Assembly: GCA_047495785.1 (NCBI GenBank)
Contig: JBLDXI010000003.1
Coordinates: forward strand, 3,844,001 to 3,908,000
Origin: Lepidodermella squamata
Taxonomy: Eukaryota > Animalia > Gastrotricha
Direction: 5' to 3'
Length of the DNA stretch: 64,000 nt
Positions within the stretch are counted from its first letter, which is position 1; every line of letters begins with the position of its first letter. This document shows positions 1 to 64,000 of this stretch, in pieces. The notes under the pieces were generated by a model that worked only from the letters and a program-made list of their open reading frames with translations, was not told the DNA's origin and did not search any database. The translations under genes were made by a program, and so were the position numbers.

Positions 1-3000
1 CGCCAGCCCATGTCAAAGACGCGTATCTCGTGCATATTTTGAAACAGTATCTTGAAGAAAACAAAACGAGTTCGATCATGATCTTCACTAATGTTTGCAA
101 GTAAGTCAAGCTTGATACTAGGTGACATATCTCACAAAGCATGTTGGAATCAAATTGTTTTTGTGGCTAGCGATATTTAGCCCGACTAGAGCGCGGTGGG
201 CTTTCATAGTCAAAACAACCGCCTGTGTGTCGGGTAGATAGTCTTTGATTTTACTGGCGACTGAAATTATCGAAGAAGTCGTGCTTGATTGGCTAGTTGT
301 CGATTGCCGCGAATAGGCCGACATCTGTCTGTTGGGCGTTTGAATTGAATCGCGACTCGGCGGTGTCGTTTGGCCTCTTTGTTTCCGTTCTTCCGCTAAC
401 AATTTTACCTGATTAGCGCGAACAACACATCGAAAATCGACTCGAATCAGAATAGCCAATCGCCAGCGGAGGAAGTGATTGATGTTAGTTGAAAACTCTT
501 CACGGGTGTGCATAATGTCCAACAGGTTGTTCAGCGTCCGTGGCTGATAGAACGTGACACATTTTGTCTCGGTGTGATCGAAAACCATGGTTCTAAACAT
601 CATCAGAATCACATGACTGTTAATTATCTCAAGTATTGATTACCTGCTTATGCTCTCAGGAATATCGGCGAGGGATATAATTAACTCGCCTAAAAAGCTG
701 TCACATGCCAGGCGTTTTCGCCACACTTCGATTACAAGTACGTTCGATGGCTGCACTAACTGCTCGCTGGTTAATCCAGAGCTGATCAAAAACACGGCAA
801 AAAATGAGTGGAAAACTAATTTTGTCATTAACTTACAATTCATAAGTCTCGAATTCTCGCGATTCATGCCGGTTTTGCGTGCCTTTGGTCATCTCCACAT
901 TTTCGAATTCAAAGTCCGGTTTCAGAGAAACGCGGAAATAGTAGTTCGTATCGTTTATACAAACCATTGTCAATCCATGGACTGAAAAGAAAAATCATAT
1001 TAAAATCAATCTCCCTTGAAATTTCTCGACTTACTAGCTAGAACAACCATTCCGTCTGATGAAATCTTGCCAACTTGCAAATAGATCTCGCCCTCGGGTA
1101 GTGGCTCGTTTTCTACATCGTTCTGAAAGTGTTTAACCGACTGTCGACGGCCTTTTTTCTGCGTCAATTGGCTCTCGTCACAATTGGTTACGTTCGTCAA
1201 ATAGGTTCTAATCAGATCCTTACAATTCTGGGCCCGGGTGTTTAGTTCAATTATCAACTGCTTGTACGTCTCGTTTTCTTGTAGACGGCGCGGGAAAATG
1301 ACGATTTGCGACGTTTGAATTTCAGAGAAAATTTGCTCCAAATCGTAGATTGTCCGCAAAACTCGGCTGTAATAATCGGGTCGACGGCCTTTCAACGCCA
1401 GATTACTCTTTATCAAAACGCACAAGTACGACCAGGTCGTGAAAACGCATCGAACCGCCAACTCGCCCTCCAAATTTGACAAAATCTGCTGTAGGAATTC
1501 ATTGATAGCCGCGATCAAAGCATCGCCACTTGCTGCACTTGCTTGATCCAGGAAATCTGCTACGTAATGTTCATGCTTATCCGCCGTGATCTTCGCATGA
1601 GCTTCGATGCTTCTTGAAATTATTGATGTCAGATTAAGGCGGCAGTTTTCAATCAACTCGCGGGTTAGTTGCTCCTCTTTCCGCGGAATTCTGATATCGT
1701 CGTCTTGTTCCGAGAAAATACCTGTGTCTCGGGAAGCATACGTACTACGGCCCATGGATCGATCGTCGAGTTCGATTGCTTGGTCGACAACAGTGTTTGT
1801 CTCCAATTTCCGCCAGATTTCCTCGCTTACGTACTGAATATTGCTGAGGGCTCGCATTAGCCGTTCGCTCAGTTCTTTCGCTTCTTTCAGCTCCAACTCG
1901 CTTGTCGACGACTTGCGCCTTGTTTTCGGCATTTCGTCTTGGTAGTAGCTGTCGATGCGCGTTTTATCGACGACGATGACGTGGGCTTGTTTAATAATCG
2001 CATTCGCGTACATTACAATCAACTCGCAGGCGATATCAACCGATCTGACGTTGATCAGCATTGATTGGCGCGGGTCGCTGAACTCGATACGGCGACACTC
2101 GGTGATCATGTCCGTGATGCAGGTGACCGTATCGTAGGCTGAAACAGAGACCGGTCGCCGTTCGTACAAAACACACATGGTTTTGTCCGTTGAAACTGCG
2201 TCGCGAATTCGAGTTATCGATAGATCGCGAAAGGCGTGTAGCCAATACACCACGCAAGGTTGAAATTTGGTCTCGTAAGAGCTCAGTGAATCAGTTGAGC
2301 TGGCCTTCAAGACAGGCGTTACTTCAATCACTCGAATTAGGGGAACTTTTCTTCCCGGCTGAGGGCTGCCATCCATAACTTGATCGCAGTACGTAATGCT
2401 CTCTCGGGTCAAGCGAACGAAATCAACAATTGTCTTGTACAGCTTGAACGTCAGACCAGATGTGATTGTCAAATTGCTTTGAAACATCTGATGCTTCCGT
2501 TGGTAGGTCAGAAATCGGGGAAGTAGAGCGTTGACGTGATCAACAGCCACGGAATCGATACCTGACGAAACACTGGCAAAATAGGACAATCGGTAGACTC
2601 GGAGTTGATTGATAACTGCTAGTCGGGGTGTGCAATGAATTGTAGCCTCGCGAATCGCCTCGATCAGCGTCGTGATTTTCTCGCGAAGTTGATCCAACGT
2701 GTCGATTTGCGGCCGGCGGCTATCCGCGTCGCGAGGAACCGACGGTTTTCGCATTAGGGCGCTATGGCCACTCAGCGTGGTCGTCAATTTATCGCCTTGC
2801 TTGCTGTCGAGGCGATTGATGAACCATTCGTTCGCATCGCGATAGAAACGAGCCGAAAAAATGCGCCTTACTGTCGAGCTCAAAGTATCACGCACGTCAT
2901 CAGCCATGTAAGGCGCATTCAACGCCTCCCATATAACATCGACTCGTTTTTGGAGGTACTCGAGGGCTTCATCGCTTAGCGGAAAGGTCACTGGTGCTTC

Positions 3001-6000
3001 ATTGTCCATCAAATGAACACTCTCAGTGACGAAATTGCTTGTGTATGACACGAGTATAGGGACAGCTAGTTTGCTAACCGGGTCAATAGTTTCTCCTTCG
3101 AGTAGATTTGCATCTGATCCCATATTTTTGTTGCTTTTCGATAATTTTGACCATAAGCTGTCAAGGCGGCTCTGATGCAATTTCACCGCGTTATTGATAT
3201 AGCCGAAATTCATATTCGCCTCGAAGAACGAGTTCGACATGCTGGATCTCAGCGACATAACCGCGGCCAAATTCAACAGTTTGGTTGCTAGATCAGGTAG
3301 ATTTTTCTGATGCGCGAATAGTTGCAGCATATGCGCAGCTTCTGGCATCAGTTCTCCTGTGAATTGCTCTTGTCGCATCAACGCGTTCCGATACAACACA
3401 CGGGCTAGTTCGAAGTAGGACTTGACCCATTCGCGGAAGAGCGGTGTATTTCTATCGGTCAATTGAATGCGGTGTTGCTCGGTTTGCAGCTGAACATCGA
3501 CCTGGTAGATTTTCGCACTAGCGCAGCTTTGACTCGGCTTTTTGTTCCAAGTTTTCACCTTCGTTGACTCTGGGTCGTTCGAATCAGGCTTGGGCAGAGC
3601 GATCCAGCCTGACGCGACGTCACCGGTCAAATATTGGAGGGGAATCGTAGCCCAGCCTAGGCAGTTATTATCACCCGTATGCAGCGGTTCTGTTTTTGGA
3701 GAGAAGGGTTTAATCGAAAACCAGCCGCCCAGGTAGCCTTTGCGTCTCTTCAGCGAGTTGTATTTACTGTCGCTTTCATTGTCGCCACTTCTCGCCTTTT
3801 TATCGCTTGCCTCTTTCTCCTTCTCCAAATAACGGTGCCATATGGAAATCGTGATAGCAGTTGCTTTGTTGCAAACCACGCCATTGCTGATTCATATTTC
3901 CAAAAATATTGAGGTCATTATTATAAGGCGGACAATTATAACTTACAATTCGAGTTTTGATTTGTCAAAAAATCCGTCCTGCCTCGCTGTTCCAGTAGCT
4001 TGTGCTAAGGTTTCCATGGCAGGTTCGGCAAAGGTTTCATCCGCTGATGCTAGCTGCCCATCATCAGTTATCGCGCCTTCGTTTTCACTCTCGTCCGAAG
4101 GATCTTGTGATTTGAAGCTGACGAAAGACATGTCTGATATGTTTCTCATGTGCCCAGTAGCGTCTGCATTCGTTAGGGAGCGTTTGCGCGGGCTGCGATC
4201 GTCTAGTAGACTGGATTCAGAGTCGGCGAAATCGTTGACCAAGATCTCGTTCACGCTCTCTTTCGGGCTTTCTTGCCATAAATTTTCAACGCTACTCTTG
4301 CGTTGTGGGGTCGAAAGCCTGGTCTCGCTGTCCTCAGACCGCCGTTCACTGTCGTTTCGTTTGCGCTCAGACAGGCGATGCGGCACTTTCAGGGTAGCTG
4401 GGGCTGAAAATATATGGTGCAGGTCTGTGAAGCTGTTGCTCCGAGACCGCAACTCGCCAATCGTGCGACGCGCCGTTTCACGAGCGATGCCATTATTCTC
4501 ACTATTGACGATTTGAACCAGGCAGAACACGCCGAATTGCTCGGCGAAATTTGTTCTCGCTTTATCGGCGTGGAACTTGTTGACGCTGATCGAGATGTCC
4601 ATTTTCACGCGGTTGCTCACCCGTTCGTAGGCATCACTGTGCCACGCGTAGATTTGACTCTTATCGAACCCGGTCGCGTCGGCTAGAAACGTTAGCAACT
4701 GCTCATTTTGAATTTTCTGGCCGCGCCGGTTCCAACACGTGTCGATGGCTATGCATTCAAGCAGGTCGCGAACAAGTCGTTCTTCAGTTCCGAAAGTGTT
4801 TGACATGATGCAATAACTAAATTATCTGAAGACCCAAATATTCCGGACTGAAGTAAGTAAAACCCCAGTGTCTGCGTGGTCCGCTGTTTTTATCCACAGT
4901 GTTTGTTCAGCGGAGAACCCGTTAGTTTGATAAGCAGTTTTTTAGTCTGGCCATTGTCGTCATGCACAAACAAGGGTGATAACGCAGTGGTGTTGATAGA
5001 CTCGGTTCGATGGGCGTAACGCGCACTGCCCTGAGCCAACTTACTCGTATCGTATCTTCACGCAAAAATTAGGTTGAAGCGTTGTCTTCTTCTAGTATGA
5101 ACCAGTGATTTATTAAGAAGGACACTAATAGCGCAAGCTTTGTTTATTTTGTTCAACGTGGCATTTTTCCTTATATGTCGTTCAATTATCTAAAGGAGAC
5201 TGGCGCTGAACGAAACAGTTAGGAGTAACACTTTTACGCAAGCTAAAAATTGCAAGTTCCATCATCATTCGCCGTGATTCTGCCGCGACTAGTACAGGCT
5301 CCATTGCTGGAATCATTTGTTTCAATCTTTGAACAAGTGGCCGGTCTAGAGTACTCGGGCGAGCCTCCTGCTCCTCAGAAGTTTTCAATCGTCTCATGCA
5401 TTCAGCATCGACTCTGATCAGTTGTTCGAGTCTCCACCTTAAGAAACGGTTGATTGAGTCGGAAATTTTCTTCCGCGTGTCCATAATCTGTAACAGGTCC
5501 TTGACGCGTCGCGGTTGATAAAAGCTCATGCGCGATACTGGTGTAGCAAGAGCATCTTGTCTGAATCATGAGAGAAAAAACAATGAATCATTAAGTAAAA
5601 GCATTGCAGCGGACTAACCGTGAGACTTTGGGTGCAATACTGACTAGCGGGATCACGAGTTCTCCGATGTAGCTGTCGCATGTCAAATATTTACGCCAAA
5701 TCTCAACCACTAGAACTGTCAACCGTGTACTGTCGGTCATTTGATGTAGTTCCAGGTCCGAACTAAAGTAGGACGTAAACAAGTTTTGTTAGTATTAAGT
5801 TCAACGTGAAATGACAAACAATTCAAAAATTGGTATCTGTCGCGCATTGTCGCTAGGGGTGTAACTCGTTTTCATCGCCACGCGGCTGCTCTGAAACTCG
5901 GGCTTGATGGAAATTTTGACGTAGTGATGTGCGTCAGGCTCATAAGCCGATCGAATTTTGTGAACTAGAATCGAAAATAGCTGTTTTAAGGTGGATTTTT

Positions 6001-9000
6001 CTCACTAAAATTACCTGCTGCTATAACGAGTCTGTCTTCAACCACTTTTCCAACCAAGATGTCTATATCGCCCTCTTTCGGCATTTGAGTCTGATTAGTT
6101 CTTCGGTCGTTGAAATTGACCATTTGCAGCGAATAGGAGTGCAGTAGGTCATAATCGTTTTTGCCCCACTTTTGCAGGGCTTTGTCCAGCGTTTCGTAGA
6201 TGACTTTTTTAGCGACTGAATCCTCCGAGTTATTACAGTTTTGCTTCTGAGCCTCTATAAATTCGTCTCTCAAGTGCCGCATGAATTTTAAAATTCGTTG
6301 ATAATACGTGAAATCTCGTTCGGTTCCGAATTGATCTTCCAACGCGCTCAGTAAAAGCTGACAAAGTGATGTCCAAAATATGTCAATCGTAAAATACGCG
6401 TCGGCATCATTCAAATTTTTGTTTGTAATATCCAAAAGCTGTTTCACAGTTGCGAGAATGTCGTCACTAATGCTGACAACAGCGTTGAAGAAATACGCGG
6501 AAATCCATTCGCCCCAATATTGTTGCAATACTTTGAAAAAATCTTGAACTTGGCATTGCTTGAAATCGGCAACTTTACGGCTGCTTTCCGCAAATAATCG
6601 ATCGTTGTCCGGCCAGCTTTGAATGATTGATTGATGAATATGATCGATGTTATTCACGGCAATCATTAGCCGTTCGCCGATATCGATAACAGCCTGAACA
6701 GCGTCTTCATCTTGATGTTTCTCATCATGTTGTTTGCCGTAGTTGTAGGCTTGTTGAACAATTGCCCGAGAGTATTCATCGATTACTGTGTTCAAAATGC
6801 CTTCAAGCTCGTTGTTGATAAACTCAAGTTGAGCCGTGTCTGACGTATTGATTTTACGGCACTCGCTGATAACCTCGGTCGTAACCATGCCTTTGATTTC
6901 GATAGCAGACCACGAAATCAGATGCCGCTCGTTCACCGGCTTCATTTGATCGCTGCTCGCTGATTTTTGAACCCTAGCCAAGGCTAAATGGCGAAACGCA
7001 AACATCCAGTAAGTGATGAAGGGTTTGAACAGAGCCCGATTGCCGCTGATGGTTTTTTCCGGCTCTGGCTGGCTCGACCAAAATCGATTTTGCTCGATGA
7101 AATCGATGACAGTTCGATACAATTTGAACGATAATTTTGCGGTCACAGTTAAATTATTGACGTAATTCGCGTAAATTTTGCGGTATTCTTCCAGGCTATC
7201 CAAAACCTCCTTCACATGCTGTAGAGCGATTTCATCGATAGCCAACAGCGTTTCTTTCTGGAAATCCAGCCCGCATTGCTGAACTTGGCACAAAGTCGGG
7301 CTGTTTTGAGTGCATTGGTCAACTGCGTCTTTTAATGCATCGGTCAATTTTTCGAATTTCGAATCCAAAAGTGCTGTCGAATCAGTTGTAGCTGATGTTA
7401 TGCGAATTGTAGATCCAATCAGCAGACTTCTCCCAATGGGCGTTGGAACATTTTGAATAGCTAATTTTGATTCAAACCACTCAATGCAATCTCGCCGTAA
7501 TAATTTTGCAAAGGTGTCTTGATACAAAGCAGTCAGGCGGTCTTTCTCCTCCTGACTAAGATAGTCGAGAGCCAAAATTTCCCCGATAATTCCGTATCGT
7601 TGAACGAAATTACTTTCACCCAATTCTTGCATAGGAAATGCCTTGACTTCTGGCGATTTCTTTATGAAATCGATTGTCAACTCGATGAATTCTGGGATTG
7701 ATTTCATGACATAGTCGATTTTGCATTTCTTGATAAGTAAATCATTTTGATTGGGCGTGAGCCGTCGATGTTTCATTGTGCCATTTGTTTCGGTCTGGCA
7801 CTTCCTGAGTCGATTGCATACCGACAGAATAGCACTGTTCAGCATATCCTCTCCCCTCCAGTCAATGAAAGCTCGTTGATTTGAGGTCATTGAAGGCAAA
7901 GACATTAAGGCGGCTAATTCTCTAAACACTCAGTCGACTATTTCAAAGTTCTCATAACCGAAAATAACTTACAGTAAATAACTAGCTTCGTCAGAAATTC
8001 CTTTGTGCAGCTTGTATAATTCGAGAATGAAGCACATCTCCTCACTCAGAGCACCAGCCATATCTGAGGATTGGTCCAAAATCGAGTATTTGTAAAACGC
8101 CTTGGCTGTTTCGTGATATCGCCAAATCCATTTCACGAAGTCTTGCCTTGTACGTTCCGATGCCTTCAAATAGATAGGAACTTGTCGAATCGAAATCATT
8201 CTTTTCTATCTACTTACCTCCACCTTATGAAGAGCTACCTCGAGATGAATTTGCACTCGGTACTTGTTTGAGCTGATCGTACCTGTATCTGCTCGGCTTC
8301 TTCTACCGCGGATTTCATTTTGCGGCTCTTCACCCGGCTTTACCATTTGACTCCAGTATTCGCCGGTTTGAAGCTTCATTCTAGCCAATCCGAGGCAAGG
8401 CTTCGCATCTAATGGTTGCTTTTTCGGCCGACCTGCAAGTAAATCCACGAGCCAGTTCGATTTTCCCGAGTTCGTTGCCATCGCTCTGGTGATGTGGGCA
8501 CCTCGAGGCGGCAGAGTACTGATCGCTAGAGAATTCATTGAACCCTGAGCTGAAGTCTCGTCATCAAGCCATAATGAAATGATTAGTTCAGCCGACGGGA
8601 GGCAAGATATTCCTTCACTAGATTCACGATAAAAAATTAAGGTGGCATATTATAAATTGGCTTTCGCCTACAAAATGAGTCGATTTGGATTGTGGAAATG
8701 GCCGCCTTTCTTCCTAGCGTGACCGGTTCGCTTCGCTGGAACTTCGACTCTCCTTTTGCTGCTTAGTTTTGGCTCCGGTGTCAGAGGCGTTTCATCGCTT
8801 TTCAAGAAACTATTGCAATCGGCCGGCAGTGAGGTTGACCCTGGTCGGTTTCCTGTTGCGTTTCCTATACTCGAGCCTGACCTTGGGCGAGAATTTGATT
8901 CATTATCACTTTCCGGCCCAGTTACCTGAATTTTTATCTAAAAAAAGGTTTTTTTAGCTTCAAGGGGAAAGTTTTCTCACTTCAGGCGGTGAGGTTTGAA

Positions 9001-10364
9001 GCTGCGCGATTTTCGCGCCCATGGAATATCTACCGATAATAGTCGTTGTTAGCACATCGTCTGATCCGATAGATTCGCAATCTGAATCACCGGTTTTGCT
9101 CCCCATTACAGCTATATTCAGCATGCTTGAGCTTCTCGCTCGGTCCACTGTTGTATCAGTCGCATTGGCGTAACCAGCGTTCGAAACCTGAGCTAGGCAG
9201 TAGACGCCTAGCTTTTCAATCAAGTCGCCTAAACGATTCTCGCAATCGATTTTGCCGAAATTGACGCATACATCCAGGGTAACAGGCTGTAAGAAAGTAT
9301 TTAAGGCGGAAACAACTCTATTATTAACGTGACGTTACCATTTTGGAAATGACGTAGCTGACGTTGTCGTAGGCTTTTTCTATCGCGTGCTGGTCTTGAA
9401 GTACCCTTCCGAGGCATGCAAGTAGAGCTTCGGTTGTGGGGTAAGTCCCACGTCCCATCATTTTCCATTGTTTTTCGAAAGCTATCGACTTCACAAGATC
9501 AGCTATCAGACGATCTCGTGACTCTCGCACTTCCAATTGCATTGATTGTTGCCGTAACATTATATGAATGGCAGCCGGTTTTCTTTTGTGTGTGAACTAT
9601 CCGTTTTGATAAGCTCAATATAATAAGGACTCCGCCCCTTTTTAGGGCGGGTGATAATTATATTTGCATTTCCTGATATGTGTTTTTTTCGTGCAGATAC
9701 TGCCAAATTTTGGGCATGATGCTGACCACACTTGGGTTTGATCTGGTTGTACTTCATTCCCTGGTGCCGCAAAGTCAAAGACTCGCGAGTTTGGCCCGGT
9801 TCAAGTCAGCCCATGTTCCGATTTTACTGGCCACCGATGTAGCTAGCCGCGGTCTTGACATTCCACTTGTCGACCTTGTTATCAACCACAACGTGCCCAC
9901 TCGATCGAAAGACTACGTTCACCGGGTCGGTCGAACTGCTCGCATGGGCCGCTCTGGCATGGCCATTACCCTGGTTACCCAATTCGACATAAAACTGATC
10001 AAATCAATCGAAAGCTTTATTAGTAAGATTTGGAATTTTGTGTATTTTACAGTTTTTAACAAATTTTATTTCAGATATGAAACTTGGCGAGTATCCAGTT
10101 GATGAAAAAGCTATTGCGGGTATCGCTGCCGAAGTCGGTTTAGCTCGGCGCGAGGCTGAAATCAAGCTCGACGAGGTTGATTTCGGAGAAAAGAAGGAAA
10201 TCAACAAGCGTAAACGTATGATTCTTGAAGGGCGGGACCCTGATGCGAAACCTGAGGCTGATCAGAGTAGTGAAATCAAACCGAAGAAAAAAGTGCCCGG
10301 TAAAAAGCTCAAGCAAATTAGCAATGAGGACAAGGGTGAAACCGTGGAAGGTGCTGCTGAGTGA
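1..10364 (+). CDS. DDX49: DEAD-box RNA helicase DDX49/Dbp8, 5'-partial; exons <1-100, 9697-10022, 10075-10364
   Basis: Exon 1-100 reads [33 protein letters not shown] and ends at a GTAAGT donor (101). It joins in phase at the GTGCAG acceptor (9696) to [34 protein letters not shown] (motifs V/VI). The C-terminal [32 protein letters not shown] is typical of DDX49. Confidence 0.93.
118..4806 (-). CDS. Munc13-4/BAIAP3-like C2-MUN-C2 protein, paralogue A, nested antisense in the DDX49 intron; about 5 exons (4806-3947, 3886-1035, 981-~837, ~783-~645, ~616-118)
   Basis: GT-AG joined ORFs. Split C2A (ITISIWHRY...[14 protein letters not shown]), long helical MUN-like region, C2B ([35 protein letters not shown]) and a tail [21 protein letters not shown] resembling the UNC13D/BAIAP3 C-terminus. 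The protein is very divergent, so the family call rests on architecture. Confidence 0.68.
4890..4999. promoter_or_regulatory. Cluster of GATA-type sites upstream of Munc13-like paralogue A
   Basis: TTATCC 4890, TGATAAG 4928, TGATAA 4977 and TGATAG 4994, all within about 200 bp of the ATG at 4806. Confidence 0.35.
5182..9560 (-). CDS. Munc13-4/BAIAP3-like C2-MUN-C2 protein, paralogue B, nested antisense in the DDX49 intron; about 9 exons
   Basis: Collinear similarity to paralogue A: [11 protein letters not shown] vs [11 protein letters not shown]; [19 protein letters not shown] vs [19 protein letters not shown]; [10 protein letters not shown] vs [10 protein letters not shown]; [22 protein letters not shown]; [26 protein letters not shown]. 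Confidence 0.68.
9607..9657. promoter_or_regulatory. Compact putative promoter of paralogue B: two TGATAA sites flanking inverted GC boxes
   Basis: TGATAAG 9607, CCGCCCC-TTTTTA-GGGCGG 9632-9650 and TGATAA 9652, lying between the ATG (9560, - strand) and the DDX49 acceptor (9696). Confidence 0.35.
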
Positions 10365-10481
10365 ATTTTATTCGTTGTTTTTGGCTCAAATATTGCAATG
10401 CATCGTTCTATTTAATTGACTGATTTTCGATTTTTCTGTAGACTTCATAGAAATTTAATATTTTTTTTCGCAATAATTATA

Positions 10482-11229
10482 ATGAGTCTTGGCCAAGTTA
10501 CCCACGTTATTTTCGACGTTGATGGAACGCTGTTGAATACGGAAGATATTTACACCGAAGTCTTTGACCAAATCACAATGCAGTTGGCTAACAAGCGCTT
10601 CACCATGGAGGTCAAGCAGAAAATGATGGGCCGTCATCGCCTCGAGGCTTTTGTCATTTTTAAAGGTTCGTACAATTTATTTATTAAGCTGGATTTTTTT
10701 TATGTTAATTTCGTTTATTTCAGAGAGCTTTGGTATCGAGAATTCAGTGGAAGAGATTGATGCTACTGCGAATTCGCTGCTGTTTCAAAAGTTTCCGAAA
10801 GCTAATCTGCTGCCTGGCGTTGAGCGTTTAGTCAAACATTTGTATGCGAAAGGAATTCCAATGGCGGTAGCGACTGGTAGTGACACAGAGTCGTTTGAGG
10901 CGAAGACTCGCGGCACTCGAGATTTCTTTGAAAAATACTTCGAAACCTGCGTGTTGACGTCAGACCCTGAAGTGAAGCATGGCAAACCTGCGCCTGACGT
11001 ATTTCTTGTGGCAGCTAAACGATTCAAAAACCCACCGGCTTCAATGGAAAATGTGCTAGTATTTGAAGACGCAGCTAACGGGGTTCAAGCCGCTCTTTCA
11101 GCCGGCATGAAAGTGCTATGGGTACCTAGTTTGCCGGTAGATTCGTCCCAGCTACCTGCTCATGCTGTTATTCCAAGCCTAGAGGTGTTCAGGCCTGAAA
11201 CTTTCGGACTACCTCCGTTTGATAATTGA
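10482..11229 (+). CDS. PUDP: HAD-family pseudouridine-5'-phosphatase (HDHD1/GS1-like), copy 1; exons 10482-10665, 10724-11229
   Basis: THVIFDVDGTLLNTE (motif I), AVATGS (II), GKPAPDVF (III), VFEDAANGV (IV), C-terminal FRPETFGLPPF; 58 bp GT-AG intron. Confidence 0.9.
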
Positions 11230-11850
11230 CTTCAGTCGAACAACAAATTTAATCACTGTTGAGAATTAGCTTTTCAGTCTTCGTAATTTCCGGTTACCTC
11301 AACTTCGAAAAATCTTAGTATTAGATTGAGTTTAAAGCTGTTGCTATACCTGAGCCTTTTAACTGTTTGTCGTTCATTTCTATGATTAATCGACGCAATG
11401 CTATATGGATCATTCAGCGCCTTTGTTGTTGATTTTTTGTACGAAAAAGCTCAGCGGTATATTGATAAATGCTGATGTCTGCAATGACGTGCGATGAAAC
11501 ATCACCTCTTTGAAACTGTTAATCTCTTTCTTGATGCTTGCTGTTCGCTCATTGGCAAGGGCTTATCGCGCCCGTGTTTAAGTGTTGAAAGCTTTAATAC
11601 CAATAATAATAACGTTGATATTTTATCTGAAAACGCCGAACTGCCCGGTACTGTTGTTAATCTATCTTACGGCGATAAGTGAGACTATTTTTTTGTGTTC
11701 GCACTAGTGAGTTGGTTAGATTATTTTTTATCCGTGATCGCTTGTCAACAATTTTCGTATCGAAAGAAATTGAGGAACATAATTTTAATTTTGTTTCAAT
11801 TTTTTTAGATGGCAATTATTCATATTTTATAGCATAAATATACCAAGACA

Positions 11851-12579
11851 ATGCAGCCTCAATTATATCAAGTGACTCACGTGATATTTGACCTTGATGG
11901 GCTGCTGATCAACACCGAGGAGCTTTACACCCAAGTTTTCGACGATTTAGCTGTAAAATGGGTTGGCAAGCGTTTCGATTACGAAATCAAACAGCAGATG
12001 ATGGGCCGGCCGCGAATAGACGCGCTGACTTTATACAAGGAAAAACTACAAATACCTCTGAGCATCGACGAAATCGACGTGACAGCTCGCCGGCATCTCA
12101 ATGAAATGCTGCCGACCGCCGATTTGATGCCCGGCGTCGAGCGGCTTGTTTCTCACCTGTTCGAACACGGCATTCCGATGGCGATCGCGACCAGCTCGGA
12201 CGACCAGTCTTTCGCGTGCAAAACTACCCGGCATAGTTCGTTTTTCTCTAAATACTTCGACCACGTCGTGCTCAGCACAGACCCGGCCGTTAAGAACGGA
12301 AAACCGGAACCCGACATTTTCCTAGCGGCCGCTGACCGCTTTAAAAACCCGCCTATCGACTACAGGAATTGCGTTGTTTTCGAAGACGCGGTGATTGGCG
12401 TTCAAGGCGCCCTGGCTGCCGGTATGCATTGCGTCTGGGTGCCGTCGATTCCGAACCAGGACACCACGCTGATGCCAGCTCACGTTGTCCTGTCAAGTTT
12501 GGAACTCTTTGAGCCGGAGCGATTCGGCCTGCCGGCTTTTGGCTCGCCGCCGAATTCGCCTTCCTCTCAAGGCGATTGA
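11851..12579 (+). CDS. PUDP: HAD-family pseudouridine-5'-phosphatase (HDHD1/GS1-like), copy 2, intronless
   Basis: Single 242 aa ORF with FDLDGLLINTE, AIATSS, GKPEPDIF, VFEDAVIGV and FEPERFGLPAF. Confidence 0.9.
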   Translation: MQPQLYQVTHVIFDLDGLLINTEELYTQVFDDLAVKWVGKRFDYEIKQQMMGRPRIDALTLYKEKLQIPLSIDEIDVTARRHLNEMLPTADLMPGVERLVSHLFEHGIPMAIATSSDDQSFACKTTRHSSFFSKYFDHVVLSTDPAVKNGKPEPDIFLAAADRFKNPPIDYRNCVVFEDAVIGVQGALAAGMHCVWVPSIPNQDTTLMPAHVVLSSLELFEPERFGLPAFGSPPNSPSSQGD

Positions 12580-13096
12580 TCAGATTAAGCGTTATTTTTT
12601 CTCTTTCTCTATCGATCCGAGCAACCTCGTAAAATTAACAGCTATGCCATCAATTTATTCTGTTACTTAACAAACTTTAGCGAGGTTTAATTTGAGGAAA
12701 ATCAAATAATTTTCTACTTATGACGATGTATCTCTCTTTTCGCGCGTGACGACTTATCAAGATTTTCGATTTGTTTGTTGGGAGGGAGGGCTTCGCAGAA
12801 TTATCCAAATAATACTTCCTCTCTTGCGTCTTTTTTACATGGAAGGTACTGTAAGGTTTCTGAAAAATTGTGTCGACTACAAGTCTGTTCTTTCTCGTTG
12901 TTTTTTGTAATAATATTAATAATTGACATGACAGAGCTTGAAAATGATAACTGGACTTTCGTAACACCGGTTAACCGATTAGGTTTATGCAATTATATTC
13001 TGGATGATGCTGAGATATAATTATATTCTGGAAAAGAAGAAAATTGGTTTTTGATAATTTATCTGAATATTAATTATAGATTTTACCGGACTTGAA

Positions 13097-13976
13097 ATGG
13101 CTGAGCCAACGTTGGGTGAACTCGTGAAAATGCAAGCTGAAATGGGCGCCTCAAAACGGTATAAAATTGTCTAATATATTATGCTCTCTTAATCCCCTTT
13201 TTTATCAAGTTTGCGCCGGCAAATGAAAAAAGCCAACGAAGAGGGTAACTCTCAAGCGCCTGAACAGCAGCAAGTACAACCCAAAGAGAAATACGACTGT
13301 AACGCCCCGCGAGAGGAGCCAGCCACCCTGAAGAAATGGAAGCAAAAGTACGGATCTCGGTATCTATCTGCCATGCAGCGTAAACCTGGTTATGAGGACT
13401 CGTCAATGCGGCAATTCAAACCTCGCGATCCTCGGTTCGACACTCGTTGCGGCGAATATATACCCGAGGTCTTTCGTTCGGATTATTCCTTCGTCAAAGA
13501 CATGCGAGAAAACGAAGTGCAGGCGATGAAGAAAGAGGTGGCTAAAATTTCGAGACGACTCTCAAAAATGCGGGACAGAAACGAGGAGGTCGATCAAGCA
13601 GTCGTGCAAGAATTTCTCGAAAAGCAAAGAACTCTGCGTCAGTTGCTCAAGTCGTCTGAAAATCGAATCACAAGCGAGACTCGTAAGGTCGAGCAATTCA
13701 AATTAATCGGCGAAGTGAAACGCAAGGAAGCCCTTGACAGTGCCAAAGAAGGCAGGCATCCTCATTTCATGAATAAAGGTAATTATTTTGAAACTCAAGC
13801 TGATTAATTTTACGTTCCTTTTTTATTCTTCAGCTGAGTTGCGGGAATTGAAGTTGGCTGCCCAATATCGACAACTTCGAGAATCTGGCGAATTGGACAA
13901 ATATCTCGACCGAAAACGGCGCAAGGCTGCTCAAGATGTTCGCCGTTTCCGCCCGAAAAAGTCTTCTCAGGAATAA
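13097..13976 (+). CDS. RRP36: Ribosomal RNA processing protein 36; exons 13097-13158, 13210-13778, 13834-13976
   Basis: NAPRE, RDPRFDTRCGEY..FRSDYSFV and PHFMNKAELRELKLAAQYRQLRESGELDKYLDRKRRK match RRP36; introns are in phase. Confidence 0.88.
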
Positions 13977-14075
13977 TAATTGTCCGCCTTAAAATAATCA
14001 AAATTGTTTTGATTAAATTTTTTTCTATAATTTATTTCAATTAATTGTATAGATATTTTATTTTAATTATTTAAA

Positions 14076-14975
14076 ATGTCTCGTCCCGTAGTGTGGTGCC
14101 TCCTTGTCGTGGCCATGTCTTGGCAAACCCTTGCTACCAAAGTGGATGTGGTACTGACGACCGGCGATGAAGATAGAATTCATCAGGTCATGGGCGGCTA
14201 TCCCAACCCGTTTAACGATGTTGGGCCAAATGTGATTCCGAGCGCACAAGCTAGTGGTGATTCAAAAAATTGTACCCTGATTCTTGAATTTTCAACGACG
14301 ATTGGTGAAGTTTTCGACTGCGTTTCTCGCAGCTCGAATCCGGCGACTTACTGCACGGATTGCTCGACGAAATTCCGCACGTGGCTTCACGTTCTTAGCA
14401 TGATGAAAAACAACACAGATTGCGCGAAGGTGTTGAATGACGATTCAAGCGTCGCAACTAGTCCTTCGCTGCTCGGACGAGTTGCGAACGAAACCGCGTC
14501 TTACTGGCGCGATTCTCGGTGCTCGTCTTGCGAGGCGATTAATCAAACCCAGTTGACGGAATATCGTCAGACGGACGCTCAGCTAGCGCAGTGCCTTGCG
14601 AGTAACGAAACGTGCTCGATGTGTTTGCCGATTTACAAGAATATGCAAGCACTGTACGCCGAGTTGGGCAACGGCCACGGGTGTGTTGAGTTGAAAGACC
14701 GGCTGAATCGGACCCAGCACAGCTGGAACCAGAAAGGCTGCAAACCTCCAACTCCTGACATTACAACTGCTATGATTTTATCCGGATTTTTCGCACTTCT
14801 TCCCGCTGTTTTCTACACGTATCTGCGGATTTTCGGCTCGCGTCGCACGCGCAAGTTGCTCCGAGCTGGCAACGCGCCGGCGGCCCCACCAGCTACACTG
14901 GCACCGACTACTTCTACAGGTGCGACGATGGCTTCGCAGCCGTTGCTTAGTGAAGGCACTTCTGCGCGAGCTTGA
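14076..14975 (+). CDS. OSTM1: Osteopetrosis-associated transmembrane protein 1 (ClC-7 beta subunit) homologue
   Basis: Signal peptide; Cys-rich lumenal domain with many NxS/T sites (CVSRSSNPATYCTDC, YWRDSRCSSC, CVELKDRLNRTQHSWNQKGC); single TM helix (ILSGFFALLPAVFYTYL); basic tail. Confidence 0.82.
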   Translation: MSRPVVWCLLVVAMSWQTLATKVDVVLTTGDEDRIHQVMGGYPNPFNDVGPNVIPSAQASGDSKNCTLILEFSTTIGEVFDCVSRSSNPATYCTDCSTKFRTWLHVLSMMKNNTDCAKVLNDDSSVATSPSLLGRVANETASYWRDSRCSSCEAINQTQLTEYRQTDAQLAQCLASNETCSMCLPIYKNMQALYAELGNGHGCVELKDRLNRTQHSWNQKGCKPPTPDITTAMILSGFFALLPAVFYTYLRIFGSRRTRKLLRAGNAPAAPPATLAPTTSTGATMASQPLLSEGTSARA

Positions 14976-15614
14976 AATCTGTGAGACCAAAACTATCGCA
15001 AACAACTGGTGAAGCTGCAATCTTAGAATATTCCATTTTTTTCGTAAAATTTTGTTGTCACAGTTGTTGTTTATTTTGATGAGATGAGCGACTCACCTTC
15101 TCTTCCCAGTGCTTCTTTCTATTATTATTTTGGATTAAAACCATATATCTGTAGTCTTCGTGTGAAACAAAGCGTCCCCGTTATTTTATTGTTTTATTAT
15201 AATTATATCAAAAGATGATGCAACTACGCGCTTGGTTGTCTCAATGTAAACGCAAAACGTGTGCTATTTGTCTTCTCTGATGTTCAAAAAGCAAAAACCA
15301 GAACTTGCTACTATCACTGTCATGCATTGTACAAAATAATTCTCTCTTGCCCGTTTTATAGCTATTTTCTAGCCTGTTTTTTTGTCTCTTGGCGGAAGTC
15401 AACTGATGTATTATATATCAAGAGAGCTATAGTTACAATCGAATTTGTATTTTGGGCTGTCTCTCATGCTGGTGTAAAGTTCAATAATTTCGCCAAAATT
15501 TTCCTTTTCAGATTTTAGAAAAAAAGAAGAAGAGTATTAACTGATTTTTCTGTTTTTTTTTCTTTTAGATGTCTAGTATAGGTGGTTATTAGCACGGTTC
15601 CGTGCTTTCTGTAT

Positions 15615-18600
15615 ATGCCCGCTGGTGCAGCACCGGCTCCTACTTCCACAGGTGGGTTGTCGTCTTCCTCGAACTGTGATTTGAGCGGCACAACGGCGGA
15701 TCCTTATTCGCTGAAACCGCTGTCTTCGAACCCCGTCAACAATGGCCACCGTCAGCACCACCCCTTCCTCCACCAAACTGTCGTCGATCAAAACCTCCTA
15801 GCGGCGCCGTCGCCGGACGGTGCGCTGCGCCGGAGCTCGCTCCGCTCAGCCACCGCCGCCGGCAGCCTTCACCACCAGGCAACGCGGCGCACGCTGCGCA
15901 ACATCAACGCTATTCGATTTTTACGTAGCATTAAGGTGGACGGTGAGCCAAACGCGTTCACCGAGGTCGACGAGCGCACGTCGCTCGGCCACGGCAGCGG
16001 TCCTCTACCGGCTGCCATGTCACTGTCGTTGTCATCAAACGGCGGGGGTGGCGGCGTTGTCGTCGGCTCGATGGAGAACGAGAACAGCATGCAGTACCAA
16101 CAGCATCGCGAGGTGCAGAAGAAACTTTCTGGCGGGATGGACTGTTCCGGCAGCTCGCCACCGCTGCCTATGGTTGTCGATATGGATACGGATTGCAAAA
16201 ACGGAGCGATTCCTCTCCAAGTGTTGGGTCTCGACAATGGCATGTGCCTTGGAAATGAAGAGTAAGTCGTAATTGGCGCTACTGTTTTTTCGAGTTTGCC
16301 TTTTTGCCGAAAAATTGTCGATTTTTATAAAAATTTGACCTAAGAAAGACATTTCTTGTTCGTGATTTTGAAGCCACTGTAGCAAAAATCTGAAAGGATC
16401 GGTTAGCTACTTCGAAATTTGAGAAAATTAGAAAAACATGGGAATCTCTAGTTTTGGGAAAAATTAGCTTGGGCTCCTCAGTTTTATTGGTGCTATCATT
16501 CAGATGGGAACCTAATATTTTTAAATTTTTTGTAGTCCTACACCTGGCAGGAGAACGTCATCTAGAACGGGAGCGGTTACTCCCTTGGATATCCAGGTCA
16601 ACCATCCTTCTGGGTCGATGTCTTCCAGCGAAAGTCCCACCCGGCATGGCGAGTTGCAAACGTCGATTAATATCATCCCACCGACGCCGACGTTACCATT
16701 GACCGCCCTGGATCAGTCGAAGCATCACCACCATCACCACCATCATGGTAAGCAAGATGCCGACGATGATTCTCTGCCGTTTTTCGGTAGTGCGGACGAC
16801 ATTTCACCGACGTCATCGCGATCGCCGCGTCGCACGAGTGCGCAGAGCAATGGCGCCGATCACTCGCGCCACCATCATAATCACCATCACCACTACTACC
16901 AGCCGTATCATAACAGCAACAGCTCATCGCACCGCAGCCCGCCCCGCGGTCCGCCACGTGAAATTGTCCGAGTTAACGATCAAGTTCGCTTCAAGCATCA
17001 ACGAGACGAGGATTTACGGTTTGTGGTTACTTTTTATTATTATTATTTTGACCCTATTAGCTCTCGAACGATATATTTAAAAAATGTGCTTTTCCGAACT
17101 TATTTTTTTTTCTATTTCATTGAAAATATCTGGTTAAAGTGTTGAGAGTTGAAATGTATAATGTTATAATATAATTTATGCGTGGCTAGGTGCATTTTCT
17201 GCTTGGAAAATGGCAGCCATTTTGCCCACGTTACATGGCTAGCGTACGTTTGCGTCGTGTTCACATTTTTACTCGTGTAGTCGTGTTATTTGTGGGCATC
17301 TTCTTTTTCGGCGAATGACGTTGTCGTCGTCGTTTATTATTAGTTGACCATCATATAACGAGATACTTTCACTGCTTGCTGTCTCGTTACTTTATATTAT
17401 TATTATTACTGCGACACTTCTACTAGCCGTGACCCTTTTTTTCTTTCAGCTTCATTTATTCGCACAATTTTTAAACAAATATTTGCAATTATTCAAGCAG
17501 AACACTGTCAATGTATTTATTTGTTGCCATATAAAAAAATGCTTGTTGATTTCAGAATTTAAAATTTTCTGAATTTCTCCCCTCAGATTTGAAGTTGGTG
17601 ATCAAGATATTTCGTCAAAATCGTTCCGTCTGCGTCATGCCAGCCAACGAGATAATAACAATGCGAATGGCGTTGCTACATTTTTCTTGGACGAGCCGAT
17701 GTTTTCGTCGAGCAGTCGTGCCAATAATAGTGAATCGCGTGAAATTTCTTTCACCGACTTGTTGGTCGTTACCGCTAATGCACTGTGCCGCTCGTTCACC
17801 GATGGCCAGGCCCATCCGCACATTCAACACCAATCGCACCACCATTCGTTGATTATGGCATCGCCGCAACACGTCAACCCGTCTTCGAGCAAGTCGCATC
17901 AACGTCAGGCGCAGGGTTTGTCTTTTGAAAAAAATTCCGCCTATCATTGTATAACGCATTGCATGAAATTGATGATGATAGCACTTATAGGCGATTTGAG
18001 TGAAATAATTTTATTTTGCTGATAAAATTTTTGACAGTCGGTCATCTGTGCTATTTCGTGCGGTCATTCTCCTGGCCGAAATTCGACAGCTTAGGTAACA
18101 AATCCACGTGCTCTCCGTTTTTATATTGGTACCTCTATTGGCGTGTCTCCCAATTTTTTATCGTGGCACGTTACCCAAGTTTTATCCCGAATCTTCTATT
18201 CAAATAACTATTTTTGAATAAGAGCTGATCAATACGGCACGCTTGTTAAAAAACTACGGGCAGCACTGGGCGGTTATTTTTTTTTTTACGAAAAAACTAA
18301 AAAACGAAACACTTGCTTTTAAAACGTAATAAAAATGTTTTAATTGCCGTTCATTAAATTATTCAATGATTTGTCAACTGTTTCTATTGAGTAGAGCTAA
18401 CACTTTAAAGCGCACGTTTTCTTATTAATTGTCGAACAAAAAACATTTTTTGCATGATTTTGCGTATTAACTCGTGCTTTTTTAATTGACTGATTTTATA
18501 CTGCTGTTTTCAGGCGAAGTTGAGATTCGACTATACGAGTACGATCCTGATAGACTGGATAGCCCGTCGTTTTTGCAGTCGGTCAACCGCTGCCCTGTTG

Positions 18601-19429
18601 TCATGCCATCGTATTCGGTAACAGTCCTGGGCTATTACGACCCGAGCTCGGCGAAGAAGCTGCTGAACGACCAGTTCAAAGAGCGCTTCCCGGACATTCA
18701 GTTGACGTTCACGAAAATGCGTAGCTTGAAGCGTGAAATGAAAAAGATTGCGCTGAAATGCAGTCTGGACTTGTGGTGCATCGCGCAATCGTACGTGTTC
18801 TTCGAAAAACTCATCCTTAAATTGTACATCAAGAAACCGAACCGGAAAATGTGTGCCGGCGCGTGTCTTCTGCTCTCCGCCAAGCTGAACGACATCCGCA
18901 AAACGAAAATTCCATCCTTGATTCAGGCAATCAAAAAAATCCTCCTTAATAATTTGATTTTTAAATTTGCTCTGTTTTTTTACAGGAAATCGAATCTACG
19001 TTTCGCATCGACCGGGAAGATTTGTTTACGACTGAGTTCAACGTGTTTCTGGCGTTGGATTTCACCCTAATGATTCCCGACTGCGAGGTGATCCCTCACC
19101 TGGTTCGATTGGTCGAACAACAACACGGCGCTTTCGGCTCGTCGACTTCAACAGCCGCGCTGCATCACCACAACCATAATCATGGTAGCCATCACGGCAG
19201 CGGCAGCAACCACGGCACGAGCCCAACTTCCAGTTACGCGTTGTTGCAGCAGCATATGCTGCAACACGTCCATACGCGCTTGCCCCAACAGGGTGCGCCG
19301 ACCTCGACCTCGTCGGCATTACAAACTAGTGGTGGGAACGGTAGCAACAGTACCGCTATCGTTCCTGTGTCCAATAATTGTTCCTTAATCCCTTACTCAG
19401 GCAAATCGATTAGCAATGTGACTAACTGA
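15615..19429 (+). CDS. CABLES: CDK5 and ABL1 enzyme substrate (CABLES), multi-exon (about 7 exons)
   Basis: N-terminal RRTLRNINAIRFLRSIKVDG motif; YDPDRLDSP..PSYSVTVLGY..LNDQFKERFPDIQLTFTKMRSLKREM..AQSYVFFEKL..NRKMCAGACLLLSAKLND cyclin-like box; His-rich insertions. The start codon and middle exons are approximate. Confidence 0.88.
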
Positions 19430-20251
19430 TGTTTTGATATATTATTGTGTCCAAAAACCAAACACAAAGGAGTATCAACTCACCCCCTCTGTAATAAATT
19501 GTTTTTATAGCAGGTTTTTCGTATGACAAAAGAAATATCCATAATATCTGATTATACTGATATATAATCCGATTTTGTTTTACAGCATTTCTTTTTTTCG
19601 TTTTTTCGGTTTCTTTTCGTGTTTTTCCTTTCCGGTAGCAGTGTTAATTTGTTGCCACTCTATTACCTATAAATATATTCCTCTCGGACGGCACAGCAAA
19701 ACATCGGCGGTTTTAGTTCAGCAAAGCAAAATTATTAAGCAGCATTCCATGGTTTTTTTAGTTTCAGTCATTTTCGCGTCTTGACTTTGACTCATCACAC
19801 CTTCACAATCGATACGATTCGATTTTATTACAACTAGTATGAACCTGTTCATTTGCTCGTGATCGAATTTTATCTTCATCTCAATTGCCTGGCTCGTCGA
19901 AACTGATAAACTGATACCCTTCGAATGATATAAACCTAATCATATAAATTATTCTGGTGCCGCATACAAAAAAATGACTTTACCACGTAGTGGATAAATG
20001 ATGGATATAAAAAAATGCATCATGACCTGATTATGTTTAATTTAACGGTGACGAAGTTACAAAATATCGCTGTGTCGTGTGTTGTATACTATCAATGATA
20101 ATTGCAAAAATAATGATTGATTGATTATATTTAACGATGTCCTTTCTTGTGTTTTTTCTTAGGTTTTTCTATAGGATTTTTGCTATTGAGAATTGAATAT
20201 TAATTTTTATTATTTTACTAAAAATATTTACAAATAACCTTCATCATCAAC

Positions 20252-23200
20252 ATGTGCACAACTTTGGTCTTTCTTGTTGACCGCTCGTCGGTCTCGCCGA
20301 GCGCCGCCGCGAACAAGGCGCTGCCGTGGGCGCGGCTCAGCGACGAGTGCGTCGTGCCCCTGGTCGAGGCCATCGTCGAGACGCCGCTCAAGTACCTGCG
20401 CTACGCTTGGGTCGGCCGCAAGCACCCGCCCAAGTTCGCCGTCATGTACTTCGACTCGAGTTCGCCGAGCAACGGCCACGCGGAGCCGCAACAGCCGCGC
20501 CTCCTGCCCGCCCAGTCTTTCGTCGCCTCGCTGAAAACCCCGACACAGCCGAACAACCACCACCACGAGTCCAACGGCTCAACTACAGCTGACCCAGTCA
20601 GGAAAACCGCCGACGCGCTGCGATCGGCCTTCGATTTTTTCAGCTCGCGTCGCAGGTTGGAATCGCGTTCGTCGAACGAATCCAGCGACCAGTCGCCGTC
20701 GAAACCTCGCAATATGTGCGTTCTCGTGTCGAACGTCGTGTCTAGTAGCGACCCAACCGAGGCGTTCGAACCTCTCCTGCAGCAATTCGCTGAGAAAAGC
20801 ATCGCGTTGTCTGTGGTTTCTCATCGAGACAACGCGTTGTTGAAACAGATTTTCTCACTAGCCTCGAATTTGAAGTTGTCGAAAAACGCGTCGCTGGAGC
20901 GGGAGTTTTTCGACGACGCGACTGGTTTGTCGTTCTACGTATCGCTGCCCGACGCGACTGAGCGGTTGTTGGAGCAACGCGTGAAGCTAAAGTTGGCGCC
21001 GCCACCCCCGCCTCCGCCGGTTTTCGACCCATCACCCATCGCCGCGAAAACGCCTAGTCCGTTGCCAGGGGCGAGTGTTGCGACCCCGGCCTCGAACAAA
21101 CCAGCCCCGTCACCCCAGGTTGTTGCGATACCTGTGGCGGTCGAAGAGCCGCCGCCGGTTATGATGAAAGTCGAGCAGTCGCCGCAACCGCCGATGAGTC
21201 ACGAGATGAAATCTTCAGTGCCGTCCGTGCCGCCTCAGCTCGCCGAAACGTTATCGCCGTCTTCGATGTTGATATCAAAACAGTCGCCTATGGTGCTCAA
21301 TTCGCCAATGTCCGTTCCTCAACCGCAGCCGCAGCTAACGCCGCAGCAACAGCAAATGGAGAGCCAAGAACGCGCGACTAGTCGAAACGGCTCTAGCCAT
21401 TTGGTGAAGGAGGAGAATCTCGGCTCGCCTAACATGCCGGTTTGGACGGGTAAAATTGCGGTGAAAGACGCGGCGAAGCAAGGCGGCGCGCAGATGATGG
21501 TGTCGATTTTCGCGGCTGAATACGCGGCAGAGGCGCGGGCGATCCTAGGCCAGTCGGAAGATCTGTACCTAACCCTCGACCAGGCGACGGCGATTCCGCC
21601 TGAAATTTTTGTATCTCGGCTACCGCAGCATATGATCGGCGTGTTTGTGCGGATTCACGACGCGAAGTACTCGGCGAAAATGGACGCATACCTCAAGTCA
21701 CGCGTTGATTTGACGCTGTCGATCGGTGTTATTCCGTCGCAAATGATGCAGCAGCAACAAATGCCGATTCCGAGCATCGCCATGGCGGTTACATCGTCGC
21801 CGAAAGTTGCGAATGCGCCGTTGTTTGTTGGCGGAAATTTCCAAGGGCCGGGTTTGTTCGGGTTCTTGGCTCGGCAACCGGCTGATTTGGTTAACACCAT
21901 TCGCCAGTGTAGTATGGCCCTTCAACAGGAGCGGCTTCGCCACCAGCAAATGCTGCAACAGCAACAGCAACAACAACAGGCTCAAATGCAACAGCAGCAT
22001 CAAATGCAGCAACAGCAACAACAACAGCAGCAGCAGCATCAGGGTAGTAATGATGTTTCGATGCAGGGTATGCCGGGTATGCAGGGTGGTCAAGTGCCTC
22101 CGAATCAAATGCCTTTCAATATGGTGCCAAATCAGCAGCAACAGCAGCAGCAACCACCGCAGCCGCAGCATGTTCAACAGCTTCAACAACAGCAGCAGCA
22201 GCCGCAGCAACAACAGCAGCCGCAATCTCAGCAACAACAGCATTTCATGCATTCGAACCAACCGCAGCACGCGGGAGGAGGAATGCCGAATGCGCGAATG
22301 ATGCAGCAACAAGGTAGGCATTTCAAATTGTATTGAAAATTAATTAAAATGGTACTGTGAATGAGGGTAATTCGGCAAAACTTTAATTAGAACCGAGTTT
22401 ACGCGCCTATAAGAATCGGGAGTAGAAACAATTTGCAGTCCCATTTTTTGCTAATTTTTTTCTTAGCGTTGTGGCCCATGAGACCTCAGCTTTCGCTATT
22501 GCTCGCTATAGCATAGAGCTTTGAGCTTGAAAATCGGGTTTCTCAACAAGCTTCTCTGGGTGCAATTGGTTGAATTAGCCCGTGGTTGCTTGTAATTGTA
22601 AATTCTGGTAGTTCACAAAATTCTTTTCCGGAACCGATTTTTACTTCGGCTGTACCACGTTTCCAAACTCAAAACAACTCAAAATTCGAAGGCGCGTTAC
22701 TTTTCGTATGATTTTTCAACTAATTTCAAAATAATTCGCTGCATTTTATTTAAATTTATTGAATTTTGATAAATTCCAATAATATATCCTATATAATTGG
22801 GAATTATCGAAGATCATTTGTTTGAAAATTATTGGTAATTTTCTGCATTAAATAAAAAATTTTGCGAAAACTAAGATTCCTTCATTAGTCACGTGGTAAG
22901 ACTTCGCCGTAAATCAACTTACTGTCCCCCAAAATTGATTGATTAGGTTTATTTTAGACCCTAGTTTGACCTGTCGATCGACGTTAAATCTGGTATCTTT
23001 TCCTCAGGTTCTTAGCTCTTGAGATGATAGCTTCAGGCTATGAAAATTTAGGCCAACGGGTTATCCCCAAACCGCAAAATATATAAATTGTCTCGCACCT
23101 TTCCCATTTTATAAATTTTCTATCTATCGTTTTACAGGCCCCCATTCGATACAGCTTGAACAGCAAATGATGTTCAAGCAGCAGCAACAACAGCAACAAC

Positions 23201-23574
23201 AACAGCAGCAAATGATGCACCCTGGCGCTGGTCAGCAGCAACAGCCGCAGCAGCAATATATGATGGGAGGCATGCGGCCTACGCATCAACCGCCGACCGG
23301 GTACCAGGGCGCCCCGCCGGCGAAGCAGCCGATGATGGCGCGGCCGATGATGATGCAGCAGCCGGACATGCAGCCGAACAGTCACCTGGACAAGCTGCTG
23401 ACGAATGGCGGGCAGCCGGGAGCTGGCGGTCCCAGTCAGATCGCGAGTTCTCAGGCGGCACTCTACCAGCAACAGCAACAACAGCGGTTAATGCAGCAAC
23501 AGCAGCAGCAGCAGCAACAGCAACAAATGTTTTATCAGCAACCCGCCCATCAAGCTGGCAATTTTTATAACTAG
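20252..23574 (+). CDS. MED25: Mediator subunit 25-like; exons 20252-~22312, ~23138-23574
   Basis: N-terminal vWA-like region (LVFLVDRS..CVLVSN..IALSVVSHR..LKQIF); ACID/PTOV-like domain (VWTGKI..FGFLARQPADLVNTIRQ); Pro-rich and polyQ regions. Confidence 0.72.
21944..22240 (+). repeat. CAG/CAA polyglutamine-coding repeats within MED25 (further runs at 23179-23526)
   Basis: Runs of cagcaacagcaacaacaacag seen directly. Confidence 0.9.
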
Positions 23575-25088
23575 AGAAGTGAAATTATTACTACTATTAT
23601 ATAAATTATATAAGTCCGCGCTATATTGGAAACCGATCTTCCATTCTGGCTATGTTACGAAAATAATTCTCTCGCTCTTCTCTCACAGCAATACCTGTTG
23701 CTTTAAATAATGATTTCATTTTTTGACTGGAGAAAATAGTTTTCAGCGCAAAGTTTTCATCCGTGCCACCATTGTTATAACGTGAAGCATGCGCTTGAAA
23801 AGCAAATCAAAGTGTGTCTGTACATATTGATCGCTATTTTACGTCATCAAGTGAATGTGTTCGAGTGTATACGAACCAAAGATGAAAAAAAAATTATTCG
23901 ATGCTGTTTTCACGAGGAAAGGCTCATCTGGTTACATAATATTTATTTTTTCCTCCGCTCGTCACCTGCTGATTCTTCCAACTTATGAACGAAAAAAAGT
24001 AAAATAATCAATGAGTGTCACATTGTGCAGCATGACCCGTGTCTCTCGTCAGTGCTCTGGTTTCTATGATCGATCGGTAGGTCGGCGAGAAACTACGCGC
24101 CTTTATTTAGATATTTCCTGAAAAGAGACGACGATCCCAGGTTGAGTCTTGGCCAAACGTGTGATGATGGTGTTGACTGGCCGTGAATTTGCCCAGCTTC
24201 CCAGAGTTTTTGTGACCGCAATGGGGCCAATGAACGAACGCTCTTTTCTTTGCATTGCTTATATAAATTATTATCATTATTCGAAAAATATTACTCGAAA
24301 ATGTGTAAAAAAAAATTGAATTTCTCCGAACGATCTGTATGTCGATATATTATTATAATTATTATTATTATTACGTGTGGTTTTTTGTCTCATCGTCCGT
24401 TTTTTGCATTTATTCGAAAGTTTATTTGTTGTAGCTGAATCTTTTTTCGAGGGTATATCACTCTTATCTGTCGCAAGTGCATTTCACCCATAAAAACCAC
24501 AACATGACAGTGTTTCTCAAGACGGGTGTGTTCTGCGTGGGAAGAAACCTTATATCACATGCTCTCGCTCTCTTTTGTGCAAAGTTTAAACCTTATAGAT
24601 GAAACGCGCACAATCCTATATTGTAAATCGCGTAGTCATTAGGAAGTCCTCACCATTCGCAAATATTTTCTTTGTTCTTTCGTTTAGTTGTTCAACTTTC
24701 CAGCATTCCTTTGAATCTTGATTGAGGAACGATTAAGCACTGATTCGTTGCGTCAATTGCCACATTTATTCTCTTCCTAGTTTTTCTGTACAACAAGCTG
24801 TGCGCTCAACTGAAATTCTTTTGTCCGTGTTCATATCTGTTTTTTCGCCGTGTAAATATATATTCGTTTTCTTGTTTCGCGTTGCGACAATGCTAGTTTA
24901 CATCATTCCGTCTATCACCGCAATCCCCTCTAGTGTGTGAATTTAAAAACTGAAGAGCGAGAGTTGAAGCCACTAAATTGAGAATTAATTTTCATATCGT
25001 ATTATAAGGTGGATATAAAATCTTGCACATTTTTGAACACGCACGCTCAATCTTATCCCTTTAAATCATGATATGTTACAAATTTGAA

Positions 25089-25113
25089 TATTATTATTAT
25101 TATTATTATTATT
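25089..25113. repeat. (TAT)n microsatellite
   Basis: tattattattattattattattatt seen directly. Confidence 0.85.
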
Positions 25114-25844
25114 TGCTATCAAAAATGAGAGTTCTATTCGTTGATAAGTATAAAACACGAGTCTTGATGCATGCAATAAATACAATTCTATGAGAAATTA
25201 CCAACAACCCGGAACTATAATTTGAAAGAATTTCAACTGTGAAGATTTGATTTATTAAAAATATGCTGTTATAACGAAACGGTCAAGTGAAAATAATGCT
25301 GTGTAAAACGAAGGCCTTTTGCAGCTGTGTAGTATATATCATTTGAAAAATTTATATGAAAAGAAAAGAGGATGATTTATCTCTAATCCGCGTGTGTATA
25401 TAGAAAAATTGACTTCATTTCCATCACAAAATTGTTATACTGTTATCGAATATAGCGTGTTAATGTTGTTATCATCTTCTGCTACACCGCCTAACCTATA
25501 TTGAAAATATATGAAAAGTTGAATTCCTGTCTTTACACTCCCGCGCTTCACTTTGTTCGTTCGTTTTGAAAGAAACAAAAAAAATCCACAAATTGGGAAA
25601 CATAATAAGCGGTGGTATCGAATAGATCTATATATTATTATTATATATGGTGCGATGATTTGCGATTGTCATTTATGATTATGATTATTATGTTTGCTGC
25701 CTTCGAAAAAAGTGACTTGATCTATAAAGTATAATACATTGGGGTGTATGTTGTGTTTTAAATTCGGAAATGCGAATAAACGGTTACCGAAATTGCAATC
25801 GAAACTAATGTTGTCTTTTTATGCGCGGTTTTTAGAGTTGAATT

Positions 25845-26918
25845 ATGACTTCAATTTTCGGCGGAAAGCGGCTACTGTACGTGGGCGGCCTCAGCGAAGA
25901 GGTCAATGAGGACATTTTGCGCAATGCTTTCATTCCATTTGGTGATCTAGTCGATATCCAGCTACCACTGGACTTTAAAACACAGAAGCATCGCGGTTTT
26001 GGATTCGTTGAATTTGAAGCTGAAGAAGATGCGGCTGCAGCTGTTGATAATATGGTAAAATTAAAACAAAATTAAGGAGGATTTTTTCCAATTTTTTCAA
26101 TCCCCAGAATGATAGCGAAATTTTCGGCCGAACAATCAAGGTGAATGTTGCGAAGCCTCAAAAGGCGAAACTTGGCTCTTCCCACGCTGTTTGGGAAGAC
26201 GACGAGTGGCTGAAGGAATTCGCAGGGTCTAGTCACATAACAATCTCGAAGCATGACGACGGAAAATCGGCCGCGGTCGCCGAGGAAGCCGCGGCAGAGG
26301 GTGAAGAAAATGCTCAACCAGGTGCGAAATCTCAAACCGAACCTGCTGCTGCCCCTGCCGCGAAAAAGCCGGTGTCGAACAAAGTATTCCTCAGCATTCA
26401 AATCGGCTCGAGAAAAGTCGGCCGAATTGTTATTCAACTTAGAAGTGACGTCGTGCCAAAAACGGCGGAAAATTTCCGCCAGTTGTGCACAGGGGCAAAA
26501 GGTTACGGCTACAAAGGCAGCATATTTCATCGAATTATTCCTCAATTTGTAAGCTTATAATGACCTAAATTTAGGGTTTTTTTAATTCTTTAAATTTGAT
26601 TAGATGTGCCAAGGTGGTGATTTCACTAACCATGACGGTACTGGTGGGAAGTCAATTTACGGCGCGAAATTCGCGGATGAAAATTTCAAGTTGAAGCACG
26701 TTGGTCCCGGTGTGATGTCCATGGCGAATTCCGGGCCGAATTCGAACGGGTCGCAGTTTTTTATCTGCACGGAGCGAACCGACTGGCTCGATGGCAAGCA
26801 CGTTGTTTTCGGCCAAGTTGTCGAAGGCTTGGACATTGTGCGGAAAATGGAGGAAGTCGGCACGAAGAGCGGTAAACCGCGTGAAAAAGTTTCCATCATT
26901 GACTGCGGCGAAGTGTGA
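25845..26918 (+). CDS. PPIE: Peptidyl-prolyl cis-trans isomerase E (Cyp33; RRM + cyclophilin); 3 exons
   Basis: RRM ([15 protein letters not shown]), AVWEDDEWL linker and cyclophilin domain ([21 protein letters not shown]|[18 protein letters not shown]). Confidence 0.96.
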
Positions 26919-27047
26919 TAACTTTTTTCGGTGTTTTAAACATGAGTTTCTTTCTTTCATACAAAAAAGTTTGTTCAGTAAAAAAAAATCCGTTGGAAAT
27001 GATGAAAAATAGCCTTTTTACAGTCGTTTTTGTTATTAATTTTAGAA

Positions 27048-30000
27048 ATGTCTAGGCCTTTTTACAGACGCGGCGGGTTCCGCGGTGGTTACCGAGGCGG
27101 GCCATATCGGCCTTATAACTCGAATTATTTACTATTCCACAAACCTCAGGCGAATCAGGAACAACAGGCGGAGGAGAAACCGATCATTTTACCGCCTGAC
27201 CCGGCTTTATCTTATGGCGAAGATTTCAGAGCTCGATCTCAGAAGCGGAGAGCGGTGATAGCTAAAGCGGTAAATTGTGAAATTTCTACACATTTTCAGT
27301 TTTTTTATTCGAATATCGTGTTATAGCTGGGCGTGAAGCATCCAGATCTGCTACATTTCAGTTTGAGAACACCTCGAGAAATCGCGAAACTTCGATTGCG
27401 ATCACATCGTTACCAGGCGACCCTACTCGCCCGGCGGCGAGCTAAACTCGCTAAAAAGAAGACAAAGGAAGCTAAAAAGAAACTGAATGCCAAGGCTTCA
27501 AAGGCTGTGCCATTATCTACAGGGACGCCACTTCAAGAAAGCCACAAAACCGAACCTACAGATCGGGCGATGACCCCGGGTTTTGATGCAGATGGCGAGC
27601 GGAAACAGTCAGAATCCGACCAGAATGTCCAGAAGCCTGAAAATGATGAATCAGCCGCACATGGTGAAACAGCCGAGGGTGGCCTGAACAACGAAGACGA
27701 TGCGTTGGACGAGCCAGCAACTACGCAGTCATCGATAAGCGGTGGCCCGCAAAACGACTACAGTTTCCATTTCATCTGCACCCATGAGAGACCGGCGAAT
27801 TTCGTCCGTGATGTTGGGCTTGCGAATCGGTTTGAGGAGTACCCTAAATTGCGGGATCTGATCAAGGCGAAGGACAATTTGATCCAGGCGACTAATACGC
27901 CGCCGTTTTGTCTGAAAGCTGATTTGTCGGCGTTCAAATTGACTGATTTAGGCACCGAGTTCGACTGTGTTTTGATCGAACCGCCGCTTGAGGAGTATCG
28001 TTATATGGGTCAGGTTTTCGATAGGTATTGGGATTGGAATGAAATTGAAGCATTGGATATCGGCTCGATCACATCGCAGCGGTCTTTCATCTGGCTGTGG
28101 GTCGGAGCGGGTGAAGGTCTGGACCGGGGTCGGCGTTGTTTGTCGAAGTGGGGTTTCAGGCGGTGTGAGGACATCGTTTGGGTCAAGACCAATGTCAACA
28201 AACCTGGGCCGTCTTCCTTAATCGAACCGAAAAGTTTGTTCCAGCGAACGAAAGAGCACTGTTTAATGGGAATCAAAGGTAAGTCTTAACAAAAAATTAC
28301 GTGTAATTATCATTTATTGAGATAATTTTATATAAATTAATTTGTAAATTAAAAAATCAACGAATTCAGGGCTCCAGCGCTAAATTTGATGTTCCAATGC
28401 GAGATGCCTTCGAGTTTTTCGAGTTTTACAAAATGAGATGTAAGAAATTATAAAAAATCCTATCCCGGCAGAACTTACAGGACATGGCCTGTTTTCTTCA
28501 GATAGCCGTACTGTATTGAACAATGATAATCAGTTGCTTAGCAACGGCTGATGCCACGCAGGCGTAGCTCACAGACTGTAATTACGATAAGAGTGAGGTG
28601 ATATTACATAAAATTGAACAATTATTACAATTGCATCGACGATCGGGGACCAGTAGGTCACCTTATTTAAAGCTTTCATTGTACGTATGAACCGATAGAC
28701 CTGAATTCTACGACAGAGGCCGAGTGAGGTGGCAGCGAAGCTGGGCACTTTGGGGTAACGGGAGCAGTCGACTTCGGCAGTTGCTGCTGAGGCTTATAGA
28801 GGTGATTAGCGGGTTTCACGAACCTCGGGTTATTGAGGGGCCAGCCGTGGCTGATGCGCACACGAACACTCTTTTTCAATTCAGGAGAACGAGGGCATTC
28901 AAGTGGGGCCACTGCTACCGCCAGCACAGGGAGATTAAAATGCGATGTCACGAAATCACTTTCATACGACGGCATTTGAGGTGCGACCGGCACACCCAAA
29001 GCTCGCCTAGCCACCATAGCCCAGGTAACAGGCGCTGTAACAATATCGGTGTGTGACATTATGGTTGATGTTAACTCAAAAGCAAATCAATATCTAGAGA
29101 AGGCATAAAAATGAAGACAACCGTGTATATCGTTAGAGATTTCTATGGTAAATTGACGGAACAACGGATTGGACAAGGTAAAATATACACTTGTTTGTAT
29201 GGGCTTTTTTATTCGTTTTGTACTTTGAATTGCAAAGATTGGCCAACAAAAAAAATACGAGCCTTTTCCTTAAATTCTTCAATGCTCGCCTCGGTGTTGA
29301 TGACTTTTACGAGAAATTGCGCAGGACGTTCGCCGTAGCACCAATACTGTAGTGAAATATTGATCTAAATCAATTTTGATCAATTCGAGTAGAGTCATTA
29401 TCATTCCAGAAAAAGTGTGCAAGGTGGGAGGTGGAAACAATAACAAAACAAAAAGAGTCGATATACTAGTCAATTTCAAGTAAATAAAGTGAACTTACTC
29501 AACTGCGTTTCTCCACCGAAAGCGACAGCAAACCGCAAGGACAAAGCCTGCCTGAGTTCGCTGGATTACTGCGAGTGCCGATATCGACGAAATCGACGGA
29601 AGACCCAACGATAGAAACAATTATTTCCCGACCGACTTGACGTCAGGAAGCGAGCGAGTTGGACAGTGAGCGAGAAATGTAAAAAAAGTAAAAAAAAAGT
29701 AGGAAGTAAAAAGTAGAAATCGACGAGAGGTGAGGCCGTACTCATCAGCGCTGAAGTCAAAGGAATAAAAGCCTTTTCTAATATCGTTGTCCAGTTCTGA
29801 GATGTTGCGGACAATTGGTCGCTGCTTGTGGCCAGCGTTGGGTTGCCTCTAATTTTAGGTCATTTTACGCAATTTTATAATTGAATTCTTCGTCTCTGTC
29901 TTGCTCTTCGTGCTCTTTAAGTTTCTCCTCGTTGGTTCGTTTTAGACAACTCTCTCTTGCATTCAGACAATCATGCCTTGCTAGTTGCAGCATCAATTCA

Positions 30001-31270
30001 TGTAATAATAGTGGAGGATGAAAATTGGAGGAATCATTACGTGAAATCGTTCATCCAGAAAAAATTCGGCAAATGGCCACAATGCAGAAATTTGGTTTCG
30101 CATTGATGCACAGAAATATGAGAAATTTTATTGCAATTGTCCCTTTCTATTCCAAGCACCCATGTCTTCATTTTGCATTTTTTCTTCATTCTGAAATGAT
30201 TCCGAATGTCATCTGTCTGTAAAATTTGATGCGCACATGCTTTCGAGCGCGGTAGTTGATAGCGTCGTCTGTTTGGCCGGAACGAAATTCGGCGGAAACC
30301 TTTGCCACGAAAACGTCCAAGTTGGTATCGCTTGCTTTGAGACTGCGTGTCCCTATATCTGTTACATGTCTTTCATCGACCGGATTAGACTCCAGACGGA
30401 ATACGGGTATTTTGACCCCGAGTCGATTGCCGTTGAGTTCGGTGCCGTGATAGGCCTCGCTCTTATGAAGTCGTCCATCGCCTTGAAGTTTCGCTGTGAA
30501 GATGTGTTCTCGCCAGTAAGGCCTAGTCTCGCCTTTTCAGCTTTATAGCTAGTAGTCAAATTGTTGATTGTACTGGTAGCTTGCTGCGTTGTTTGAGAAT
30601 AGGTTAAACTGATCTCTATGAATAAATTATTCATGGATTATCAGGGTCATTTGTATTTAAATTTAGTACTAGACCCCGTAAATTTCGTGCTGGAACCTCA
30701 AATTGACGTTGAGAACATTTTTATCATTTGGGGTTATTTTCCAATTTTTGAATTAACAAATTTGATTTCTATCAATTTACTAAATAAGCTCTATTTTATT
30801 TATTAGGCACGGTTTTGAGGTCGAAAGACGGCGATTTCATCCATGCTAATATTGATCTCGACGTGATAATCGAGGAAGAACCCGAGCCTGGAGTCAAGGA
30901 TAAGCCTATCGAGATGTTCCACATCATCGAACATTTTTGCCTAGGCCGGCGTCGCCTTCACCTATTCGCTAGGGAGAGCACAATCCGCCCGGGTTGGCTC
31001 AGCATTGGCACCGAGTTGATCCGCTCAAATTTCGACCCGGAACGGTATCAACAGGCGATAACGCGAGAACCGGGTCTGACAACAGGGTGCACGGAGGAAA
31101 TCGAGCGAATGCGGCCAAAAACTCCGCCGGCTGTTAAGGCGGCCGTCGCTGCTCAAGCGGCCCAGGCGCAAGCTGTTACCGGCCAGCCCGTGGTCCTACC
31201 CGGTGGCCCTGGTATGATGGGCACAGTTCTGATGCAACAGCACTGCGAATCGCCTAGTCTAGGCTTGTAA
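27048..31270 (+). CDS. METTL14: m6A methyltransferase non-catalytic subunit METTL14; exons 27048-27269, 27327-28278, 30807-31270
   Basis: [63 protein letters not shown]|[16 protein letters not shown] and [14 protein letters not shown]; 2528 bp phase-1 intron. Confidence 0.96.
28369..30698. mobile_element. Putative degenerate DNA transposon in METTL14 intron 2, with imperfect inverted 19-mers at the ends and a Myb/SANT-like relic at 30362-30634 (-)
   Basis: GGGCTCCAGCGCTAAATTT (28369-28387) matches inverted copies at 30659-30677 and 30680-30698 (15/19 each). [39 protein letters not shown] resembles the end of Myb/SANT-like domains. Confidence 0.4.
28676..29059 (-). CDS. Orphan 127 aa Pro-rich ORF inside the METTL14 intron (hypothetical)
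   Basis: True ATG start, higher GC than the flanks, AATAA just after the stop; no recognisable homology. Confidence 0.25.
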   Translation of the reverse strand: MSHTDIVTAPVTWAMVARRALGVPVAPQMPSYESDFVTSHFNLPVLAVAVAPLECPRSPELKKSVRVRISHGWPLNNPRFVKPANHLYKPQQQLPKSTAPVTPKCPASLPPHSASVVEFRSIGSYVQ

Positions 31271-31981
31271 AACAAAGCCATATAATAGACCTTAATATTT
31301 TATACTGAGAAGCGAAATAAATGAACGAAAAATGATATTTTTAATTTAAATTTCGTTGGAATTATTTTTGAAAATGGACTCAAATACCAAATTCCACCTT
31401 AACGCAAATTGTGCGTAAAAATAGCGTGAATTGAAAATTAACACTTGAGCGCAGTATTTTATATATACCTATCATAATATTATGTTAACACCTCTTGACA
31501 ACTTTAAAGATTTCGTCAAAATCAAGTGGGAGTTTTTTGCCTCGCTGATGGCCAGTTGTTAGCAGGCACTTGAATCGGCCACACGTGTGGCCAGCTGCGT
31601 TCTTATAATTGCCGAGGTCAGCCTCCATTGTGGCGCCAATGGGTGGTGTATTACACACGACTGCTCGTGCAGCCCGGGTTTCTCATTATTTTATTATATA
31701 GCGAAAAAGCCAGCAAGAATTGATAGACACGTGTGTAGCGTCCACGATGCATGCTTCATCTGCAGGATCAACGTGACAACACACCTTCTGACCACATACT
31801 GACCGTTAAACCTTAACCCCGGGATGTTTTTTCTGAATAAGCCAAGTGGCCTCAGTTTAACACCTTGTAATAAGGCAGTGAAGCTCTACAGAAAGCATAT
31901 CACGGTGTATCAAATTTATTGCAAAAAACGCTTGTAATACCTGTACTTAGCTTACTATACCTCGAAATTGTTCGCCATCTC

Positions 31982-33950
31982 ATGTTGCATTATTTAATAG
32001 CCGTCGCCGGAACAATAATCATTTCAGGTCAGTTGGCGCAATTATCTATCATTTCCAGTCCAGCTTAAATAGATGATCATTTGTAATAAGATTCGGCAAA
32101 TGCTTTGAACACCCGATGCCCGCCTGCGCCACCCCGCGGCAAGGTTCTATGCCCGATGGATTGTCCCGATCGGGATCCGAGCCAGTTGCAACCGGGTGAT
32201 ATCTTCGACGGACCTCCGCATCCTGGTTGCAATTACTGTTATCAGTGTGTCGCGAGAGGGATGATGTAAGTAGCGATATCCGTGAAGCTTCAAAATCTGA
32301 ATATTTCATCAAATGTTAATTCTCAACGTAGATGCTGCCCAGACAAATGCGGCACCTATTGCAAACCAGCAGTCGAAGGTTTTTGATTATTTGCTTTCTT
32401 AAAATTTAGTAGCGATAGTTTACGAAATTCCTGTTAAGTCCAAACTCGTTAGGGACCTTTTTCAAACTCCAAATATTTGAGGCCACGTAAACCGGAATAT
32501 TTTGAAGTCTAGGTAAAATCTGTCGCCATTTGAAATTGTCCATGTTTCACGGCAACTAAAGGCGAGACCAAGCTCTGGATCCATTAACACAAATCGCTTC
32601 AAAAACAGTGTTAAAATCTACGGAAGGATCTGAGCCTGCCCTTCAGTTTGGTCCTGCCTAATAATTCGGTATATGTATACGGTATGAGTGTTTCCTCTAT
32701 AAGCCGAAGCTAAAATGGTAGCTAAAATTTAGGATGAAAACGAAATTGTTCGTATTTCTAAAAATCCCACTTGGAGAAAACAACATGTAACTTGAGCCGA
32801 TTCTTTGAGCGTAGCAAGGAAATGAGGATTTAAAAAAACCACGTGGAAATGACTTCAATACACGTTTTTCTGACGTTTCTGACGTAATTTTGTAGCCAAA
32901 ATTAAAAAATAGCACGTGCTTAAGGCTTTAAGCTCCCCCGCAATTAGTGGATCTCTTCGATCTGCCCTTAAATTCTAAAACAACTATTAGTTCCTGCAAG
33001 GGATCCGGGCCCTTTCTCAGGAACAATCAACACAAACAACAAAATCAGTAAATGGGTCCCGAAAATATATTTTGAGATTTGTATACCGAATTGATCGTCT
33101 CCGGTAGCTGCACGTAGCGTTATTTATATAAAAAATTGTATTCGCTCTAACTTTATTTCGATACCTAAATTTCAAGAGTGTCAATTAGGGAGAAAAGGCC
33201 GGAATCACTTGCCGCTTTCTACATCGTGGGAATAGCCTTTGGCAGATGGCCAGATTTTCGCTAGAACTTGGATTGCTCAGATAGAAAATTTTTCATGAGT
33301 TGAAATTTTCACTATTTGTTGAATTATGCTGCATTTCCCAGTCAAATACTCTCAAATCGAAGATCATTGCCAAATTATTTTGACTTTTCAAAAAGACTGA
33401 AAATATTAAGGGGATCTCAGAAGTCCAATTTTGTTCGAATGTCAGATTTCGAATTTTATCTTATCGATGCCACAATATGCGGATGTTCCGTTGACCTGGA
33501 AACGAATAAGAAACAATAGCACTTCGTAATGACATGTTTTTGTTCTCCTAGATGCTGTATCTCGTTTCAGCCCAGCGCCATCTCGTTATTCCCAAGCCCC
33601 TCAAATTGATATGGTAAGGAAATGCACGTATATTCCGGTAATATATTACCCAACAAATTCCTCCATAGGGCGAATTTAGATTCATCCAAGACACCACAAG
33701 CAGATCTCTAAATTTCACAATGCGGCAAGAGGCGGTTAACATCGCCACTCTCGCTCTGCTGTACCAGAACTCGTACAGCGCAATAGCTCGGTACATCAAA
33801 AACGAATTCGACCGAAAGTACGGCCCGTATTGGGCGTGTTTTGTGACGCCCGTTCCCAACGGCGCTTTCTACACGTTCGAATCGCCTGGAAGCATTCGAT
33901 TACGCTACAAAAACTCGACAGATGTCTACATTTTCAAGCCATTCAGATGA
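31982..33950 (+). CDS. Predicted secreted protein of about 203 aa: signal peptide + WAP-like Cys-rich domain + dynein light chain (LC8)-like domain; exons 31982-32027, 32091-32265, 32332-32378, 33552-33613, 33669-33950
   Basis: MLHYLIAVAGTIIISDSANA signal; RCPP..CPMDC..CNYCYQCVARGMICCPDKCGTYCKP; MRQEAVNIATLAL..IARYIKNEFDRKYGPYWACFV..YIFK. All four introns are GT-AG and phase-compatible. Confidence 0.62.
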
Positions 33951-34862
33951 AATCGAGCTCATATTTTTGTTATACTCAACCTCTGATGCAAAATGCTAAG
34001 CTAGCCTTATAATATATGTTTCTCGAGCGTGAAATCCCACGGCTTTGTTCAAATGTGCCACCGATATATTTTTACATTAAATAAAGCTGATGCCGAATGA
34101 ACACAAAATAAATTTTTTAAGCAACCTGGTTCTGCGTGGGTTTTCATTTAATAATTTTTTGCAGGTATAATAATGTATAAACCAGTAAAAACAATTCTTG
34201 AAAGGTGGCAGGCATTAATTATTATTGAATATATAGGTATAAATTCATATACGAGAAATGGCATGCCGCCCGTTTTTTTGTGTTTGTTTTTTTATTGCCA
34301 CTCGCGCGCGCGGTGTGTATATGACGATATTTTTTTTCAAATTCGCAACATATTATAAAACTTTGTCATCTCTGTGCTATGTATATGTATATTCAAAACA
34401 CAAGAAAAATTAAAGAAAAAACCCCGTTTTGTGGTTCGCACACAAAGTGCGCGGCTATGCACGTTTTTTTTCAATTCGCGCTCTCACTCTCTTTCAGCAT
34501 GACGATGAAAACGATGCATATAATACATATATAAATTTGTCACATAATATATACTTGCGTTTGTGTATTTTTTCTCAAAATACATATTTTTGCGCTTTAT
34601 GGTGACAAAGCCGAAAGAAATATTGCGCACACATTATTTTTTATGTTTTACAAGCACAAAAGTTGAAAAGACTGCCATTCGCGAGAAAAACTACTCAACA
34701 CATTTTGTAAGCAATGCATAGCGCATATATTTATATTCTGCAAAAAATGCTCCCGCTTTCAGACTATATGGTATAAAAATCTCCAATTATATACGCCTCT
34801 CAGTTTTTTAAAGCTTTTAAACACCTTTTACTGCGAATAGTTCTTAGAGAAATTAAGAGCTT

Positions 34863-36564
34863 ATGTCCTCCTCGAACCGCCGAAAGCAGGCCAAGCCGAA
34901 ACCACGGCAATTAATTGGCGAGCCAGTCATTGAGATTCATGAAACTTCCACTCAAAGTGAAAGTCAGCCGCCATTGGATTCTCTAACAAAACTTCAAGAT
35001 TTATTCAGCAATTTATCCACCTTATTAAAGGACCAACGCCAATCTGCAATAACATTCAGCGAAACTTTGTCAAATTTTATTACAACCGGTGAAAGCCCTG
35101 CATCTTCATTCGACTTTACCGACCAATCATTGGTTGCCAGACTATTAAATTCCACCGAGGAACTGAAACAATCACTGGAAAATTTCGGCCAGTTAATCAC
35201 GACCGAACAACAGCAGGATACCCCTTCTGATTTAACATTTGAAAATAAGCCAAAATTAGAGCTATTCGAACAGCCCTCGGAACCTATTTTCACGTCATTC
35301 CGCCATCGTTGCCACATTTGCCAGAAAAATTTCGCTTCTGCGAGTTCGTTACAAATTCATTGCCGAACGCATACGGGCGAGCGGCCTTTCCAATGTTCGG
35401 TTTGCTCGGCGCGTTTTTCAACGAAAGGCAACTTGAAAGTGCACATATTACGGCACAAATTGCGCGATAATGGAAATAGCAATTCTGTTGAAGACCCGGC
35501 GGTAAAACCCGAAACATCAATGGCTTCGGATGATAATGCTAATAGCAGCCCGTCTACCGAGTCGAAATCGCGAATTATTCCATCTCGCCAGCCGTCGCAG
35601 TGCCATTTATGCCAACGAATTTTAAGCTGTAGATCGGCCTTGCTACTACACTTGCGAGTTCACAGCGGCGAGAGGCCATTCAGCTGCCCGAAATGCCATC
35701 GGACGTTTTCTACGAAAGGAAATTTACAGAGCCACATGTTTGTACATGCGAGTAAAAAAGTCGAACTACAACCGGTTTTTCAACCCTCTGAGTCATCGGT
35801 CAATGATCAGCGAAGTAACAGTGAAGCGCCAAGTCAGGTGACTGAAACGTCTTACGGCATCGACGGCGAGGCGAAACGGCACAGCGTGGCTTGCAACTAC
35901 TGCGGCAAGTTATTTTCGTGCCGAAGTGCCTTGCAAATTCACACGCGGACTCATACGAAGGAGCGCCCTTTTCAGTGCATGATATGCATGCGAAATTTTT
36001 CGACCAAGGGCAATATGAAGCAGCATTTATTGACTCATTCCGAGGCAGTTAATGGTAACAGCTGGGCCTTGGCTATGCGAAAATGCCGATCTATCCGGCC
36101 GGAATCGCTTTCTAACTACAGCTTGAACAAAACCAGTGCGAATAGCTGCGAAAGATGCGGCAAATCTTTCAAGTACGAATTTTTAAAAAAAATTTTAGAA
36201 TATTTTATTTATTTTCATTTTTTTCAGTTCACCTGCTGCTTTGCGAATCCACGAAAGGACGCATACCGGTGACAAGCCATTTCAATGTGATATATGCCTG
36301 AAGAGATTTACGACGAAGGGCAACATGAAGGTTCACCGTTTGAAAATTCACGGGGACGAAGAAAGTCCTCGCGGTGTCGAAACTCCATTTATTGACAGCA
36401 ACAACAAGCCGCTGCCAACGATTGCGTGCACATTCTGCCCGGTTAAATTTGCAACGCTCGGCGAACTCAGCCATCATAACGTTGAACACACGCAAAGCAC
36501 GCTAGCAGCACTTGCTGCCGCTGTTACGGCTATCACGGCGGCAACTCCTAGTGCTGCATTTTAA
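34863..36564 (+). CDS. SALL: Spalt/SALL-family C2H2 zinc-finger transcription factor; exons 34863-36172, 36228-36564
   Basis: N-terminal RRKQAKP NuRD-binding motif; four double-finger clusters, each with a SAL box ([40 protein letters not shown]); one extra terminal finger. Confidence 0.92.
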
Positions 36565-37116
36565 AGTTATTTTTTACTCAGCGATTTGACATTACCACTC
36601 GATTTTTGTCTCATCTTTACCGGTTATACAATACTGCTGTAATTATTTTTTTAATAATAAATTTTACCATGTTTTTGGAATTTTTCAAAATAAAAGCGAG
36701 GCCATGACATTTTCATTTTTTTTATTACAAACTCATCGTGACCTATCTTCAATACAAAACTGACCTATATATTTACAAATCTCAACGCGCATCGAACTTG
36801 AACAACAAGGTTGAAAGGGCGGGAAATTATAAGTATGTGTAACCGGCATTGAGCGACCGGCAAGGCTATGTCAGCGGTCAGCGGATAAACATTGTGAAAT
36901 AGAATTTCAAAGATAAAGAGCGGAAAACCACGTATGGAGATAAACTGAGCAATTCTTCAAAATATAGCGCGGATTTTTTTTATAGAATTGAGGGCCCTCT
37001 TTACAAACAGTTCTCAGATGAAATATAATTGATCATCCGGGATTTTCGATGACGCACCGATTTTTTTTATCAATTACAGCGATATATTACCTATATTTAA
37101 TGTTGTGCATCTTTAT

Positions 37117-38075
37117 TCACTGGTCACGACCGGCCACGTTCGGCGACATAGAACCGCGCTTTTTGATTACTTCATTTTCGAAGGGCTTGCTGCTATCGTA
37201 TGGCGGCAGGCCGAATCGTTCGGGTTCGAAATCTTCGAGGCTTTTCAGCGCCATTGTCGCCGGCAGCGTGCTTGTATCCATGTCGGGGATCGAGGGCACC
37301 CAAACGCACGGCATTTCCGCCGCCAAAGCACCTTTGATTCCGAGATAGGCGTCGTCGAAAACAAGGATATTCTGCTTCGACTTCGGTTGGTTGGCGAAAC
37401 GCGAACCTGCAGCGAGGAAAATATCAGGCGCAGGTTTGCCGTGCTTTACATCGGGATCGCCCGAAAGAACGACGTGGTGGAAATATCTGTAATTAGACAA
37501 ATGAAAAATAGTAGGCCATAAATCTTAAGGAGGCGTTTTTATAATTATAGTTTAAAGATTTGTAGCTTACTTGTCGAAGAAAGCGCGATTTCTCTCTGTT
37601 TTAATAGCGAAGCCCTGAGGATCACTGCCAGTGGCAATAGCCAAAGGGACACCGTGTTCATATAGATGCTTCACAAGGCGCTCGGCACCTGGCATCAGAT
37701 CCGCGTTTGGTAACATTTCATCGAGCAGTTGGTGGGCGGTTCCATCGATTTCTTCGAGGCTTTCCCTGACACCGTACATTTCTAAAAGGATGAAAAATTT
37801 GATTATAAAACCACAGAAATGATTAATGATTTATTACCTTTGAAGAGCTGCTCGCCTTCAGTCAGGCAACGGCCTTGAACTTGGCGCCTCGATTCGTTTG
37901 TGAAATGGTGGTGCGAAAAACGAACGGCCATTTCATCAAAAACCCGGCCATAGATTTCTTCGGTATCTGTCAATTTTTCGTCAAGAAATGTATTTATGAA
38001 TTGCCAATGTCACTTACTGAGCAGAAGGCCGTCCAGATCGAATATGACATGGGTAATATTGGCGAGAATTGACAT
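37117..38075 (-). CDS. PUDP: HAD-family pseudouridine-5'-phosphatase (HDHD1/GS1-like), copy 3; 4 exons
   Basis: MSILANITHVIFDLDGLLL|NTEEIY..LFK|EMYG..AIATGS..FDK|YFHHVVLSGDPDVKHGKPAPDIF..VFDDAYLG..FEPERFGLPPY; three short GT-AG introns. Confidence 0.88.
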
Positions 38076-39671
38076 GGCTTTAGATTGCTTCTCGAAATTA
38101 ATGTCTCTAGGTAGGTTAAGGGAGTAATAAAATGCATAAACAATTAAAGCGTTGCCGACTTTAACGGCTAAAAAGCTGCATTACATAGGATTGGCAACAC
38201 GTTTTCCCCCATCATGACTTAATTGAGTGCTTCAAATGTTTTGGTAAAAGAGAATAGAGAATGCTCAATGGAATGAAAATGCCAAGAAAAAACTCCTTCA
38301 TTAAATACGAGTGATAGAACTCGTTTTATTGATCGGAGGGCGGTGTGGATGAGTGCAATATGAAAGGCGGTGTGCGCATGAGGTCATCAGACAGCGGCAC
38401 GAGCCAACTAAAAATTTGGCAGCCTTCATCGTCGCGAGAAAAGTGTGACTACAATAACATATGATGGCGCTGAACAAACAGGCTTCCAGCTTAATAACTT
38501 GAACTCGATTGACGAAGCGAAATAAGACTCGATTCGAAGTAAAAATGTTTAGGAAAAAAACTCATAAAAAATACTCCATTGCGTATAATTATGAGCTGTT
38601 TGTGTACTTGCACTGGCTTTCGGGTAGACGCTAATCTTGGCCACGCGGCGTAGTATATCATCAATTGCCTTTTTTATAGCCAGACGGCTGATGTGAGGTC
38701 CAAGTCCAATGTGCGGTAAAAGCCAAACATTACCAGGCAAAAAACCAGCCTACCGACTTTGACTCTTGTGTTTGTCAAGATAAGGAAAAATACTATATGT
38801 ATAAAAACTGCGGTCTGTCTAACGCGTCACGATTTTCGTTTATATGAGACTTGTTTTGAACGAGAGAATAAAATGGGAGCCACGTTATCGGTAGTATTTT
38901 GCCGGTGATACAATAAAAAACAACAGCGCAGAAAACGACCTGGATGCTGACTATCAGAGAGGATCGAAAATTCTCTGCGAAAAATTTGCTCGTTTTTTCT
39001 GTTGCTATGCAGTTGGTATATAAAACGCTCACATGAAAGGGAACACGATTTTTACTATACTGACATGCTCATCGGACTGCGCGAATACCACCACATCGAG
39101 ATTACGATGAAAGCGGGAAATATTTTTTCTCTGGCAACGGCGTGTATTTCTTGCCAAGATCGTCGATGAAAAAAACCGCTGCAAACGATTTGTTTTTTTG
39201 GCACGGGCCTGTAATACCGGAGTGTGTGCGCCCTTCTCACGCGTTTCACCTGATTTTGCCCTCGATGCTATTTTTTCTTCCTACAGTGTAATCAAACTGC
39301 TTCACCGCGGGAAAATTGATTTTTATGATTCGTATCGATATTTTGTAAAAGGCACAAAAGAAAATAAGTTGATCGATTGAATTATTAATTTCTCCTTTTA
39401 ATTATTTTCCCGTGGGGGCGAGCGAAATTGAAATGTGTCGAACATTTCCTTGCGATTTTTCACTGGCCCTTGGGCATCGACAATTTTGGCCGTGAAGACT
39501 GTACATTTCGTGGGTGCTTCCGGCCTTTCCGCAACGGCGCTAAATTTGACGTAAAAAATGTGGTGCCGCGGCGATTAGAACAAAGCGCGGCGCCCGCGAG
39601 CATGAAAGGAGGTGGCTTTTCACATTTTATCATGAGTCACAGCGGCGTGAGTGGAGAGGTGTTTTTGAAAG

Positions 39672-39685
39672 GTCACCTTGGTGAC
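39672..39685. promoter_or_regulatory. X-box-like (RFX) palindrome GTCACC-TT-GGTGAC
   Basis: Perfect 6+6 palindrome with 2 bp spacer, about 180 bp upstream of ATG 39863; resembles the RFX site GTTGCCATGGCAAC. Confidence 0.35.
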
Positions 39686-39862
39686 AACTCAGCATGCCTT
39701 CAATAGCATCGAACTGGTGATGTGAATAAAGAATACCCGTACTGAAGTTGTATCCAGAAAAAACTCGTTTTTCATCGTCCCCAAAGCACTGCGCTTATCT
39801 CGGATGGAAACAAAAAAGTGATAGCATCACTTGACTGATCAGTTTAACTTTGTCTTCCGAAA

Positions 39863-42800
39863 ATGAGTGACGAGCAGAGCTACATTGTCCAGCAGATATT
39901 AAAGCGGCATGAAGAGGCTCGGGCGGCTCGGCAGCACAAACAGGCCCGCGAGGAGTTGGATCGTGTTCTCGATCGAGTGCAAAAGGTTAATTTGAACTCT
40001 GATGATAATTCGGTATTTTTAGGACACGGGTTCAATATGTTTAGATTTGTCACGACTACGATAAATTGTCAACAGAGAACACCAAGTCGAAAATCTTAGT
40101 CACAGAGGACGTGGTTCGTTTCCTCTTGGTTCCTCTTGGGGTCGATGATTTTTTAGCCCTGAATTTTGTTATTTTTCAGGACGAACTGGAGCAAATAATG
40201 CTAGACCCAGCTAAAAGGCATAAGGTCTGTAGTTTTAAAAGAAAATTCTAAAAAAAAATAAAATTACCTCCTGTTTTTGTTTACTCGATTAGCACCAGCA
40301 AGAAATGATGGTTTTGATAGTCGGCTATCAAAACGCCAGCAAAGAGCGCGTTAATCTCATGGGCCACGTCGGCGATGTTTGTTTTTTTCGCATTATTTGT
40401 TTACAGTTCAAATTTCTACCTATATATCGTCAACAGTTCCTAGGAACCAATGCGCGATATTTCCTTGACGATGACGGCATATCGACAGGCAAGGTTGGCT
40501 CGCCGACATTTGATCCGGATCGAAGTTTTGCCGAATTCGATAAGGCGCTTAGCTACGCCAGCTCAATGGCTGATAAGCTAAAACGCCTCGAGGAGCAAAT
40601 AGGTTTGTAAACAATAACGATTTTTCACCAAAATAATATTTTGATTTTCTTTCGTATTTTTTCCCAGTCGAATGTTTGATAAATTACGCGAATAACAAGG
40701 GCGGGAAATTGCGCAAGAAACTAGAGATGGCGCTGAACCAGGCGAAAAATGACATACGAGCGTTATCGGAGAAGTTATTGGCTGCTCAAACCGAATTGGA
40801 TGACCGGAAGGAAGCGCTTGTTCAGAACGTTCGCGAGCTGGAGGCCAAAAAGGGCGAGGTGAACAAACTGAAAAAGGAGCTGGAAGAAACGAAGCGCAAT
40901 CAATCAAGACTGGCCCACTCTGTTGAAGCGATGGAAGAGGTAAGGAGAATAACTAGTAATTAAGTCATATATTTATAAAAAAATATCAATTCCAGAAAGA
41001 TAAGAAGATCGAAGCACAGGAGCGTTTGATAATGGGTCTGCAAATCGATCTTGAAGAAGCTCGAAAGCATAAGGATAACCTCAGGAGTATGTACGACGAG
41101 GAGCAAGGGAGACTCGAGGTAAAAAATAATTGTTATCCCAGTCAAATTATCAACCATGACTTGTTAATTTCTTAGCAAAAATTGGCTGAGGTGGAAAATC
41201 AGCTGTTGAAGAAGTCTACATCTTTGGAGAGGACGAAAATGGACTTGTCTGATACTTTGGATCGTGTTGTGAAAGAATTCGAAGCGAGACATGCCGAGTC
41301 AATGGCGACAATGGAAGCCGATTACGAAGCTCGAATCAATGATATAAATGTACGAAATAGCTCTGTCCTACTAAGACACGATGGAAACTTACATATTATT
41401 CCCCATTATTAGGAACAACATAAAGCTGAACTGCAGGAGAAAGTCAATCGCATATATCAGCTTGACGAACGAAATCAGCAATTACAGGTAGAAAATTACT
41501 TTGCTATTTAATAATTATTTAATCCGAAGAATTCTTTGGCTCGATTAACAGATAGACAAGGACAATGTTGATGTAATAATGCTTGAAAGAAGTCATAGAT
41601 ACCTTTAAGTTGAAATTTTTGTTCAGCGTTTTTTTACAGCGAATGAGTTTGAAGCTCTGAAGTGTTTAATGAACCCTGCGATGAGAAAAATAGGCTTTTG
41701 GGATAAAATTAGCACATTTAAAAAGGGATCCTACAGGGAGAGGGATATAGGGCGAGATTTCTTTCGAACGCAGGCTTTGAATAGATTTGCGGTTTGTCCA
41801 CTCGAGTTTTGAAACACCGGCGAGACCAGAACCACTTCAGACCTTTACGGCTCACACGCGCCTCTTTCATTATGATTTTAAACATGAATCTTGCTTTGAG
41901 TTATATACTTTCGGTTTCACTTTCAGTCGTGTCAAAGCTATTTACCTATGGTTCATTTTTGTCACATTGCACCTTTTGGTTAATACAGGAGCAACTGAAG
42001 GCTGTTGTCAAACGGCTGGAATTGCAAAGCTACACAGAAGAGGCCCCAGTACCGGCTATGTCAGTGAGCAAATACGTGCAAGTAAGTCACCGCAAAAAAA
42101 TCACATTCACTTTTCAAATTTTCAGTTGGAGTTTTCAATTCGAATCTTTTAACTGAGAACTAAATGATTAATTGCTTCCTCAGGTCTCAGTCTTGATGGA
42201 AGACGCTGGCGTTCAAGTGAAAACAATCTCTGAGAAGTCTGAGAAAGAGAAGGCCGAGAAGACTCCAGTTGGCAAAGCGAAGAAGCCTTCGAAGGCCACC
42301 ATTGATACAGCTCCCTTGAGGGAAAGATTCGAGCAACGCGAACCATCTGGACCGCCGTTTGAGCTCGACGATGAGCCTAATTGGTGCTCAGTACCTGACG
42401 AAGAAGTGCGTGGACGCTTTGCGCAGTTCAGGGATCTGGTTAGTTAGAAAAGGTGTAAATCATGGAAGATATACGTATACTTTTTAATCTTAGGCGCGAT
42501 CTAGAATTCGTGAGCTCTTGGAACAATCTGGCTCGGCTTCTGAAGGGGCTCAGCGTGAGATGGAGAACATTCGAATGGAATTTGACGTAGCCTCGAAAGA
42601 ACTCATGCAAAAGAAGGGCCTGCTAGCACAGGTAACCTCGCTATCCCTTTTCTCTACCCTCTATAAAACAATGTTGATTCCCAAAGATGGCTAAGACATA
42701 CGCTCATCAAGGCGAGGAATTGCTCCAAATACAAACCGCTACGGAAATGGAAGCCAATGCAGCTTTGAAAGATCTGAAAGAGGCCGTTGAGTGTGTTGTA

Positions 42801-45800
42801 AGTCTCGTTTCAACGAAATCGCTTTCGCTTCGTCGTCCGCTTTCTAACTTGACTAATTCAATTGATGTTGTGACTAACAAAACTTTCATTATGAAGACGC
42901 CAAATAGCAACCGTGCAGCTAGTCAGCGTACGCCTATAACCAGGACGTTTGTGAATAGACCATCACCGCCTTCACCGGTTCGCTCTGTCAGAGGGGACCA
43001 TGTGAAGTCGGCGGTGCTGACTTTCGTGAGTTGTACCGAGGAGCAGCGATCGGAAACGTCATTCTATTGCTTCAACTCTTTCTCTTCCCTTGATTCTAGT
43101 CCCAGTAGTAGCACGTTAACCTGTCTGATCCTAAGTGATACTCTTCCTATTTCTTATGTGATTTTGTTAAGTTCTGAACACTGCTCAGCTCAAATAACGC
43201 CAACTTCTGCAATCGTCGTTTGTTTCTTGTACTTGAACCACTATGCTCTGAAGAGCCTCTTATTGTCTTCTCTATTAATTATGGCTGCAATAACCCAAAC
43301 TAACTCAAAAATCCTCCCATGGATACCTAGCTCTGCTCACAAAGGCAGACCTGAAAACGATATCGTCGTGGATGAAGACAAGTCTGATGACGATGATGAT
43401 TCGGATAGTTCGACAGAAGAAAGTTCTGGAAGTGAGGAAACATCTGATTCGGACGATACCGAAAGCACGGAAGAAAGCGAAGAATCAGAAGAGAGCGAGG
43501 AATCTGAGGAAACCGAGGAGAGTGGCGATGGCGATGACGACGATGATGATGATGATGACGAAGATGACGATGAATCCGAGGAGGAGACCGAAGAAACCGA
43601 GGAAGATTCCGAAGAAGAGACTAGCGAAGATTCTTCTGAGTCCGAAAGCGAAGATTCCGAAGAAACAACTAGCGGCTCATCAGATAAAACAGCAACCCCC
43701 GTGGAGAAAACGGTCGCCTCCAAGGGAAAGCAAGTTGCGCCTCAAGTCGGAAAAGGTGGTAAGAACCAACTTCCAAATAAGGGCGGTGCAGCTGCAAAAG
43801 CCAAGCCACCTGCGACAAAACTTGTCAAGCCAACCGACAAAGAGATCAAGAGCAAATCAAAACGCCTCGAAGACATCGAAATTAAACCGGAGGCGGATTC
43901 TCCATACTCAGGCTCGCCAATTAATCGGAACAAGAAAAGAAGCAAAGCTGGTTCATCGAAGAAAGGCAAACCTTCTTCTAGGAAGAGTAGTAGAAAGAAG
44001 CAGCAATCGTCTAGCGATTCATCGTCGAGTTCAGAAGATAGCAGTTCTGATTCCTCTTCTGGCCACCCTCCGTCAGATCATGCTCTATCCCGCCCAGTTA
44101 GGAGGTCTGAATCACCTGCAACGTTAACTAGCCGAAGTCAGACAACAAAGGAAGGCTCTCGACAAACGAAAAGTCACGAATCTCCCCCGGCGAAACCTCA
44201 GTTCGTCGACGAATCCCCGCCGTCCACTCACACCACGCCAGAGAGTGAAGAAGAACAGGATCAGGATGAGTCCAAGTCTTATACGTCCCATGCCGTCACT
44301 GACGATACCATGGCGGAAAAGTTTTCTGAGCTTGAGGATGACACAGCTGCAAACAAGTTTGACGCCATGTACTTGATGCTCAATAACCCCGCTGTGGCCC
44401 TCGTTGACGAAAATCGACCAATGTCGGCGCGCAACCGTCTAAGTGGAAGCATCTGTTCGGAATCCGGAGAAAGCGATGGCTCGCTTGTCGTAGTACGGTC
44501 AAAAATGCGACCTTTTTCTGCATTCGCACGAAATAGTGCTGAGGCAATGGTGAAGCCGAGAAAGATCCCTATACGAAAGCAAACTCAAAATCGTGAGTAT
44601 CGGCGAGAAATTTCAGCAGAATCGCGCAGCGAAGAAGCCATCCCTTCGCCCTCAGTTTCTTTGAAAAGTATACAGAAGGATGAAACAGCATCGTCTTGCG
44701 CACACGAGGTACCTACTGCTTCAGATAAGACTGTCACCCCTAAGTCAGGCAGGACCTTAATTCTGTCTCCTAAATCAAGGAGGACGACATTTCTGGAGCT
44801 GGCCGACGAGCCAACAAGCGCTACCCCTCAGCCACCTCATTCATCGCTGATACAAGACTCCGTCATTGACAAGGACGTCGAATTCGCTAAATCAGTTGCA
44901 TCTTATGTTGCCTCAGTCATTTCCCTCGCTGCCAACAATTTCTTGGGAATTCCGTCAGAGATCGCTGTCAAGCAGGAGAAAGCGTGGCTAGACGATACCT
45001 CTTTACCGCTGGACACCGCGACACGCTCTGAAAGCGGGAGCAGTAACGATTCGGTATTTGTGGACGATGTTCCTGATACTCATCGACCATCGATGCAATT
45101 TATAGCTTTGAGACGAAGTGTTTCTCTGGCAAGATACCTCACCGGTCGACAGGCGTCTAGTGCAGGAGACAAACAAGAAACTGCAGCCTCCTCGGTCAGA
45201 TTGTCACCCACCGTTTTAGCTCCTCAAGCGGAAGTTCAGATCCTAGAAGCTGAATTATTGGACCCGCGTCAGCCTTTGGAAAAAGAGCCTGAACCTGAAG
45301 AAAAGCGATCTGGTTCAGAACGGCCAGAGAGTGTTAGCGTTAGCGTTAGCCGGAGGAGCAGTAAATCATCCGCCTCGAAATCAAAAAAGAAAAAGAAGAA
45401 AAAGAAGAGCCGACGAAAGTCAGAAGGCGAACAAGCTAGCGTCAGCGTCAAGTCATCGAGCCGTAGAAGCAAAAAATCTCGAAAGAAGCATCGCAGACAT
45501 AGCATCGATTCGTCTACCTTGGAGTTGGAAGATAAAGCAGAGAAAAAGAAGCGCAAGAGGTCTTCAAAAAGCAGTAGTCGAAAAGAAGATGGAAGGGAAG
45601 CTCATGTTCCTGAAAAGATGGACGAGCCGCTAGCAAAAACCGAACCTGCTGTGGTTGTCTCAAAGTCACCAAAAGCGACACCTCCAGGTTCTAGACGACC
45701 TAGTCAGAGTGCTGGCACCAGCCGAAGGTCAAGCCTTCTCGCCAAAGTTGTTGAAAAGCCAGCTCCGCCTCTGGCACTGCAAGTCGAAGGAATTTCTTAT

Positions 45801-48800
45801 GAAAAGCTTGTGAAGCCTCAAGATGATCAAGCAATTAACAAGGCTGTAGCAGAGCGGGGACCTGACTCAGATAAAGTTCGTGGTAGACGACGGTCAAGTG
45901 GAAGTGCCTCTAGTGTAGTGTCTGTTAAATCAAAGGCGCCAGAGATTAGCAAGGCTGTTGAAAGCCCCGCAGAGGTACCCAAGGAGTCAGAATCTGAACC
46001 TGTCAATCAAGCCCAGGCGATAGAAGATAGACAGCGCTCTGAATCTTCTACTACATCGCCCGCTAAAATGGACGCAGATGAGCCTGATGATGTTGCCGAA
46101 GATTACCGCCCTCATCCCCACAGAGCTGCCCAGGTTAGAATTCAAGATGATAGGGACGATTCCCCGATCAAGAAGAAGACCCATTTTCCTGCTCCTATGA
46201 GAGATTCTTCGCCGACCATGCGCAGAAGACCTGTTACTGCAAAACCAGTTTCTGCAAGAAAATCGGCTCTTAATTTATCTCTTGCTCCACGGCCAGCTTC
46301 TAGCAAGTCGGTGAGAATCGCTCCCCAAGCGGAATCCTTCGAATACGAACCGCAGATAGCCTGGGAAGATAGGCTTGAAATGCTTGCCCAACCTCGCAAG
46401 AAGCATGTTCGATCTGATAAGCAAATGATGGAAGATGCTAAGAAATACAGGCTGTCCTCGAACGACGGCTTTGTCGTACTTGGAGTGAAAGAAGATTCGA
46501 CATTGTTCCAGGTTGAAGGAACTGGCGGAGCTTTATATGCCGGAAGGTTAACGTTGACTAATCGAGCTTCCAGCGCCAAGTCTACGAGATCGTCTGCCTT
46601 AGACACCGTGGCTATCGATCCAAGGGTTTCAACTGCCAGGCCTTTGTCTGCTGCGCACCAACCTCCTTTGGTCACCCAACCATTACAACCGGCACTTACT
46701 ACGAGCAGAATATTTATCCCGAAAACAAGTATCCAACTTGATGACTCAGCCACCTGTGAGTTTAGAATCAGCCCAGCAATACCTGTTGATATCAACAGGG
46801 CCATTTCTTCGCCAATAATGCGTGAAAGCGGCGCACGGTCGGCGACGGGTGTGACAAGTCCTCTGGTTGACCCTTACCGCAGCGCTCATTCATCTCGCCC
46901 TACAGAAGTGACAGCTAAATCACCAGTAATTACTAATTTGACTCAAGGAACATCTTTTCGTATTTACGACACGAACGAAAAGCCGTCAAATAATCGTGCG
47001 AAATCCGCAATGGCTCGCCCTTCGTCCAGGGCCCAGGGACCCCAGGCTCGAACGCCAAACGGCGACTCAACGCCTAACTATCGCAAAGAATTGAGACGGC
47101 CGGTGACTGCGGCGGCTCGAATGTGGTCCTTATTGGGGCATCTACCAACAAAGGTTGATGAAAATTCAATCCTGCCGAAATCTGGACCACGACCTAGACC
47201 CCGTCTGCTATCTGCAAAGCAGCGTCCGATGAGCTCGGATCTCGAGACAGGCTTTTCCGAGTCGTATCACATGGCGGACGACTCTGACGCGGAAATGCTA
47301 AACGCTAAGGACCTCTCTGCCGATGAAGGCTATTCGGCGCCTACGCCTATCATTCCACCGAAAACACCACCAATCAAGCAATCCATCAGGAAGCACAGTG
47401 ATGGCCAGGTTGGTGACGTGATGTATAGTTCGTGGTCGATTGCGTTCGTCTTTCGTTTCCTTTGGTTTGTCCGCCGGAAGAGCACACTTTTTGAACCTCG
47501 CAGATGAAAATGTTTAAATTCCACTAATTTCAAATTTGCGCAACAGCGATTGTAGAAGTTGGCGATAACTTTTCATCATCAATTTTACTTTCACACTTTC
47601 AATACTAATCAATAATGCACTTGTTATATAATCTGACATTCCAGCCACTTTTCATGACGTTATGTAAACCGAATTTCAGATAACCCGCCAAGGTCTCGCG
47701 TCGAAACCACCGTCCCAGGACGTTGTGGAAGAGTACAAGAAGAGCTATTCCACTGTTCTGCAACTAGGCTCGGACATTTTTGAATCAGTTCGAAGCAAAG
47801 CTCCTGAGGCGCTGAAAGACCTAGATTTCCAATCAGCTGTCTCTCAAGTTATCTCGCAGGAGCGGGCAGCAGCGACGACTTCAACTGCCGTATCGACCGC
47901 TACTCCAACTGCGAATGTCCCTAAACCGGCATCTAACGTTTCAGCGGATACCGGCATTGGACCGGGTCTGTCGACTGTGATTGCTGATCTGGAAAGTGCG
48001 GGCGATGATGCTGAGCTGGCACAGAAAATGACGACGCACGTGAATGCTGTCGTCAACCAGATTCACGTCGCTTTCGATCGATTATTAGCCTTGCCCATGG
48101 CGGATCCAGTAATTTTTTATTTCATGTCCCATTTATCGATTTTTATTTCGTGAATTTTAGAATAGTCACATCCATAAAGCTGAAGTTGAGCGACTGCGCC
48201 TAATTCAAGAGGAACTGTGAGTATATATCGATTTTAGCAACAGTGATTTCTCACCTTTTGTTTTTCTTGTAGAATGGATAAGCTCGAGCGGCAGAAGTCA
48301 TCCTACGAAGCCAAATTGAGGTAAAACACTGCGATCGCGAGTGAACTTATTCTAGTAATCGTTGTTGATTCTAGCGACCAAAATGCTGTCGTAGCTGAGC
48401 TGCGAGAGACGATTGAAGAGCTGAAGAGAGAGCTGGAGCGAATTTCTACCTCGCAGAAGATGCCACCAGAATATGCAGTGATGTTCACCCGGTTGGACGT
48501 CGAGAGAAATTCAAGAGCACTTCAACGCGCTGCTTCGAACCAACGACTTTCAACCCAGCAAATCGAAGACGCCATCAAGGCAATGGAGGAGTATGTTGAC
48601 ATGCCTGTTCAGCGTTTGGTTCATTTGATAGCGCAACGCCGTGGCGAGCTACCGGAGCAACACGCCGCCGTTAAACAAGCGCTACAGAAAACTGCTCGAC
48701 AACTGAATGCAACTAATGCTATTGTGGAAGCTGCTGCAGATCTCGGACCTCTGCTATCAACAGATATCGAACAGCTGGCTGAGGAGCGGGTTAGACTTGC

Positions 48801-49482
48801 TGAGGATATAATGATGAGGCTTCAGCAAATTGAACGAGATGCTGGGATTTTCCTCATCAAGCCTTACTTTAGCTTCCCAGGCCGACAGATTCACGATCGG
48901 GAAAAGTTCAAGTTCAAAACGAGCCGTCCTATGCAGGATTACCAGCCTATGGTGGCAACTGCCCAGATCATTCATGGCGGGAGAATTATGAATGCTGGTA
49001 GTGAGGATTATAAACCCCCTATGGCACCCTCTCACGCGCACCCTCTCGCGCCAATCCAGCGACGTAGCGGTGGCCCTAAGCATGCCAGATTTAACGACGC
49101 TCCAACTGGTATCGACGGAGGCCGGGCCCCTAACCTGGCATCACCGCCTCCTCCTGGCCAGTGGAAGCCGGAAGATTCTCGTATGGCAAATGAAACTGCG
49201 ATGAACATAGCCTCGCAAACTTCGAGGCTGGAAGAGCTGGACATGAAACGATACGTTGTTGCCCAAAACGTTGTGAGCAGCGCTTACCCACCAGATCTAA
49301 GGGACGCCGTTCCGCCTGGGACTCGAACAGCCCGCGCTTATTTCGGTCTAACGCGGGATGCTCCTGTAATCAGGCTAACAGAAAACCCAATCGCTTTCTT
49401 CCCAATGTCAAATGGATCTCCGGCACCCCCACCGCCCAACGGCTCTACTCTACCGCCTTTGACTCCACCGAAAGTCAATTGA
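39863..49482 (+). CDS. Large multi-exon coiled-coil protein, possibly FAM186-related, with a giant low-complexity central segment
   Basis: Many short in-phase exons with heptad-rich sequence. The N-terminal VQQILKRHEEARAARQHKQAREELDRVLDRVQKI and C-terminal RVRLAEDIMMRLQQIERDAGIFLIKP recall FAM186 termini from memory only. Includes the 1606-codon ORF 42687-47507. Confidence 0.6.
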
Positions 49483-49851
49483 TAAACAATGTTGTCACCA
49501 GCAGCTAGATTTTTTAAATTTAAACAAACATATCGTAATAAAATTCAATTTTATTTCCACAAATAATTTTGTTAATATTAACAATTTCATGAGTTTCATT
49601 CCTATAAACCAAAGTCTTGCACAGATTATTTCCAATGATATAGCTCTTCAATGGTGGTGCATTTATTTTATAACCTGAATCGCGGAAAAATAAGAACAAC
49701 CTCAAGTTTGATAAAGGAATAACCGGCACCGAAGTTTAATCATAACAAAGAAATCTAATCGATAAGGTGCTCACAGTGCATTACAACCGGAATTAACCAC
49801 CATTCGAGAGAAAAAAAAAATAAAACAAAGGCAATATTCTGAGGCAGTTCA

Positions 49852-52800
49852 TTAGTTGAAAGTAGCTTTCAGCACCTCGGCAGTCTCGCGCTTATGATGA
49901 ACACCGCAACCCGTGGCCGGGCAGGCCAACGGACCGCGCCCAGCATAGCGCAAATTGCTGATACCGCAGAAATTGCGAAGACGCGGCGCAACAAACGACC
50001 ACGCGCCGGCATTTTGCTGCTCCTCCTGCGCCCACACGATCTCGCCACTCGCGTTCGGGTACTGCTTGATCGCCTCGGAGATTTCGTGGGCTGGGAATGG
50101 GCACAAACGCTCGACGCGGATCAACGCCGTGGTTTGGCGGGTTTCACCCAGCGTTTTCGCATGTTCGTCCAGGGCGTAGTAGTGCTTGCCCGAAACCAAC
50201 ACGATTTTCTTGACCTTTTTACGATCAGCGGTCGCGAAAGTCGGGTCGTCCAAAACTGGCTTGAAGTGGGTGCCAGGGCCCATCTCGGCCAGGGTGCTAG
50301 TAGCAGCGCGGTGGGTTAACAGCATTTTCGGGCCAGCGACAACAAGTGGTTTACGGAAGTTTCTCGCCATTTGAAGGCGCAGCAGGTGGAAGTATTGAGC
50401 AGGCGTCGTTGGGTTAACGACGTAGAAATTGACATGATCCGAATCGCCGACCGGGCCAGATTCGCGGCTGTCAGTCAGCTGTAGGAAACGCTCAATACGA
50501 CAGCTGCTGTGTTCGGGGCCAGCGCCGTCGAGACCGTGCGGCAGGAGGAGAACCAACCCGGATTGATGCATCCATTTCGCCTCGCCCGAAGTCACATTCG
50601 TGTCAATAATAATTTGAGCACCGTTGAAAAAATCGCCAAATTGAGCCTCCCACATGGTCAGCGTATTCGGAGCGGAAATCGAGAAGCCGTATTCGTAACC
50701 CATTGCAGCCAGTTCGTTCAATGGGGAATTAGCGACCTCCAACCGACCTTTTTGCCCGTCTTTAAGGTGGTTCAACGGAACGAAAAGTTCGTCAGTTTTA
50801 TGGTCGACCACACCCCAGTGGCGTTGAGCAAATGTCCCGCGTTGGACATCTTGACCAGCCAGTCGGACGTGAAAGCCTTGAAGAAGTAGACTTCCGACAG
50901 CTAGTGTCTCAGCCGTGGCCCAGTCGATCGACTGGCCGGTTTTCATCGAGTCGAGGCGCTTCGGGAAAACTTTAGTCGAGATAGTCGGATGAAGGGTGAA
51001 GCCTTCCTTGACAATCAGCGACTTGCTGCCGACCTGTTGAAGCATGTCGAGTTCAACCCCGGTGTGCCAAGTGGTAACTTCGGACCGGCTCGGCACGTCA
51101 AAGCCTTGCCACACGCCTTTGAACTGCGTGTCTGGCGGGTCGATTTGCTCGATTTTAGAAAACTCTTCCGTTAGGTATTTGACGAAATTGTTCACCTTCA
51201 GATCATTCTTTTGGCAGGTGTTGGATTTTACAAGGGCATCAGCATGCTCATCTGGGATGGACTGGCGCTCCTTGATCGAACGATACATAAGAGGCTGAGT
51301 TTGCCTGAAATTAGAAGGAATTTATCAAATAATTGACTAGAAAATAAATTGGAGTTAATAATCTATAATTTAACTATTGAACTGGAAAAATGACATGAAA
51401 AGTTCAGAAATTCGAAGGTCTGAATATTTGTATACTACTAAATTTGGGTTCCAGTGCTAAAATGAAGCGTCCATGTCCCTTATTTCCGATTATTTGTGAT
51501 TCTATGTTTTTTCTTGATCGACACTGCGGCTTAGGTAGAAACCTCTCTAATGATGGTTCCCAAGACTTCTGATATCGAAAAATCACTGATTTGTAAAATC
51601 GATTGTTGGAATCGATATAAACTCTGCGGACAACAGTTTAACACGTAAACAGACCGCTCATAGCGCGAAATGCGGGTAATAATTAAATTATCGGTTAGGC
51701 AAGGGAATTCACATTTTAAGGAAGACAAGATACATAAAAATCCTTATGTTGGGGAAAAATCCTTCGCTGAAGCCTCAAATTTAGGGTGCCAACTAGGTTA
51801 GAAAATTCGCTCAATTGCAGAAATTCAATGGGGAAAAAATCTGGAAAAATCCTGGAAAAATCTGAGATTCAAAATATTGATATTCGGTAAACTATTTGGC
51901 GATAACTTTTCCTAATATATTGCTACCGTAACAATGCCGTCACATCATAAGAAACCTCTTGGGTCCATCTCAAACAGGCTTACGTGGCATCATCCATTTC
52001 GTTGTGGCCATGGCGGCGGAAGCAGACCAAATTGATGAAGATGTCCTTGCGGAATTCCTGGCGGTAAGCCGTCGCCAATTTTGCAGCTCGGACAACCGCC
52101 GGGATGTCCGCAGCATTGACGTGCAAACACGGCGCGCCAACCGACTTGGCAACATCCGTACATCTCGCCGAGGTCCTCGCACAATCGCCCTGCGTCGTGT
52201 ATCCCACCTGGTTGTTAACCACCAAATGAACCGACCCGCCTACGCCGAAATGCGGGCAATCACCCGACTGCTGAATCGCCTCAGCTACGATACCCTGCCC
52301 GCAGAACGCCGCATCACCATGCAAATGAAGTGGTAGAACGCGGTCACCTGGTTTGCCCTCCGCAGATGAGCCGTAATCGCCAACTTCATACCGCTGCATT
52401 TTCGCCCTAGCCTTGCCCAGCGTCACCGGCATAACCGCCTCGAGGTGAGACGGATTTGGCAGGAGTGAAACTCGAATATTCCGCTTCTCACCCGCTGGTT
52501 CCGCGCTTGAATCGCCATAATTTTGCGGCACGGTTAAATCGACTGATTGGAACAGGTGAGACAACACATCTCCGCACATTGCATCGTTGTAACGCGAGTT
52601 GTACTCAGTCATGCCCTTGACTTTTCGGAACAGAACGGCCGGCGGGAATTTCAGCATGCTAACCAGCAGATTAAGGCGGCCACGATGCGGCATGCCGATT
52701 ATCACGTCGGAGATGTTGTCCAGAGCAGCTTCATTCAACAGGGCGTCGATAAACACCAACATCGGCTCAGCTCCCTCGCCGCCATATCGCTTCGTTGTCG

Positions 52801-53404
52801 GGAATTTCGTGGCTAGAAACGTGTCAAACGCCTGAGATTCAAGCATCAAACGGGCAAGTCTAGCCTGTTCGGTCGGGGTGAAACCGTTGTCGACGGGGTT
52901 ACCATGCGCCTTCTCGAATTCTCGAGCCAGCCAAAAATACTCGGCCTCAGATCTCGATCGAACGTGCTCGAACTCCATGGCCAAGGTTCCGCAGTACAGC
53001 GAATCGAGGGTTGATTTAAACGATTTCACAGTGTGGGGCTGAGCTGCAGTGCTTTGGCTGAACAAATTTTTGCAGTTGATTTCAGCCGAGTCTTCAGTCA
53101 AGCCGTAGCGAGTTTGATCAAGCTCGCCAACCTTGAATAACGACTCGCGATTTTCCTGTGACAGAGTCTCCGTGCTTTGTTCAGCATGGGTGATCAACGG
53201 GTTCAATTTCGCGATCCTGTGGCCATGAGCACGGTAGGCGTTGATGAAACGTTGCAACTGAGGGTTGTCCCTTTGCGCCGCGATCTGCTCCTGGGTAGGT
53301 AAGTTGGTCGGGTTCGAGCGAATCGACGGCCTGTAGCCATAACGATCAGCCACTGTTTTGTAGCAGCGGCGAATCGTAGCGAAATTCAGTTTGACAAACT
53401 TCAT
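49852..53404 (-). CDS. DHTKD1: 2-oxoadipate dehydrogenase E1 (DHTKD1), mitochondrial; exons 53404-51984, 51304-49852
   Basis: KRYGGEGAE, GMPHRGRLN, HGDAAFCGQG (ThDP motif), [45 protein letters not shown]. The short N-terminus and C-terminus are DHTKD1-type rather than OGDH-type. Confidence 0.93.
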
Positions 53405-54011
53405 TTCATAAGCTCACTAAAAAGGATAGAGATTTTGTATTCAAGGGATTGATATTGGGGTTGATGGCGGAAAAATCTTAATTTGCTGCTATTTTCCATG
53501 ATAAATTCTCCAAAAAAACTTCCAAAAAAACGCTAATAAATGGATTCTAGCATTTAATTTAAATTTACCTCGAAGCAATATAAAAAAGTAAAATAAAAAC
53601 TTCAACATTGTTCAAACCGTTGGATATGGTTGTCTAAGACAAATTTCGCAATTCAAATTTTCCTAAAGTTTAAATTTAGAGAAAAAAATCGGAGTAAAAT
53701 TTAAGCAGATGTCACGCATTATTCATTAAATTGAAACATCAACGAAATATTAAAAATGTAAAACAGGTCGATAGTTTATTTGGTTTTTTTGGCCAACAAC
53801 CACAACATTGAACAGAAGTACATAGGTAATAATAATAATATTTTTTCGCGGATTTTCCAAGAGCTTCTCGAGTTTTCACAACGCTACGACATTGAAGCAA
53901 AAAACCATCACTCATTCCATGTATACTTTTAAATGAGAGAAAAAATGATTGTAAGAGCACTTAGTTTTTCGATTTGCAAACACCGAAATAGAAAGTTGAT
54001 CGATCGCGCGC

Positions 54012-57000
54012 TCAGTCTTTCTTCTTCGCCTGCGCGCCTTTGGCAGCGACCGGGCCGGCAGCGGCCGAGTCGGCGTCCGGATGCTCGGTCGGCCGGCTCA
54101 TATCGACAGGGTAGAGCCAGCGCTGGAACAAGTAAATAACGAAAACAATATCGTCGCGGAGGCACGCGATGCGGTGCGCCGTCGGCATGGCGATGATGAA
54201 CGCGAACAAATCGTCGATGAACGTATTCAGGGCACGGTAGATGAACACGCGCCACGGCAAATGCGCCACTGATTTCAGACGGTAGTTGATGAAAAGCTGC
54301 GGCAGCATGAAGAGGAAACCGAATGCATACACCGCATTCACCATCGAGGCGATCGTCCAGCTGTACCACGATCGATGCGGCACGTAGAGCAGGGAGTAAC
54401 CGGCACATCCGATCAGCAGCGGAATCATTAGGAGCCCCAGCCATTTCATTGCCTGCTTGTCGTATTCGTCCGTCTGCTTCTCCTCGGCTGACTGCTCAGT
54501 TCGCGAGAATCCGCTCAGACTGATTTTCGAAATATGCAGAGCCTTCGCCAATTTCCATAGCTCAATGCCGAATGACAGGGCCATTGGAACCGTGACTAAC
54601 AACGATGCGGATTCGTCGATTAGATACAGCAAAATTACGAAAGAAGACACCGCCCGCCAAATAATGCCACGGGTCGATATGCCTGATGTATTGCGGCGAT
54701 TTCGCCAGAATGCTACGTCGTTTTTGAAGGCGAGGAAATCGAAGATTAAATGAAGAGTAGAGACGAAAACGGTGAGAAGCAGCAGCCAGAGACTGGTGTC
54801 TGCGAACAGCGATTTGACATCGTCCAGGTCATGGTCAGCGAAACCGAGCTGTTTCATCGACTCCATCGAGTGATAGATTGTGTAGCGGAAACGCAGTTTT
54901 CCTAACGTGGACGACCTTAGAAGGATTTCCACCGGTAACTCAAGGTCGTCTTGTGTGACTTTCACGAGCTCTTTCTCGCGCCAAACCAATCTGTCGATGT
55001 GAATAGGCGGGACGTAGTAGTTTTTCCCATCAGAGTGGCGGTAACTGTATACCAGGCCGTGAAATTCTTGCGGCAGAGCTTCCATCGGGGGCAGTTGCTA
55101 TAAAAGAAATAGGCCTTTTTTACAACATTGATTTAAGGTGAAATGACATAAAGGACAAAAATTTGACCCTGTGCATCGATATAAAAATATCCATCTCAAC
55201 GAGACTAGCGAACCTTTGAAATTAAGGATTCTAATTACTAGCAAATCTGCTGAGCCAAAAAGATTCCATTTGCGTTGACTCCAAAAAAACAAAAAATTAG
55301 AGAAATATTTCACTGATGGTAAATATCTGCTAGCTGATGGTTTAGCCGACGACCTTGAGGACCTCGATTATTTACATGAATTGATGCCGCAACTAACAAG
55401 GCGTACTCGTCTGAATGCAGGAGAAAGGTGTCTAAAACGAAACAACGAGGACGGTGAGCTTATTTGCCGGGTTCGCGGTCATCCATCGACTGAACGAGGT
55501 TCGCGGCCTTTTCAAGTTTTTCAATTTTATCATCATCATTCACTATTACTGCTACTACTTATGTATTTGCAACCAATTCAACCAACTCAATTCAATGTGC
55601 TGCTTGTCAGGAACTTGTACCGAAACGAGAGATCATAACGAAAATTCGCAAGCAGTCTCTAAACTGTAGCCGATTGTCTCGATTGCGTTGGGTCGATTCG
55701 ATTCCTACGTCAGGAATACTGTGTGAAAGAAATAGACGAACGATTAGCCGGCCTCGCTTTGAATCCTGCAGGTGTTTCGAACAGTACAGATGGAACTACC
55801 ATGACGTTTTGCAAGCACTGCTACGACTCGCTTTGCACAAAAACGCCGCTTGCAAATGGCTGGGCGTTTGGGAAATTACCGGAACAATTTTCTTCATTGT
55901 CTTGGGCGGAACGAAAGAAGACTTCACTCGTTCAAATTGCTGCTAATATCCCAATAATTGGCCGAAATCTGCGTAAACAATTACGTAACCACACGATTGC
56001 TCTAGTTGTTACACCCGGTCCTGCTGCTATACAAATGCCCATGGCTTTGGAAGACACACTGGAATTAGCCTGACAATTTAACGAAAATACATAGTTTCAG
56101 GGTAATTCTGAGGCAAAAATGAAATGAAAACCGCTGACCATTAATGCAGCAAACACGCATGCATCAGATCGCCGCCCCTAAACCCTCACACTAAAGCCTA
56201 AACCACTCTCGGTCTGCCCTTGGTAGCAAGGTATCGCAACGACTAACAGCGCGGCGGTAAGAACTTGGTAAAAGAACTTGGTAAATGGCGAAAAACTGGA
56301 CGAAATCGTCCGCAACTGGCTCAAGAATTTCCGCAACGCCTCTGAAGGTAAGGCTCTCTTTCTAATTAACAACACAATGCCTGAAAGGGGGACGTGAAAA
56401 AATTGATTCTTTTGGTCGTTTGGTCGCAGTCGCCCTTGCAACATTAACATCTCATGAACTGGAATAATGGACTGCAAACTTTTTAAAATGATATTTTTGT
56501 GAAATTCACGGCCCAATAAGTTTTTCAGCTGCGATCGATGGTATGGACTACTTATGATGACATTCAACATGGCCAGAAACCATATAGACAGGTCGAAAAT
56601 ATGTGTTTTGTGCGTCAACCTTGGACAGCACGAAAGTGGTCCGCTAATTTCACGAGGTTCTATAGCATCAGTAAACTTATTTCCCATAATGGAGGCTAAA
56701 TTCGTACCATTTATATTAATTAGATAGAAAATGCATCTCGTTTTATGATAGTTGAATTGTTGACACTCACGTGTAGATCATTTGTTAGCAGCAAGTCCAG
56801 TCGCTTCCTCCAATGTGTACAAGTCTGGTTTTTGTTGCCAGCACCGGATTTCCCTTTGCTATCGACAGTAGTCGATGATGAGTTGTCACCGCTGAGTAGC
56901 TGCATAGCATTGGCTTTTGGCACAGCGTATGCCGTGAAAGTATCGCCATCCCACGACAAAACCCTTGGCAGCGAGTCATCGTTGTCGCTAAGAACTCGAA

Positions 57001-57376
57001 CAAGTCCAGCCACCACGAATAAAGTGCCGTTTTGTCGCACCGAAGCAGGGATACTCACATTGATAGATTTCGGGGTAAATTCTTCAATAAAACCAGTTTC
57101 AGGGTCAAGTTGTAGGGGTATCGAAGTGACCGATTTCTGCTTGAGTAAAATCGACGAGTCAACATCGTGTCGTGGCGAAAATGCGACACGAATTTCGAGT
57201 TTTGGGGGATTTTTCTTCGCCAGCAAAATCGACTCGATACATCGCGATTTGCCATTAACCACGTCTTTTTCTTCACACGCCGGAGATTTAAAGAGCACGT
57301 ACAAGCTCGATGCGGTATATGAAAAATAAACGAAGCCTAAAGCGAGTAGAATATTTGAAAGGCTCAGCAGTGTCAT
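54012..57376 (-). CDS. CLPTM1L: CLPTM1-like protein (lipid scramblase); exons 57376-56771, 55097-54012
   Basis: SMKQLGFADHDLDDVKSLFADTSLWLL, FDFLAFKNDVAFW, FGFLFMLPQLFINYRLKSVAHLPW, NTFIDDLFAFIIAMPTAHRIACLRDD, QRWLYPVD; KKKD ER-retrieval-type tail. Confidence 0.93.
55596..56073 (+). mobile_element. Degenerate Helitron-like fragment (Cys-rich/DUF6570-type region N-terminal to Rep) in the CLPTM1L intron
   Basis: CAACQELV...(frameshift)...DERLAGLALNPAGV..CKHCYDSL..TPLANGWAFGKLP..LSWAE..QLRNHTIAL..GPAAIQMP follows the pattern of Helitron Rep-upstream regions; frameshifted and truncated. Confidence 0.65.
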
Positions 57377-57401
57377 TTCTAGGGTCTCTCAGAAGATTTA
57401 T

Positions 57402-57679
57402 TCACGACGGCTCAGCTTTTTTCGCTTGTCGTTCCAGGTCACGTTTTACTCCTAATCGAAGTTGCCGCTTCTCCTCTTTCTGCGAAAATATCTAAATTAT
57501 TAATCAAGTTCACTTAATAGCAGAATAATTCAAACCTGTTGGTAATGCACGAAATAGACAGTAACGGCGCAGAAAACGCAGGCGGACGAAAGTGCGATAG
57601 TTGGACCCCAACCACGAAAGATACCTTGCTTTCGAACGTCTTCTGTTTTCAGGTTCCTCAGCGCACCAGTTAATTGCAT
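57402..57679 (-). CDS. PET117: Cytochrome c oxidase assembly factor PET117, 73 aa; exons 57679-57536, 57479-57402 (not in the ORF track)
   Basis: MQLTGALRNLKTEDVRKQGIFRGWGPTIALSSACVFCAVTVYFVHYQQ|KEEKRQLRLGVKRDLERQAKKAEPS*. A TM helix followed by VHxxQ..LRxGVxRDxERQ is the PET117 signature; 56 bp phase-0 GT-AG intron. Confidence 0.88.
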
Positions 57680-58049
57680 CAAATTTCTAGTAAAAACCTA
57701 TACAATTGAAGCAAAGCGGTTTATTGCCACGCGTCTTCAAAAGAACCACAATTTTTCTATGATCATATCATACCGAATAACGAAACGAGAAGGACGCTCG
57801 ATTTGCAACAGAGATTAGAATATATAACAGTAATAAATTCTACACAACTTTTTTGGTTTGTCAGAAAGATTGGTGCAACTTTTTAAAGTCAACATCTCAT
57901 GATCAAATTCGACGACAGAGGATGATAATATTTTATCAGTCTATTAACAGACAAAAACAAGTTTCAAACTGAGCTTCAGCGATTAGTACCACATTTTTAT
58001 GCAGTTGTCGTTATATTAATTATGTATATATAATAATTCTCGAGTGGCA

Positions 58050-61000
58050 TCAGCCGGCATTGATCAACGGAGCAGCAGATTGCGGTGTAGACTGAGACGC
58101 TGATTGGCTCTGATTCGCCGCGGCAGCCGAAGTTGTGACCACAAATCGAAGTTGGTGCTGTAGGCCAGGCGTTTTCAATTGAGCAATAGCATTCTCAACC
58201 CGGCCTCGAACAGCCTCGCCGATATAATGATATTTGAGATGATAGAAAAAGTCAGCGATCGTGTTCACATTCGTTATATGGCTCCCTGAAATGAATTTTT
58301 TTAGAAAATCCTCCTTAACAATAATATGTTTATTATTACCTTGTCTAGCCAGGGTGTCGTCAACTTGAGCGAGTAATTCGTACAAACTGGTAGCCAAATC
58401 GACACACAGCTGGCGATTACCCGGGTCGAAGTTGATTCGGTTCATGTACGGACCGAATAGGGCGAACAAAAACAGCAGTTGCTCCTCGGTGGCGATAAGC
58501 GGGATCAAATGATTGCGCACTAGAACGGCGACCATCATGCTGAGGTGAGCAAAAGTCGCGTGATGCAGCAAGGCGTGGCACAACGCGAGGAGACGGCCGC
58601 ATTTCAGATCGATGCCAGTCGCACAGGGTAGGGTTGGGCTGATGAGCGATGTGGTGAGCAGGTGCACTGGATGCAGCGGGAGAAGGTGAGGCGCGAATTC
58701 CTGCGGAAGTTGGCGGACGATTTGTTCGATGGTAGAAAACGTGGCTGACAGATAGCACAACGGCAGTGAACTCAACAGCAGAGCGACGGCGTTGCACAAC
58801 GAATGTAGGCGACCGTTGCGGTCAAGAGCGGCGTCGCTGTTAGAAAACAGGCGCGAGTCTTCGAGGTTGGTCTCGAAAACAAGTTTTAGGAGCGATTGCG
58901 TGACCGCCTCTACGCCATTCATCGGCTGTTGGTCCATTGCATTTGTCACAGATTTATTTGTCCCAGCGGCGAGACTGGCCATTATGAGATCGATTGATGC
59001 ACAATACAGAGCGTGAGCCGAGGGATTCGCAAACTCGGCAAAACGGTAGTCGATCTGTAAACAAAAATTAATGATTATTATTGTAAAAAAATTAAGATTA
59101 AAACTCACTTCGAAACTGAGAAGTGGGTCAGCTTGCAGAGCCACAAAGATCCGTTTGACGGCATCAGAGCAAACACTGTCAAGATCATTGACATTCATGA
59201 AAGCGCTGTGGTCGAGAAGCCGGGGCGGAAGGGCCCAGGAGAGTTCCCGATGTCGAGATACTACGGCTATAAAATACAAAAAGATAGCCATTTATCATTA
59301 AAATACGAGAATATTTACATGAGACTGTGACTGTGAGCTTGCCAGCCAATTGAAGAATGCTCTCGTTGAAATTTTGGTTAGGATCGACGAGCAAATACAG
59401 CGAAGTGTACAGGAACAACAGTGGTTTTGGGTGAAAAGCGTACAACTGGCCGCAAGATTCGATGATCCGAATTAAGGAGGCAGCTATGCTCGGGTTGGAA
59501 ATCGCTAGCGGCAGCCACCGGTAGAAGCAGTAATCAAGCACTCGAACAAGCCTTAAGCAGCAATTTCCGAAGTAAATCGGCATCGGCTGCTGCGTATCAA
59601 TCTGAGCACCGGCGCTTGGGTCGAAAAGACCGGGTTCTTGAAACAAACTATGGTACTTGGTATGACCGGCAAAACTCTCGCCATCCAACCAATGATTCGG
59701 CGAATAATGAGCAACTGTCGCTGAAATTCGCTGGGAGAGGTCTTCTGAAGACACCAACGCAGCAATAATATTCAACAGCGCCAGATCTTGAGGCGACGAT
59801 GGTGCGACTGAGTACAGCACCATCCCAAGAACAATCCGATCAATCGAAAAAAGACACCGCTGATAGATCATTTCGTTCAAAATCGGAATGTATTTCTGCT
59901 GCGATTGCGCCGAATTCGTCACTTCATCGACTAGGAATTCGATGAAAACGCGTAACGTGATCGAGTAAGGCCGCGATGGTCCGTTCAGACGATCGAGGCA
60001 TCGGACGCAAAACGCCTTTGATGGCCCGCGTTGCTCCATAATCAATTTACAGATCAAACAATAGAAAACTGCAGCAACCAATGGACTGTTCATATGCTGG
60101 GCATAGTCGGCTTTCGCATTCATCGGTAAGGAGGCGTATCTGTTGTATTCAGAGTGAAGAGATCTTTTGATGGATTCGATTTCCTGGGTGGTTGATGACC
60201 CGCTTTGCCGAACCAGCATTTCAATGATGTTTTGCGGCAACCAGGCGGCTAAATATTCCGGCGCAAGGGGTAATAACAAGGAATTTCCGTTGTTACTAGG
60301 CGGGACTGATTTGAAAGCGGAGAACGCATCCCGAGCCCAAGACGAGGAAGGATCAGCCCCAGCGATTCTCATGCTGATAACAAATTTCCAAGCAACGATT
60401 CGGTTAACATCATCCGAGAACGGGAATGCAATCGGAATTTGACTCGACTGATTCGGGGCTTTACCCGGCCCTGCACCGGCTTGGCGCTTCCCGGATGAAT
60501 CACTCATTGGGTACCAAGAACTCAGCAGCTGAATGAATTCCACAGGGGTCATTGAGCCGACAAGGGACAAACAAGCGGTTTCCAACTCGCTATACAACGC
60601 GAAATTCGTAGTTTGAGACGGCATTCCGGCCAACAGGGTCTGCAACATCACAGCTCGATGCGTCAACAACATATTCGGCAATCGGTATGAAATGATTTGA
60701 AGCAACATGAAAGCACCGGTTAAATGCTGCTCGCGCGTCAAATTCGACCCAAGCTCACACAATTTTCGAATTGAAGACGATTCGACGTCATGATATGCAA
60801 ACAATCGTACGTAAGTTTCAAGAAGCGCCGGCGAAACAAAGGTCATCGTGACGGCCTGGCCTTGATTTTGCTGCTGTTGTTGCTGCTGCTGGGCGATTAA
60901 AATGTTTTTCAACGCCTCTCTTAGCCGGAAAAACAGCTGATTCAACAAATTGGTCCTTGTCAGCACGCTGCACAAGTCAAGTCGAGCCATTGACAGAGGT

Positions 61001-63193
61001 CTGATGTTATTCGGAGCTCGCAACGGTGACCAACTCGCGGGTAGGAACAAAAATTGCTGCTGCAGCTGATTTCCGTCCATCGAATTGAAACCGCCTGTTT
61101 CGCTCTGCGGAACTGAAGGAATCGTCGATTGAGCGAGCGAATCGGCGCAAAGCACCGGTAATTGCGAGTTATGGTCCAGAGAAACGAAAGAATTTGACAC
61201 TGCGATGAAGGCTAGATCCGGAGCAGGATCGCCGTAAGAAGACCCACCCCCAGCGGCCAAAGTTCCCGGCCCTGGTACGTTTTTCTGGACGGATTGGAGA
61301 AGATTCTGTAGTTTGTCAACATTTTTTCGAATCGACTCGGGCATCGGAGGGCAGAAGCCGTTATCTGCGTTCACTTTGTGCTTGAAAGCCATCCAAATCG
61401 ATGCAGGAGCGAGTGAGTAAATAAACTCAGCCGGGCCCTGGGGTGGCGCGATTTTTTCACGCGGGGCGTAGTCACCCGACTCTTCATCACTACTGCTACT
61501 TGTCGTGTCATCGTCATCTTCCTCGATTTCGTTAGGGCGATAGTTGTAGAGCAAGTCGTAGACCTCGAAAACCGGCAAAAAGTCATCGGCTTGGTGTTTT
61601 TGTAGGCCGATCGCGACGTACTGAGCCAGCAAAAACATGAGACAGTCGCGGCTGGCAAATATTTCTCCTAGGCGCTTGTACCGATTTCCTCTGATTCTGC
61701 TGCCAGTCGAAGCTGCGGCGAGTATATTTTTCAACTGCACGACGAACAAACAAACAAACAAAATAAATAGCACGATTTCACGCTGAGTAAACAACAAACT
61801 TTTTCAATTAGACAAGCAGCGAAACGCGGAAATTGAACGCCGGGGAATTGATATTTAACGATGATTGTCTGGCTGATCAGATGCTGCCACAAGCGAACTT
61901 CGCCCGATGATACATACGGTTTAGCGGTGGTGTAATCAGCTAATACACCAGCCAATTCCATCTCGACCATCGACGACGAGAAGTTGTGGACAGCCGGGTT
62001 CGGAAGAGCTAGGACTGACATAATCACCTCCTTCGAATACGTATGCTTGAGCAGCCATGAAAACAACCGAATTTGCGGCTGAAGTGCCTCCTTTAAAAAT
62101 GAAATTAAGGAAAAATCAGTTAAAAAAATCCGTCTCACATCACGGTATGGCAATGGTCCATTCAAATGGAAGCGAAGAGTTGTGAATGACAAATGCCAAG
62201 CAGAATAAGAAAGAGCCGAGAGAGAAAGGGCCGAAACTGCGGTGAATCCTATCACTGGATTGTAGTGGAAGCGACCAGTAGGCGTTAGAATATCGGCAAT
62301 CGGCCGAAAGCCGGCCAAAAAAGGGTGAAGAAGCGAACTGAACTTCTGAAATAATCAAAAAATTTGTTATGGAATGCTAACTCTTCAGTGCGGAATGAAC
62401 AAACCCAATGTCTTAGCAGCCTCTCATCGCCTTTAACTGAATTTGCAGCAATGTAGCTGGGAAGGAAATAACTTCTGCGATCAAGCATTCTCGCTATCAG
62501 CTATATCAAGAAAGATTTAAAAATGAAAGACAGAAATAAAACTTCGCCTCACATTATATGTTGCCTTCAGCTGAGGCATAGCTTTCCTTCCACCATCAGC
62601 GTCACTCGCAAAGGCATTGCTCGCTTTTTCTAGCACAATTTTGAGCAACTCACGACAACCCTATAAAGAAAAGAAAATTACCACACCCAAAGACAAAATT
62701 TTGAAATCCACCTTGTAATCAACGTTTGATAAATTATCATCCACAAATCTGAACACCGAAACCCAAACACATGAGTTTGTTGTGGATAGCGCAGTACTGT
62801 TGAGGAGTATTTCGCAGACTTGTCTCGCTGAATAGCAATGGTCAGTGATTAGTCGGCTCAGGAAGTCGAGTAGTACTCCCAAACGGCGGGAAGAATATTT
62901 CCCCGAATAGATTTCCTCAACCAAGCATTTCAACGGAGTCAACCCGACTTCATTTCCTTGACTATTGCAGTTTATCACCAACGTCTTGAATGCTTCCACG
63001 GATAGCTCCCAGCGCCTCAATCTGGATTTTTCATCGACTACCACGAAGCCAGCAAAGGCTTCTGTGACAAAGTCATATTGCTAAGAGAGAAGAAAATAAG
63101 AATAAATTTATATCAATAATTGATTCTTACCGTAAAACTAGCTAGGGCATCTCTAACGCGATCTGGAATTGCTTCAGCGGCTGTTGCAGTCAT
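58050..63193 (-). CDS. MED23: Mediator subunit 23, multi-exon
   Basis: VDYK|GCRELLK, LLDRRSYFLPSY, RDCLMFLLAQY, SPALLETYVRL, ELETACLSL, MPIYFGNCCLR, FHPKPLLFLY, DYRFAEFANPSAHALYCASIDL, IADFFYHLKYHYIG. Confidence 0.92.
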
Positions 63194-63326
63194 CAAAAAT
63201 TAAAATCTACAAGAGATGGAAAGTTCCATTAATAGGCGCTTCAAAATTGTCTTTAATATGAAATCTATATATTCATTCATGATTTTTATCACACAATAAA
63301 AACTAGAGGGCACACAGGGTATCGTG

Positions 63327-64000
63327 TTAGGACAATGCCTTCTCTGCTTCAGCTTTCCGGATCTTTTCGAGTTTCTCACGCAGCTTTGCATGGTGAGACT
63401 TCGATTCTTCTAGATTTCGGTCCACCACTAACCGATCCATGATGTGTTTATAAATCAGCCTGTCGGAGCCAACCGAGAGCGTTGAAATTCCTTCAACCAC
63501 GCGTGAATTAGCTTGTTTTGCTTCCTTCAATTTCCACGGCTTGAAGCGCCAAAATGATAAGAAAACAACAGACTGAGGTAAACCAGAGAATCTCCAGTGA
63601 ATAGTAATCTCCTGTCCATCAATTCGACTAGCTACAACTTCCAATTTTGAACGAGCGTATGAAAGAATAGCACCAAATCTGAAACGCATGATCTTCCATG
63701 CATAAGCGTCGAGGCCTTTGGCAATTTCGACTTCATCCCAAAGCCGATTTTCAAAGTAAACATCTTTCCTGTAAATAGCCCATGGGTGTCTGATGGCAAA
63801 AAACTTTGGTATAGCGAAATTAACCAAGTAGTCATGTAATTTAATGACATGATCTTTCATGTCAGATTCCTCCAGAGGATCGGGATGATCGTTGCTAGCT
63901 CCATTTGTAAGCAAAAAGTCATTGGTGTTACGCTTTGCAGCCACCTTGTTAATATAACGCGAGGTTGACACAATAGCACCGATACCAGGATACAGGATAG
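63327..64000 (-). CDS. C6orf136: C6orf136-like (DUF2358-type) protein, 5' end possibly outside the window
   Basis: IPKFFAIRHPWAIYRKDVYFENRL..KGLDAY..LEVV..ITIHWRFSGLP..VEGISTLSVGSDRLIYKHIMDRL matches the family pattern. Confidence 0.75.
   Translation of the reverse strand, partial: ILYPGIGAIVSTSRYINKVAAKRNTNDFLLTNGASNDHPDPLEESDMKDHVIKLHDYLVNFAIPKFFAIRHPWAIYRKDVYFENRLWDEVEIAKGLDAYAWKIMRFRFGAILSYARSKLEVVASRIDGQEITIHWRFSGLPQSVVFLSFWRFKPWKLKEAKQANSRVVEGISTLSVGSDRLIYKHIMDRLVVDRNLEESKSHHAKLREKLEKIRKAEAEKALS

What the first reader, a model, noticed from the sequence alone, without database searches (positions are those of the whole stretch)
31982..33950. Predicted secreted fusion: signal peptide + WAP-like disulfide domain + dynein-light-chain (LC8)-like domain
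Seen: three exons missed by the ORF track encode MLHYLIAVAGTIIISDSANA-LNTRCPPAPPRGKVLCPMDCPDRDPSQLQPGDIFDGPPHPGCNYCYQCVARGMICCPDKCGTYCKPAVE. A phase-1 donor (32379) matches a phase-1 exon (33552-33613), which splices in frame to an LC8-like exon. The ATG directly at the 33552 acceptor is out of frame, which favours an internal exon. The LC8-like part has N-glycosylation sequons (NFT, NST). Established: LC8 is a cytosolic dimerisation hub, and WAP four-disulfide cores are secreted protease-inhibitor or antimicrobial modules. Inference: an LC8 fold has been exported as an extracellular dimerising or peptide-binding module. This may parallel nematode ground-like domains, which I recall resemble LC8. 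I do not recognise this architecture.
Basis: partly seen in the sequence, partly recalled or inferred. Interest (0 to 1): 0.85.

Follow-up and report, generated by a model that had tools for sequence, protein, structure and literature searches.

The report
Secreted WAP-like/LC8-like fusion protein
This small animal makes one exported protein that joins a cysteine-stapled WAP-type module to a reworked copy of LC8, a protein that normally works only inside cells; a second, distant animal has the same gene, so the pairing has been kept by selection, but its job is untested.

Summary
The fusion is real. One spliced RNA-type contig joins all five exons, including the 1,173-nt skip 32378^33552; a DNA run shows none of the joints. 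The frame is open for 203 aa. A diverged metagenome animal has the same signal peptide, Cys domain and LC8-like domain, with a 69-nt phase-1 intron at the same place.

Two corrections. The Cys domain has ten cysteines, not eight, and misses Pfam WAP, so it is WAP-like only. The domain is not Ground-like by Pfam.

The LC8 fold is well supported (Pfam E 3e-13; Z 14.4). Its TQT groove is rebuilt the same way in both species (F73S, Y75R, Y77R, E35Y), and an N-glycan site at helix 1 is conserved.

Best reading (0.5): a secreted glycoprotein that dimerises through the LC8 fold and shows two WAP-like heads to an extracellular partner. Dimerisation, secretion and ligand are untested. I found no paper on this architecture. 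The organism is probably Lepidodermella squamata (not proven).

The parts
31843..31981 (+). 5' UTR part of exon 1; no upstream ATG, in-frame stops upstream
   Evidence: RNA contig starts at 31843
31982..32027 (+). Exon 1 coding part: start codon and hydrophobic core of the signal peptide; phase-1 donor
   Evidence: peak Kyte-Doolittle 11-mer mean 2.5
32091..32265 (+). Exon 2: probable signal cleavage site (A-N-A, residues 18-20), Cys 1-6 of the WAP-like domain and its 21-residue insert; phase-2 donor
32332..32378 (+). Exon 3: Cys 7-10 (CC-x3-C-x3-C, the WAP-type ending); phase-1 donor
32379..33551 (+). Intron 3 (1,173 nt, GT..AG, phase 1) at the domain boundary; the only intron position shared with the relative (69 nt there)
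33552..33613 (+). Exon 4: Pro/Ser-rich linker, not conserved in sequence; phase-0 donor
33669..33950 (+). Exon 5 coding part: LC8 (Dynein_light)-like domain, 93 aa, with conserved N-F-T sequon, rebuilt peptide groove and stop codon
33951..34112 (+). 3' UTR; RNA contig ends at 34076; candidate poly(A) signals at 34076-34085 and 34107

Best explanation
One gene makes a 203-aa precursor that enters the ER by a cleaved signal peptide. The mature protein (about 183 aa, no membrane anchor) has a five-disulfide WAP-like head, a flexible linker of 22-26 aa, and an N-glycosylated LC8-fold domain. Shown: one spliced mRNA, the open frame, the LC8 fold (by profile and model), the same architecture in a second species. 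Inferred (about 0.9): secretion. Inferred (about 0.6): the LC8 fold still pairs through its beta3 strand, so the protein is a homodimer showing two WAP-like heads. Inferred (about 0.85): it no longer binds TQT peptides; the groove is now polar and Arg-lined and suits a different, probably acidic, extracellular ligand. Most likely job: a bivalent binder in cuticle, mucus or gut secretion whose WAP-like head engages a protease or a matrix protein. The module probably arose by exon shuffling at the shared phase-1 intron.
For: Spliced contig across all joints. Relative L001-L003 has signal peptide plus 10-Cys domain in one exon, a phase-1 intron at the same codon and a 54%-identical LC8-like domain. 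Codon-position identity of 69/66/34% shows saturation and purifying selection. Cys spacing is identical except for the insert (10,3,21 or 23,2,2,6,0,3,3). Both coding allelic changes seen are silent in the fusion frame. Model pLDDT 85, best matches LC8 and fluke DLC-like domains (Z 14.4-11.8). The turn plus beta3 segment keeps 8 of 12 residues and beta4-5 keeps 13 of 19; in LC8 beta3 is ordered only in the dimer (PMC12017986). Of five groove aromatics named in PMC3078936, only position 65 stays aromatic; 73, 75, 77 are S, R, R in both species. WAP inhibitors carry a Met near Cys 2 (PMC9680087); here Cys 2 is followed by P-M (P-F in the relative).
Against: No dimer could be modelled, and beta2 keeps only 2 of 9 residues; H55, an interface residue from my own knowledge of LC8, is A or I. 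The Cys domain model failed (pLDDT 36) and has no WAP hit. The LC8 model used an alignment of LC8-like proteins, so it is not independent of the profile hit. SignalP was not available; the signal peptide rests on hydropathy and the -3/-1 pattern. A Pro at the presumed P1 position fits poorly with inhibition of common serine proteases (own knowledge). RNA support is one assembled contig from one run. Only two species are known. No ligand, tissue or protein data.
Confidence: 0.5

Rival explanations
1. Secreted, but the LC8-fold domain is a monomeric ligand-binding or structural module. It may close its own edge with the conserved insert of the Cys domain (P-x-x-D/E-P-S-Q-x-x-P-x-D-aromatic), giving one compact two-domain unit in cuticle or mucus.
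For: beta2 is poorly conserved and H55 and G59 are replaced; there is a Pro-rich insertion before beta3; the Cys-domain insert is well conserved and acidic while the groove is Arg-lined; DSSP calls no beta3 strand in the monomer model.
Against: beta3 is also unstructured in monomeric true LC8, so the model says little. beta3 itself (F-Y-T) is invariant. Fluke DLC-like domains at 12-20% identity keep the same fold. The insert docking is speculation.
Confidence: 0.3
2. A secreted antimicrobial or defence peptide of the crustin or waprin type, with the LC8-like part as a carrier or a microbe-surface binder.
For: WAP domains in invertebrates are often antimicrobial (PMC9680087); small secreted protein; the Arg-lined groove could bind anionic microbial polymers.
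Against: The Cys domain is near neutral (7+/6- in both species) and whole-protein charge is +4 and -4, unlike the cationic contact region described for antimicrobial WAPs. No crustin signature.
Confidence: 0.13
3. The protein is not exported: the N-terminus is not a working signal peptide, or it stays in the ER, and the LC8-like part works inside the cell.
For: No SignalP or proteomics here; the window's leader has no basic n-region.
Against: Hydrophobic leaders with small -3/-1 residues in both species, ten invariant Cys, a conserved sequon, no membrane helix and no KDEL-type end.
Confidence: 0.05
4. Two adjacent ordinary genes: a small WAP-like peptide ending PAVEGF-stop and a separate LC8-like gene from ATG 33611; the joined contig is an assembly or read-through product.
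For: The donor at 32379 is weak (GTTTTT) and a stop follows two codons later; exon 3 is short, so the joint has 45 letters on its short side.
Against: The joint is canonical GT..AG in the main contig; no contig for either separate form was shown; in the relative the two parts lie 69 nt apart with a consensus GTAAGT donor and stay in frame.
Confidence: 0.02

Closest known systems
LC8/DYNLL dynein light chain (Pfam PF01221; PDB 1cmi, 2xqq, 7cnu)
   Same: Fold (Foldseek E 5e-8, TM about 0.8; VIA Z 14.4), about 31-33% identity, W54, helix-2 motif and profile match above the Pfam cut-off.
   Different: Has a signal peptide, a sequon and a Cys domain in front; TQT-groove residues F62, F73, Y75, Y77, E35, K36 and also H55 are replaced. 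LC8 is described in cytoplasm and nucleus (PMC12017986).
WAP/WFDC four-disulfide core (PF00095): elafin, SLPI, WFDC2, waprins, crustins
   Same: Secreted; C-P start; CC-x3-C-x3-C ending; Met or Phe two after Cys 2; nearest ESM feature clusters are all WAP (0.78-0.80).
   Different: Ten Cys, a 21-23-residue insert, Cys where WAP has its Asp, six rather than five residues before CC; no Pfam or PDB hit; near neutral; fused to an LC8 fold.
Flatworm tegumental allergen-like proteins (EF-hand plus DLC-like; FhCaBP2 5fwz, CsTAL3 5x2d, FhCaBP4 9voa)
   Same: Divergent LC8-fold domain fused behind an N-terminal module; Z 11.8-12.3.
   Different: Their partner is an EF-hand pair and they lack signal peptides (own knowledge); 12-20% identity.
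Signal-peptide tandem LC8-like proteins in unnamed metagenome and SRA contigs (P0006, P0009, P0019, P0024, P0028, P0155) and those noted elsewhere in this genome
   Same: Export signal plus Dynein_light domains, sequons, often an aromatic at LC8 position 35.
   Different: Two LC8-like domains and no Cys head. The WAP-fused pair forms its own clade (100/98) and does not group with them; deeper forks are unresolved.
Nematode Ground-like domain (PF04155)
   Same: Secreted; one tandem LC8-like protein hits it weakly (E 7.7e-5, below cut-off), which hints at a remote link.
   Different: Neither orthologue hits PF04155; no paper linking the two domains was found.

Membership tests
LC8/Dynein_light fold family | Profile match above the Pfam gathering score | tested here: met
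   50.4 bits vs 29.1; relative 31.6
LC8/Dynein_light fold family | Two-helix, beta-sheet LC8 fold | tested here: met
   pLDDT 85; Z 14.4, rmsd 1.4 over 84 residues; model built on an LC8-like alignment
Canonical LC8 hub (DYNLL1/2) | Aromatic TQT-binding groove (F62, Y65, F73, Y75, Y77) | tested here: not met
   Only 65 aromatic; 73/75/77 are S/R/R in both species
Canonical LC8 hub (DYNLL1/2) | Intracellular, no signal peptide | tested here: not met
   Signal-peptide-like leader spliced in frame
Canonical LC8 hub (DYNLL1/2) | beta3-swapped homodimer | not testable with these tools
   Single-chain models only; beta3 conserved, beta2 and H55 not
WAP/WFDC | Eight cysteines, four disulfides | tested here: not met
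   Ten cysteines in both species
WAP/WFDC | Pfam PF00095 match | tested here: not met
   No hit for the relative's single-exon domain or its C-terminal part, nor for window exon 2
WAP/WFDC | WAP-type C-terminal spacing CC-x3-C-x3-C-x-x-P | tested here: met
   canonical spacing from own knowledge
WAP/WFDC | WAP fold and disulfide connectivity | tested here: inconclusive
   Single-sequence model failed, pLDDT 36; ESM features 0.80 is a lead only
WAP/WFDC | Protease inhibition or antimicrobial activity | not testable with these tools
   Needs assay; charge argues against a cationic antimicrobial
Ground-like (PF04155) | Pfam profile match | tested here: not met
Classically secreted protein | Cleavable signal peptide, no other membrane helix or ER-retention end | tested here: inconclusive
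   Hydropathy and -3/-1 pattern fit in both species; SignalP and proteomics not available

The most novel reading that the evidence does not exclude
The LC8 hub fold has been moved out of the cell and given a new, conserved Arg-lined groove with its own extracellular motif code. Coupled to a five-disulfide WAP variant it forms a bivalent extracellular adaptor or inhibitor, one member of a wider undescribed class of secreted LC8-fold proteins that may have arisen more than once in small animals.
Probability: 0.3. Interest if true: 0.85.

Novelty: new variant of a known kind. Interest (0 to 1): 0.66.

Why it matters
LC8 is known as an intracellular dimerisation hub with a highly conserved TQT groove. 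A spliced, conserved gene that exports the fold, adds a glycan site and replaces the groove with a different invariant residue set shows the scaffold being reused outside the cell. It gives a small two-species test case for how an LC8 groove changes specificity and whether the dimer survives. The ten-cysteine head would extend WAP-type domains to five disulfides. It may also help test whether Ground-like domains descend from LC8, though this gene does not show that.

Tried and rejected
Word-based protein searches found nothing new: exon 5, the relative's Cys exon, the relative's LC8-like frame (itself only). Both JGI metagenome scans were blank. No paralogue in the window; two WAP-pattern matches at 21964-22251 are antisense poly-Gln artefacts. 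The Cys domain fold failed, so no fold search was run on it. Literature searches found no paper whose title or abstract start describes this architecture or signal-peptide LC8-like domains (open-access only, hits not read in full). I could not name the relative's organism or tie its sample to a paper. No shared neighbours between window and relative. Rejected: two separate genes, the ATG-33552 frame, Ground-like membership, strict WAP membership, a cationic antimicrobial as first choice. Exons were joined only inside scripts to count phases, cysteines and hydropathy.

Full report
Observation. The five coding exons lie at 31982-32027, 32091-32265, 32332-32378, 33552-33613 and 33669-33950 on the + strand, with GT..AG introns of phase 1, 2, 1 and 0 and an open frame of 203 aa. 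Two public runs hold the stretch. Laid on 30600-34800, run X1 gives one 877-nt contig of depth 46.7 from 31843 to 34076 with four joints, skipping 63, 66, 1,173 and 55 nt; run X2 is unspliced DNA and shows none. X1 is RNA only by guess, but it also splices the upstream MT-A70 gene, so it behaves as RNA. Limits: these are contigs, from one run, so minor forms cannot be seen. There is no ATG upstream of 31982 in the contig, and the ATG at 33552 stops after 34 codons. The two coding allelic changes seen in X2 are silent in the fusion frame; one would be a Pro-to-His change in the ATG-33552 frame.

A second species. A search of exon 5 against 1.84 billion representatives gave one close relative, P0001 (54% identity, E 9e-27), on three ENA metagenome contigs, L001-L003, 99% alike over the gene. 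In L001, 632-926 is one exon coding a signal-peptide-like leader and the same Cys domain. A 69-nt phase-1 intron with a GTAAGT donor follows at the same codon as window intron 3, then a linker and the LC8-like domain, 214 aa in all. Third codon positions are near saturation (34%) while first and second keep 69% and 66%, so this is a distant species under purifying selection. The domain-boundary intron is the only one shared, which fits assembly by exon shuffling (inference). I could not name this organism. No further orthologue was found.

Organism. An earlier scan note suggests Lepidodermella squamata. The published assembly is 122 Mb in 157 contigs at 43% GC (PMC11660948); this scan lists 1,993 windows on 147 pieces and the window is 44.7% GC. 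That is consistent, not proof.

The LC8-like domain. It passes the Pfam cut-off, matches solved LC8 chains by sequence (E 2e-9), and models at pLDDT 85 with LC8 and fluke DLC-like domains as best matches (Z 14.4 to 11.8, next fold 7.4). The model used an LC8-like alignment, so it is not independent evidence. LC8 holds TQT peptides in a groove lined by F62, Y65, F73, Y75 and Y77 (PMC3078936). In both species only position 65 stays aromatic; 73, 75 and 77 are S, R and R, 82 is D, 84 is Y, 35 is Y, and H55 is A or I. Canonical TQT binding is therefore unlikely, yet the replacements are invariant, which points to a new ligand. The sequon at the start of helix 1 is conserved (NFT, NYT); the second (NST) is not. 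In LC8, beta3 is ordered only in the dimer (PMC12017986). Here the turn plus beta3 keeps 8 of 12 residues but beta2 only 2 of 9, so the dimer is plausible and unproven.

The Cys domain. Both species have ten cysteines spaced 10, 3, 21 or 23, 2, 2, 6, 0, 3, 3. WAP is defined by eight (PMC9680087). Pfam and PDB searches gave no WAP hit, the single-sequence model failed, and ESM features point to WAP clusters only at lead level (0.80). The ending CC-x3-C-x3-C-x-x-P and the C-x2-C-x2-C run, which matches WAP's C-x2-D-x2-C with Cys for Asp (canonical pattern from my own knowledge), make a five-disulfide WAP variant the best reading. It is WAP-like, not a tested member. It is near neutral, against a crustin-type antimicrobial. 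A Met or Phe two after Cys 2 recalls the inhibitor contact region, but the Pro before it makes ordinary serine-protease inhibition doubtful.

Mechanism. Shown: one mRNA, one frame, the fold, conservation. Inferred: signal cleavage near residue 20 and secretion (hydrophobic leaders, no other membrane helix, no retention end), disulfide formation, glycosylation, then pairing through the LC8 fold to present two WAP-like heads to a protease or matrix partner. I put the whole chain at 0.5, a monomeric compact module at 0.3, an antimicrobial at 0.13, non-secretion at 0.05 and two genes at 0.02.

Comparison and novelty. Export of LC8-like domains is not unique to this gene. Several unnamed contigs encode a signal peptide plus two Dynein_light domains, and earlier scan notes describe secreted LC8-like families on other pieces of this genome (not checked by me). 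In a tree of 50 domains the WAP-fused pair is its own clade (100/98) and does not join the tandem secreted set, but deep forks are open, so separate origins are not shown. The Ground-like parallel failed as membership, with one weak cross-hit in another protein. Open-access searches turned up no paper on this architecture, and I found no earlier scan note of it. I rate it a new variant of known kinds: a verified, conserved, apparently undescribed architecture with a rebuilt LC8 groove and an untested function.

Method note.

Noticed in passing
window 32379-33551: Intron 3 is 1,173 nt against 69 nt in the relative. DNA-run contigs have loose ends at 32637 and 32668, suggesting a repeat found elsewhere in the genome; it has no other copy in this window.
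   Followed up: partly
window 33598-33661: A second haplotype in run X2 has 7 substitutions and 2 insertions in the 55-nt intron 4 but only one silent change in exon 4.
   Followed up: partly
window 27333-31270 (+): MT-A70 gene, METTL14-like by my reading, with a long intron whose acceptor at 30805 is spliced in X1 and an Ala/Gln/Gly-rich tail; it ends about 570 nt before the fusion transcript.
   Followed up: partly
window 34863-36564 (+): Multi-C2H2 zinc-finger gene, spalt-like by my reading, directly downstream.
   Followed up: no
window 10416-12579 (+) and 37117-37973 (-): At least three similar HAD-hydrolase genes, two in tandem; only the last was scanned.
   Followed up: no
L001 2081-3037 (-): Single-ORF LDLa-plus-trypsin protease gene converges on the relative's fusion gene; this neighbour is absent from the window.
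   Followed up: partly
L004-L008, L011-L014: Contigs of unnamed organisms (L004-L008 are 29-33% GC) with single-ORF genes for a signal peptide plus two LC8-like domains.
   Followed up: partly
window 31019-31110, 31718-31825, 32659-32771: Opposite-strand joints in RNA run X1, probably fold-back library artefacts.
   Followed up: no
L001-L003: The relative's DNA is rich in trinucleotide runs (1.2-2.3 per kb against 0.16 in the window), so its genome style differs strongly and its phylum is open.
   Followed up: partly
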